Shown here one piece after another: positions 1 through 64,000 of a stretch of 64,000 nt of DNA. This DNA comes from Octopus sinensis (lineage: Eukaryota), in contig NC_043004.1 of assembly GCF_006345805.1 (NCBI RefSeq), positions 51,708,001-51,772,000 of the forward strand, in the 5' to 3' direction. The notes below the pieces were generated by a model. It saw nothing but the letters and a program-made list of their open reading frames with translations, did no database searches and had not been told where the DNA came from. The first letter of the stretch is position 1, and every line of letters starts with the position of its first letter. The translations under genes and the position numbers were made by a program.

Positions 1-64
1 CCCTGATACCAATGGTAAAGTTCAGGACTTCGGTGATGTCATCAGTAGGGCACATCAGGCCAAG
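1..64 (+). CDS. GLDC: GLDC exon 1 of window (partial, starts upstream): PDTNGKVQDFGDVISRAHQAK
   Basis: Frame from base 2 matches the P-protein segment YPDTEGKVEDF..RAH; donor AAG|GTGAG at 65, phase 0. Confidence 0.93.
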
Positions 65-94
65 GTGAGACCCTGCTATAACAAAATAATAATA

Positions 95-2700
95 ATCCTT
101 TCTACTGGAAGCACAAAGCCTCAAATTTTGGGGAAGGGATTAAGTCAAGTACATTATCGACCCTGAGAGGATGAAAGGCAAAGTTGAGCTCAGTGGAATT
201 TCAACTCAGAACATAGTGGCAGACAAAATACCGCTAAGTATTTCACTTGGCATGGTAATGATTCTGCCAGCTCGCCGCTTTACTATACTAATAATAATAA
301 TTATAATAATAACAATAATAACAACAACGATGATGATGATGATGATAATAATGGTTTCATATTTTAACACACGACCAGTAATTTTGGGGGAGTGGGTAAG
401 TCTATTATGTCAACCCCAGTGCTCAACTAGTACTTATTTTATTGGCCCCAAAAAGATGAAAGGCAGAGTTTGAACTCAGGAGGTAGAATTGGATGAAATG
501 CTGTGAAGCATTGTGTCGAGCAGTTAACAATCCTGCCAGCTTATAATGGTTTCAAATTTTGCCACAAAGGTAGCAATTTTGCGAGAGGGGGTGAGTTGAT
601 TACATCGAACCCAGTGTTCAACAGGTACTTATTTTACTGATCCTAAAAGGATGAAAGGCAAAGTCTGCCTCAGCAAAATTTAAACTCTGAACGTAGTGAC
701 AGGCAAAATACCGCTAAGCATTTCATCCAGTGTGCTAACAATTCTTCCAGCTTGCCACCTCAATAAAAATAATAACACTAATAATAATAATAATAAAATG
801 CCCTGATGCAGTACCAGGCAGTGGCTCTCATGGCTTCTGATCTTGACTGATTGGAAGTGTTATCATGTACATTGTTTTGTCTTGGTATAAAAGATGGGCT
901 ACAGCAAATATTCTGCTCAATACCACAGATTTGCTTGTCAGTTGTTTGACCATAACCAGTTGAGCATGTCCCTTAGTGGCTGACGATATGTGCATCTCTG
1001 ATCACGAGCAGAAGTAGTGGGGGAGCATCATGGCCATGTGTTGGGGGTGGATTCTTTGGGGTTTGAATAATTCACCTCTGGAAACATGGGTGGTTCTTTC
1101 AACATCCTTAAACAACCCTTATTCAGAGACCTTTTGAGCGGGATGGGCTACTCAACCTGAAGAAAATTCTAACTGGGCCCCACCTGCAAGGTCATGTGCT
1201 GTTTATCTTGATATGAGATCACCATGTCGCGCACATATGGTTGTGATGCTTGTGCCTGGTGTACCTTTATCAGACGGGTAGTCATGATGGGTATATTGGG
1301 CTTCGTATATTTTACCCCAGTGTCACTTTGATGGCATGCACTGCTCTCTCACTCAATAATAATAATAATAATAATAATAATAATCCTAGGCATAAGGCCT
1401 GAAATTTGGTGGGAGGGGGCCAGTCGATTAGATTGACCCAAGTACGCAACTGGTACTTGATTTATCGACCCCGAAAGGATGAAAGGCAAAGTCAAGCTCA
1501 ACAGAATTTGAACTCAGAACGTAGCAGCAGACAAAATACCACGAAGCATTTCACCTTGCATGCTAACAATTCTGTCAGCTCACCGCTTAATAATAATAAG
1601 GCTTTCTACTATAGGCGCAAGGACTGAAATTTTGAGGGAGGAGGCTAGTCAATTACATCAACCCCAGTGCGTAACTGGTACTTATTTCATCGACCCTGAA
1701 AGGATGAATGACAAAGTTGACCTCGACAGAATTTGAATTCAGAATGTAAAGATGGCCGAAATGCCGCTAAACATTCTGCCAGCTGCCACCTTAATAATGA
1801 TAATAGTTCTTTCTAATTTGGGCACAAGCCAGCACATGTGAGGAGAAAAAGCAAATCAGTTATATCAACCCCAGTGCATGACTAGTACTTTATTTCATTA
1901 ACCCTGAAAAGATGAAAGATGAAGTCAACCCTAGCAAAATTTAAACTCAGAACTCGAAGAACCAAAAGAAGTGTCACTTAGCATTTTGTCCAATGCTCTA
2001 ATAATTCTCAATAATAATAATAATAATAATAATGATAATAATAATTTCTGATTCAGTCACAAAGCCAGAAATCTTGAGAGGAGAGTGTTAATTGATCACA
2101 TCAGGTTAATTGTAGTGTTGTGTTAATTACAATTCTGGTAAGCATTTTATCCAGCATGCTAATGATTTTGCCTGCTCACCACCTTAACCCTTTAGCATTT
2201 AAACCGGCCATATCTGGCCAAAAGTATTCTGCTTTTTTTATTTTCAAACTGGCCAGATCTGGTCTCTCACACCAACCCTACAATATCATCTAAAAAATAA
2301 ACAGCTACCTCATCAAAATCTCATAACTACAAGATAATGCATGATTAGTTCAAAACAATTTGGATAAAAAAGCATTAGTTTTGGCAGAATAATGTGAACA
2401 CTAAAGGGTTAATAATCTTTTCTACTTTAGGCACAAGACCCAAAATGTTTTGGGAGAGTGGGGAAGTTGATTAGATTGACCCCAGTATGAAACTGTTTAA
2501 TTTATCAATTTGAATCACCACCTTAATAATAATAATATATTTCTTTACTACCCACAAGTGGCTAAACACAGAGGGGACAAACAAGGACAGGCAAACAGAT
2601 TAAGTCGATTACATCGACCCCAGTGCGTAACTGGTACTTAATTTAATTTAAACAAAAGGATGAAAGGTAAAGTCGTTGTTTCTGCTATAGCCAGAAATTT
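95..2700 (-). mobile_element. Tandem train of about 9 SINE family B copies separated by (AAT)n
   Basis: Recurring CATCGACCCCAGT..GGTACTT..GGATGAAAGGCAAAGT..GAATTTGAACTC (B-box GAGTTCAAATTC on minus). Similar trains at 22260-22700, 32100-33870 and 35530-36380. Confidence 0.88.
2188..2408. mobile_element. TTAA-flanked MITE (piggyBac-like CCC..GGG ends)
   Basis: TTAA|CCCTTTAG..CTAAAGGG|TTAA; relatives at about 21140, 21895, 25800, 38692-39189 and 46597. Confidence 0.8.
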
Positions 2701-3199
2701 TGTGGAAGCGACTAGTCAGTTACATCGACCCCATTGTTTAGTTGCTATTTTTTTCATTGAGACCCCCCTCCCCACCAAAAAATGGAATTTGAACTCAGAA
2801 TGTAAAGCCTGATGTAGCGCCACTAAGCATTTAGTCAATTATATAACATCACCATTATTGTATAATGCATGCACAGAAGTGTTTGTTCAACTTGGTGCTG
2901 CCAGCTTAATTATGCACATCTCAAGTTAGAGAAGGGGTGTGTATTATACACAAGGTTTAACGTTTTTCAGACGTACAGCCCCCTAAGAATCCCCTGCGTA
3001 TTGTACTCAATAGCGGACTATACTCAAGGGTTTACGGTAGTTTCTAATTTAGCCACAAGGCTTGTGAGGCGGGAGAGGGAAATAGTTGATAAAACAACTG
3101 TATTTGATTGGTACTTTTATATTATCAACAGTAGAAGGATGAAAGTCAAAGTTGATCTTAGTGGAATGTGAATTGAGAATTCAAAGGTCCATTCATAAA

Positions 3200-3590
3200 A
3201 GGCACAGGAGTGGCTGTGTGGTAAGTAGCTTGTTTACCAACCACATGGTTCCGGGTTCAGTCCCACTGCGTGGCACCTTGGGCAAGTGTCTTCTACTATA
3301 GCCTCGGGCCGACCAAAGCCTTGTAAGTGGATTTGGTAGACGGAAACTGAAAGAAGCCCGTCATATATATGTATATATATATATGTGTGTTTGTGTGTCT
3401 GTGTTTGTCCCCCTAGCATTGCTTGACAACTGATGCTGGTGTGTTTATGTCCCCGTTACTTAGCGGTTCGGCAAAAGAGACCGATAGAATAAGTACTGGG
3501 CTTTCAAAAAAATAAGTCCCGGGGTCGAGTTGCTCGATTAAAGGCGGTGCTCCAGCATGGCCGCAGTCAAATGACTGAAACCAGTAAGAG
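3200..3590 (+). mobile_element. SINE family A (about 400 bp; tRNA-like head, central TA/TG microsatellite, GTAAAAGA tail)
   Basis: A-box GTGGCTGTGTGG, B-box GGTTCAGTCCC. Other + copies: 12787-13188, 39245-39577, 46755-47160, 48545-48948. Confidence 0.9.
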
Positions 3591-5509
3591 TATTTTGATC
3601 AACTTTATTAGTTTTGTTATTTATTAATTTCTTTCATTAGCCACAAGGGTTCAGGAGCAATTAATATCATCATCATTGTAATGTTCACTTTTCTATGCTT
3701 GCATGGGTCAAGCTGAATTAGATGGTGGGGGGGGGGGCAGATTTTCTACAGCTGGATGCCCTTTCTTTTGTCAATCCTCACCTGTTTCCATGCAAAGAAC
3801 TATTTCCCATGGCATGTTTTACATGGAAAACTGGAAATGGACAGCATAGCTTGTCTGACAGTGCTCGACTAAAGGTGGTGCTCCAGCATGGCCACAGTCA
3901 AATGACTGAAATAAGTAAAAGAGTATGTGCGTATGTGTTTGCATGTACTCGTCTTGACATTGCATGGTTGTAAGCAAATCGACCCCAGGACTTATTCTTT
4001 GTAAGCCTAGTACTTATTCTATCCATCTCTTTTGCTGAACCGCTAAATTACGGGGATGTAAACACATCAGCATCGGTTGTCAAGTGATGTTGGGGGGACA
4101 AACACAAACACACAAACATATACACACACATACATATACATATATATATACATACTTATATACGACAGGCTTCCTTCAGTTTCTGTCTATCAAATCTACT
4201 TAACAAGGCTTTGGTCAGCCCAAGGTTATAGATGAAAACACTTGTCCAAGGTACTCCACAGGGGGACTGAACCCAAGACTCCATAATTGCAAAGCAAGCT
4301 TCTTAATGAAACAGCCAATAAATAACATTTGAATATAGTAGAGTAGATGGTACATTTAGTAGAGTTTGTATAGAAACTACTTCACATTGATATCCTAAAA
4401 CCAAGGTGCCATGTAAAAATCATTGTTGTGAGGGCTGGTGCTGGTGCTATGTAAAAAGCACTGGTGCTGGTGCCACATAAAAAACACTCAGTACACTCTG
4501 TGAAGTGGTTGGCATTTGGATGGGCATCCAGCTGTAGAAACCAAGGCAAAACAGACTATGGAACCTAGCATGGCCCCTGGCCTTGCCAATTCCTGTCAAA
4601 CTGTCCAACTCATACCAGCACGGAAAATGGATATTAAATGTTGTTGATGATGATGATGATGATGATTTTACAATATCTAGAAACGTCTCATTGCATTTGA
4701 AGTTCAATCACACTGGGGGCTTCAACATCATCAGCATTTTAATGATGCATGGGTTGCATGGAATTCAATGAGGCAGATTTTCTACAGCCTGATGCTCTTC
4801 CATTGGCCAACCCTCACTTGTTTCCAAAAAAAATAATATTCTTTTCTACTCTAGGCACAAGGCCCAAAATTTTGGGGGAGGCTAGGGCAGTCGATTAAAT
4901 CGACCCCAGTACACAACTGGTACTTCATTTAATGACCCCCGAAAGGACAAAAAGCAAAGTTGACCTTGGTTGAATTTGGACTCGGAATGTAAAGACAGAC
5001 AAAATACCACTAAGTATCTTACCACTTAGACCCAGCATACTAATGTTTCTTATTTCTTTATTGCCCACAAGGGGCTAAACATAGAAGGGACAAACAAGGA
5101 CAGACAAAGGGATTAAGTCGATTACATCGACCCCAGTGCATAACTGGTACTGAATTTATGGACCCTGAAAGGATGAATGGCAAAGTAGTCCTCGGTGGAA
5201 TTTGAACTCAGAATGTAACAGCAAACAAAATACCTATTTCTTTATTACCCACAAGGGGCTAAACACAGAGGAGACAAACAAGGACAGACATAGGTATTAA
5301 GCATAGGTATAACAGCAAACGAAATACCACTAAGCATTTCGCCCAGTGTGCTAATGTTTCTGCCAGCTCACTGCCTTTCCAAGAAAAATAATATTAACAC
5401 ATTCCTGCACATGTTCTCACAGGGAAGTGAATAACACTGCTTGTATGACGGTGACACTCCTTTACAGCTACCAAAAGAGACACAAACACACATGCACACA
5501 CACACATCA

Positions 5510-5945
5510 TCATCATCATCGTTTAACATCCGTTTTTCGTGCTAGCACGGGTTGGACGGTTCGACCGGGGTCTGGGAAGCCAGGGGCTGCACCAGGCCCC
5601 AGTCTGATCTGGCAGTGTTTCTACAGCTGGATGCCCTTCCTAACGCCAACCACTCCACGAGTGTAGTGGGTGCTTTTTACGTGCCACCGGCACAGGTGCC
5701 ATGGTGGTCTGGCATCGGCCACGATCGGTTGGTGCTTTTAACATGCCACCGGCACAGAAGCCAGCCAAGGCAGTGCTGGCGTCGGCCACGTTCAGATGGT
5801 GCTTTTTATGTGCCACCAGCACAGAAGCTAGTTGAGGTGGCGCTGGCATCGGCCATGTTCGGATGGTGCTTTTTATGTGCCACCGGCACAGAAGCCAGTC
5901 GAGGCAGCGCTGGCGTCGGCCACGTTCGGGTGGTGCTTTTTATGT
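5510..5945 (-). mobile_element. 3' tail of the RTE/RTEX-like LINE with five units of about 60 bp
   Basis: Same sequence as 10302-10700. Other tail-only copies: 4430-4667, 15652-15827, 21400-21603, 30345-30672, 38845-39140, 49250-49460. Confidence 0.85.
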
Positions 5946-6278
5946 CTGCCTATAAGTGGTTATATATGGTTGCGCCTCCTGCATATGTGTGTGTGTGTGT
6001 TTACATATACAATGGGCTTCTTTTGGGGTCCATCAACCAAATTCAAATCCACTCACAAGGCTTTTGTCAGACAGGGGCTTTAGAAGAAGACAATTACCCA
6101 AGGTCCAATGCAGTGAGACTGAACTTGGAACCATGGGGTTGAGAAGCCAACTTCTGAATTACACGGCCATATCTGCACCTGGTAAAATAGATTACTAATG
6201 GTTTACTGGAATCAATCCCCAGCCCCTGCCATATAACACACCCACTCACTCTGTTCTCCATTTCTTTGTTTATTGCAG

Positions 6279-6475
6279 ACCCTTGTTACCCTTGCTACTG
6301 ATCTGTTAGCGCTGACCCTGTTAAAGTCCCCAGGAGAACTTGGTGCCGACATTGCAGTTGGTTCAAGTCAGCGTTTTGGTGTTCCCCTTGGATATGGTGG
6401 GCCACATGCTGCTTTCATGTCCACCAAGAACACATTCCGTCGGAGCATTCCTGGACGTCTTGTAGGAGTGACCAG
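6279..6475 (+). CDS. GLDC: GLDC exon 2: [40 protein letters not shown]
   Basis: Diagnostic [16 protein letters not shown] motif; TTGCAG acceptor, AG|GTAAAT donor; 197 nt, ends phase 2. Confidence 0.98.
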
Positions 6476-6810
6476 GTAAATATGACAGTTTCTACCAATT
6501 ACCACCATTGCCACCCTCCACTTTCACAGCCACTACCATCATCACCACCGCCACCACCATCGTCATCACTACTATCACCACCACCATCACTACCATTATC
6601 CCCATCATCATCATCATATAATTGCTGTATTTACATGCACAGTTACCTTGCTACATCAACATAACATGTTGTCTTGTTGATGTAATACAACATATCAGGA
6701 GACAAGAAAGAAGCTTTTAATTGGTCAATTGACCTGCTGTAAAAAGCAGCCAAATACTGCCCCACTCCAAGTCAGACATTCTTGAAAAAAGAAGGACACA
6801 TTGGAGAATA

Positions 6811-7221
6811 AATGTAAAGAGCGCATCTCATACACCAGCATGGAAGCACTCCGTCGTTTACGACGACGAGGGTTCCGGTTGATCCGATCAACGGAACAGC
6901 CTGCTCGTGAAATTAATGTGTAAGTGGCTGAGCACTCCACAGACACGTGTACCCTTAACGCAGTTCTCGGGGATATTCAGCGTGACACAGAGAGTGACAA
7001 GGCCGGCCCTTTGAAATACAGGTACAACAGAAACAGGAAGTAAGAGTGAGAGAAAGTTGTGGTGAAAGAGTACAGCAGGGATCGCCACCATCCTTGCCGG
7101 AGCCTCGTGGAGCTTTAGGTGTTTTCGCTCAATAAACACTCACAACGCCCAGTCTGGGAATCGAAACCGCGATCCTACGACCACGAGTCTGCTGCCCTAA
7201 CGACTGGGCCATTGCACCTCT
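6811..7221 (-). mobile_element. SINE family D copy
   Basis: Reverse complement of 47904-48288; 13-bp TSD ACATTGGAGAATA at 6798-810 and 7222-34. Confidence 0.9.
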
Positions 7222-7599
7222 ACATTGGAGAATATAGTCCAGGATACACCATACTCTAATGGGATAAAGGCAAGGTAATGTTTTCCCATGGCCAGATGTG
7301 TTTTTTTTTTGTGGAAAACAGGAAATGAATAATACTGCTTGTATGAAGGTGAGACTCATTTACAACCATCATGTGATGTCAAGACAGTGGGACTGAACCT
7401 GAGGCCACATGGCTGGGAAGCAAGCTTCTTAACCACACAGCCACACATTCTTGTGTCTGTCATTGAAACAAGTATTCAGTTATAACAACAGAGAAACATG
7501 CCACAATAATAGCAACAACAACAACACATACAACATATATATTGCTTTGAATAATTATTTTTATTGTTTTTTTTTCCTTATTGTATGTTGACTGTATGA

Positions 7600-7710
<111 letters not shown>

Positions 7711-7962
7711 TGAAGACTTTTGAACATCAGTGATCATTATTAAGTGATTGTTAGTGTTGCTATTGTGTTGTCATTATTCTTCCTTTTCTTACCATGTTCA
7801 AAGCACCCAGCACACACTGTAAAGTGGTTGGCTTTAGGAAGGGCATCCGACCATAGAAACCAAGCTAAATGACACTGGAATATAGTGCAGCTGTCTGACT
7901 TGCCAGCTTTGGTCAAACTGTCCAACCCATGAACCCACATCACCATGGGAAACAGATGTTAA

Positions 7963-8413
7963 CCCCTTGCAGACAGGAAGCGGTACTATCCGCATCAAAA
8001 CATTGTGTGCGTGCATTGTGCGATGTCTCGCTCTGTGTGGCACTGCGTTTTCGGGTATACCACACTGAGAAAAGTCTGTAAATACACTGTAAATACACTG
8101 TAAAATTCCATTTATGAAAAATAATGTTGTTACTGAATGGCCTAATACCTATTTCTTTATTACCCACAAGGGGCTAAACGCAGAGGGAACAAAGAAGGAC
8201 AGACATAGGTATTAAGTCGATTACATCGACCCCAGTGCGTAACTGGTACTTAATTTATCAACCCCGAAAGGATGAAAGGCAAAGTCGACCTCGGCGGAAT
8301 TTGAACTCAGAACGTAACGGCAGACGAAATACCGCGAAGCATTTCGCCCGGCGTGCTAACGTTTCTGCCAGTACACAACACAGACTGTCAGTGATAAATC
8401 CGTCTGCAAGGGG
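7963..8413. mobile_element. TTAA-flanked MITE with nested SINE (8150-8370)
   Basis: TTAA|CCCCTTGCAGAC..GTCTGCAAGGGG|TTAA. Confidence 0.85.
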
Positions 8414-8762
8414 TTAAAGGAGGAAGAGGAGGTTGTCATCGTCATCAGCTAGATAACAAATTCCTACCGAGTGACTAGTAACTTAGGTCAGGCATTGTTT
8501 CTTCTTGTTCTTCTGGATTATTTTTCTTGGTTCAAGTAACAGAGAGAAGAAAAAAAAAAACGTTTTCAGAATATAGATTACAAGAAAGCGATCTTATGTA
8601 GACCACATGAACTGTATTTCTATTTGCTAAATTTTCTTGGTATTTTTTTCAAGAAAGCCTCTGACTGTTTCCTTTTAGGCCCTTGGTGTTCCTGTCACAA
8701 CTGATATTGTTTCTGTCTTTGGAAGTTTTTCATATTCCTAGGCAGGTACATTATTATTATTA

Positions 8763-9274
8763 CTGTAAATCCTCGAGTATAGTCTGCTCTTGCGTATAAT
8801 ACGCAAGGGATTTTTAGGGGGCTGTACCTCTGAAAAACCTAAACCTTGTGTATAATACTCACCCCTTCTCTAACTTGAGTCAAGGAGGTCTATATAACGT
8901 CCTTGGTTTGTAAAAATGTATACGGTAACGTCCTTTATTATTATTGTATATATAACATAATGCAAACGTGTAGCTTTTTTGTGCATTTTGTTTGCAGAAA
9001 ATAAAGAAATAACAGTAATAATGTTTAATAAATGTTGCTTACTGCAAGTTATGGATGATTCTTTTATGACTTCATTGCTTTCAGGCTTAGCTTAAGGTAT
9101 TTTCATGCCCGACATCACAAAATGCGTCTGAATAAACATAGCCAGACAGCAAATAGAGACTTGGACATTACTTAGAAAATATTTTTCATTTTTAACCTCG
9201 TGTATAATACGCACTAGGGATTTTGACCTTTAAATTTTGAGAAAAAAATATGGATTATACTCGAGGATTTACGG
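8763..9274. mobile_element. Tc1/mariner-superfamily MITE
   Basis: TIR C(T/C)GTAAATCCTCGAGTATA on both ends, TA duplication; a partial inverted copy sits at about 2920-3039. Confidence 0.88.
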
Positions 9275-10189
9275 TATACAAAAGCTGGCGTATGCTCAAT
9301 TAATCAGGAGGGATGGTATTCTGTGGTTTGGTATCAACACGTCCCCTCAAGTGTCTTAGGAATGTTGCAGGATACAGGATGGTTGTTTCCTGCATGATGA
9401 CAACGCGTGTCTCAATTGCAGTATCCTGCTCTTATCAGGAACCATAGTGTGTCAGACAAAATGTTTAGTGGCATTTCTGCCAACTGTTTATGTTCTGAGT
9501 TCAATTCTTGTTGATGTCAACTTTGCCTTTCGTCATTTTGTGGTCAGTAAAATAAAGTACCAGCCAAACAATGGGAGCAATGTAGTCATGTAACCTCCCT
9601 CACCTCAGAATTGCTGGCCTTGTGCCGAAATTCAAAACGTTGTTGTTGTTGCTGCTGCTGCTGTAGTTAGTTATGCCCCTTTATGTTCTGAGTTCAAACC
9701 TTGTTAGGGTGAACTTTGGCTTTAATCTTTCCAGGGATGAAAAATAAGCACAAGTCATGAGCTCTGTGATTCTCCCAAGAAATTGTAGCCTGCTGGTGTT
9801 AACTCTTCTTTTCATAATTCTGGAAACTGTGCTGTGCTGTGTCTGTATGTTTTTGTGTGTCTGTATGAACGTAATGTTTACATTCTGTGCTTTGCTTTAA
9901 CAATTACTGAGTTATTGCTGGTGATGTTTGTTGACATTTCCCCCATTAACAACTGTCTGGTAGCTCGTCATTTTCAAAGATGAAAGGAATGATAACTCCC
10001 TTCCCTTGGAAAGAAAGTAAAAGTTAACATCTGGTTGTAAAACAATCCCTGAGTATGTATTTGTCTAACTCATGCTAGCATGAGAAAACAGGTTTGAAAA
10101 AGACAAATGAGTGAATGTGTGTGTGTATTTTGTGTAGTCTCAAAATTTCTATTAGACTGTGCTTTTTTCTGACTCATGAAAAACTTACC

Positions 10190-10234
<45 letters not shown>

Positions 10235-10301
10235 CGCACGCACACACACATATATATATATTTAAAAATTTAATTGAAAATTTTAATAATTTAAAATTTT
10301 A

Positions 10302-11938
10302 TCATCATTTAACGTCCGCTTTCCATGCTAGCATTTGACTGAGGTCTGGTGAACCAGACTCCAATCTGATCTGGCAGAGTTTCTACAGCTGGATGCCCTT
10401 CCTAATGCCAACCACTCCGAGAGTGTAGTGGGTGCTTTTACGTGACACCGGCACGAGGGCCAGTTTGGTGGTACTGGCAACGGCCATGTCCAAATGGTGC
10501 TTTTTACATGCCACCTGCACAGGAGCCAGTCCAGCGGCACTGGCGACATCCTCGCTCGAATGTTTCACGTGCCACCAGCACAAGTGCTAGTAAGGCAACG
10601 CGGTAACGATCACACTTGAATGATGTGCTTAACGTGCCATCGGCACGGAGTCCAGCTTGTTGCTCTGGCAACGATCTCACTCGTATGGTACTCTTAGCAC
10701 TCCACTAGCAACAGATGCCAGTCACCGAATTTGATTTTGACTTCGATTTCACTTGCCTTAACTGGTCTTCACAAGCAGAGTTTAGTGTCCAATGAAGAAA
10801 AGGCACGCATAATTGGACTGGTTACACCCCTAGCATAGGCCACAAGGTTATGGTCACACTTGCGCTTGGCGAGTCTTCTGCAGCACAGCTTATTTCCAGA
10901 GGTCCTGGTCACTAGTCATTGCCTCGGTGAGGCCCAATGTTTGCAGGTCATGCTTCACCACCTCATCCCAGGTCTTCCTGGGTTTACCTCTTCCACAGGT
11001 TCCCTCAACTGCAAGGGTGTGGCACTTTTTCACACAGCTATCCACATCCATTCTCGCCACATGACCATACCAGCGCAGTCGTCTCTCTTGCACACCACAT
11101 CTGATGCTTCTTAGGTCCAGCCTTTCTCTCAGGGTACTAACACTCAGTTGATTATGTACACTGGCATTACACATCTATCAGAGCATGCTGGCTTCATTCC
11201 TTGCAAGCTTACGCATGTCCTCAGCAGTCACAGCCCATGTTTCACTGCCATGTAGCATGGCTGTTCGTACACATGCGTCGTACAGTCTACCTTTTATTCT
11301 GAGCAAGAGGCCCTTTGTCACCAGCAGAGGTAAGAGCTCTCTGAACTTAGCCCAGGCTATTCTTATTCTAGCAGCAACACTTTCAGTGCACCCTCCTCCG
11401 CTACTGATTTGGTCACCTAAGTAACAGAAGCTATCAACTACTTCTAGTTTTTCTCCCTGGAATGTGGCGGAAGTTGTTCTCTGCACATTTTCAGTGTTAT
11501 ATATAGCTCCCGAGCATCTGCCACATATGAAAGCTATCTTCCTAGTTAGCCTTCCTTTGATATTGCTGCACCTCTTATGTGTCCATAGCTTACACTGGGT
11601 ACATCTTATAGAGTTTCTACCTACACCTTTTCTACAGATCGAGCAGGACCATCTACCTGAAGGGATTTGTGGTTTGCCTGCCTTCCTACATATTAGGACT
11701 TTGGTTTAAGCTAGGTTGACTCTAAGGCCCTTCGATTTTAATCCTTCTTTCCACACTTGAAACTTCTCTAGTTCTGTTAGTGACTCAGCAATTAGAGCAA
11801 GGTCATCAGCGTAGAGGAGCTCCCAGGGGCATCCTGTCTTGAATTCCTCCGTTATTGCCTGGAGGACTATGATAAATAGGAGGGGGCTGAGGACTGAACC
11901 TTGGTGGACCCCTACCTCTACCAGAATTCTTCACTGTA
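10302..11938 (-). mobile_element. 5'-truncated RTE/RTEX-like LINE (RT C-terminal half with PHD-like insert, 3'UTR tandem repeats, (ATG)n tail)
   Basis: GVHQGSVLSPLLF..LLYADDL..YLG..HGSETW..RRLRWYGHVARM..GRGKPRKTW; one in-frame stop at 11706-08 and a frameshift near 11175. Confidence 0.93.
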
Positions 11939-12321
11939 TATATTTTATATATATTATATATTATATTAATTATATTTATTTTTTTGTTTTTTATGTTTTA
12001 GTTTATGTCTATCACTGTTTGAGTTGCCTAATAGTGGTTTTATCTCTAATTTAATTTATATATATATATATATATATACATTCCCTTCTGGTCATTCAAT
12101 ATGTGACCGCGTGTGTATCATTAGCAATTTTTTTCCCTCTGTCTTCCCTTCCTTGGATCTTTCCTTTTCCTATGTTTCTGACAAAGAGCTCCACTCAAAA
12201 CGTTAAATCCTCCTTCTTTCTTTCCTTTCCTGATCGTCCAATAACACTATACTTGTTCCATGTCCTCGCGTTGTGTTTTCATGTTTGGATTAACCTTATA
12301 TATGTATATATATATATATAT

Positions 12322-12370
<49 letters not shown>

Positions 12371-12433
12371 ATGATAATGATTTTGTTTTTCTCATATCTG
12401 ATACTATCTACCTACCCTTGTTTCCCTCGCCAG

Positions 12434-12539
12434 GCACTCTTGGCTAATATTGCTGCCATGTATGCAGTTTACCATGGACCAGAAGGACTTAAAGCTATTG
12501 GTAACAAAGTACATTACGGAACTCTTCTCTTAAAAGAAG
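12434..12539 (+). CDS. GLDC: GLDC exon 4: [36 protein letters not shown]
   Basis: ALLAN.AAM.A.YHG..GL motif; CAG acceptor, AAG|GTAAGT donor; 106 nt. Confidence 0.97.
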
Positions 12540-13653
12540 GTAAGTTCTCATCTTTCCTCTTCTATTTCACTGAAAGATGAATATTTTATTTAAACTCACA
12601 TGCTTGATTTAACTGAATCTTGATACACTTGGCTCAGTGAGTCACCTGAATATGGATTACTCAACTGATTCAGTGTAACCCTTTTGATACCAATCTGCTT
12701 GAGACAGACCCTGTTTCTATGATATAAATTTCCTGTTTTAAAGAGATCTAAATGAAAAATTCCTATGAAAATTTCATCCTTATTATAGGCGTAGGAGTGG
12801 CTGTGTGGTAAGTAGCTTGCTTACCAATCACATGGTTCCGGGTTCATTCCCACTGTGTGGCACCTTGGGCAACAGTCTTCTACTATAGCCTCTGACCGAC
12901 CAAAGCCTTGTGAGTGGATTTGGTAGATGGAAACTGAAAGAAGCCCATCGTATATATGTATATATATGTATATATGTAAGTGTGTGTTTGTGTTTGTCCC
13001 CCCAACATTGCTTGACAACTGATGGTGGTGTGTTTACGTCCCCGTAACTTAGCAGTTTGGCAAAAGAGACCGATAGAATAAGTACTAGGCTTACAAAGAA
13101 TAAGTCCTGGGGTCGATTTGCTCGACTAAAAGTGATGCTCTAGCATGGCCACAGTCAACTGACTGAAACAAGTAAAAGAGTAAAGAGAGTTATTTATGTT
13201 CCAAACATCAGCTTAATAATGATTTCAAATTTCAGCACAAGGCCAGCAATTCCAGGGAAGTGAGTAAGTCGATTACATCGACCTCAGTACTCAATTGCTA
13301 CTTATTTTATCAACCGCAAAAAGATGAAAGGCAAAGTTGGCCTCAGCAGCTTTTGAACACAGAATGTGAAGATGAACGAAATGCTTGGTGCAGTAAAAAT
13401 TAAACATAAAAAAAAATTTCTGTCCTTATTTGTTTGCCTGTCCTTGTTTGTCCCCTCTATGTTTAGCCCCTTGTGGGCAATAAAGAAATAAAAAACCATT
13501 ATAATAGCTATAGGAAAGGCAGAGAGAGGAGACAGAAGGTCTGTAGACCAGATTCTGGAACATGTCTATTACTGATTGAATTCCAGCCAGCTGAGTAGCC
13601 CTTCTCTGGATTTAGTCCAAGACATTTGTGTGTGCATAGTTGCAGCACTGTCC

Positions 13654-13785
13654 TGTCATCTGCATATTTCAGCACTGTGGCATTCTTTAAGTTGGCATCT
13701 ATGTCATTAACATATGCAACAAATAAAAGGGGGGCAAGAACAGATCCCTGTGGTACACCAGATGTCATCTCATAGGGTGAAGAGT
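13654..13785 (-). mobile_element. 132-bp CR1-group RT fragment
   Basis: SPYEMTSGVPQGSVLAPLLF..KYADD; 130/132 identical to 28395-28526. Confidence 0.9.
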
Positions 13786-13900
13786 CCTGTGTCTTTGGGA
13801 GTCATCCCAAGCTAGAAATATTTTGTCAGGATTATGTAAAGTGTGTTGTACAATGTCTGTGACCCTTACCATCTCTAATTGATTCTTGCTTCTTGATCAG

Positions 13901-14040
13901 GTGTCCGTCAAGCTGGCCACACTCTTCACACTGACCTTGTCTTTGACACAGTGAAGTTCCTCCCAAAAGGTGACTTAACAGCACTGAAACAGAGAGCAAA
14001 TGAGAAAATGGTCAATTTGAGATACTTCCAAGATGGATGG
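13901..14040 (+). CDS. GLDC: GLDC exon 5: GVRQAGHTLHTDLVFDTVKF..KMVNLRYFQDGW
   Basis: FDT.K and .NLR.F.DG similarity; CAG acceptor, TGG|GTATGT donor; 140 nt, phase consistent. Confidence 0.95.
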
Positions 14041-14114
14041 GTATGTTGTCATAGTAACCTCTTAACTTCACCTGGTACACCCAGCAGCACCAATTATTTT
14101 TTCTCACTTATGCT

Positions 14115-14151
<37 letters not shown>

Positions 14152-14526
14152 TTGTTACTACTTCTTTCTCACACACTTTCTCTTCAACATACACTATCTT
14201 TCACTCATGCATACACACACACTGTCTTTCACTCACACATGTACACACTCATAGCAAGACTTGCTACATCTCACTTTCTCTTTCACATACATGCACATAT
14301 GCTATCTATCTCACTCACACTTACTCACATCCTGTCTTTCTCTCTCTCACTAAGCACCCTCAGGTATCTGCCTTGTCTTTCTCTCTTCTCTCTCTCTCTC
14401 ACACTTCACATATTCTCTCTCTCTCTCTCTCTCACTCACACACATCCTGTCTCCCTTTCTCACACTAAACACCCTCATTTATCTGTCCTTCTATATCTCT
14501 CTTTCTCCCTCTCCATTCTTTTGCAG

Positions 14527-14607
14527 GTTTCTGTCTCTATGGATGAAACAGTTTCTGTGAAGGACCTCAACGACCTCCTCACCATTGTTGGATCACCTAA
14601 AACTGCT
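14527..14607 (+). CDS. GLDC: GLDC exon 6: VSVSMDETVSVKDLNDLLTIVGSPKTA
   Basis: S.DETV..KDL.DLL motif; TTGCAG acceptor, GCT|GTAAGT donor; 81 nt. Confidence 0.96.
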
Positions 14608-14759
14608 GTAAGTAAGAACTGATTTCATCTTACTTCACTTTACAACTTTAAAAAAATCCCCAACCAATATACTAGTACTGTTTTGTACTACTGGGGGTTT
14701 GAGGTGGGGCAGCTGGTATGCAGTATCTCATCAGCCTTCTTCTCTACCACCATCGCCAC

Positions 14760-15078
14760 AGTCATTAGATGATTGATAACCACCAGAACAACCCATCACA
14801 GCCAGCCCTTTTTACCACTTTGACCAGTCACGTGACTGACCACTGAAGTAACCCATCACAGCAAGCCTTCACCACCGCTGCTACCTCCAATCACACATGA
14901 TTGTCCACTAACACATCTCATCACAACAAGCCCTGTCCACCACCACCACCACTCCCACCGGTCACATGACTGACCACTAAAATAGCCCATCATAGCAAGC
15001 TCTCACTACCATCAGCACATGATTGTCCATCAGCGTATCTCATCAATGCAAGCTCTGTCCACCATCACCACCACCATC
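14760..15078. repeat. Degenerate minisatellite with units of about 60-65 bp
   Basis: Recurring CAC(A/G)TGA(C/T)TG..CA..CCATCA..CAAGC. Confidence 0.8.
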
Positions 15079-15162
15079 AACTTCTCTCTTTCTCTCTCTC
15101 TCTCACTCTCCCATAGTTTGACAGTTTGATTGATTCTAGAATGTTACCGTTTCCAATTTCAG

Positions 15163-15263
15163 GAAGAACTGTCTGGAATTATTGGTGAAAAGCCAGTTGA
15201 CAGTATTGGTCAAAGCCATTTAAAAAGGACATCTACATATCTCACACATGCTGTTTTTAACAG
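15163..15263 (+). CDS. GLDC: GLDC exon 7: EELSGIIGEKPVDSIGQSHLKRTSTYLTHAVFNR
   Basis: KRTS.(Y/F)LTH.VFN motif; TTTCAG acceptor, CAG|GTCAGT donor; 101 nt. Confidence 0.95.
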
Positions 15264-15895
15264 GTCAGTCAGTTGGTCTGGGAGAATTTGTTGTTTCTAT
15301 TATTCTTAGTTTCAAAAATAAAATCATCAGGTTTTATTCTGCAGTCAAAAAGTGTGTGTGTATTTGTGTATATATGTATGTATATGATGTATGTATGCGT
15401 GTGTGTGTGTGTGTGTGTGTGCATGTTTATGTATATATGTAGACGAAGGCAGGTGGATAAGTGGTTAAGGTATTGTGCTCAAGATCAGATGATCATGGTT
15501 TCAAATGTATTATCTGTGTGTGTTTGTGTGTGCACGCGTGCATATATATATATATATATATATTAGAAGAAATAAGGTACTCAGAAATCTGGATAGTTTT
15601 ATATATAGAGTGGACGCAAGCGCTAATATATGATTTATAAAAACATGTGACAAAAAGCACCCACTACACTCACGGAGTGGTTGGCGTTAGGAAGGGCATC
15701 CAGCCGTAGAAACACTGCCAAATCTGACTGGGCCTGATGAAGCCTTCCGGTTTCACAGACCCCAGTTGAACCGTTCAACCCATGCTAGCATGGAAAGCGG
15801 ATGCTAAATGATGATGATGATGATGATAAAACCATCCAGATTTCTGAGTACCTTATTTCTTCTAATATATAATACCTGTACATCATCTCCAAACC

Positions 15896-15998
<103 letters not shown>

Positions 15999-16558
15999 CT
16001 CCTGTCTCTTATAGGAAGCACTAGCACTTTCATACGTATACACTTGACATGAACTTCTGTCTACCAAACCCACTCACGAGGCTTTGGTCAGCTTCAGTAG
16101 AAGACATTTGCCCAAGGTGCTATGCAGTGGGACTCCAATCTTGAAACCATACATTATATATGCACAATACAGCTTAAATCTGAAGAACTGAAATAAACAT
16201 AAAGCTTCACTGAGGATTATTTAAAAACAGAATGAAAACATTCTTTCTACACTACTGATTTGTAGAAAAAGGAGGAGAAGGCGAGAGTTTCCCAACAGAC
16301 TTTTATATGATGTGTTAACTGCTTCACAAAGATGACATATTCAGCTTTCTTCTCTAATCAATAACAGTTGTGCATATGTATATGCAAACAACAGCTACCT
16401 GCAGTTTCCAACTGAATCCACTCTCAAAGCATCATTTGGCTTAGGACTATAGAAGATGCCCAAAGTTTCATGCAGTGGGACTTCTTAACATCATGACTAG
16501 AAAATGAACTTCTAAACCACACAACCATGCCTTTGCATGTATGTGTGTATAGATAATA

Positions 16559-16790
16559 TATATTTCTTTACTACTCACAAGGGGCTAAACACAGTGGGGA
16601 CAAACAAGGACAGACAAACGGATTAAGTCAATTACATCGACCCCAGTGCGTAACTGGTACTTAATTTATCGACCCCGAAAGGATGAAAGGCAAAGTCGAC
16701 CTCGACGGAATTTGAACTCAGAATGTAACGGCAGACAAAATACGGCTACACATTTCGCCCGGCGTGCTAATGTTTCTGCCAGCTCGCCGC
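16559..16790 (-). mobile_element. Full-length SINE B, alternative-tail subfamily (B2)
   Basis: 12-bp TSD GTATAGATAATA at 16547-58 and 16791-802; tail ends AGTAAAGAAATA. Confidence 0.92.
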
Positions 16791-16810
16791 GTATAGATAA
16801 TACACGCATG

Positions 16811-17364
16811 TGAGGTGCATTCCAGAAGTTTTGAGGTTTTTCAGGAGAGACATTTATTAATTTCAAAGAAGTATAAAACACTAAATTCTTTCAAAGTAGG
16901 ATCCTTCAATGTACTTGTTGTAGTGACCCAGCCACTTTGTGTAGGCCCCATGGAAGTCCTTCAAAGAGAGGGTGTCCAGGACCTATGTTACAGCCTCCTT
17001 CATCTTCTTTAATATTTTCAAAACAACTGGCCCCTGAGGTTCTTCTTCATTTTGGGGAACAACCAAAAATCACAGAGAGCAAGGTCTTGACTGTAGGGAG
17101 GATAAGGGACAGCTTTGATGCCATCTCTGTCTGGTAGTTGGTTACCAGGATGGAATTGGGACAAGTAATATTCAGTAGGCTATGACTAGCAGTATTTAGT
17201 AGGGTGTGTTCAAAGTGCTATTGCAGCTGTCTCCTTCAATCTGGAATAGAAAAACAAAGTTGGTAGGTCATCTTAGTAAGGATGTATAAAATTGCAATGA
17301 TCTACAACAGCTATAACTCTGCCTCTGCTAAAAAAGAGTCTTAAAACTTCTGGAATGTACTTTG
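16811..17364 (-). mobile_element. Decayed mariner relic
   Basis: Imperfect TIRs GTGCATTCCAGAAGTTTTGAG / CTTAAAACTTCTGGAATGTAC; minus-strand DFWLFPKMKKNLRG..KEAVT..FHGAYTKW..EGSYFE across frameshifts. Confidence 0.75.
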
Positions 17365-17472
17365 TGTGTGTCTGTGCGTGCATAAGCTCGGCTTATATTA
17401 TTATATGTTCAGGCAAAGTTGTATGATTAAGAAGTTTGTTTTCCAAACTGAAAGAAGCCCATTGTAATAGTA

Positions 17473-17515
<43 letters not shown>

Positions 17516-18399
17516 TCATCCTCTTATTGTCATGTGTTCATCATCCTTATCGTTTAGTATCTGTTTTCTATCCTGATCTGGGTTGGACAGTTTGAATAAT
17601 AGGGGAATACTCTCTTTTACTCTTTTACTTGTTTCAGTCATTTGACTGCGGCCATGCTGGAGCACCGCCTTTAGTCGAGCAAATCGACCCCGGGACTTAT
17701 TCTTTGTAAGCCCAGTACTTATTCTATCGGTCTCTTTTGCCAAACCGCTGAAAATTATTGATAGAACTGGGCTCCAGTCTATGTTGGCTTGATTTCTATT
17801 GTTGGATGCTCTTCCTAATACAAACCACTCCATAGAGTGAAGTGAGTGTCTTTGACATTCCAACAGCATGAGTGCCTTTTATGTATCACTGTTGGCTGTA
17901 AACTGGCTGTCAGTGTCGTTTGCTTCCGGTTCTTTGCGTACCCATGCCCTGACTGTATGTTGTTTTGACAAACTGTGGTTATTATCTTGTTTGGCAAAAG
18001 GCAGGAGCTGGCATCAGGAAGGGCATATGGCAGTGGAAAACACTGCCCTAACTTACTCTCATTTGAACTGTGGAAATATGGAAAGTAGACTTAAATGGTG
18101 CTGATATGTATAAGACCTATAAATTATAAAAGTCCCTAATCTGCAATAGAGGGTTTGCAACAGGAGTAGGAATCCAGTTGTAAAATTCCCCACATTAAAA
18201 TCATGTTGCCATGGAAAAAGCAGATGTTAAGCAAACAAGCAAATGAAATAAACAACATGTCTATATTAAAGGACATGGTATTGGGAAGAACATCCAGCCA
18301 TAGAAGCTATGCCAAAGCAGACATTGGAGCAAGATGCAGTCGTTGGACCCATCACATCCTATCAAATTGTCCAACTCATGCCAGTGTAGAACATGGAAA

Positions 18400-18799
18400 T
18401 CTTTATATATAAAAGAGAGGTTGTGTGCTGTCTGTCTCCTATGATTTAGATTCCTAACTACTCCCACATTTTGCGGTGCAGTTTAACCAAAACCGGGTAT
18501 CTTATAGTCGTGATTCATATCGAGCCCTTCTGGGTATTAGCGCTTGTCTACGATGAGTCTATGATTTAAAAAAAAATTTACCATCAATTTTTCCCATTTT
18601 TAATGCATTTTGGGCATATATAAGGGAAGTAACTCTCTAAAAATTTATTATTAAATCTCAGAACGTAAAAAGCTACAGTAACACCCCCTCCCCTTTTGTG
18701 GTTAGCCATATTGAGATGGCTATTATACTTTACATCTCTAAAAATGCTTATATAGTTATTTCCCTTACAAACCCGAGCAGCGCCGGGCGATACTGCTAG
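18400..18799 (+). mobile_element. Non-autonomous Helitron-like element (family H1)
   Basis: A|TC start, CCCG..CGGG hairpin 18772-87, CTAG|T end. Confidence 0.85.
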
Positions 18800-19249
18800 T
18801 TATAATATATATGAAGATATTGATGGTGACTATTTGGGTTTAATCTGTTTTTTTAAATAATAATTTCCATATTTCTTTGTTAGTCTTTTATGTTTATATT
18901 TTCTATTTCTAATAAGAAAATATGAAAATTATTGATAGAAAATATGACTTCAACATTAATCATGTCTGGAAAGCTCTTCCTTGTCTGCCTACATACACGC
19001 ACATTCTCTCTTGTTCATATATGCATTTGTTCATTTCAATCTAAAGACTCTCTCTTTAGCTACTAAGGGTTTCACAGCTATGTGGATTGATTCAGTTGTT
19101 AAGTAGAAGAGACTTCTTCCTCATTCTCTCTTGAACAAAATATATTTAAGTGAGAAGCTCAGAGTAACAACAGTGAATTATCATTTTTCATGACTGAATA
19201 AATAAACTCTACCACATGTATTAACATTCTGTGTCATCTTTACATAAAG

Positions 19250-19915
19250 CCATATGTTGGGATGCCGGGCTGTGTTTGAGTTTGATGTCTTGCAAACAAC
19301 TTGCACATGCAAGTGCTACCAGTTAAAAGCTCCATATACCGGAAGCTAGCAAGTGTATGGGGTCATCAGGAGAGAATGCGCGCCATTTTGGGGCCTACCT
19401 CTCGACGGCATCAATGCACACCGGGCCCCCCTCACTGATATGAGGCCCCGCTTGCTAGATCAGCTGGTTATGAAGAACTCAATATACTTCTAGCCATCGC
19501 TCATCGTCTCTTTTTAACCAAATCCAGTGGCTAGCCTTCTCCACTCTAGATTGGATATCAGTCATGGTGGTATTGATTTTACGATGAGTTAGGCCTAGCA
19601 ATAACAACAGTCGTCTCACGCTGTGTCCTACAAACCCTCTACATCCGACTTCGATCGGAAAATGTTCCGCTTTCCAGCCTGCGTCTTCACATTCCTCGAG
19701 GAGATTTTCATAACGGTTCAATTTTCGAGCCCGAGCAGCGTCCATATTATCTTCATGAGGAACCGTTAGCTCGACTATATTTACAACTTTCTTTCTTTCA
19801 CGCCACATCAAAATATCTGGTTTTTTCGAAACTGGGATGGGAAAGAAAACCTGGCACCCAGGTAAATCTGCAGTTACCTCTCAATAGCCGTTCCACTTTT
19901 CATTTTTCTCAGGAA
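19250..19915 (-). mobile_element. 3' fragment of an RLE-type non-LTR retrotransposon (R2 group, Hero/NeSL-like)
   Basis: KPDILMW..KKVVNIVELTVPHEDN...RKLNRY..L...GW....PIEVGCRGF = PD-(D/E)xK restriction-like endonuclease; clade assignment from recall. Confidence 0.85.
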
Positions 19916-19928
19916 GTTTCTTGTTTGA

Positions 19929-20303
<375 letters not shown>

Positions 20304-20912
20304 TAAATTCTCCTTACAGTCATTGTAAGTGAAAAACACAAAACACACCAGGATGAGCTATGAATGACATCATTGGAATGTAGAACATGTGTCTCTACTT
20401 CTTCTGCTACATGGATTCAGTGTCTGTTGCTGATGAAGCTCAATGATACAGAAATTTGTCTTACAATCCCTCGTCATCATAGTCCACCTCAGTGTGTTTC
20501 TTACACACATTATTCTATGAGGAGAATTTCTCTCTCAAGACAGTATCTGCTTTGAAGGTCTTTCTACATTTGAGTGTACACAATCTTGCTTACTGGCACT
20601 CTGATGGTTACAAAGATAAGGATTCCAGTTGATATGATTAGTGAAACAGCCTGCTAATGAAATTAATGCGCAAATGGCTGAGCACTTCACAGACATGCAT
20701 ACCCCTAACATAGTTCATGGGGTGATTCAGCATGACATAGAAGAAGAAATGTGTGGCCAAATAGATAAGGTTATGCAACCATCAAATATTGTCACTTTAC
20801 AACATTATAGACCTGTTCAACGCTTACCAGCATTCCAGAAGATAACCAAAGTGATCTATGACCTTACTAATTAATAAGGATGTTAATTATTTGCTGTATA
20901 TTCTCCTTACAG

Positions 20913-21055
20913 CCATGTTCCTGGAATGAATTCGCATCTATGCATCCATTTGCACCCAAGGAACAAGCTGAAGGTTACATAGAGATGTTCAAAAGCCTCG
21001 AGAAAGATCTCTGTGAGATTACAGGCTTTGACAAAATCTCTTTCCAACCGAATAG
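20913..21055 (+). CDS. GLDC: GLDC exon 9: [38 protein letters not shown]
   Basis: HPF.P..QA.GY and LCEITG.D..S.QPNS; CAG acceptor, AG|GTAAGT donor; 143 nt. Confidence 0.98.
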
Positions 21056-23117
21056 GTAAGTTTTACAGCCACTTTTATGTTGTTCTCTGCTATTGTCTTG
21101 ATCCAGGATATCTCTGACCCAACAGCAATACTCTGTTTAACCCTTTAGCATTCACATTATTCTGTCAAAAGTAATGCTTAGGGGCAGACCCAGGAAGAAA
21201 TGGTATAAAGTGATGAGAAAGGATCTACAAGCTTTGGGACTCACAGAGGGGATGACAGGGGACTGAGATTCCTGATGGTTTGCCATGTTTGAAAAGACAC
21301 ACCAAGCTAAGTAAAAGTATGGTTGCCCTTGTGTCCAGGCCCGTCCCTTGCAACCCTGTCCAGCTGAGCATCCCTGATCTTGTGGGCTCATAATTGCTGG
21401 TGCCATGTAAAAAGCACCCATACTGGTGCTGGGTAAAAACATGCAGTGCACTCTGTAAAGTGGTTGGCATTAGGAAGAGCATCCAGCCATAGAAACCATG
21501 TCAAAACAGACATGGAGTCTGAACAGCCCTTCAGCTGGTCAGCTTCTGTCAAACCAGCCAACCCATGCCAACATGGAAAACAAACGTTAAATGATGATGA
21601 TGATTGTTTTGAATTAATAATGCATTATCTTGTAGCTTTGAGATTTCGAAGATGAGATTGTTTATTTTTAGAATGACATTGTTGGGTTGGTGTGAGAGGC
21701 CACATCTGGCCAGTTTGAACAAAACAGGTAGAATATTTTGGCCGATATGGCCAGTTAAAATGCTAAATAGTTAAAAATATTCCAGTTGCTACAATCTCAA
21801 TTTCTATTTAGACATAGCATATCAAGGACTCTATCATCTGATGTATCCTTCTATGTTAAACTCTGGGTCAGTTCTGGCCCAAAAGACCTTCAAACCTTTA
21901 GCATTTAAACCAGTTGTATCTGGCCCAAATATTCTGTTTGTTTTATGTCCAAACCAGCTAGACTCAGCTTCTCAAAACTACCCTACAATGTCATACTAAA
22001 AAGAAACAATCTTATTGTTGAAATCTCAAAGCTGTAAGACAATGCATAATTAATTCAAAACAGTGGATAAATAAGCATTACATTTGACAGAGTAATCTAA
22101 ATACTGAAGAGTTAAGGGTTAATACTATAAAATATTAAATAAAATCTTTTAGAAGTTTTTATTGCAATAAAATCTCTCTGTGTATAATAATTATGTTCCC
22201 TTCTTACGTCATACTGCTCTAACTAACCATTGGCTAGCCTCGTCATCCTAATTATCATAATGATAATTCTTTCTAATTTTGGCACAAAGCCAGCAGTTTT
22301 GAAGGTAGTAGGGAAAAGTCAATTACATGAACCCCAATATTTGATTCGTACTTTATTTTATTGACCCCAAAAGGATGAAAGACAAAGTTGGCCTCAACAG
22401 TGTTTGAGCTCAGAGCCAGCAGAAATGCCACTAAGCACTTTGCCTGTGGTTCTGCCGACCCACTGCCTTAATAATAATAATAATAATTGTAATAATAATA
22501 GGCACAAGGCCTGAAATTTTCAGGAGAGGGATAGTCAATTATATCGACCCCAGTACTCAACTGGTACTTAATTTATCAACCCCAAAAGGACGAAAGGCAA
22601 AGTTGATCTTGGCAGAATTTGAACTCAGAATGTAAAAATGTACAAAATATTGCTAAGCAATTTCACCTGGCATGCTAATGATTCTGCCAGCTCTCACTGC
22701 CTTAGCAACAACAACACCCACTTCTCCATGCTTTCATGGTCCAGACAGAATCCATTGAGGTTGACTTTTTACAGCTGGATGCCCTTCCTGTCACCTGCCC
22801 TCACCTATTTCCAAGCAAGGTCATAACTGTCTATGACTAGACATGTCACTATGGAAAAACTGGAAAGAAAAGCCATTTACAGCTGCCATATGATATCAAG
22901 ACAAGGATGACACACACACACGCACATACAATGGGCTTCTTTCAATTTCTGTCTACCAAATACATTTACGAGGCTTTGGTCAACCTGGAGTTACAGTAGA
23001 AGACAATTAACCCAATGTGCCATTCAGTGAGACCGAACTCAAAACCATATAATTTTGAAGTGAACTTCTTAGTGATACAGCCATCAACTTACATATTTTA
23101 AACTTATTATGTTTCAG

Positions 23118-23193
23118 TGGTGCTCAGGGTGAATATGCAGGACTGTGCACCATCATGGCCTACCTCAGTGACCATGGTGAAACAGAGAGAAAT
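23118..23193 (+). CDS. GLDC: GLDC exon 10: GAQGEYAGLCTIMAYLSDHGETERN
   Basis: SGAQGEYAGL motif; TTTCAG acceptor, AAT|GTGAGT donor; 76 nt. Confidence 0.98.
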
Positions 23194-23289
23194 GTGAGTA
23201 TCTTACAATTTGTCCATTCTGCTTAGAGTGAATGGTGCAGCTGGTTTAGGTATGGACCACATCCGACACATGAAGCTCAGCTTTTAATG

Positions 23290-23519
23290 GCTCAGTCCAC
23301 CTAGCTGTAAATAGGTAATATGTGGAACTACAGTCTACGAAGTTGTACAGTGATATGATGTGGAGTTACAGTCCATCTAGCTGTTGATAGCTACCATATG
23401 GAATCATAGTCCTCCTAGCTGTAAATACATACTGTGTGAGAGTACCATCTGATACAATGTGGATATACAGTCTACCTAGATGTAAATAGATACCATTTTA
23501 GGGTACAGGCCACCTAGAT
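23290..23519. repeat. Degenerate minisatellite of about 40 bp (continues at 24995-25175)
   Basis: Recurring TACAGTCCACCTAGCTGTAAATAGGTACCATGTGG. Confidence 0.8.
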
Positions 23520-23599
23520 CATTGGTTCTCAACTGGGGTTTATATGGTCCTTAGTATATGTAAGATTTTGTAGTTAAAATTTATGTATTATTATGGCCA

Positions 23600-23890
23600 G
23601 GTTCCAACCCGGGCCACAATAACTAAGTCTACCCACCATACTTCTCAATCCATCATCATTGCTTTGAAGTCCTGGATATATTTCAGGCCAGTGTCTGTTA
23701 ATTAAGTTGTTGATGTAAGTGTAACAATGTTTTTCTCTTTGTACATCACCATGAAGTGGGTTCCACAAGACTACTTTGGATGCTTCCAGTTCTGGGTGGT
23801 GCACACAGTGACCAGATAGTTTCAGCTGTCTTTGCCTGATCTTCTCACTAACTTTCAGCTGGTCTCCATAAAGCCATTCATTTGTCATAT
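23600..23890 (-). mobile_element. Decayed RTE-type LINE 3' fragment
   Basis: LYG...VSEKIRQRQLKLSGHCVHHPE.EASKVVLWNP.HG, typical RTE post-RT segment. Confidence 0.7.
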
Positions 23891-24209
23891 GTTGCTGCTA
23901 TTTCACATTTAGGTGGCAAATAGGGGAAAGGCCTTTGGATATGAAGGTTAGCTGTGAATATAAAAATAAACAGTCCTAGACCAAACATAATTAGACAAAT
24001 AAACCTCAATTATAAAAAAAAACCAGCCTTGAATTGCAGGGGGTTGATTTGCAGTGGATACAAACTTCAACAAATTGATTCACTGGATTCACACAATTTC
24101 TGCCTCACTGAAGGAGATCCTGTCTCTATTAATGAGGAAATGCAATCTACAAGGATGAGTGAGTGATTCCTGTCAATATTAAGCCAAAAGGCCAAAATGT
24201 TAAAATTTA

Positions 24210-24633
24210 TCTGTATATATAAAAGGCAGGATGTGTCCGTGTGCGTACGTGAATGTAATTTATGCACGTCCACAAATTAGCACCCATGTTGCTCCAATTT
24301 TAGGAGGACATTCATCATGACCCTAGCTGTATTTTCGTCAACTTATTTTTACCAGAGGCACCAGTGAATAGCAGTAAAAATTAATTTTCAACCAAAACTT
24401 TTAACAATTTCCAAGTCGGACAAAGCACCATTGTTTGCAAACAGGAGTTAAGTCCCCTTCTAGTAATGAGTAAGTTTTTTTGTTAAGACTTTTGTTGTTT
24501 GTTTTTCCATCGAGGAAAAAAGTGTTTTGATATACAGGCAACACACACACACACGAACATCTGTGCGTACAAAAAACATGTATGCAATAGGTTTACGTAC
24601 GTACATGTGTGTTTGTGTGTGTGTGTGTGTTGC

Positions 24634-24677
<44 letters not shown>

Positions 24678-24801
24678 AACCAATATCAATGGATTTCATC
24701 CAAATTTAACATCGATGTTACTTAGTTTGGTTTGAAATAAATAACTTGATTAGCTTAATAATCCTAACTTAATCCCAGGCAAAGCTGGGTTATACTGCTA
24801 G
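24210..24801 (+). mobile_element. Helitron-like element (second family)
   Basis: A|TCTGTATATATAAAA start; CCCAG..CTGGG hairpin; CTAG|T end. Confidence 0.8.
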
Positions 24802-25235
24802 TGTGCAGTAAACTGGTTATGTTTCTACAATGCACAAAATATTTAATCACTTTTTTTTTATACAATTTGTAATAACATTTAGTTATATATGTGCAATAGG
24901 ATTTTTTTTTAAGCATTGAATGGTTATGAAGGTCCTTCCAAGTAAAATAGGAATCAAAGGGGATCCATAGGCAAAATATAGTTGAGAACCACTGACCTAG
25001 GTGGATGAACAGTGCACCTGACTGTAATAGGTACCATGTGGATGTAAAATCCACTTAGCTGAAATAAGTACCACTTGAGGTACTGTTTATATGTATCATG
25101 TGAATATACAGACTACCTGGCTGTAAATATGTGCCATGCAATTTAGCTAGCTGTAAGTTGGTACCATGTGAAATTGAAATTGTTTGTTGTTGTTAAGTGG
25201 TATAAAATATTATTATTGTATTCCTCTTCTTCAAG

Positions 25236-25361
25236 GTATGTCTAATCCCTATCTCAGCCCATGGAACCAATCCTGCCAGTGCACAGATGGCAGGCATGAA
25301 AATTCAAGTCATCCGAGTTGCAGCAGATGGAGCAATTGACAAGGAACACCTCATAGAAATG
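25236..25361 (+). CDS. GLDC: GLDC exon 11: [42 protein letters not shown]
   Basis: [18 protein letters not shown] motif; AAG acceptor, ATG|GTAAAC donor; 126 nt. Confidence 0.98.
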
Positions 25362-26708
25362 GTAAACCAGATCCCAGTATTTAGTATCAAGGGTTAGGGT
25401 GCAGAACTATTGAAAAGAGGTTCACAAAATCAAACATTTTAGTCACCTTGCACTCTTAATTGTTTTTCCTTCTTTATGACTGCTTTCACTATAACCACTA
25501 CTACTACTACTACTACTACTTTTTGCACTGGTAAGGCAACAAAAAAAAATTTAACATATTCCAGTTGGCTAGATTTAAAAAATAATACATCCCAATTGTC
25601 ACAGTTTAGCAACGAACAAAACTTAACATGTTCCAGTTGGCTAGATTTAGAATAAAAGTACATCCCAAGTGTCACAGTTTAGTTGTTAGTGGTATGAAAG
25701 GAGCTCATTTGCCTATAAAACTCCTGTTTGACTACTCCTTATTTTGCTGTTAGTGAAGTAATGAGTGGTTGAAGTTGGTTTTACATATGGATGATGCTCC
25801 TTAACCTTTTGGCATTCAGATTGCATGAAGGTACATGGCTTAGTGGTTAGGGTATTCAGCTCACGATCAAAGGTTCATGAGTTTAGTTCCTGGTGACGCA
25901 TTGAGTCCTTGAGCAAGACATTTCATGTTGCTCCAGTCCACTCAGCTGGGAAAAAATGAGTTATACCTGTATTTGAAAGGGCCAGCCTTGTCACACTCTA
26001 TGTCATGCTGAATCTCCCTGAGAACTGTTAAGTGTACACGTGTCTGTGGAGTGCTCAGCCACTTGCACGTTAATTTCATAAGCAGGATGTTCCATCAGTT
26101 ATTCAGATTACTCTGTCAAATGTAATGCTTATTTATTCACATCGATTTGAATTTGTCATGCATTACCTTGTAGCCTTGAAATTTCAGTGACATGGGTGTT
26201 AATTCTTAGAATAATATTGTAGGGTAAGTACGGGAGGTCGGACCTGGTCAGTTTGAGCATAAAACAGCTAGAATAATTTGACCAGATGTGGTTGGTTTAA
26301 GTGCTAAAGGGGTTAAGTAATTTGTTACTGGTAGGAAAGGACATCATCTGTTTGTAAAACCAGATTTTGCCACAACCTACTTCATAGTTTAGTGGTTTGT
26401 GGAGAAAGAGATATCATTATCATTGTCATCATTATTTAGTGTCCGTATTCCATGCTGGTATGGGTCGGACGTTTTGACCAAATCCAACAGGTCCAAGGAC
26501 TGCATTAAATTGAGAGTCACTGGTTTAGCATATAAATTAGTATGAATTATTGATTGGAAATTTTAATTCAGATCATTTTAAAATCCTTTTGCTACCAACC
26601 CCTACTTCTATGATGCAAACTTCCTGGTATCTCATTCTGTGTTATATAACTGTTGTTAAGACTTAATTGTAAAGTGTTGGGGTAAAATATATTTTTATTT
26701 GTTCATAG

Positions 26709-26788
26709 GTGGAGAAATATAAGGATACCCTTGCTTGTTTAATGGTGACTTACCCTTCTACTCATGGGGTGTTTGATGAGGACATCAG
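26709..26788 (+). CDS. GLDC: GLDC exon 12: [27 protein letters not shown]
   Basis: M.TYPST.GVF motif; TAG acceptor, CAG|GTATGT donor; 80 nt. Confidence 0.97.
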
Positions 26789-27434
26789 GTATGTTGAGTT
26801 TGTTTTGTATTGTTTTTGTTTTCAGACCTAACCCAGCAAACTCCTGCTAATTCTAAGTTCATATTCAGCTGTACGCATTCCAGTATGTGGTTGTTTAACC
26901 TTAGGCTGCTCACATACCACAGACCTAAGATCACATGTTACACTTTTGATCGTCCAATATTTTTATTTGAATATGTAAGTTGACTTTACCTGAAGATACC
27001 CCAGACTTGGATAGAGAATGAAAGCGAATTCAAGCAGGCTGGTAGGCAAAGATAAGTTGTATTATTTTCTTGGGAAATAAAAGAATAAAGATGTGGGAGA
27101 GGAGCCCTTCAAATGTAGGGATGTGCATTTTTGAAAGAAGAAAAAGGTGTACTTTTATGTTACATTGGTTGATGAAATGAATGATGTTGAAGAGGTGGCA
27201 AACAAAGTCTCAAAATGTGTTTTGGACAAATATTGTGTGTGTGTTCTAAATTCACAATGACAGACGATGCTAAAATATGTGGATATAAAGCATGAGAACA
27301 TTGTGACTATTCTGTCTGCTTCCATACAGCAATTGGAGAACAAGGCATCATTTGCAAACACTTCTGTTTCCTTTTGATCGATCAGTCTACAAAACTACAT
27401 AAAAGGACCTGTTGGGGACCGATAAACCTTATTT

Positions 27435-28526
27435 AATAATAATAATAATAATGAAATTATTGTATACAGTGCTCAGGTGCACTACAACTTGTCAAAAGTG
27501 CGTATAAAGCATATGCAGTAATGTACAAATATCTGGGAAGTGAACAGTGTATGAGTCAGATACATGCTTGCGCGTGTATGGAGGGGAGAAAATCAGGTGT
27601 AGTGTTGGCGAATCTCAGGAAGCATGGAAGTTTTGAAGGGTGCAGTGCTCCGACAAATAACAACTGATGCCGGCAGTTTGTTCCATACTTCAGCAACTCT
27701 TAGCATGAAAAATTGTTTCCAAAAGTCATGGGAGCTGTGCTGTTTTCTGACTTTGTAAACATGTCCATGGGTGTTAGACAGGTGGAGTTTGAAAAGGTGC
27801 TCAGAGTTATTGTTTGTAAGATGGTTAATAATTTTATGGGTGTCTGCCAAGTCAGCTGCCAGACGTTGGAGTTTCAATGTATCCATGCCCAGGGAAGTAA
27901 GGCATTCAGAATATGGCAAATGCCTGATGGAGAGTATTCTCTTGGTTGCACATTGCTGAACGGTTTCCTGACGATTAATATCCTGGGCAAGATAGGGTTC
28001 TAGACTGGTGATGCAAATTCCAGGTGAGGTCTTACCACAGCTATATAAAGCCACAGATAGATAGATGGAGAGCGGCTCACAAAGGACTTGGTGAGTGATG
28101 CCAAGACACCCTCAGCCTTCTTTTTGGCAATTTTAGCAATGTGTTTTGTCCAACGCAAATCGCTGTCAACAATAACACCCAGGTCACGTTCACAAGAAGA
28201 ATTTTTGAGATTAGTGTTGTGGAGGGAGTAAGTAGATGCTGGGTTTTTCCTCCCAAAATGTATGGTGGTACATTTGTCCACAGCCAGCTTGAGTTGCCAG
28301 TCCATGATCCACTGCTGCATTGTGTCCAGGTCTGATTGCAATAAAGATCTATTGTGTACAGGATCTGTCCTCTTTATTTCGAGGTACAGCTTGATGTCAT
28401 CTGCATATTTCAGCACTGTGGCATTCTTTAAGTTGGCATCTATGCCATTAACATATGCAACAAATAAAAGGGGGGCAAGAACAGATCCCTGTGGTACACC
28501 AGATGTCATCTCATAGGGGGAAGAGT
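27435..28526 (-). mobile_element. 5'-truncated CR1-group LINE (RT), with (ATT)n tail
   Basis: SGVPQGSVLAPLLF..KYADDIKL..ERDLGV..VRPHLEFAS..RVAEVWNKLP; stops/frameshift near 28000. Confidence 0.92.
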
Positions 28527-28977
28527 TTATTTTCCTTGTTTTCCTTTTTGTGTTCCAGCCCAAAGTCTGTGGCAATGCTGCGGCATTGCCATTTGAAGAC
28601 AAACCAAAGTGATAGTTGTGCTTAACTTGGATTACCTGATAAAACATCATTTCAATTGAAAATTAAAATGTGTTCCCACAAGACCCACCACATGCTTCTA
28701 CTTACTCTACTGTAGGGCACTTTGGAGCCTTTAGACCAGGAATCTCTCTCAGCCTCTGCTCAGCGTGTTCATTGAGTCTGTTGCATAAGTGTCTACAAAA
28801 TAGATGATATTGCAGATAATTTCATAATCTTCATTATTTTTATACCTGCTTTCCATTCTGCTATAAATTTAACTATATTTAATGACACTATTCAGAAGCC
28901 CAAAGTTGTAGGTGTGTAGAAAAGGGAGCATGTAATGACAATAACTCTTCCTTTGCAATCTCATTTGATCACCAGGA

Positions 28978-29215
28978 CCCTCATCACCATCATTGTTCGA
29001 CCGTGGTCGAGACAATGGAATTTACCATGCTACGCCAGACTTCACGGTCCATCATGGCATTACGGAGGTCCTGTTGCTGGATGCCTGTATCCCTGGAGAT
29101 TACATCAGGGTAGGAGAGTCTGCGCTCTCTGGTATTGCGAGTAGAGGACCCTGGGTAGTTAGGAAACTCTTGGTAAACTGATCAGCAGTTGGTCATCAGA
29201 GAAGAAGCCCCTTGA
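28978..29215 (-). mobile_element. 3' end fragment of the same RTE family as 58716-59815
   Basis: Near-identical to 58740-58900 (..PDVISRDTGIQQQDLRNAMMDREVWRSMVNSI). Confidence 0.88.
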
Positions 29216-29530
29216 TTCAATGCAAGTGTTTTAGTCTTATCTTCTCACACTCTAAGGAGGCTGTGCTGCATCCCAGTCAGGATTCCTGGATATCAATCTG
29301 TTTGCCATATTTTGTGCTATTGTTTACATTGCAACCTGCAGCTTTGCAGGTGGTCAAGGTACCCCAGAGCTATGATACCTTAAATGTTGTAATCATTTTA
29401 GTCAGTGACACCAGTTGTACATGGAGTGAATTATACCTTCTGAAATTCACTTTCATTCTTCCTTGACCAGTTCCAGTTGGAACCCTTCTCAGCTGTTTCT
29501 GCCGTTGCCTTTAAGGGATTTATATGTGAA

Positions 29531-29843
29531 CTAGCTATTTTGACCCGTGCTTCGTCGGGTTTTGGTGGTGGTGTTCTAGCCCCTGCAGCAACACGAAAAG
29601 CCACTATTATTCAAACAGCTCAACCTGTCTATCCCATAAAACTCAATTTTTCCTATATTCCTTACCATGGCAACCAAACGGTAGCCCCAAGCGACTTGCA
29701 ACCCTCCTCACACCATTGCCCCCCCCCCGTGTAAATTTTGGTGCCAACCCGACCCCATCTACTGCCCCTTAAACCATTCCCATCCAAAAATGAGACAAAT
29801 AACCAAGAAATCAAACAACTTTTTCACATTTCAGCTTTATAGA
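29531..29843 (-). mobile_element. Helitron-like element (third family)
   Basis: Minus strand A|TCTATAAAG start; ACCCG..CGGGT hairpin 29543-60; CTAG|T end. Confidence 0.75.
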
Positions 29844-32304
29844 TATTAATGATTTGCCATTTCTCTCAGTTTTAAAGCTAAACTTGCCATATTTTTATGC
29901 TAAAGGGGTTGAGTAATTTGTTACTGGTTGGAAAGGACATCATCTGTTTGTAAAACCAGATTTTTCCACAACCTACTTCACAGTTTAGTGGTTTGTGGAG
30001 AAAGAGATATCATTATCATTATCATTTAGCATATTTCTTGTAGATGTGAACTATCTCTATTTTTTTCTGTGGCACTAAGTTGAATCAGACTCACTTATTT
30101 TGATGAAAGTCAGTGGATTACAATATCTGGTCTCGCACCACTTGAGCATAAGCTTTTTTGTGTGAAACATGTTACAGCTGACCTCATCTTACTTTGCCCT
30201 GTAATACAGAGATGTGTCATCGACTCTTGATTATATTGTCCTTAAATAATTCTCTTACATTAATAATACTTTTTTGTATATTTATTTGCTCATTCTTTCA
30301 ACACTACTTTGACAAATACAACAATGTTTACTTAACTGATTAAAACATAATGGTGGCACGTAAAAAGCACCATCCGAATCGTGGCCGAAGCCAGTGCCGC
30401 CTCGACTGGCTTCTGTGCAGGTGGCACGTAAAATGCACCAATCCGACCGTGGCCAATGCCAGCCTCGCCTGGCACCAGTGCAGGTGGCACGTAAAAAGCA
30501 CCCACTACACTCACGGAGTGGTTGGCGTTAGGAAGGGCATCCAGCTGTAGAAACATTGCCAGATAAGACTGGAGCCTGGTGCAGCCTTCTGGCTTCCCAG
30601 ATCCCCGGTCGAACCATCCAACCCATGCCAGCATGGAGAACGGACGTTAAACGATATGATGATGATGATGAAGTGTCTTAAAAAAAATTGTTATTAATTC
30701 ATATTTTTGTTGTTGGAAGGTGTTATTTTCCTTATTGGTTTTGTGGTAGTAAATTTGTTTTTTTAATATTCCGTGTAACAAAGGTGGCGAGCTGGTAGAA
30801 CCACAGAACACAAGACAAAATGCTTAGCGGTATTTCGTCCATCTTTGCGTTCCGAGCTCAAATTCCGCCGCTGTCGACTTTGCCTTTCATCCTTTCGAAG
30901 TCGATGAAACAATTACCAGTCGAACACTGGGGTCAATGTAATTGACTTAGGCTCTCTCGTCGAACCTGTTGGTCTTGTGCCAAAATTTGAAACCAATATT
31001 CCCATGTATTAAATCCGTTAAAGCAAAAATACCAAGATTTATCTCCCTTAGATTAAGTAATTGCTAGAGTAATTTCCCTTCTCTGTGTGTAAGGGAAGTT
31101 ATTCTAGTAACAACTAAACAGTATATGTATGTATTGCGCTCTGACAGCATTACGAGTATTTTCACTCTTATTTCTAGCGATGTAAGGACCCTCATCGCTT
31201 AGTGACGATTAAATTTTTTCTTTGTGGTATTACATAGCGCCTAGCTGTTTGTATTAATTTCTAGTAACTACTACTGTACCTAAGAGACGTTTTGGGGATA
31301 TCGTCAAAATCAGTCTTAGAACTCTAGTGTGGATGTTGCAGACGGGAAGCAGAGGAAGGAAAATTAACCGGTTTGGTAAGAAGTTCTCTACGATTGCTGT
31401 AAAGCGTTTGAAGCACGGAGAAGTGAATGCTCCATCTTGAAACTAGCACTTCGTGAACAGGACTTGATTTCAATTCTTAAAAATGTCTGTGGCGCCTACA
31501 GTAGGCTCTGTTAGACCAAAGACAGACTTGATCATCATACGAGATGTCACGACAGCATTTACTCACTAAAGAGATGGCGCTCTTTTTTATGTATATATAT
31601 ATATATAAAAGTGGCAATCATCATATATCTTTTATCTCATATCTTTTACTTGTTTCAGTCATTAGACTGCAGCCATACTGACTTCTTTCAGTTTCTGTCT
31701 GTCTATCAAATCCACTCATAGGGCTTTGGTCGGCCTGAGGCTATAGCAGTATTTCGCCCATCTTTACATTCTGAGTTCAGATTCCACTGAGGTTCACTTT
31801 ATCTTTCATCCTTTTGGGGTTGATGTAATCAACTTGCCTCCTCTCCCGAAATTGCTGGCCTTGTGCCAAAATTTGAAATCGATATTAGATACCAAGCCAA
31901 TAATTTTGAAATGGAGGTGTAATTCTGACTATCAACTACAATACTTTATTTCGTCAGTCATAGAGGGATGGTCACTAAGTTGACTGTGGCTGGATTCAAA
32001 TTCAGTGTCTAAAGAGCCAGAATATATAAATGAAAGTTATTCTTATTCTAATAATTCTGCCAACTCACCACTATAATAATAATAATAATAATAATAATAC
32101 TTTCTACTATAGGCACAAAGCCAGAAATTTGGGGGACAGGTATAGTTGATTACATCAACCCCAGTGTTCCACTGGTACTTAATTTATCGACCTTGAAAGG
32201 ATGAAAGCAAAGTCAATCTTCACACAATTTGAACTGATGAAATGCCACTAAGCATTTTGCCTGGCGTGCTAACGATTCTCCTTAATAATAATAATAATAA
32301 TAAT

Positions 32305-33410
32305 TAATTCTTTTATTGGCCACAAGGGCTGACAAAAATCAATTATAACATAAAGGGACAAAACACAGGACGAAAGGTTACAAAGGGTTTTGTCCGTTTG
32401 TAAAAATCCGAGTAAAAAAGCAGTTTAACAACGAAAAACTCCCAATAAGGGGAGGCGTTACAAAAGGTTCCTGGTGGAAAAATCCATAAAAGCCAACGGG
32501 AGCCTGGTCAAAAGGGGGTAGAGAGCCCCTTTCTCCTTTTATATTACCTTTTTAATTACAGGTGTATCCTCATAATGGCTCCTTTCATACTGGCCATTCT
32601 TGCAACATTTATCCACCTTTCAGTAAACTTGCTATCGGACATCACTTCCTCTCTACTCTCACCTTCCTTTTCAAGTGAAACTTGAAAAAGTTGATGAGGC
32701 CTGGGCCAAAGAGGAAAGTGTCTGACCTTAGCCCTTTCAAACGGGTCCACCATACCACCTCTTTCGCTACAGCCACTAGGCAAAGGAAAACTGCCTTGCC
32801 CTCCCGGTTAAAGGAGGTCGGCGGGGCAATCCTCACTATGGATTCAGCTGATAGCCGGATCCGTCCTATACGCGACAGTAGCTGTTCAACATAAACCCAT
32901 AGTTCAGCAATACTCGGACACTGGGCGAGTGCATGCAGAACGGTTTCGTCGTCCTGACAGCACCTCGGGCAGGTCCGGCTGACGGCACTTCCATGCCGGT
33001 AACACTGCCAGGCAAGGGACCTCTGGAAATTATCCATTGGCCCCGGCCCGAAAGTCCTCCTGAACAGACTGCTAAGCTCATTATCGTCAACACCTAGAGT
33101 TTCCCCGAGAACATCGTCGCACTTTTCTTCCACTAACCCTCTATAGAATGCTAGAGTGGAACTACTACCGATCGCATTGCCCGCTTGGCGGAGGGCAGAG
33201 AGAGGTTGACGGTACTCGAGGTGCCAAGCGCCCTTTCTCGGTCTGCGTTTGATCCAGGTCTGCAGCTCTGTCAAAGAGACGAGCTGCGAAAAGTCGCGTC
33301 TGACAAAAGACGACCACACCTGTTCACCATCTAGGAAACGCTTGAGATGCTGTAGCCTGAGCGCATGTCTGCGCATCAGTAACCACGGCATGGCAAGGCC
33401 TCCGTTAATA
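32305..33410 (-). mobile_element. 5'-truncated Tx1/L1-group LINE: ORF2 C-terminus with zinc knuckle and 3'UTR
   Basis: GGLAMP.L..R..ALR..H; CPRC..DDETVLHAL..C knuckle; AATAAA then (ATT)n; (AAT)n on both flanks. Confidence 0.88.
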
Positions 33411-34340
33411 ATAATCATGATAATAATAATAATAATAATGTCTGAAATTTGGGGGAGGAGGATAGTTGATTACATCGACCCCAGTGCTTGAATGGTACTT
33501 ATTTTATCACCCACCAAAGGTTGAAAGACAAGGTTGACCTCAATGGAATTTCAACTCGGAATGCAAAGACAGATGAAATGCCACTAAGCATTTTGCCTGG
33601 CATGCTAACAGCTCTCCATGCTCATCACCTTAATAATAATGATGATGATGATGATAATCCTTTCTATTATCGGTGCAAGTCCTGAAATTTGTGGGGAGTG
33701 TGTAAGTTGATCACATCAGCCCCCAGTATTTGACTGGTACTTAATTTATTGACCCCCACCCCCACCCCACCAAAAGGACGAAAGGCAAAGTTGACCTTGG
33801 CAGAATTTGAACTCAGAATGTAGCGACAGACAAAATATCGCTAAGCATTTCACCTGCCAGCTTGCCATCTTAATAATAATAATAATAAAAAAAAAATAAT
33901 AACTTACCTCAGGTATTCAGTGACACTCTGTCTTTGAGCACTGGACAAGAGGGATGTGGCCTTGGAACTTCAAGTATTCTGAAGTTGAGGCAAACTACTA
34001 CTCTTGTTTGTTCAGTCATGCATGTGTGTATAAGTACATATATACATGCATACACACACACACACACACATAGTTCAAATAGAGGTTATAATATCCTCAT
34101 AAAGGGATGGTCTCATCCAAGGAAATACTGGTTGGATACCTAATATTTTTCGGTGGGTGGGTTAATATCCTTCAAATAATGGGTTTATTTATAAACCATG
34201 GTTTATAGTCATGTAAATGAAGAATAAGAAAATGGAGATATTGAAGTTAATAAGAGTTTATTATCAACAAAAATCGATCATTATCTCTTACAGCTGTTTC
34301 AATTAAGCACAGTGAAATTAAAAGATATTAAAATCATATA

Positions 34341-34554
34341 TCTTTCTCTTTCTTTCTCTTTTGCTTGTTTCAGTCATTTGACTGCGGCCATGCTGGAGCA
34401 CCGCCTTTAGTCGAGCAAATCGACCCCGGGACGTATTCTTTGTAAGCCCAGTACTTATTCTATCGGTCTCTTTTGCCGAACCGCTAAGTGACGGGGACAT
34501 AAACACACCAGCATCGGTTGTCAAGCAATGCTAGGGGGACAAACACAGACACAA

Positions 34555-34597
<43 letters not shown>

Positions 34598-34763
34598 TAC
34601 GACAGGCTTCTTTCAGTTTCCATCTACCAAATCCACTCACAAAGCATTAGTCGGCCCGGGGCTATAGCAGAAGACACTTGCCCAAGATGCCACGCAGTGG
34701 GACTGAACCCAGAACCATGTGATTTGTAAGCAAGCTACGTACCACACAGCCACTCCTGCGCCT
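34341..34763 (-). mobile_element. SINE family A, full-length minus copy
   Basis: Reverse complement of 3200-3590. Other minus copies: 37447-37818, 60666-61072; partial at 4000-4310, 17622-17750, 37041-37420. Confidence 0.9.
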
Positions 34764-35420
34764 TAGAAAATATACCCTTAGAAAATATCGTGTGTTGTTT
34801 GAATCATCACAGCAGACTCCCATGATGATTCAGACAGCTAATGCATAATATTTTCTAAGTATATTTTTTCCCTCTCTGAAAAGATTAAACTCAGAAATAT
34901 GATTTTAATATCTTTTAATTTCACTGTGCTTAATTGAAACAGCTGTAAGAGATAATGATCAATTTTTGTTGATAATAAACTCTTATTAACTTCAATATTT
35001 CCATTTTCTTATTCTTCATATATATATATATATGGTGTGTGTGTGTGTATATATGTATGTATGTATATTTTTGTAAGTGTCTCATTTATAAATACATATT
35101 AACCTATCACACATGGCTAATATGAGCATAATGAGGCACCCATATCTGCATGGCTGAAACAGCTGTAAGATGTAGTTTATATTTATATTTGTATTTATTT
35201 ATATTCACTTATACATACTGTACTTATTGTATCATATTACTCTTTCATGTACATTGTTTTGTTCTATATTATTATGTTTGACCTTAATGTTCATATGTAG
35301 TGGTTTAATAAATTATGTGATTGGGTATTATCTGGTAGTTGATCATTGATTAAGATGTGTTTCTCCATTTTCTTATTTGTATATATATATATATATAATT
35401 AACCTTTTACTCTTTTTCAG

Positions 35421-35490
35421 GGAAATTTGTGATTTGATTCATTCTCATGGTGGTTTAGTTTATTTGGATGGTGCCAACATGAATGCTCAG
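35421..35490 (+). CDS. GLDC: GLDC exon 13: [23 protein letters not shown]
   Basis: [13 protein letters not shown] motif; TTTCAG acceptor, CAG|GTAAGG donor; 70 nt. Confidence 0.98.
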
Positions 35491-36442
35491 GTAAGGCAGG
35501 CTTAAAATTTTAAGGGATGGTGTAAGATGCTCACATCAGCTCCAACGTTCAACTGGTACTCATTTTATCAACCCCAAAGGGATGAAAGGCAAATTTGAAC
35601 CCAGAGCATAAAGACCTGAAAGAAATGCTGCCAAGCATACTGTCTGACTCCCTAACGATTCTGCCAGCTTGCCATCTTAAATATTGCAGTAATAATAGTA
35701 ATAATAATAAACACAATGATAATGCTTTCAAATTTTGGCACAAGACCAGCAATTTTGGGGACAGAGGCCTAAGCCAAATACATCGACCCCAGTGTTCAAC
35801 TGGTACTTATTTTATTGACCCCGAAAAGGAGAAAAGGCAAAGCCGACCTTGGTGCCATTTGAACTCAGAATGTAAAGACAGACGAAATGCCACCAAGCAT
35901 TTTGCCTGGCCTGCTAATGATTCTCTCAGCTCACCAGCTGAATAATGATAATCCTTTCTACAAGAGGCACAAGGTCTGAAATTTTTGGGGAGGGAACTTG
36001 TCGATTACATCGACCTCAATGTGTAACCGGTACTTAGTTTATTGACCCCTGAAAAGATAAATGGCAGAATTTTGAACTCAGAATGTAAGGACAGACGAAA
36101 GGCTGCTAAACATTTTCCCCAATACCATAATGAATCTGCTAGCTCACCACCTTAATAATAATTATAATAATAATAATAATGGTTTCAAATTTAACCACAA
36201 GGGCAGCTTTTTGAGGGAGGGGATGAGTCAGTTACATCGACCCCAATATGCAACTGGTACTTAATTTATCAATCCCCAGAAAGGATGAAAGGCAAAGTCA
36301 ATCTCAGCAGAATTTGAACTCAGAATGTAGCGATGGGTGAAATACCGCTTAGCATTTCTGCTAGCTTGCTGCCTCATCTTTAGGTTTAGCATGCTTTTTT
36401 GCTTTTTTTGTCTTGTTCTGACTTTCAATCTCAATATTTCAG

Positions 36443-36555
36443 GTTGGTCTGTGTCGTCCTGGAGACTATGGTGCTGATGTATGCCATCTAAATCTTCACA
36501 AGACATTCTGCATCCCCCATGGTGGTGGTGGTCCAGGAATGGGTCCAATCGGAGT
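36443..36555 (+). CDS. GLDC: GLDC exon 14 with PLP-binding lysine: [38 protein letters not shown]
   Basis: [17 protein letters not shown]; Schiff-base Lys codon AAG at 36500-36502; CAG acceptor, GT|GTAAGT donor; 113 nt. Confidence 0.99.
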
Positions 36556-37814
36556 GTAAGTAACCTCATCTCTTTGCATCTGTCTCTCCATCTGGACTTC
36601 ACTGCTCAGTTTCAATTCCTGGCATCAACTGTTTTACACAGACCCAGTCTCTGCACATCATGTCTGTCTCTGTTAACATTTCATACTGTCACATTGGTAT
36701 TTAACTAAACATGTTGCTCTTGTTTAACCCCAGGTCAGCACTGATCCAGTAGACCTATTATCAAATGTGTCCCAACTGTAACCATCCACCTTTTTTTATT
36801 CTCCATATGTAGTGTATTTTGAACTACACAATTCTTTATTTCTGAAGGTGGTATGGTGTAATTTGAGGATAATTTGGCTATTATTTTTAACAAACTGAGT
36901 GTTTGTATAGAGGATCCTTTGTAAGGATGTTTACAACAGTCTAATGTGTTTAAAAGAACACATCCAAATTATGTTGGATGTGCTAATTAATATTCATTAC
37001 AAAAGATGTTTCTGTTACTAATAGCTAATATATATATGTATATATATCTTTATCTTTTACTTGTTTCAGTCATTAGACTGGCCATGCTGGGGCACTGCCT
37101 TGAGAAATTTTAGTCAAACCCAGTACTTATTATTTTTTGGTAAAGCCTGCTACTTATCATATCAGTCACTTTTGCTGAACCACTAAGTTATGGAGATGTA
37201 AACACACCAATGCTGGTGGTGGTGGTGGTGGTGGTGGAGTCAAGCACAAACACACATACATATATGTGATGAGCTTCTTTCAGTTTCTGTCTACTAAATC
37301 CACTCACAAGGCTTTGGTTGGCCTGAGGCTATAGTAGAAGACAGTTTCCCAAGTTGCTGCACAGTGAGACTGAACTCAGAACCTTGTACTTGGGAAGCAA
37401 GCTTCTTACCACACAGACATGTCTGCACCCATATATATATATGTGTACTCTTTTACTTGTTTCAGTCATTTGACTGCAGCCATGCTGGAGCACCACCTTT
37501 AGTCGAGCAACTCAACCCCGGGACTTATTCTTTTTGTAAGCCCAGTACTTATTCTATCGGTCTCATTTGCCAAACCGCTAGGTGACGGGGACGTAAACAC
37601 ACCAGCATCGGTTGTCAAGCAATGCTAGGGGAACAAACACACACACACAAACACACATACATACATATATATATACATATATGCGACAGGCTTCTTTCAG
37701 GCATTGGCCGGCCCGGGGCTATAGCAGAAGACACTTGCCCAAGATGCCACGCAGTGGGACTGAACCCAGAACCATGTGGTTGGTTAGCAAGCTACTTACC
37801 ACACAGCCACTCCT

Positions 37815-37860
<46 letters not shown>

Positions 37861-38118
37861 TGTATATTTCAATATCCATCAACCAAATCCATTCACAATG
37901 ATTTGATCAGCCCTAGGTGTCACACAGTGGAATAGGACCGTAAACCATATGATTGAGTAATAAACACGGTCACCACACAGCCATATCTGCGCCACTTTAA
38001 TGTGGCCTTCCATTTAAGATGGTGGGATATGATTTGGTTGCTGTTTCTAGCTGGCAAAGTGGCCACTGTGAATCCGATCATGCACCCTAATAAACTTTCT
38101 TATTCATTTCTTTTCCAG

Positions 38119-38378
38119 GAAGGAGAAGTTAGCGCCCTATTTGCCAGGCCATCCTGTTGTGGATCCCTTTGATTCTGGTGAATCCAGCAGCAAATCTCTA
38201 GGGGTGATCTCTGCAGGTCCCTATGGTTCCAGTCTGATTCTGCCGATATCCTGGACCTACATCAAAATGATGGGTCCTCAGGGTTTGAAGAAAGCCTCAC
38301 AGCTAGCAATTCTCTGTGCCAACTACATGAGTTACAGACTGAGGGGACATTACAAAACACTCTATACCAACAAAAATA
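38119..38378 (+). CDS. GLDC: GLDC exon 15: KEKLAPYLPGHPVV..ISAGPYGSSLILPISWTYIKMMG..ANYMSYRLRGHYKTLYTNKN
   Basis: L.P.LP.HP, P.GS..ILPISW.YIKMMG and ANYM motifs; CAG acceptor, A|GTAAGT donor; 260 nt. Confidence 0.98.
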
Positions 38379-40009
38379 GTAAGTCATTTTGTATTTTTCT
38401 GTGTTGTGTATTGTTTTTGTTGCTGTTTAACCCTGAGTTACTCCAGATTGTGTAAACCAGTGATTAACAGTGTGGGGCCTGGGGAAAATTATGGTATGGT
38501 GTAGCATCCAAAATTTTTTCTTTTTTTTTTTTAAGTGGGACATGGAATTGTGAAAATCATTGTTTTACAGCAAACATACTACACCTATACTCAGCCTGGC
38601 CAAATCGATCCCTCCAGCCAAGCATACCGTGTGAAGACGGTTTGCTACAGTATAGCGTTATTCTAATGCCCTAGTGTGGATATTTCTTTAACCCTTTAGC
38701 ATTTAAACCAGCCATATCTGGCCAAAATTTTCCAATCGTTTTATGTTGAAACTCACCAGATCCTTACACCTATCCTACAACGTTATCGTACATTAGATAA
38801 TCTCATCAGCGAAATCTCGAGCATATGAGATAATGCATTATTAATAAGCACCATCCAATCGTAGCCGTTGCCAGCCTCGCCTGGCCCCCGTGCAGGTGGC
38901 ACGTAAAAAGCACCATCCGTCCGTGGCTGTTTGCCAGCTCCGTCTGGCACCTGTGCGGGTGGCACGTAAAAAGCACCCACTACACTCACGGAGTGGTTGG
39001 CGTTAGGAAGGGCATCCAGCCGTAGAAACACTGCCAGATCAGACTGGGACTGATGCAGCCTTCTGGCTTCATGGACCCCAGTTGAACCGTCCAACCCATG
39101 CTAGCATGGAAAGCGGACACTAAACGATGATGATGATGATGTGAATCAATAAGCATTGTATTTGATGGAATAACCTGAACACTAAATGGTTAAGGGATGT
39201 ATGTAATTATGAGAAGCAGGTAAATTCTTTTGTATTAAATAATTAGGTGCAGGAGTGGCTGTGTGGTAAGTAGCTTGCTTACCAACCACATGGTTCTGGG
39301 TTCAGTCCCACTGTGCAGCAACTTGGGAAACTGTCTTCTACTATAGCCTCAGGCCAACCAAAGCCTTGTGAGTGGATTTGGTAGATGGAAACTGAAAGAA
39401 GCCCGTCATATATATGTATATATATATATGTTTGTGTGTCTGTGTTTGTCCCCCCGTAACTTAGCGGTTCGGCAAAAGAGACTGATAGAATAAGTACTGG
39501 GCTTACAAAGAATAAGTCCTGGGGTCGATTTGCTCGACTAAAGGCAGTGCTTCCGCATGGCCGCAGTCAAATGATTGGAGTAATTGTGATAAAATATTCA
39601 AAATAAAATATTTTCCAACCACCAGAGGGGCATAGATTTTTCTGGAAAGTTATAGAGGAGGCTGGGGAAAAATAGGTTGGGGAATTCTGGTGTAACTTTT
39701 AATCAAGGATATTCCAACAGTGACCATATGTTTTTGGTCTTTTATTCAAATCTAGTTTATCTTTGCTTCCTTTTTTAAAGATAGATTTGGCTGCTATTTC
39801 CTGCCCGTAAAATGACCATGTAGACACTCTCATTGATTCAAATATGAATGTTGTTGTTTAACCTCAAGCTAGCCTCCATTGAGCAGACCCATAACCTCAT
39901 AGGTGTCCCAACTTTGACTGACCCCACTATTCAGTGTGTCCATCTTTTGATTATGATAGTAGCATATGATTTGAAGAAATTTGATTACTATCTCTGACAA
40001 GATGACAAC

Positions 40010-41500
40010 CACATTAAGTTCCTTCATAACATTTGTAGGGTCCGTTTCCACAGTTTGTCGAAAATCATTATTATTATTTGTGCGAAACGGTGCTGTTGCT
40101 GTAGTAGTTGGTGTTGGTGACAGTGTTGGTGCTTCCTTCTGCGTGGTCCTTCTAGGTGTTGGTGTTGGTCTGGTGATGGCTGGAGGTGGTGTTGCCCTTT
40201 GTGGTGGTGGTGTGGCAACCTTTGGTGTTTCAGGTTGTTGTTGTTGTTGTTGTTGCTGCTGCTGCTGTCTCTTTCCTTCTGCCTCCATTCTTTTCTTGTA
40301 AATGGGGCAGTCTTTTTTGAGATGGCTCTCACTGCTGCAGAGGTAGCACTTTGGCCTTCACCCCTCTACAGCAACGTGTAATCTGGTGCCTTCTGGCAAA
40401 TTTACAGAATCTGGAATCGTATTTATATTTTCTTGCTGAATCTGTGCCAGGAGCTGCACTCCCATTCCTGACCAGTTCTTCTCCCTTAATCGCCGTACAT
40501 CCAGAATAGTGGCAGTGTTCTCTATGTCATAGAGGACAGCTGCCACCAGCCAAGATATATCCAGCTCGGGCGGCACCTGGTCAATTTTAGTTTTCATTAC
40601 TCACTGACCAAGGTTAGTCGGCACGAGTAACAAATTATCTGTTTGTAATGTTTGGATGGCATGCTTTTTTGCTTCCTCCTCTGTTGGGAAGTGAACTTCT
40701 ACGGTTCCAAATCGCTTTCCCTTAGTTACATAGCTCTTTTGGCCCCATATGGGCTTTAGAGCTATTTCCAGCTGTTATGGTGCAGCATTGTGTAATTTCT
40801 TGTATTTTCTTTCGAAAATTTTATAAATGATTGTTTTCTTGTTAGTTTCATTTATTAGTGCTTGTGGAGTATTGAGGAAAATGCTATTGCCTTCTTTCCT
40901 CAATAACACCTTTGCACTTTTTATGTCTTCTATTGTAACTTTTATTCCCTCCGATACCTGCTTGGCAGTGGAGGCGAAATCGTTACGATGTTGTTCTGTG
41001 TTGTCGTTGGTGGTGGTGTCTTTGTTGGTTTTGTTCATAGGTTGCCCTTCCTCCCTCTCCGGTACCGGAGCATTGGTGGAGGGAAGAGGAGGGAAATCCC
41101 CAATGACGTCAAAAGTGACGTCCTGTTTTGCATTCTCATTCTGAACACTCCACGTGCTGGCAGGTTCATTTGAAGATACTTTGTTGCCTTTTAAGACGCG
41201 AAATGGGTGGTTTGGAACCGTTTTTGAATTGTGTGTTTGCGGAGGGTGTGGTGTTGGGAGAAGGGAACAGCCGACTGCTCGCTTCATAGCCATGTTTGTT
41301 GAAATGTATGTGTGTAATTTTTCAAAATGTTCAAATTTCAAAACGCAATTTTACCCCTAATGGGGTAAAATTTTGCCGAGCCGACTAGCTCAGCTAGAAG
41401 TTAGTTGGCTTGGCCACACAAATATCGAAAAATATATGTAGTTTCAGAGAAATTTCCAATAAAATTGACACAAAACCGCTTTAGACACGTCCGTCCTTTT
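40010..41500 (-). mobile_element. LINE 5'UTR plus ORF1 (gag-like CCHC knuckle), 3'-truncated
   Basis: One frame across ORFs 41341-40775, 40597-40358 and 40288-; CYLCSSESHLKKDC knuckle at about 40305-40350, then polyQ and P/T-rich tail; premature stops. Confidence 0.8.
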
Positions 41501-41960
41501 GAGAAGAAATAATAATAATAATAATAACCTGAAGTGAAGACCAAGTGTAGTGCATGTGTTTAATTGGCAAAAATATTACCATTGCCAAATATAACAATAT
41601 TAAATTAAATCTTTATGCCAAAACTCCATGTTAATCTAATTCCCAATCATCAGCTTAATAACAGCATAGTTAATTCATTTATTTTCAAAATCAATTAATA
41701 TAAAGGTAGAATTTTTCAACAGAGGTATGGTAACGAGAGGGTTAATGGTGTACTTAGAAATGTTAAGCAAGCATCATCATCATCATCATTCAACTATAAA
41801 TACTGTTGTTCCCACAAGTGCCAAGTCACAACCTCCCTGCCAAAACAACATAATTAATGGAACAATAAAAAAAAAAATACAAAACTGGGACAAAAAAATA
41901 TCAGTGTAATCCCATAAAATCTTCTACACTTTTTAAAAGGGTTTTTCTCTTGTTCCTTAG

Positions 41961-42056
41961 ATCTGGTGGCCCATGAGTTTATCGTAGATTGTAGGCCTTT
42001 CAAGAAACTTGCCAACATTGAAGCTGTTGATATTGCCAAAAGACTGCAAGATTATG
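41961..42056 (+). CDS. GLDC: GLDC exon 16: [33 protein letters not shown]
   Basis: VAHEFI.D.R and D.AKRL.DYG; TAG acceptor, G|GTAAGT donor; 96 nt. Confidence 0.98.
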
Positions 42057-42641
42057 GTAAGTTTGTTTTTCATTTCTCATTAATTCCTGTTATCCTTGAT
42101 AATGTCGAGGCAAAATGCTGGCGCAGCTATTAGCACATAACCATGAGGCACAAGCACAGATGTGAGGCATAGCCATGGCTGTGTGATTAACAAGTTTGCT
42201 TCCCAGTCATATGGTTGGGTTTCAGGTTCAGTCTCCCTGTGTGGCACTTTAGGCAAGAGCCCTAGGCCCGTCATACATGTGAGTAGATTTGGTGGACAAA
42301 AACAGGAAGAAGTCCATTATATATATATATATTATATATACTTCTTGTGGAGGCACATGGCCTAGTGGTTAGAGCAGCTGACTTGCGGTCAAGGGATCGT
42401 GGGTTTGAATCTCAGACTGGGCGATGTGTGTGTTTATGAGCAAGACACCTAAGCTCCATGAGACTCCAGTGAACTTCTGCTGACTCTTTCGCCACTATTT
42501 TCTCTTACTCTTTCCTCCAGCATCTTGCAGCTCACCTGCGACGGACCGGCGTCCTGTCCAGGTGGGGAACCTATATGCCAAGGAAACCAGGAAACTGGCC
42601 CTTATGAGCCAGGCATAGCTCAGGAAGGAGCAAACAACAAT

Positions 42642-42673
<32 letters not shown>

Positions 42674-42680
42674 TATATTA

Positions 42681-42868
42681 TATTAAATTAGAGATAAAAC
42701 CACTATTAGGCAAATCAAACAGTGAAAATCATAAGCCAATACATAGAAATAAAATTAATTAAAAAATATAAAATATTTTATATTTTTTAATTAATTTTAT
42801 TTCTATGTATTTGCTTATGATTTTCACTGTTTGATTTGCCTAATAGTGGTTTTATCTCTAATTCAATA
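42681..42868. repeat. 188-bp loopless palindrome
   Basis: 94-bp arms meeting at 42774/42775, 2 mismatches. Confidence 0.95.
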
Positions 42869-42947
42869 TAATATATATTTATACTATAAAATTAGATTTA
42901 ATCCTAAATCTAATTTTTCCCTGTAAGTTGGATTTACTCCCTAATAT

Positions 42948-42994
<47 letters not shown>

Positions 42995-43285
42995 AAGTCT
43001 TGTTTAAAATAGACATCACTCCAAGAACAAGTACACATACAAAAGGATTAATAAGACCATAACTTATGTAATACTAATGTCTCTTTTTAGTTTTTATCTC
43101 AGCTACTGATGAGTACTTTCTGACAACTCAGATTTTCTAATACGTATAGCTCTGTCTTTCTGTATGGAACAAATTGTATAGCAACACAAGTAATAAAAAC
43201 TATAATCCATTTTAACATCTAATCTCCTCCATTTACATAAATATGAATGAATTTGTTGGACTGTGTTTAATAAGTTAAATCATAT

Positions 43286-43320
<35 letters not shown>

Positions 43321-43324
<4 letters not shown>

Positions 43325-43990
43325 GTGGAAGCACATCGTTAGAGTTATCTAAAAGAATTTCTATCCATTACTCAACATTTAGGGATAGAAATAAACGGAA
43401 TAGTACCGGTCTCAGCAAACTGATTTGGGATTTAAAAGACCACAATGAACAATTTCATTTAGAATGGTTGATTCTCTCAATTTCGAAACCATATGACAAA
43501 GGCAAGGAATTCTGTCTTCTTTGCAATTCTGAGCTACTTTTCATTATTTTTTCTAAAAATACTCTAGTAAACACAGTTATAGAGCGAGCATACAGATCTA
43601 AGCATTGGCAAAAACACACATTTAGTGCATATAAGTAGTCTCTATCATTATATATAATTTAAACTTTAATTTCCTTTATATTTAACATTCACTATTAATA
43701 TCCCTACTCTTTCTGTAAGCTACTTATGACGTTATATCATATAACATTTTTTTAAACAATATTAATAGCGTTCTGTCTATCGCTATACAAATACATCACT
43801 TTTTGATAAAATGTTTTATTGACAAGTTTCGCTTTTTTCACTTTCCTGAGGAGAAGATTGCATTGTTTATACCATTTATTCTTTTGAATAGTATCAGTGG
43901 AATTTTCGAAACATGTGTCGAAAGTAAAAATATTTGATTACACCTGCATTAAACTCCATTTATTTATTCATATATACATATACATATATA
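43321..43990 (+). mobile_element. Penelope-like element 3' fragment: GIY-YIG endonuclease C-terminus plus pLTR with hammerhead
   Basis: Stop-free 105-codon frame 43321-43638: GSTSLELSKRISIHYSTF..NSTGLSKLIWDLKD..WLIL..KPY..CLLCNSE, followed by an AT-rich UTR with a hammerhead. Confidence 0.85.
43834..43930 (+). ncRNA. Type I hammerhead ribozyme, Penelope-like-element type
   Basis: Helix I ACTTTC 43840-45 / GAAAGT 43920-25; CTGAGGA 43846-52; helix II starting G43853-C43907; GAAA 43908-11; short helix III C-ATGT-G; GUC triplet ending 43919. Confidence 0.85.
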
Positions 43991-44250
43991 TATTAACTGT
44001 CACATGTTTTTCTTCTTAAATTTGTTATTTTTCACACCTATCATCTACTTTTGAACATCTACTAGTGATTCTAACTTCACTACTTCAGCGAACCAGTATT
44101 CGATTGAAATATGTCTGGGGGTTGTCTCCCATACTTGTTGTAATTATTAAAATCATGTCAGTTACGGAACTAAGATTGCTTTTTCCTCACATAATGAACG
44201 TACAAAAATACCAACTTACGTGGAGCCCATTTGACTTGCGTCTGTCTGTC

Positions 44251-44269
44251 CAGATAGATAGATAGATAA

Positions 44270-44300
<31 letters not shown>

Positions 44301-44520
44301 GATAGATAAATAGAGAGATAGATAGATAAATAGAGAGATAGATAGATAAATAGAGAGATAGATAGATAAATAGAGAGATAGATAGATAAATAGAGAGATA
44401 GATAGATAAATAGAGAGATAGATAGATAGATAAATAGAGAGATAGATAGATAGATAAATAGAGAGATAGATAGATAGATAGATAAATAGAGAGATAGATA
44501 GATAGATAGATAAATAGAGA
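44251..44520. repeat. GATA-derived satellite (16-mer GATAGATAAATAGAGA)
   Basis: Directly visible tandem array. Confidence 0.97.
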
Positions 44521-44700
44521 TATGTTTCTTTATTAGCCACACAGGGCTGCACACAGATAGAACAAATTACAAGGTAGAGCTTTTCTTTTGAAGGTTTAAA
44601 AAAAAAAAAAAAAAAGGAAGGGGGAGTTTCGATCAAAAGGGATCGTAAAAGGAGAGAAAGAGGACAAAAAAAGGGGGGGTTAAAAAAAAAAAAGAGAGAG
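44521..44700 (-). mobile_element. Probable 3' terminal fragment of a second Tx1-like family, embedded in GATA satellite
   Basis: TTTCTTTATTAGCCACACAGGGCT matches TTCTTTTATTGGCCACAAGGGCT at 32308; purine-rich body; GATA-type repeats on both sides. Confidence 0.55.
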
Positions 44701-44726
44701 ATAGATAGATAAATAGAGAGATAGAT

Positions 44727-44826
44727 NNNNNNNNNNNNNNNNNNNNNNNNNNNNNNNNNNNNNNNNNNNNNNNNNNNNNNNNNNNNNNNNNNNNNNNNNN
44801 NNNNNNNNNNNNNNNNNNNNNNNNNN
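44727..44826. other. Assembly gap (100 N)
   Basis: Exactly 100 N next to a GATA-type satellite, typical of a placeholder gap of unknown size. Confidence 0.99.
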
Positions 44827-45626
44827 TGCACTTGTGTAGGTTGAAGTGGCTGAGTATTCTACAGTCGCATGCACCATTAATCTATCCCTAAGCATGACTG
44901 TGTGTGTGTGTTGAAAAACTGACCCCTCCAAATTACAGGTACTGTCCACCTGACAAATTCTACTACATAGAGTTCACATCAATACAATTTCACCTAAAGG
45001 GCTTAGATTTAGATTGAAGCTGTGTGATAGGATTGAACCAGGAACGTAATGACTGAGAAGTTTACTGCTCAACTACTCTACTATGACTGCACGCACTCAC
45101 ACATCCACCTACAGGCACACATTCTTGCTACATATCCACAACACAGCCACCCATGTTTATCTACCTCAGTGGCTCTTCACATAGGCAGTAGCCTCCCACC
45201 ACCACCACCACCATTATGGCTTACTGGTTAGTGTGTTTGACTCATGATTGTAAGATTGTGGTTTCGATTCCTGGACTGGGCTATGCGTTGTGTTCTTAAG
45301 CAAGACACTTTATTTCACATTGCTCCAGTCCACTCAGCTGGCAAAAATGAGTGACACTGTGACAGACCAGTGTCACATCCTGGGGAATATACATGACATG
45401 GAAACCAGAAAACCAGCCCTTAGGAGCCAGTATGACCCAAGAAGGTAACTTTACCGTTAGCATTTTGGTGGCACCCCCTTGAAAAATGATAGAACGATCA
45501 TCCTTTCAACTATTTTAATCATAGCTCTACTCAATCAGGGCTGATTTGGGTTGGACAGCAACACCTTGACCACTATTACGAATGCTACAACCATCACCAC
45601 TACTAACATCTTCTCTCGTATTTCAG

Positions 45627-45691
45627 CAATCCGTAAAGAAATCCAAGATATCATCGATGGAAAGCTGGATCGTAAAGTTAATCCATTGACT
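45627..45691 (+). CDS. GLDC: GLDC exon 17 (as assembled): AIRKEIQDIIDGKLDRKVNPLT
   Basis: IR.EI..I..G..D..VNPL motif; TTTCAG acceptor, ACT|GTAAGT donor; 65 nt. The preceding GFHAPT exon is not found. Confidence 0.93.
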
Positions 45692-45962
45692 GTAAGTATC
45701 CTTCTCTCTCTCTCTCTCTCTCTGCCTGTCTTTCTCTGTTGTTACTTTATTGTATTGGCTGTTTGTGTGCCTACTTCTGTCTATGAGTGGAACATACATA
45801 TTCTGCAAATGTGTGTATATATATATATAAATATATGTGGTGTGTGTGTGAGTGTATACCTTACACTTTTATTCCTCCTTATTCAGAGTTAAAATTCTGC
45901 CAGTGTTTGTAATGTCCTTCTTAGATTGATGAAATAAGTAGTTATATATATATATATATATC

Positions 45963-46019
<57 letters not shown>

Positions 46020-46918
46020 TTTTCACCCAAGTGATGTAAGTGGATGAAGTATTGGACTATTCAGTGAATGTGTAATATCTGCAATGTGTGTGTATGTAGT
46101 TGTCTTTGTGCATGCATGCATGTGTGTGTTGTGCTTCTTGTTGGAATACTATATTCTGCATTGCCTCAGTTCACTTAGCTGTCAATAGGAATAGGTACCA
46201 TCAGATCATCTGGGGAAATTTGCCTGTGATGGACTGGCTTTCTATGCAAGGTGAGACTTAGCTTTCATCCTCTTGTTTCTGTACAGAACATTATATTTTA
46301 CATTACCTTTGTTTACCTTTGCTGCAATGGGAAAAATTGACATCACTAAATCTATCTCTGGATTACTGCATGTGATTGACTGGTGTATTTACCTAAAATT
46401 TATCTCTGATCCTCCTGATTGTTGTTTTAAGATTTCATCAGTTAATACTGTGTTACCTGGGGAATGTTACCTGTGATAAATTTGTGCTATATCCAGAGAA
46501 ATAATCACATCTGCTTAGTGCTATGGATCTAATTGAGGAGGAATGAAAGTGGCTTCCGTACCATTTGTAGGCAATATTTTTGTGTTTTAACATTAACCCT
46601 TTGGCATTTGATCCTGCCATATCCAGCCCAAATATTGTATATGTTTTATGTTAAAACTGACCAGATCCAACTTCTCACACCTACTCCACAACGTCATTCT
46701 CAACATAAAAGCACACCACTGAAATCTTGAAACTGCAAAAAAAATAATGCATATAGGCGCAGGAGTGGCTGTGTGGTAAGTAGCTTGCTAACCAACCACA
46801 TGGTTCTGGGTTCAGTCCCACTGCGTGGCATCTTGGGCAAGTGTCTTCTGCTATAGCCCCAGGCCGACCAATGCCTTGTGAGTGGATTTGGTAGATGGAA
46901 ACTGAAAGAAGCCTCTCG

Positions 46919-46949
<31 letters not shown>

Positions 46950-47387
46950 GTGTTTGTGTCTGTGTTTGTCCCCCTAGCATTGCTTGACAACCGATGCTGG
47001 TGTGTTTACGTCCCCGTCACTTAGTGGTTCGGCAAAAGAGACCGATAGAATAAGTACTGGGCTTACAAAGAATAAGTCCTGGGGTCGATTTGCTCGACTA
47101 AAGGCAGTGCTCTAGCATGGCCACAGTCAAATGACTGAAACAAGCAAAAGAGAAAAAGAGAGATATAATTCAAAACAATAAGCGTCACATTTGACAAAGA
47201 AATCTGAATGGTAATGAGTTAAGGAAACTATTTTTACCTCTTGAAAGTTGTGTCAACGGTGCAGAGTTACAACTAGATGAATTCTCCAGGCAGTTTCAAT
47301 GGACAAGGCTCTGGCATCCAGGTGGCTAAAAATGTGAGCAGAAGGGCACCCAAAAGTCATGACCTTGATGCAGCCCGACTTCCTTAA

Positions 47388-47609
47388 CCCTTTCGTTACT
47401 GTATTTATTTTGAGATGCTCTGTGTTTCTTTCAATTAATTTTAAATATAACCAAGAATTTAGTAAAAAAACTTAGTTATCATTCAGCTAGTGTTAGGGAC
47501 ATAAATTGTGACTAAGGTTTGGTGGAAGATTTTAATTCAAAACTTATGAAAACAAGGCATTTGTTACTCAAAGCCAGAGGCGGTTTCGGCCGGGTTGGTA
47601 ACGAAAGGG
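47388..47609. mobile_element. TTAA-flanked MITE
   Basis: TTAA|CCCTTTCGTTAC..GTAACGAAAGGG|TTAA. Confidence 0.88.
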
Positions 47610-47903
47610 TTAAAGTGTAAAAAGTTAAGAGCCAAAACACTTGTTTGAGTAGGGTTTTTTTTCTCTGAAGACCTTCTAATCTTCAGCTCTGAGAGTTTCT
47701 TACCTCTGTAACTCCTGCATGCTGAGGTTTCCAGGCAACCATCTCCAACACCAATGGTTTAGTTATTTACTTAGAAACTAACTTGAAGGATGGTATTTTT
47801 TTTTCCAAGTAACTCTTAGAAAATTTTACATCCTTTATAAATGTTCCTTTTTCTGTTCTTTCTTTAAGGGCTGCTTCAGTTCATTAGGGATGTTAACTAT
47901 ATA

Positions 47904-48288
47904 TGGAGGCGCAATGGCCCAGTGGTTAGGGCAGCGGACTCGCGGTCATAGGATCGCGGTTTCGATTCCCAGACCGGGCGTTGTGAGTGTTTATTGAGCA
48001 AAAACACCTAAAGCTCCACGAGGCTCCGGCAGGGGATGGTGGTGATCCCTGCTGTACTCTTTCACCACAACTTTCTCTCACTCTTACTTCCTGTTTCTGT
48101 TGTTCCTGTATTTCAAAGGGCCGGCCTTGTCACTCTCTGTGTCACGCTGAATATCCCCGAGAACTACGTTAAGGGTGCACGTGTCTGTGGAGTGCTCATC
48201 CACTTACATGTTAATTTCACGAGCAGGCTGTTCCATTGATTCGGATCAACCGGAACCCTCATCGTCGTAACCGACGGAGTGCTTCCAC
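47904..48288 (+). mobile_element. SINE family D (about 385 bp, tRNA-like head)
   Basis: TGGCCCAGTGG A-box, GGTTTCGATTCCC B-box; TSD TAACTATATA at 47894-903 and 48289-98. Confidence 0.9.
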
Positions 48289-49162
48289 TAACTATATATA
48301 TATCTTTCAAACTATCACACCAGCTCCTGAATATAGTTATGAGGAAGAGGTCTTGTCTGTTTGTCTTTCCTATCATACATCCCACTAAGGACAGTGATGC
48401 ATGTGTGTATTGGAGTGAAACTGGACAATGTCTGTCTGCCTCTCTCTCTAGTCCACTAAAGATGAAGTATGTAGTCACATCTGAAACACACTGCCTTCCT
48501 TCTTGTTAATTTTAAAGAAAGTAAAAAAAAAATTAGTAAAATTTAGGCGCAGGAGTGGCTGTGTGGTAAGTAGCTTGTTTACCAACCACATGGTTCCGGG
48601 TTCAGTCCCACTGCGTGGTACCTTGGGCGAGTGTCTTCTACTATAGCCTCGGGCCGACCAAAGCCTTGTGAGTGGATTTGGTAGACAGAAACTGAAAGAA
48701 GCCCGTCGTATATATGTATATATATATGTATGTGTTTGTGTGTCTGTGTTTGTCTCCCTAGCATTGCTTGACAACCGATGCTGGTGTGTTTATGTCCCCG
48801 TCACTTAGTGGTTTGGCAAAAAAGAGACCGATAGAATAAGTACTGGGCTTACAAAGAATAAGTCCCGGGTCGATTTGCTCGATTAAAGGTGGTGCTCCAG
48901 CATGGCCGCAGTCAAATGACTGAAACAAGTAAAAGAGTAAAGAGTAAAATAACTGTCATTATTAACCCTTTGTATGTCGTGTGATGTAAGGATGCATTTC
49001 CCCGGTATCCATACATCATATATGACACACATTCTTAATTTTTGTGAGCCACCAGAGAAATTTTGGACTTATGAAAAGAAAGCTTTCTATTTACTCAGAA
49101 CATATGAAACAAGCGGGAAAATAATTAATAATCACTGTTTTGTTGTTCTTTGTTTCCTAAAG

Positions 49163-49243
49163 ATGGCACCACACACTCAGTCTGTTGTCATGGCAACCAA
49201 TTGGGACAGACCATATTCCAGAGAAATTGCAGCATTTCCTGCC
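49163..49243 (+). CDS. GLDC: GLDC exon 18: MAPHTQSVVMATNWDRPYSREIAAFPA
   Basis: PH......WDRPYSRE.AAFP; AAG acceptor, GCC|GTAAGT donor; 81 nt. Confidence 0.98.
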
Positions 49244-50137
49244 GTAAGTATTTCATCATCATCATCGTTTAACGTCCGTTTTCCGTGCTAGCACGGGTTG
49301 GGAGGTTCGACCGGGGTCTGGGGAGCCAGGGGCTGCTCCAGGCTCCAGTCTGATCTGGCAGTGTTTCTACAGCTGGATGCCCTTCCTAACGCCAACCACT
49401 CCACGAGTGTAGTGGGTGCTTTTTACATGCCACCTGCACAGGTGCCAGAGGGGTCTGGCGTTGAATATTGTTATTTGCATTTCTGATGAGGTCTGTGTCC
49501 CTGTGCACAATCTATCCTTTGCAAATCTCTCCCCAACAGCTCATCTTCCTTCCTTCCGCCATCCATGTCCACCATTCACTACATTCCCCTCACCCCATCT
49601 AATCTTCTGCACCACTTCACTTCTTTACACACACCCCTGTACTTAAGGGTATGATGCCCCAACACCATTTTCTGTCATTCTCTCCCCCCCCCCCAAACTG
49701 TGACAGCCATTCATCTCCTCTACTGCAAACACTTCTTTTTCTGTCCCTCTGTCACACTCTGACATTCCATGACACGGCTACCTTCCTCGATAATATTCCT
49801 GCCTCAGTTGATTCCAAGATGAGTTGTCTCACCTGGTTGGTGGCATTCAGGTGTTCTGTAACACTTGGTGTCATCTGGGGAGCTTTCCTTGGATGTTAAC
49901 CCACAGCAAATTTGACAGGTAAACAAAACACACACACTCTATGTATGTGTAGCCAATAGTGTTTTATATATGTAGTGTGTGTGCGCGTGTGTGTATGATG
50001 TATGTATGTTGATACTAAAAGGCAATCTTTATATCCTACTTAATGCAGATGTATTACAGAGCATCTATGTGAGAGGGCCCCTGAATGTGAATACTGCAGT
50101 ATTTGGTGCTCTAATAATACATCCACACTTAGTAGAC

Positions 50138-50338
50138 CAGTGATTTTCAACCAGGGTTCCGCCAGTACAGTCCAGGGGTTCCGCAAGAAGTTACAAAACT
50201 GCTAAAATCGGCAGTAATTTTTAATTCTCCTGTGCAGATATGTGTGCATAAAACTATTAAATTATTGCACAGGGGTTCCTCGAGCCTGTGGAATGTTTCC
50301 TTGGGGTTCCGCTCCAGCAAAAAGTTTGAAAAGCACTG
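50138..50338. mobile_element. hAT-type MITE
   Basis: CAGTG..CACTG ends; perfect 8-bp TSD TAGTAGAC at 50130-37 and 50339-46. Confidence 0.9.
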
Positions 50339-51317
50339 TAGTAGACTATAAACATTTCCTTTTAATGTGTGTGTGTGTGGTGAGAAGTTTGCCTCCCTAC
50401 CACATGGTTGTGGGTTCAGTCCCTCTGTGTGGCACCTTGGGCAAGTGTCTTCTGCTATAGCCTCGGGCTGACTAAAGCTTTTCGTGTAGATTTGGTTGAC
50501 GGAAACTGAAAGGAAGCCTGTCACATACACATATGTGTGCGTGTGTGCATGTGTTTTTATCACACCACATCTTGACATGGTGTGATAACTGTAAATGAGC
50601 ATCACCATCATCAAGCAGCAGCATTTATTTCCAATTTCCTGCTGTGGAGAAATATTACTTTAAATGGAATGATGTGATGGTTGGTGACAGTAAAAGCATC
50701 AAACCATAGGGAATCTGTCTCAAGATATTTCATCCAACCCATACCAGCACGGAAAAGTAGACGTTAAAATGATGACAATGATGACGGTTGTTTCCTTGGT
50801 TTTATTTCATGTGTTTAACAAAGTTATGAATACGTTTTTCACAAAGTTCAAGCATGTGTAAGTGTTAAATTATATTTTTAAAAACCCATGGCACTTATAG
50901 GCACCTTCTTGTGGTATGTCATTTGAGACCCATTGTAATTAAGGTGTAATTTAAGGGAAATTAGCTGCTACTTCTAGCAGGCTTGAGCAGACTTCATAAA
51001 AGTTTGCACCAAAGTTTAAAATAGCAGCCAAATATCCTTCAAATTACTCCCTGATGTCTTAAAAGAAGATCTCATTAAAGACAAGGATATTCCAACTGCA
51101 ATCTCCATCAAAGGAAATAGTTCTTCAAGGGGTCAAACAGATCCATTGGAATCCGTTGGTATTTCTTCCCCACATCGTACACTTCAGTTAAAGACTCCGT
51201 TTGTTCCAAGAAATACATGAAATTTTCTGTTTGCCTGTTTGTCTGTCTGTGTGTCTTCTCTATTTGTTTTTCCCCTCTGCATTGTTTAATTTTTCTTTTG
51301 CTTCCAATTTTTTATAG

Positions 51318-51485
51318 TCATTCATCAGGCCAGATAATAAGCTTTGGCCAACTGTCGGTAGGATAGATGATGTGTACGGTGACCAGAATCTAGTGTGTTC
51401 GTGTCCACCAATGGAAGTTTATGAATCGCCGTTCATTAAAGAATCAGCCAATGAAACTCTACAACAACGAAGAGCATCCAACTAA
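51318..51485 (+). CDS. GLDC: GLDC terminal coding exon: [44 protein letters not shown]
   Basis: WPT..RIDD.YGD..L.C.CPP motif; TAG acceptor; TAA at 51483-51485. Confidence 0.98.
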
Positions 51486-52069
51486 GAATTGAAGGAATGA
51501 AGAAATGAAAGAAAACAAATCAATGAAGAAAAAAATTTTTTTTTAAATGTGTCAATATGTGTATATATATATATATATTGTCAGTAGTTCATATATGTGA
51601 AAAAGAAGCACATCTAAAACATTATAGCAGTAATGTATTTTTTTTAGGAAGTTAAAAGATATGGCCAGTTATAGATTGGCTGTTGGTTTTGCCCCTTTAA
51701 AATGCTTAGCATTATAAGTGACTCATCAGACTCAGATACGTCTGACGAGTCACCTATATTGCTAAGTGCTTTATAGGTGTGAAGCCATTGGTCACTCTAT
51801 AACTGGTCATAACTTTTTTAACTTCTTGAAATATATTATAAATACGAAAAGAAAGAGCATTGTAGCTTTTTTTTTAAGTAAAAGTGTGAAGATAAAGAGC
51901 TTCTTACAAATTGAAAAGGAAAAAGTTTAATAACTTTTCAATATTTTAAACATCGTTAGAAGTGATCAGAGCTCAAGAAATGTTAATCCATACAGTAGTG
52001 GCCCAGTTGATTGTTATGGCTGCTTATTTCTGATCATGGGTATTTGTACCTAAAATATATACAAGGGTT

Positions 52070-52075
52070 AATAAA
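52070..52075 (+). terminator. First canonical AATAAA after the GLDC stop (candidate proximal poly(A) signal)
   Basis: No AATAAA was seen between 51486 and 52069. Alternatives: AATAAA 52598-52603, and ATTAAA 52786-52791 followed by a GU-rich tract. Usage is not shown by the sequence. Confidence 0.45.
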
Positions 52076-52356
52076 CTTTTTCCTTTTTACATTGTAAGAA
52101 GCTCTCTGTCTTCATTATTTTACTATTTTACTGCTTCACACACATACATGCATATATATTTTTGCCGCTTTGAGACCGTGACCTGTTCACCGACAAAATT
52201 CCATGCTCATGAAATTTTGTAACACAGTGAACAGGTCCCGGTCTCAAAGCGATGAAAATATTTTGGCAAATCAAATTTAAATGTTGAAGAGAATCTAATG
52301 GTTTTTGCGTGATTTTAAATGGTTTATACACACCTTCCATGCTGCAATTGATTTTG

Positions 52357-52421
<65 letters not shown>

Positions 52422-54399
52422 GAAAAGTATATGCGCATGAAACAGCTTTAGATTAAAATAACAGTGTGTATAACATTTATAATATGTATACAAACGTGGA
52501 TTGGCACTGGCTGGAATTGTCTCAGAGAATCTTCTCAAAGAGTACTGTGTTTTTTTGTTTTTAACATAAATCTCTTTGAGAAGTTTCTCTGTGGCAAAAT
52601 AAAAATTTCAGTTAGAGCTGTTCAATGTTTGTATATACATAAATGTTATACACACCAGTGTGTGGGTGTGAAAATGTATTTTTTGATGTTGTATAAAATA
52701 TGTGTGTGTGTGTTTATTCTTTTGTATGTGCAAATGAAAAGAAAACAATTTCACTCAATACAAATATTAGAGTTTATTTTTATTAATTAAATTTTAGGCA
52801 TTTGCTCTGTTGTGTCTGTAAGGGTCAGGGTTGTTTCAGCAGATCTTTTATGATGTGTTGGAAACCAAGAAAATTTGAAATAGCAAAACAAACTTCAAAT
52901 GAGTGAAACTGCTAGTCAAAACTTAAGTGCAGATGGTGCTACTGTATTTTGTCTCCGAATGCAAAAGTCTTTAATGTTTCACCAGGTGGTGAAGTAGTGG
53001 TTTCTATCCCTTCTACCATGATATCAGAGCTACCCTGGCTTACCCCTGTTGGGGGTCCACCACTGATGTAGGTGACAAGACTCCTGCTGCACAACAGTAC
53101 AAAATGAGTTGAATCCAATAATGTAATAGGTGTGTGTACAGGTGTGCAATGAAAATGCATGAACACGCTCGGCTGCATCATAGAATTCCAGTTGAATTTT
53201 TACTTTCCTCCATTATTGCTTATCCCAGTTCTAATTACACTATTTTTTCATCCATTTAAAGTTTTTTTTGGGATGTACTGTAAAAAAAAAAAAGTTGTAA
53301 TGAGAAAAGGATAATTCTAATTTTCAACAGTCATTTGTCTAAAAAGATAAGACCACAGTTAAGGCTTTAATGAATTTAACCGATGTCTAAGAGATATGAG
53401 GTCGCATTTAAAAAGACTTCTAAAAGTTGTCTGAAAATAAATTTAAAGGCTGCTTATCAGAGGCAGCTAGAAATGGTTTCTAGTCACCACTTCCAGTTGC
53501 AGTTCATCCTGGAGTGGTAGACCAAACTGATCACTCAGTACATACCTGTTACTTGACATCAGTTGACGAAAACTTATATATTTTGTAAAACCAGATTTAA
53601 ATGTTTTGAAGTCATGATGTCAAATTCAAAGGTCTCTTCATGGCTTGAAAGATCATTGCTTAAAATTGGCTGAACCTGTTGAAAGAATACTTGTAATACA
53701 AATATGACACTGATTTTCCAGAATCTTTGGTTTCAAAGCCATTCTGGGTTACTGATTTTTTGGAACCAGGGGTTCTAAATTTGCTTAAAAAGTTGAATGA
53801 AATATATTAGTACAAATAATATAAGTTTATTAATACTGTACTGTGTCAGGTACCAGTAAACTAGTTTGATGACCATTGGAATTTGAAGTGCCTTCTTGTA
53901 AATTAGCATGGATTGTAGACAATTCCAGACCTTCAGTGTCCAGAAACTCAGTGTTGTACTTGATACTTGTATCTCTTTTAATGGTTGTTATTGGCTTGAC
54001 TAATTTTTTGTGAGTTTTTAAGACAGACTCTAAACTTTGATTCAATCTAAATGTGCTGACAGGAAACATAACTGAAGATTTAGATATAAATCTTAATTTT
54101 ACATGCATTTGTCAACCAATTATGAGAATGGATTTAAAATATACAGCATGGAAATTTGACAAATTTCATCTCAAATTATTTTTCCTCCTAAATTTTCCTA
54201 TGAAATGGCTAATACTAAGCTTTTATAATAGTTTGAATGGCATGAAAGTTGTTGGTAAAAATAGTTATACTCTATATTTTTTAACAAATGACTCTTGCCT
54301 TTATAACATATAATCACTGCAACATATATGAAACAAATGACTAAGATATAGACACAATCTATATCATCAAATACAAGATGTCAGATTTTCAATAAAAAC

Positions 54400-55170
54400 A
54401 AAAGTGGAAAGCATAACCAAGTTGTTATCATTTAATTTGAGAATTCTTTTTTTCTTTTTTTTTTCTGAACAAATATTGTTTTATTTTTAATAAAATTATG
54501 CTCCTTTTGATGTGTTGGGGTATTGTTGCCTTCCAGTCCTAGTATGGCTAATTAACTAAGTGGTTTTCTTCTTATGTGTTGGTAATTGGCATATCTTTCT
54601 GTTTTTTTCAATCATTTTCACATTGTCCAGTATATTTTTTCTTTTAAGTTTCATTATTTTGTAGCACTGAGCTGACCTCAGCTTCATAAATCTCTGCCAG
54701 TGCATGCCTGGTTGAGTGGGTCAGTGTCTGGATCTCAACAGTTATATCTTGGGGTAGGAATCTGGAGTGACTTACATGTAATTATATTTTTCATATTGGG
54801 GCAGAAACTGTAAGAAACTTGAACATCTATTAACCATTTTATTATAACTGTGGCTATCTGGGAAATGCTTATCTATCAAGGCAAGGAACTTTTTGCCTAT
54901 GTTCATTTTAACATTCAAAGACAAAGAGGTGAACCATATACTCTTTCTAAAAGGTAGGGGTTTGCATTACCTTCTCTTTGATGCCACCCTTAGCCAAGGC
55001 TTTATTATAGTAGGAGACTACCTTATTGAATATTTCCTTAGAGGAGACATGACTTAAGCTGAGCTTATCTCAGTTTTACAAAATAATGAAACTCAAAAGA
55101 AAATGTATATTGGACTATGTGAAAGCAATTTCAAAATGAGATTATAATAATCACTAGTCTTCTTTCTGAC
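54400..55170. mobile_element. Two decayed Penelope-like GIY-YIG fragments in opposite orientation
   Basis: Plus 55055-55165 reads AELISVLQNNETQKKMYIGLCESNFKMRLYNH*SSF; minus 54600-54750 reads NC*DPD..PLN..C..YEAEVSSVLQNNET*KKKYTG.CE. The two align at roughly three-quarters identity by eye. Confidence 0.7.
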
Positions 55171-56618
55171 ATGTAGCAAGCCATATCTGGTACCTGAAGG
55201 CCAGCAATGTCCCACCACATCATCAAGTGGAACGTCATAGAATGATCCCCACCATACATTAATGGGTAAAAAATGTATGGGCCTTGTATAGCCAAAAGAA
55301 CTTATATCCTTTCTAAATCCAAATATTCCACTGATCTACTGAATTCTGGATCCAAAATTGGCATCATGATCAAACTAAAGAACACCACCCTCTCTAGATT
55401 AAGTGTACAGTCTCACAAACTTTAACTCTCCCTGGTTGATTTAACCACATATCTCCCCTCCATACATTTTTTTTTACTTGATCCCTTTCTTCATTTTCCT
55501 CTTGCTCTTTCTCATTTTTCCCTAAGAGAGCAGGCATGTTGTATTCTGAGCCTGTAAAATTGCTCAGTAGAACATGACACTGTACAGCTTTGTTGAACTT
55601 TTGTATTGTGAGAGGAAGAAAACTTATAGCAGCTCATATTTAAATCTTGTACTCTTTTACTCTTTTACTTGTTTCAGTCATTTGACTGTGGCCATGCTGG
55701 AGCACCGCCTTTAGTCGAGCACATCGAACCCGGGACTTATTCTTTGTAAGCCCAGTACTTATTCTATCAGTCTCTTTTGCCGAATTGCTAAGTGACGGAG
55801 ACGTAAACACACCAGCATCGGTTGTCAAACAATGCTAGGGGGACAAACACAGACACTCGAACACATACATACATAGGAGTGGCTGTGTGGTAAGTAGCTT
55901 GTTTACGAACCACATGGTTCCGGGTTCAGTCCCACTGCGTAGACAGATAAAACATCAAAGGCACTTAAGTCTTTCTCTTAATATGTGAGATTTCTAAGGT
56001 GGTGAGCTGGCAGAATTGTTAGTACTCTGGATTGAATGAGTTCAAATTCTGCTGAGGTCGACTTTGCTTGCATCCTTTTGGGGTCGATGAAATAAGTACC
56101 AGTTACGCACTGGGATCAATGAAATTGACTCCCCAACTCCCCCAAATTTCAGGCCTTATGCCTTTGGTAGAAAAGAACATGTGAGATTTCTTTGCTGTAA
56201 ATATCTAAAAAATGTTAAGAACCCCTTCGGTCCTGAATGGTCATAGGATAACACCTGGAACGTTACCCTCTGAGGCACAAGTCCCACCAAGGTTGTTTAT
56301 AGAAGACCAGCAGTCGCCCATGCATACCAGCCTCCCCTCCTTTCCATGCTACTGCTGTTATCCAAGGGAAAGGCAAAGGGGCCGATACAGCTTGGCACCA
56401 GTGAACTGGAGCAATGTGAAATAAGATGTCTTGCTCAAGAACACAACACACAGTTGGTCCAGGAATCGAACTCACTACCTCATGATTGTGAGACCAACGC
56501 TATAACCACTGAGCCTTTAAATATATACTAATTCAAGATTTGAACTCCATTAATAAAACAAATAAAGGGAGGTAACTGTAACTTGTCAATGAAAAGTGAA
56601 TTTCTTTTGTTTGACATA

Positions 56619-56905
56619 TCTTTATATATAAAAGTGAAGTTGTGCGTCTGTCTTTTACGATTTAGATTCCTAACTACTCCCACATTTTGCGGTGCAGTGT
56701 AACCAAAAGCAGGTATCTTATAGTCGTGATTCATATGGAGCCCTTCTGGGTATTAGCGCGCGTCTACGATTTAAAAAAAAATTTACCATCATATTTTCCC
56801 ATTTTTAATGCATTTTTTGCAATTATATAAGGGAAGTAACTCTCTAAAAATGCTTATATAGTTATTTCCCTTACAAACCCGAGCAACGCCGGGCGATAGT
56901 GCTAG
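56619..56905 (+). mobile_element. Helitron-like element H1, internally deleted copy
   Basis: Same termini and body as 18400-18799 but lacking about 18655-18745. Confidence 0.85.
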
Positions 56906-57257
56906 TTGCAAATAAATAACGGAGTGAACTTCATTTGACTCTTTACTTATTCAAAGTATAGTTTCCAGACTTTTCATATGTTCTGAGTAATATAGAGCCT
57001 TTCCGTCCATGAGTCCCAAGTTATTCTGGTGGTTGAAAATATGTGGGAATCAGTATCATATATGATGCATTTATGCCAGCAAAATATGTCCAGTGTATCA
57101 CATGTAATACACAGGACGGACAAAGGGTTGTTCCTTGTTTCGTTTTATTTCCTAGCAATGTTTCGATATCTGTGAAATCTGACCCCCAAAATGGAGAATT
57201 CTCAAAATGGTAAACGAGTTGGTTGATTACTTTGTGATTGCTAAAATACAGATTATT

Positions 57258-57649
57258 GGATGGGATGGAAGCACTCCGTCGGTTACGACGACGAGGGTTC
57301 CGGTTGATCCGAATCAACAGAACAGCCTGCTCGTGAAATTAACGTGCAAGTGGCTGAGCACTCCACAGACACGTGTACCCTTAATGTAGTTCTCGGGGAT
57401 ATTCAGCGTAACACAGAGAGCGACAAGGCCGGCCCTTTGAAATACAGGTACAACAGAAACAGGAAGTAAGAGTGAGAGAAAGTTGTGGTGAAAGAGTACA
57501 GCAGGGATCACCACCATCCCCTGCCGGAGCCTCGTGGAGCTTTAGGTGTTTTCGCTCAATAAACACTCACAACGCCCGGTCTGGGAATCGAAACCGCGAT
57601 CCTATGATCGCGAGTCCGCTGCCCTATCCACTGGGCCATTGCGCCTCCA
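57258..57649 (-). mobile_element. SINE family D copy
   Basis: Reverse complement of 47904-48288; flanking duplication CAGATTATT. Confidence 0.9.
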
Positions 57650-58715
57650 GATTATTAAGCGCTTACAGATTATTAAGTTACTACGAAAGGAACATATCGG
57701 AGTTACGATTATGGTTCAGGTTTAAGCTCAAGGAAAGGTTACAGGTTTAGGATTTGGGTTATAATATAGGCCAGTCATAGGTAAACTGTGGTCTATCTGA
57801 TGCCACCTATTCCTCGAAAATGGTTGCCCATACTTGATTGAAGGTTTTGAGTTAGGTTTATGATTATGTCACTGAAATTTAATATTTTTTAATTATTCAT
57901 TCTTAAAATTTTCTCTTTTAAATAGAGAGTAGGGTTAGCTGCCATTTCATAATAATAGACTATATGTTTTGTGTTTTTGTAAAGGCTATCATTCCAGCCA
58001 TAAGCATCCCAAATTTTTTCTGTTTTTTTTTTCTTTTTCCTACAATCCAGAACCCTTTCTCAGGACCTTGTTCCCACCCCTCTTTTTTTTTTTTTTTCTT
58101 TCTAATAATACATATTTTTGCCTCCACAAAGGATTCAACCATTTATTTTCCATTTTGAACATTTTCTGTTTCAGAGTTTGAAAAGCCAGATGTCCCCTGG
58201 TTTTAACCCTATCTTTTTACATGTGTGTGTATGAGGGAAATAATTGATCTGGGTAAATCGATCTTCTTCGTATGTTCAGTCATTTTCAGCTGTCTAGTAA
58301 GGCATGACTTGAGTCTTTTCCTGAAATGTTAACTGGTATACACCCAACTCCCAATTGCTATGGAGAGGAGATTGCCATTAAGCATAAGAGTAGGTCTGAA
58401 CTCACAACATCAAAGAATGAAGTACTTATTTTGGGGAGGGTATCTTGGATGAAAAGGTATTTATGAACTGCATGTGATATTTCAAAATCTTGAAGTTGGT
58501 AACTTCGGTTAACAGAGAAATGCCTTTAAAACAGTTGTGGGGCAAAGACTATTCATTCCATGGCCAGCCCCTCTGGAAAGGAAATGGTTGCCTTTCTGAG
58601 ATTATCTGGAGTAAAAGACTAGTTTTAATCCTTTAGCATTCAGACTGCCCAGTCAAGTGTAAAATTTATTCATATTGTTTTGAATAAACTATGCATTATC
58701 TTACATTATCATATC

Positions 58716-59815
58716 ATTCATCATCATCATCATTGTTCAATGGAATTTACCATGCTACGCCAGACTTCACGGTCCATCATAGCATTACGGAGGTCCTGTT
58801 GCTGGATGCCTGTATCCCTGGAGATTACATCAGGGTAGGAGAGTGTGCGCCCTCTGGTGTTGCGAGTAGATGGCTTCCAGAGGAGAAGAGTAGAAATTGC
58901 CTCGTTTTCAGCTCTACAACAATGTCCAGCAAACTGGACTCTCCTACCTTTCACAAGAGATGACACAGGTGGTAGTTTCCCATATATTTGCATTTTGGTT
59001 GGATGACGCTTCCATGAGAGATTTTGAGCACTCATAAGGAGGCGAGTGTAGGTTCCATCCAACCGCATCTCAAGCTTCTTTGATAACGTCCAGGTTTCTG
59101 AGCCATATAGTAGAATTGGTTCAACTGTGGCTTTGAAGATTTCAAGTTTGAAGTCTCTACTTAGATTTGATGACCAGATCTTATGCATGTCATTACAGGC
59201 TGACCAGGCCATACCCTTTCTAGTTAGAAAATCTTTTCCAGATGATATGTATGACCCAAGATATTTGTAATCAGAAACCATATTTAAGGGCGCATTGTTG
59301 AGAGTATGGATGATGCAATCACTGTTGGACAGGCACTTGTTTATATATTCAGTCTTGGCCTCATTGAGATAAAGACCTACACAATTTGAGGCTTGTTCGA
59401 GAGATTGTAAAAGAGATTGGGCATTGGAGAGAGAATCACTGATAAGAGCAATGTCTTCAGCAAAGTCAGTGTCTGTTAAGTATTCAGCTGGGTGTCTGGA
59501 ACTTCTTCTAGGTTTTATTTCAAAGCCCTTGCCAGAAATGGTATCAACTGACATACGTAGCACATAGTCAACGACAATGACGAAGAGAAATGGGGCGAGT
59601 GTATCTCCCTGCAGTATTTCGGCTTTGATTGAGAAAGATGATGTTTCTCTGTCAGGGGTTAGGATGGTTGAAGACGTATCTGTGTAGAGGACCTTGATGG
59701 CAGAAATGATTTTGTCTGGTATCCCATAGAGCTTAAGGATTTCAAACATCTTGTACCTATCTACAGAGTCAAACGCTTTAGAAAAGTCTACAAACACCAT
59801 CGCAATGGTTTTCAT
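58716..59815 (-). mobile_element. 5'-truncated RTE-clade LINE, uninterrupted 361-aa RT frame
   Basis: FVDFSKAFDSV..QGDTLAPFLF..FAED..YKYLGS..LLYGSETW..FAGHC..; (ATG)n tail at 58716-58733. Confidence 0.95.
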
Positions 59816-61552
59816 GAAGTTTGGATGTTGACTGATATTCGTGCATCTGTAGCTTTTGTGATTACCTGAAGGGTGGGGCTAGTATGTGGAAGCTGTTTGA
59901 GAATCACTTGTTTAAATTTGATGGTTGAAGTCCTTCAGAACTGCTTCTGGTGTAAATGTTACAAGTTGCCTGGAATACAGCTCTGCTCACTTCTTGTGTC
60001 TAGTTGGGTGTTTTGTGAAAGCATGAATTTGAAGTTTACATTATAATAAATGTTAAAAATCTGCATTGGAAAGATAGTCTTTGATAGTCTGCAGAAAGAT
60101 AATCTTTGATCACTACATGTTAGTTAGTTAGTTAATTTTTTGGCTCAAAAAGCAAAAAGCAAGGCCATGTAGGGAGACATGGAGTTATGTATAGGGTGGT
60201 GTTCATGTAAAGAGTTCAGGCCACTTTAGGTCAAGGGAGACTTTGAACCAAGCGGTCATCGGCATCTTCACCATCTCCTTCAATTGAGATGTGTGTGTGG
60301 GGGGTGATTACAGGTCAAGAATTGAACTTCATAGCTACTTCAGATGTTCTTCTCTCATACTTCTCTGCAGGCTTTCTCCATAGACAGCAAGACTGACAGA
60401 TCTTGTCGATGAAGGGCCACATTTTCCAAAGGTGACAGAGGAGTGATTTGAAGAAAATTTAGTTGGTATACTTATCAGGTTGAGCATCCACATAGAGGCA
60501 TTCCCTTGTTAGTTTGAAGTAAACTTTACCACTGTTGTTGTAAAGTCCCAGATCAGCTGCAGCTGAATAAATCTAAGATGAAAGATGTTCTAATCACAAC
60601 AATCTCATTGCTTGTCAATCAGAAGTTATATTGTTCAATAAAATTATTGTTTAAGATAGTAGATTCTCTTTTTCTCTTTTCTCTTTTACTTGTTTCAGTC
60701 ATTTGACTGCGGCCATGCTGGAGCACCGCCTTTAATCGAGCAACTCGACCCCGGGACTTATTCTTTTGTAAGCCCAGTACTTATTCTATCGGTCTCTTTT
60801 GCCGAACCGCTAAGTAACGGGGACATAAACAAACCAGCATCGGTTGTCAAGCAATGCTAGAGGGACAAACACAGACACACAAACACACACACGCATATAT
60901 ATATGCATATATACGACGGGCTTCTTTCAGTTTTCATCTACCAAATCCACTCACAAGGCTTTGGTCGGCCCGAGGCTATAGTAGAAGACACTTGCCCAAG
61001 ATGCCACGCAGTGGGACTGAACCCGGAACCATGTGGCTGGTAAACAAGCTACTTACCACACAGCCACTCCTACGAGGGATTTAGCCACAATATTCAGCAG
61101 ATTCAGCACTTGTGTGTCAGCTCTTGATTGAACAATCGAGGCCAAGTGATTAGAGTTCCACTCACGATTGCAAGATCAAGGTTTCAATTTCAAGACTGGT
61201 TATTTGTGTTGAAATCTATTCTTGAATAAAACGCATCATTTCGTTTTGCTCCAGTCCACACAGCTGTGAATGAGTAACCCTACGGTTGACTGGCATCCCG
61301 TTCAAGGTGAGGGCTGAGATCTCAGTCACTTATATGTCATGGAAACCAAATAAAAGACTCTACAAATTATAGAACTTGAGACAGTAATTTCCAGGGGATA
61401 ATTAACTAACTCAGTTGCTTCCCAACCACACGGCTTTGGGTTCAGTCCTACTGTATTGTACTTTGAGCAAGTTTCTTCTAATATAAACCCAGGCCCTCCA
61501 ATGCATTGTGAGTGGAATTGGCAGACAGCCACTAAAGGAAGCCTATTGTATA

Positions 61553-62669
61553 TGTGGTCTGATCAATAAGTATCTGGAGTGTTGCTATAGTAACGAAGCT
61601 AAAGCACACAGAGTGAAATTGCTCAGCAAAGATTGGCCTTGAACTCTACTGTGCATGTGCACTAAGTTTTAACAGTGTAGCTCACTTCTGCTGTTTACAG
61701 CAGTGCTTGGAAGGAAGGTGTGTAACGTGTGATCATCACATTGACCATGACAGAGAAAGTTGAGCAGAGAATCTGCACCAAATTTTGCCAAAAGCTTGAC
61801 AATACCTGTTCAGAGGTCTATGCAAAGTTGTAGAAAGTGTACAGAGAGGAGTGTATGAGTAGTTCAGATGTTGCCAAGATGGCCAAAAAAGCGGCGAGCT
61901 GGCAGAATTGTTAGCATGCGGGACAAAATTCTTAGCGGTATTTCATCTGCCGCTACGCTCTGAGTTAAAATTCCACCAAGGTCGACTTAGCCTTTCATCT
62001 TTTCGGGGTCGATTAAATAAGTACCAGTTACGCACTGGGGTCGATGTAATCAGCGCTTAATCCCTTTGTTTGTCCCCTCTGTGTTTCGCCTCTTCTGGGC
62101 AATTAAGAAATAAGATGGCCAAAACAGCAGCAGAACTGAGTTTAAGCAATGTGAAGACATTGTTGACTGTTTTCTTTGACGGTAAGGGGATTGTTCATCA
62201 TGAGTATGCTCCAGCTGGTCGGACAGTAAACAAGGAGTACTACCGTGACATTTTGCAGCATGGTATTCATCAGAAAAGGCCCCCAGTTGCATGCATCTGA
62301 TGAGTGGCAATTGCACCCTGATAATGAACCTGCCCATTCAGCGCAGCTTGTTAGGCACTGCATTTCCCCAGCCCCAACAGCCACCATATTCCCCAGCTCT
62401 TGTCCCTTGTAACTTTTCCCTCTTTTCAAAAATCAAATCCCACTCGAAAGGAAAAAATTTCAGGACCTTGAGGAAATCAAAGTGAAGGTGACAAGGCTGC
62501 TGCTGATTATCCCAGAAAACGAGTTCCAAGAATGCTTCCATCAATGGAAACAGTCCTGGATTAAGTGTGTGGCTTCTGAAGGGGACTACTTTGAAGGAGA
62601 TTAAATACCAAATTGGTAAGTAGTTTTGTTTTTATAGCACCAGTCTGAATACTTATTGATCAGACCTCG
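61553..62669 (+). mobile_element. Internally deleted mariner transposon with a nested SINE
   Basis: About 29-bp TIRs (..GGTCTGATCAATAAGTA..), TA on both sides; MTEKVEQRICTKF..TVFFDGKGIVHHEY..PPYSP..C.F.LF..CVASEGDYFEGD*. Confidence 0.93.
61889..62111 (+). mobile_element. SINE B2 inserted in the mariner transposase
   Basis: 13-bp TSD AAGATGGCCAAAA at 61876-88 and 62112-24. Confidence 0.92.
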
Positions 62670-62697
62670 TATATCTTTATCTATCTCTATGTATATG

Positions 62698-62754
<57 letters not shown>

Positions 62755-63239
62755 TAAATTAGAGATAAAACCACTATTAGAATATAATATATTTGATTTG
62801 CCTAATAGTGGTTTTATCTCTAATTTAATATAATATAATATATATAATATATTATACTATAAAATTGGATTTAATCCTAAATCTAATTTTTCCCTGTAAG
62901 TTTGGATTTATTCCCTAATATTATTATTATTATATATATATATATTATATATATATATATAATGACCAAAATACAGCGGGCAAGAATATGACTAGGACAA
63001 CTCAGTATATCTAGCAGGACATCCCCTTCTTTATGTGTGCACCTGATGTGATTCAAACTGCACAGATTGATGCCACACAATTAGATGCACAATATTCTAT
63101 CCATGATGGATATTTGCAGGATGAGCTGAAATGATCATCATAAATAAAGACTAGTGCTAAATTTATCTTCCATTTCTTTCATTAATAATAATAATAGTAA
63201 TAATAATAGATAGATAGATAGATAGATAGATAGTTTTAA

Positions 63240-63832
63240 GAGACAGAACCACCTTCAAGCAACTCAACATTGAATGCTATTATCTATGATAGAGATATAT
63301 AAGATTAAATATTATCAACTTAATACCTGCAATTACTATCTGATTCATATACATTAGATAAACTACATGTGTTTCATGACAATAATTGCTAAAGTAGAAG
63401 GTTTAGAAGTCTATTGATCTGACTATACTGCCAATCTTCAGGTCTGGATTATATAAAACTACTTTACTATTTACAACTTATATACAGACATGATAATTAA
63501 AATTATACATTTATAAATCATCGAAAAAATTTATCTTAACTAAAAACGAACAAATAAAGCATAATAACTGGAAAAAGAAAATGAAGTTAACATATCTTTT
63601 TGGTATGTCTTCTTACTCACCTCGAATTAACCATGGCTAGTAAGTGAACAACGTATAGTCCATCATAGAGAGCTACAGTGTAGGGGAGATAATTCATATT
63701 AAAAAAGTTAATAAGAATTATCTCCCCTACATTGCAGATAGTAATTGCAGGTATTAAGTTGATAATATTTAATCTTACATATTTCTATCATAGATGCCGT
63801 TCAATGTTGTGTTGCTTGAAGGTGGTTGTCTC
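63240..63832. mobile_element. Foldback/MITE with about 100-bp TIRs and TTAA flanks
   Basis: 63240-63342 is the near reverse complement of 63735-63832; internal 17-bp perfect hairpin 63679-63731. Confidence 0.8.
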
Positions 63833-63864
63833 TTAAACCTATCTATCTGTCTGTATGTTTATCT

Positions 63865-63901
<37 letters not shown>

Positions 63902-64000
63902 CATATATAATATATAAAATACAGTGGGAAATTCATTTTAGTACCACTAAATTGAATTTCTCACCCCTGTGGACTCGGAAATAAATTCTCTAATATTAAT

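What the first reader, a model, noticed from the sequence alone, without database searches (positions are those of the whole stretch)
43834..43930. Hammerhead ribozyme with a complete catalytic core on the sense strand of a GLDC intron
Seen: every conserved core base is present (CUGAGGA, G10.1-C11.1, GAAA, U16.1, C17). Helix I is 6 bp, extendable to 11 with one bulge, and helix II is long. Helix III is only 2-3 bp, but its strand ACAUGUGU is self-complementary over 8 bp with two G-U pairs. Established: Penelope-like elements carry minimal type I hammerheads that cleave mainly as dimers. Inference: GLDC pre-mRNA could be cut after C43919, in the intron that precedes the missing exon. That would favour splicing across a severed intron, dimer-dependent cleavage, or loss of transcripts.
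Basis: partly seen in the sequence, partly recalled or inferred. Interest (0 to 1): 0.85.

Follow-up and report, generated by a model that had tools for sequence, protein, structure and literature searches.

The report
Hammerhead ribozyme in a retrotransposon remnant
The hammerhead ribozyme motif is real, but it is the usual ribozyme at the tail of a truncated Penelope-like retrotransposon that landed in an octopus GLDC intron, and a lone copy like this is unlikely to cut the gene's RNA.

Summary
Window 43840-43925 (+) is a complete type I hammerhead. It has CUGAGGA, a G10.1-C11.1 pair, GAAA, U16.1 and C17 at 43919. Helix I is 6 bp, helix II is a 55-nt hairpin, and the helix III strand ACAUGUGU is 8 nt and self-complementary.

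Chance is very unlikely, at about 1e-5 per window. Rfam Hammerhead_1 matches end to end but below threshold (25.7 bits against 34).

The motif is not free-standing. It lies about 200 nt downstream of the stop codon of a 104-codon relic of a GIY-YIG endonuclease. The relic's family has about 1,440 relatives. The long ones carry a reverse transcriptase and the hallmarks of the 'Hydra' clade of Penelope-like elements (PLEs).

The roughly 650-bp fragment is 5'-truncated and bracketed by (TA)n microsatellites, the known target of that clade. Three independent related copies from other assemblies carry a homologous hammerhead at the same place, with compensatory changes in helices I and II. Two more decayed copies lie in this window.

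This is therefore a new member of a known kind. Cleavage of GLDC pre-mRNA is not supported. Such ribozymes need a second matching copy to form helix III, and none is nearby. The 'missing exon' coincides with a 100-N assembly gap.

The parts
43289..43319 (.). (TA)n microsatellite at the 5' edge of the retroelement fragment
   Evidence: Read directly from the sequence. (TA)n is the reported insertion target of Hydra-clade PLEs (PMC8557442).
43324..43638 (+). 5'-truncated ORF relic: C-terminal two thirds of a PLE GIY-YIG endonuclease, 104 codons plus the stop at 43636-38
   Evidence: Translation. 1,440 homologues at E<=1e-3, best 2.5e-24. Alignment shows the conserved G-T, R, H, W, PY, CxxC, E and N positions. 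Long homologues carry RT motifs and a CxCX5C linker.
43639..43839 (+). 3' untranslated region of the element upstream of the ribozyme, with blocks shared by sister copies (TTTAAACA 43751-58, TAGCGTTCT 43766-74)
   Evidence: Alignment with L008 and L011 downstream regions.
43840..43845 (+). Hammerhead helix I, 5' strand (ACUUUC)
   Evidence: Compensatory changes in sister copies.
43846..43852 (+). Catalytic core box CUGAGGA (C3-A9)
43853..43907 (+). Helix II: 55-nt imperfect hairpin beginning with G10.1-C11.1
   Evidence: It is present in both the MFE and the centroid fold. It is homologous to the 50-59-nt helix II of L008, L011 and L013, with compensatory pairs.
43908..43910 (+). Core G12 A13 A14
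43911..43918 (+). Helix III strand ACAUGUGU (A15.1 to U16.1). It forms only 2 bp within one molecule and is self-complementary over 8 nt in a dimer.
   Evidence: All four family copies keep an 8-nt self-complementary strand (helix 3, 100% of cells paired).
43919..43919 (+). C17, the predicted cleavage site (3' of this base)
   Evidence: Position follows from the hammerhead numbering and the Rfam alignment. Cleavage was not tested.
43920..43925 (+). Helix I, 3' strand (GAAAGU)
43926..43969 (+). Short 3' tail of the element
   Evidence: Aligns in part with the tails of L008 and L011.
43970..43994 (.). (TA/CA)n microsatellite at the 3' edge of the fragment
   Evidence: Read directly from the sequence.
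34864..34965 (+). Second, decayed copy of the same ribozyme family. The core box is CUGAAAA (G8 changed to A), the helix III strand is the palindrome ACAGCUGU, and position 17 is A. A (TA)n run follows at about 35018-35033. It lies on the sense strand of an earlier GLDC intron.
   Evidence: Family covariance model R1, 38.2 bits, E 2e-7. Sequence.
63345..63452 (-). Third, weak copy of the family (CUGAAGA ... GAAA ACACAUGU A, with a 10.1-11.1 mismatch)
   Evidence: Model R1, 20.4 bits, E 0.008. Sequence.
41960..42058 (+). GLDC exon upstream of the host intron ([32 protein letters not shown])
   Evidence: tblastn with O. bimaculoides XP_014785832.
44727..44826 (.). 100-N assembly gap in the same intron. 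It probably hides the exon encoding FHAPTMSWPV...CDSL.
   Evidence: Argonauta has that exon at L001 40481-40590.
45626..45697 (+). Next GLDC exon found downstream (AIRKEIQDIIDGKLDRKVNPL)

Best explanation
The motif is the hammerhead ribozyme that belongs to the 3' end of a Penelope-like retrotransposon (PLE) of the 'Hydra' clade.

A 5'-truncated copy of about 650 bp (43324 to about 43969) was inserted into a (TA)n microsatellite in an intron of an octopod GLDC gene, in the same orientation as the gene. The copy holds the end of the endonuclease ORF, the 3' UTR with the ribozyme, and a short tail.

In the parent element the ribozyme is thought to process transcripts of tandem or partial-tandem copies. 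Two copies pair through their self-complementary helix III strands and swap helix I strands, forming a double hammerhead.

Here the catalytic core and helices I and II are intact. The copy is alone, however. Its helix III cannot form within one molecule beyond 2 bp, and the 21-bp helix II leaves no loop-loop tertiary contact. It is therefore expected to be inert, or nearly so, in GLDC pre-mRNA.

Shown: the anatomy of the motif, its membership of a PLE fragment, and its homology to ribozymes in sister copies. Inferred: the processing role in the parent element, and the lack of effect on GLDC.
For: 1. The motif is complete and not a chance match.
2. An ORF relic lies directly upstream on the same strand. 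It has 1,440 homologues, best E 2.5e-24.
3. The long homologues P0172 and P0216 (the latter from Argonauta hians) show the Hydra-clade hallmarks. These are DKT, YRDDGL or FRDDGL reverse-transcriptase motifs, a CxCX5C linker, GIY...YIG with no cysteines between them, CxxC before the conserved E, and CxH after the conserved N. This matches the published definition of the clade, which also reports (TA)n targets and readily detected hammerheads (PMC8557442 section 11).
4. P0141 gives a weak Pfam GIY-YIG hit.
5. The fragment is bracketed by (TA)n.
6. Contigs carrying the closest protein relatives have a homologous ribozyme downstream of the ORF. L008 has CACC CUGACGA [50 nt] GAA ACAUAUGU C GGUG. 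L011 has the same layout with an A13-to-G change. L013 has intact cores and decayed helices. Their 3' UTRs align with the window.
7. On the four-copy alignment 78.6% of cells pair, against 27-42% when the partners are slid. Nine pairs change on both sides, against 2-4 when slid.
8. A family model finds two more decayed copies in the window, one again followed by (TA)n.
9. The literature reports that such motifs show no detectable cleavage alone and low cleavage as dimers, and that most occur as single motifs from truncated PLEs (PMC4209133).
Against: - The window copy itself lacks the reverse transcriptase and the linker, so the clade assignment rests on homologues.
- Pfam does not recognise RT or GIY-YIG in the long homologues at significant scores. 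PDB sequence searches gave nothing meaningful.
- Two more distant copies with full ORF ends (L007 from Argonauta and L012) run into microsatellite soon after the stop codon. They show no hammerhead there.
- Only four ribozyme copies support the covariation analysis, and two of them are decayed.
- The Rfam score is below the gathering threshold.
- Inactivity in vivo is inferred, not measured. The intact core and the 105 open codons suggest a fairly young copy that could retain some activity.
Confidence: 0.88

Rival explanations
1. The ribozyme is active on the host transcript. The sense-strand hammerhead cuts nascent GLDC pre-mRNA after C43919, either as a homodimer between two transcripts or with the help of RNA chaperones. 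This lowers GLDC output or forces splicing across a severed intron.
For: The core is intact, the orientation is sense, helix I and helix II are well formed, and the centroid fold equals the hammerhead fold. The predicted homodimer is 10 kcal/mol more stable than two monomers.
Against: - No second compatible copy lies in the window. The other sense copy at 34864 has a G8-to-A core change and non-matching helix I and III strands.
- The helix III self-duplex is only -6.0 kcal/mol, so pairing between two molecules at pre-mRNA concentrations should be rare.
- Published min-hammerheads did not cleave as monomers (PMC4209133).
- The motif is absent from the orthologous Argonauta intron.
Confidence: 0.06
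2. The motif is a solo monomer of a non-autonomous 'non-LTR retrozyme', meaning a small hammerhead-bearing tandem repeat mobilised by PLEs, rather than the tail of an autonomous PLE.
For: Animal type I hammerheads with a short palindromic helix III are typical of retrozymes. Retrozymes are reported to derive from PLE pseudo-LTRs, and solo copies exist (PMC7229834 abstract; 2026 preprint).
Against: The ribozyme follows directly on an endonuclease ORF relic with its stop codon, on the same strand. The same ORF-UTR-ribozyme order is found in sister copies. The window has no tandem repeat of the unit.
Confidence: 0.04
3. The motif is a chance match to the hammerhead consensus in AT-rich intron sequence.
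For: The Rfam score is below the gathering threshold. Infernal's E-value scales to about 0.6 expected matches of this score per 2.7-Gb genome. The fold z-score is only -1.44.
Against: - Expected frequency is about 1e-5 per window.
- Homologous ribozymes occur at the same position in independent related elements, with compensatory changes.
- Further family copies lie in the window.
Confidence: 0.01
4. The motif is an exapted, conserved intronic ribozyme of the host gene, like the amniote intronic hammerheads HH9 and HH10.
For: It is on the sense strand, in an intron, with an intact core.
Against: It has transposon flanks, namely the ORF relic and (TA)n on both sides. The orthologous Argonauta hians intron (L001 39407-40480) shows no similarity.
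Confidence: 0.01

Closest known systems
Hammerhead ribozymes of Penelope-like elements (Cervera & de la Pena 2014, PMC4209133)
   Same: Type I topology, conserved core and a G10.1-C11.1 pair. Helix III is very short and palindromic, which implies action as a dimer. Helix II is larger than usual. The motif lies in the terminal repeat or 3' region of a PLE. Most genomic copies are solitary motifs from truncated elements.
   Different: Helix II is far longer here (50-59 nt in the family, against stems of about 6-8 bp). There is no extra nucleotide between A9 and 10.1. Helix I is a full 6 bp.
Hydra clade of C-terminal EN+ Penelope-like elements (Craig et al. 2021, PMC8557442)
   Same: CxCX5C linker, no CCHH cysteines between GIY and YIG, CxxC and CxH around the conserved E and N, a DKT motif, (TA)n insertion sites, hammerheads present, and occurrence in Mollusca.
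   Different: The window holds only the last 104 codons plus the 3' UTR. CxH reads SKH in this copy. Cephalopod members were not singled out in the text I could read.
Rfam RF00163 Hammerhead_1
   Same: Full-length match to all 45 model positions, including the 8-nt palindromic helix III.
   Different: The score is 25.7 bits, below the gathering score of 34. A 51-nt insertion in helix II makes the default filters miss it.
Animal non-LTR retrozymes (Cervera & de la Pena 2020, PMC7229834; 2026 preprint 10.64898/2026.07.22.740005)
   Same: Type I hammerhead with an unstable helix III. Evolutionary link to PLE terminal repeats. Many intronic copies are known.
   Different: This copy is not a tandem non-coding repeat. 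It is attached to an endonuclease ORF relic.
Amniote intronic hammerheads HH9/HH10 (de la Pena & Garcia-Robles 2010; recalled, not re-read here)
   Same: Sense-strand hammerhead inside an intron of a protein-coding gene.
   Different: Those are deeply conserved, have a stable helix III and are active as monomers. This one is a lineage-specific transposon remnant.

Membership tests
Hammerhead ribozyme, type I | Conserved core: C3 U4 G5 A6 N7 G8 A9, G12 A13 A14, A15.1-U16.1, and H17 not G | tested here: met
   CUGAGGA 43846-52, GAA 43908-10, A43911/U43918, C43919.
Hammerhead ribozyme, type I | Three helices around the core, with helix I open (type I) | tested here: met
   Helix I is 6 bp (plus 5). 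Helix II is 7 bp and extends further. Helix III is 2 bp within one molecule, or 8 bp as a dimer.
Hammerhead ribozyme, type I | Reaches the Rfam RF00163 gathering score | tested here: not met
   25.7 bits against 34. No hit at gathering on the whole window. The shortfall comes mainly from the 51-nt helix II insertion.
Hammerhead ribozyme, type I | Structure supported by covariation among homologues | tested here: met
   Four copies. 78.6% of cells pair, against 27-42% when slid. Nine pairs change on both sides, against 2-4 when slid. The sample is small.
Hammerhead ribozyme, type I | Site-specific self-cleavage | not testable with these tools
   Needs in vitro transcription or RNA-end mapping.
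Penelope-like element, Hydra clade | [quoted passage not shown] | tested here: inconclusive
   The window copy retains only the endonuclease C-terminus. Homologues P0172 and P0216 show RT motifs followed by GIY...YIG. Pfam support is weak (GIY-YIG E 0.017 in P0141).
Penelope-like element, Hydra clade | CxCX5C linker; no CCHH cysteines between GIY and YIG; CxxC and CxH flanking the conserved E and N | tested here: met
   Seen in P0128, P0133, P0141 and P0172. The window keeps CLLC and E, and has SKH in place of CxH. Criteria are from PMC8557442.
Penelope-like element, Hydra clade | Insertion into (TA)n and frequent 5' truncation | tested here: met
   (TA)n lies on both sides of the fragment. 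Copy 2 is followed by (TA)n. L007 and L012 run into TA/CA repeats.
Penelope-like element, Hydra clade | Hammerhead motif in the terminal region | tested here: met
   Present in the window, L008, L011 and L013.
Non-LTR retrozyme | Tandem non-coding repeats of about 170-400 bp, each with a hammerhead | tested here: not met
   The unit has no tandem copy in the window. An ORF relic adjoins the ribozyme.

The most novel reading that the evidence does not exclude
The intact sense-strand hammerhead does cleave a fraction of nascent GLDC pre-mRNA, for example by pairing between transcripts at the gene or with chaperone help. A young Penelope-like insertion would then act as a ribozyme-based brake on a core metabolic gene in an octopus.
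Probability: 0.04. Interest if true: 0.55.

Novelty: new member of a known kind. Interest (0 to 1): 0.18.

Why it matters
The practical value lies in annotation. This family of cephalopod PLE hammerheads has a 50-59-nt helix II, which puts it below Rfam's threshold and outside its speed filters. Copies will therefore go unannotated. Three lie in this 64-kb window alone.

The result also ties a Hydra-clade PLE tail to its ribozyme in octopods, and it supplies a small family model for genome-wide counting.

It does not point to a new mechanism of gene control. Hammerhead-bearing retroelement remnants in introns are common in animals.

Tried and rejected
- Rfam at gathering threshold on the whole window, and an E-value search of 351 nt, gave no hammerhead. 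The match appeared only on 95 nt.
- A BLASTN self-comparison of 42-46 kb found no second copy of the ribozyme region. It found only microsatellite matches.
- Orthologue route: O. bimaculoides XP_014785832 is not on record as a gene position. Two window ORFs, including the one across the ribozyme, are not on record either.
- The Argonauta hians GLDC locus was fetched (L001). Its orthologous intron has no similarity and no hammerhead.
- The word-indexed protein search with the ORF relic found nothing. The exhaustive HMMER search did find the family.
- Pfam on ten family proteins gave nothing at E<=0.01. PDB sequence searches gave only spurious cytochrome hits or none.
- The distant PLE copies L007 and L012 have no hammerhead after the ORF, which runs into microsatellite. 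L002-L006 and L016 end, or are interrupted, before the expected position.
- An exact-pattern scan of metagenome contigs for the family ribozyme gave 0 hits.
- No paper mentions the SRA runs that hold the sister copies, so their species is unknown. The supplements of PMC8557442 are not held.
- A heterodimer between the 43.9-kb and 34.9-kb copies was considered and rejected. Helix I cross-pairing fails at the first pair, and helix III cross-pairing has two central mismatches (sequences).

Full report
**The observation.**
- Helix I is ACUUUC (43840-45) paired with GAAAGU (43920-25). Five further U-A pairs follow beyond one bulged C.
- The core box CUGAGGA is at 43846-52.
- Helix II is a 55-nt hairpin at 43853-43907 that opens with G10.1-C11.1.
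- GAAA is at 43908-11.
- The strand ACAUGUGU is at 43911-18. It forms only A-U and C-G around an AUGU loop within one molecule, but it is self-complementary over all eight bases.
- C17 is at 43919.

The centroid RNA fold is exactly helix I plus helix II. A tblastn search with O. bimaculoides GLDC places the exons on the + strand. The motif lies in the intron after exon 41960-42058. The coordinates, the strand and the anatomy are therefore confirmed.

**Is it chance?** My type I descriptor finds one hit in the window on both strands, and none in 300 block-wise dinucleotide shuffles. A factorised Markov estimate for helix I >= 6 bp, helix II >= 4 bp and an 8-nt palindromic helix III gives 7e-11 per nucleotide. 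That is about 9e-6 per window and 0.4 per 2.7-Gb genome. With helix II >= 7 bp it is twenty-fold less.

Rfam gives nothing at gathering threshold and nothing in a 351-nt E-value search. On 95 nt, Hammerhead_1 (RF00163) matches all 45 model positions at 25.7 bits, against a gathering score of 34, with E 9.4e-5. The 51-nt insertion in helix II costs score and defeats the filters. The Rfam consensus itself writes helix III as an 8-nt palindrome (ACGCGCGU), the dimer-type helix, and the candidate fits it.

**What surrounds it.** The stretch from 43324 to about 43969 is bracketed by (TA)n runs at 43289-43319 and 43970-43994. Its first 315 nt form an open frame of 104 codons ending in a stop at 43636-38. 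The word-indexed protein search found nothing for it. An exhaustive HMMER search of 1.84 billion representatives found 1,440 relatives at E <= 1e-3, the best at 2.5e-24. The match typically covers the C-terminal 100 residues of proteins of 120-290 aa.

Two long relatives, P0172 (658 aa) and P0216 (468 aa, annotated as hypothetical in Argonauta hians), show what the family is.
- They carry a DKT motif and YRDDGL or FRDDGL reverse-transcriptase boxes.
- A CxCX5C linker follows.
- Next is VVY...YIG (GIY-YIG) with no cysteines in between.
- CxxC lies just before the conserved E, and CxH just after the conserved N.

This is feature for feature the published description of the 'Hydra' clade of C-terminal-endonuclease Penelope-like elements. 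That description also reports that almost all families insert into (TA)n, that hammerheads are readily detected, and that the clade occurs in Mollusca (PMC8557442 section 11). Pfam sees only a weak GIY-YIG signal in one member. PDB sequence searches were uninformative. The assignment therefore rests on motifs and architecture rather than on a curated model.

**Homologous ribozymes in sister copies.** I fetched the contigs that encode the closest protein relatives. These are Logan assemblies of runs SRR11869384-94, whose species I could not determine.
- The contigs with P0125 (L008-L010) carry CACC CUGACGA [50 nt] GAA ACAUAUGU C GGUG about 310 nt after the position equivalent to the stop codon.
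- The contig with P0124 (L011) carries the same layout with an A13-to-G change.
- The contig with P0129 (L013) has intact core boxes, the 8-nt strand AUAUAUGU and decayed helices. It also has a second copy on the opposite strand.

The whole 3' untranslated regions align with the window, including shared blocks well upstream of the ribozyme.

On the four-copy alignment, 78.6% of cells form standard pairs. With the 3' partners slid by one to three columns the figure is 27-42%. Nine of 21 pairs show changes on both sides, against 2-4 when slid. Helix III pairs in every copy. L008's motif is also best matched by Hammerhead_1, weakly. With four sequences the covariation is modest. Together with the conserved position behind the same ORF, however, it excludes chance and shows that the ribozyme is part of the element.

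**More copies in the window.** A covariance model built from the four copies was run over the window with filters off. It recovers the candidate at 94 bits and finds two more copies.
- The first is at 34864-34965 (+), at 38.2 bits and E 2e-7. Its core box reads CUGAAAA (G8 changed to A). It has a perfect palindrome ACAGCUGU, A17 and a 4-bp helix I. A (TA)n run follows about 65 nt later.
- The second is at 63345-63452 (-), at 20.4 bits, with a mismatch at 10.1-11.1.

Further protein relics of the same element family lie at 54780-55045 (-) and 55031-55359 (+), in a head-to-head arrangement. The genome evidently holds many decaying copies.

**How it most likely works, and what it does here.** In PLEs the ribozymes sit in the terminal repeats. 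They are thought to process transcripts of tandem copies. Two copies pair through the palindromic helix III strands to give a double hammerhead (PMC4209133).

That paper reports three relevant results. A single min-hammerhead showed no detectable cleavage. Dimeric and trimeric constructs cleaved weakly, mostly at non-physiological Mg2+. Most genomic motifs are solitary remnants of truncated elements.

The window copy fits that picture.
- The helix III self-duplex is worth only -6.0 kcal/mol, against -13.3 for the Rfam consensus.
- The predicted homodimer is domain-swapped and 10 kcal/mol better than two monomers. It needs a second identical copy, however.
- The only other sense-strand copy is 9 kb upstream. 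It has a dead core and non-matching helix I and III strands.
- Helix I is a continuous stem and helix II runs for about 21 bp. [quoted passage not shown]

I conclude that the motif is structurally intact but functionally stranded. Cleavage of GLDC pre-mRNA is possible in principle but unlikely to be significant. This last step is inference.

**The 'missing exon'.** The exon encoding FHAPTMSWPVTGTLM.EPTECEDK..CDSL is indeed absent from the window. The same intron contains a 100-N scaffold gap at 44727-44826, flanked by arrays of a 20-nt GATA-rich repeat. Argonauta hians has the exon in the expected position (L001 40481-40590). An assembly gap is the simplest explanation, and no ribozyme-related biology is needed. 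The orthologous Argonauta intron (1.07 kb) has no similarity to the ribozyme region. This fits a lineage-specific insertion.

**Comparison and novelty.** The closest known things are the PLE hammerheads of Cervera and de la Pena (2014) and the Hydra-clade PLEs of Craig et al. (2021). The motif differs from the published min-hammerheads in three ways. Its helix II is very long (50-59 nt across the family). It has no extra base between A9 and 10.1. Its helix I is a full 6 bp. It fails Rfam's gathering score. It is not a retrozyme array, and it is not a conserved host ribozyme of the HH9/HH10 type.

I file it as a new member of a known kind. Its main value is for annotation, because this cephalopod family is systematically missed by default Rfam searches. 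Interest is low.

**Host organism.** The GLDC exons are about 90% identical in protein to O. bimaculoides and less so to Argonauta hians. The window therefore comes from an octopod other than O. bimaculoides. I could not name the species.

Noticed in passing
window 34864-34965 (+): A decayed second copy of the same PLE hammerhead family. It has a G8-to-A core change, the palindrome ACAGCUGU and A17, and a (TA)n run follows at about 35018-35033. It lies on the sense strand of the GLDC intron just upstream of exon 35416-35493.
   Followed up: partly
window 63250-63840 (-): A weak third hammerhead-family match at 63345-63452 (-). It lies inside a unit of about 590 bp bounded by inverted repeats of about 100 nt (63250-63340 against 63740-63840). 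This could be a PLE inverted arrangement or a foldback/MITE-like element.
   Followed up: no
window 54780-55359: Relics of the same Hydra-like PLE protein family in head-to-head orientation. 54780-55045 (-) matches the region between RT and EN of P0172. 55031-55359 (+) matches the endonuclease part. The family model found no ribozyme downstream.
   Followed up: partly
window 44727-44826 and 44240-44726: A 100-N assembly gap flanked by arrays of a 20-nt GATA-rich tandem repeat. The GLDC exon encoding FHAPTMSWPV...CDSL is missing from the window and probably lies in this gap.
   Followed up: partly
window 58733-59878 (-), 28003-28662 (-), 32645-33469 (-): LINE-type reverse-transcriptase relics (Pfam RVT_1 at E 8e-15 and 1e-15, plus a weak zf-RVT hit) on the strand antisense to GLDC.
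   Followed up: no
window 11181-11705 (-): An ORF of 175 aa with a PHD-finger match (Pfam E 3e-6) inside a GLDC intron. Probably part of another mobile element.
   Followed up: no
window, many sites (e.g. 8143-8371, 16554-16782, 22475-22663, 33392-33620): Dense families of SINE-like repeats of about 200-280 bp, some with AAT-rich tails, in both orientations. Abundant (TA)n, (CA)n and (CATA)n microsatellites.
   Followed up: no
L013 69-175 (-) and 770-876 (+): One 1.1-kb contig carries two family hammerheads on opposite strands about 600 nt apart. This is the inverted arrangement reported for PLE insertions.
   Followed up: no
L007 5408-5710 and L012 2600-2648: In two more distant Hydra-like PLE copies the ORF stop is followed almost at once by long TG/TA/ACAT microsatellites, and no hammerhead is seen. 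Either the tail was lost or these subfamilies keep the ribozyme elsewhere.
   Followed up: partly
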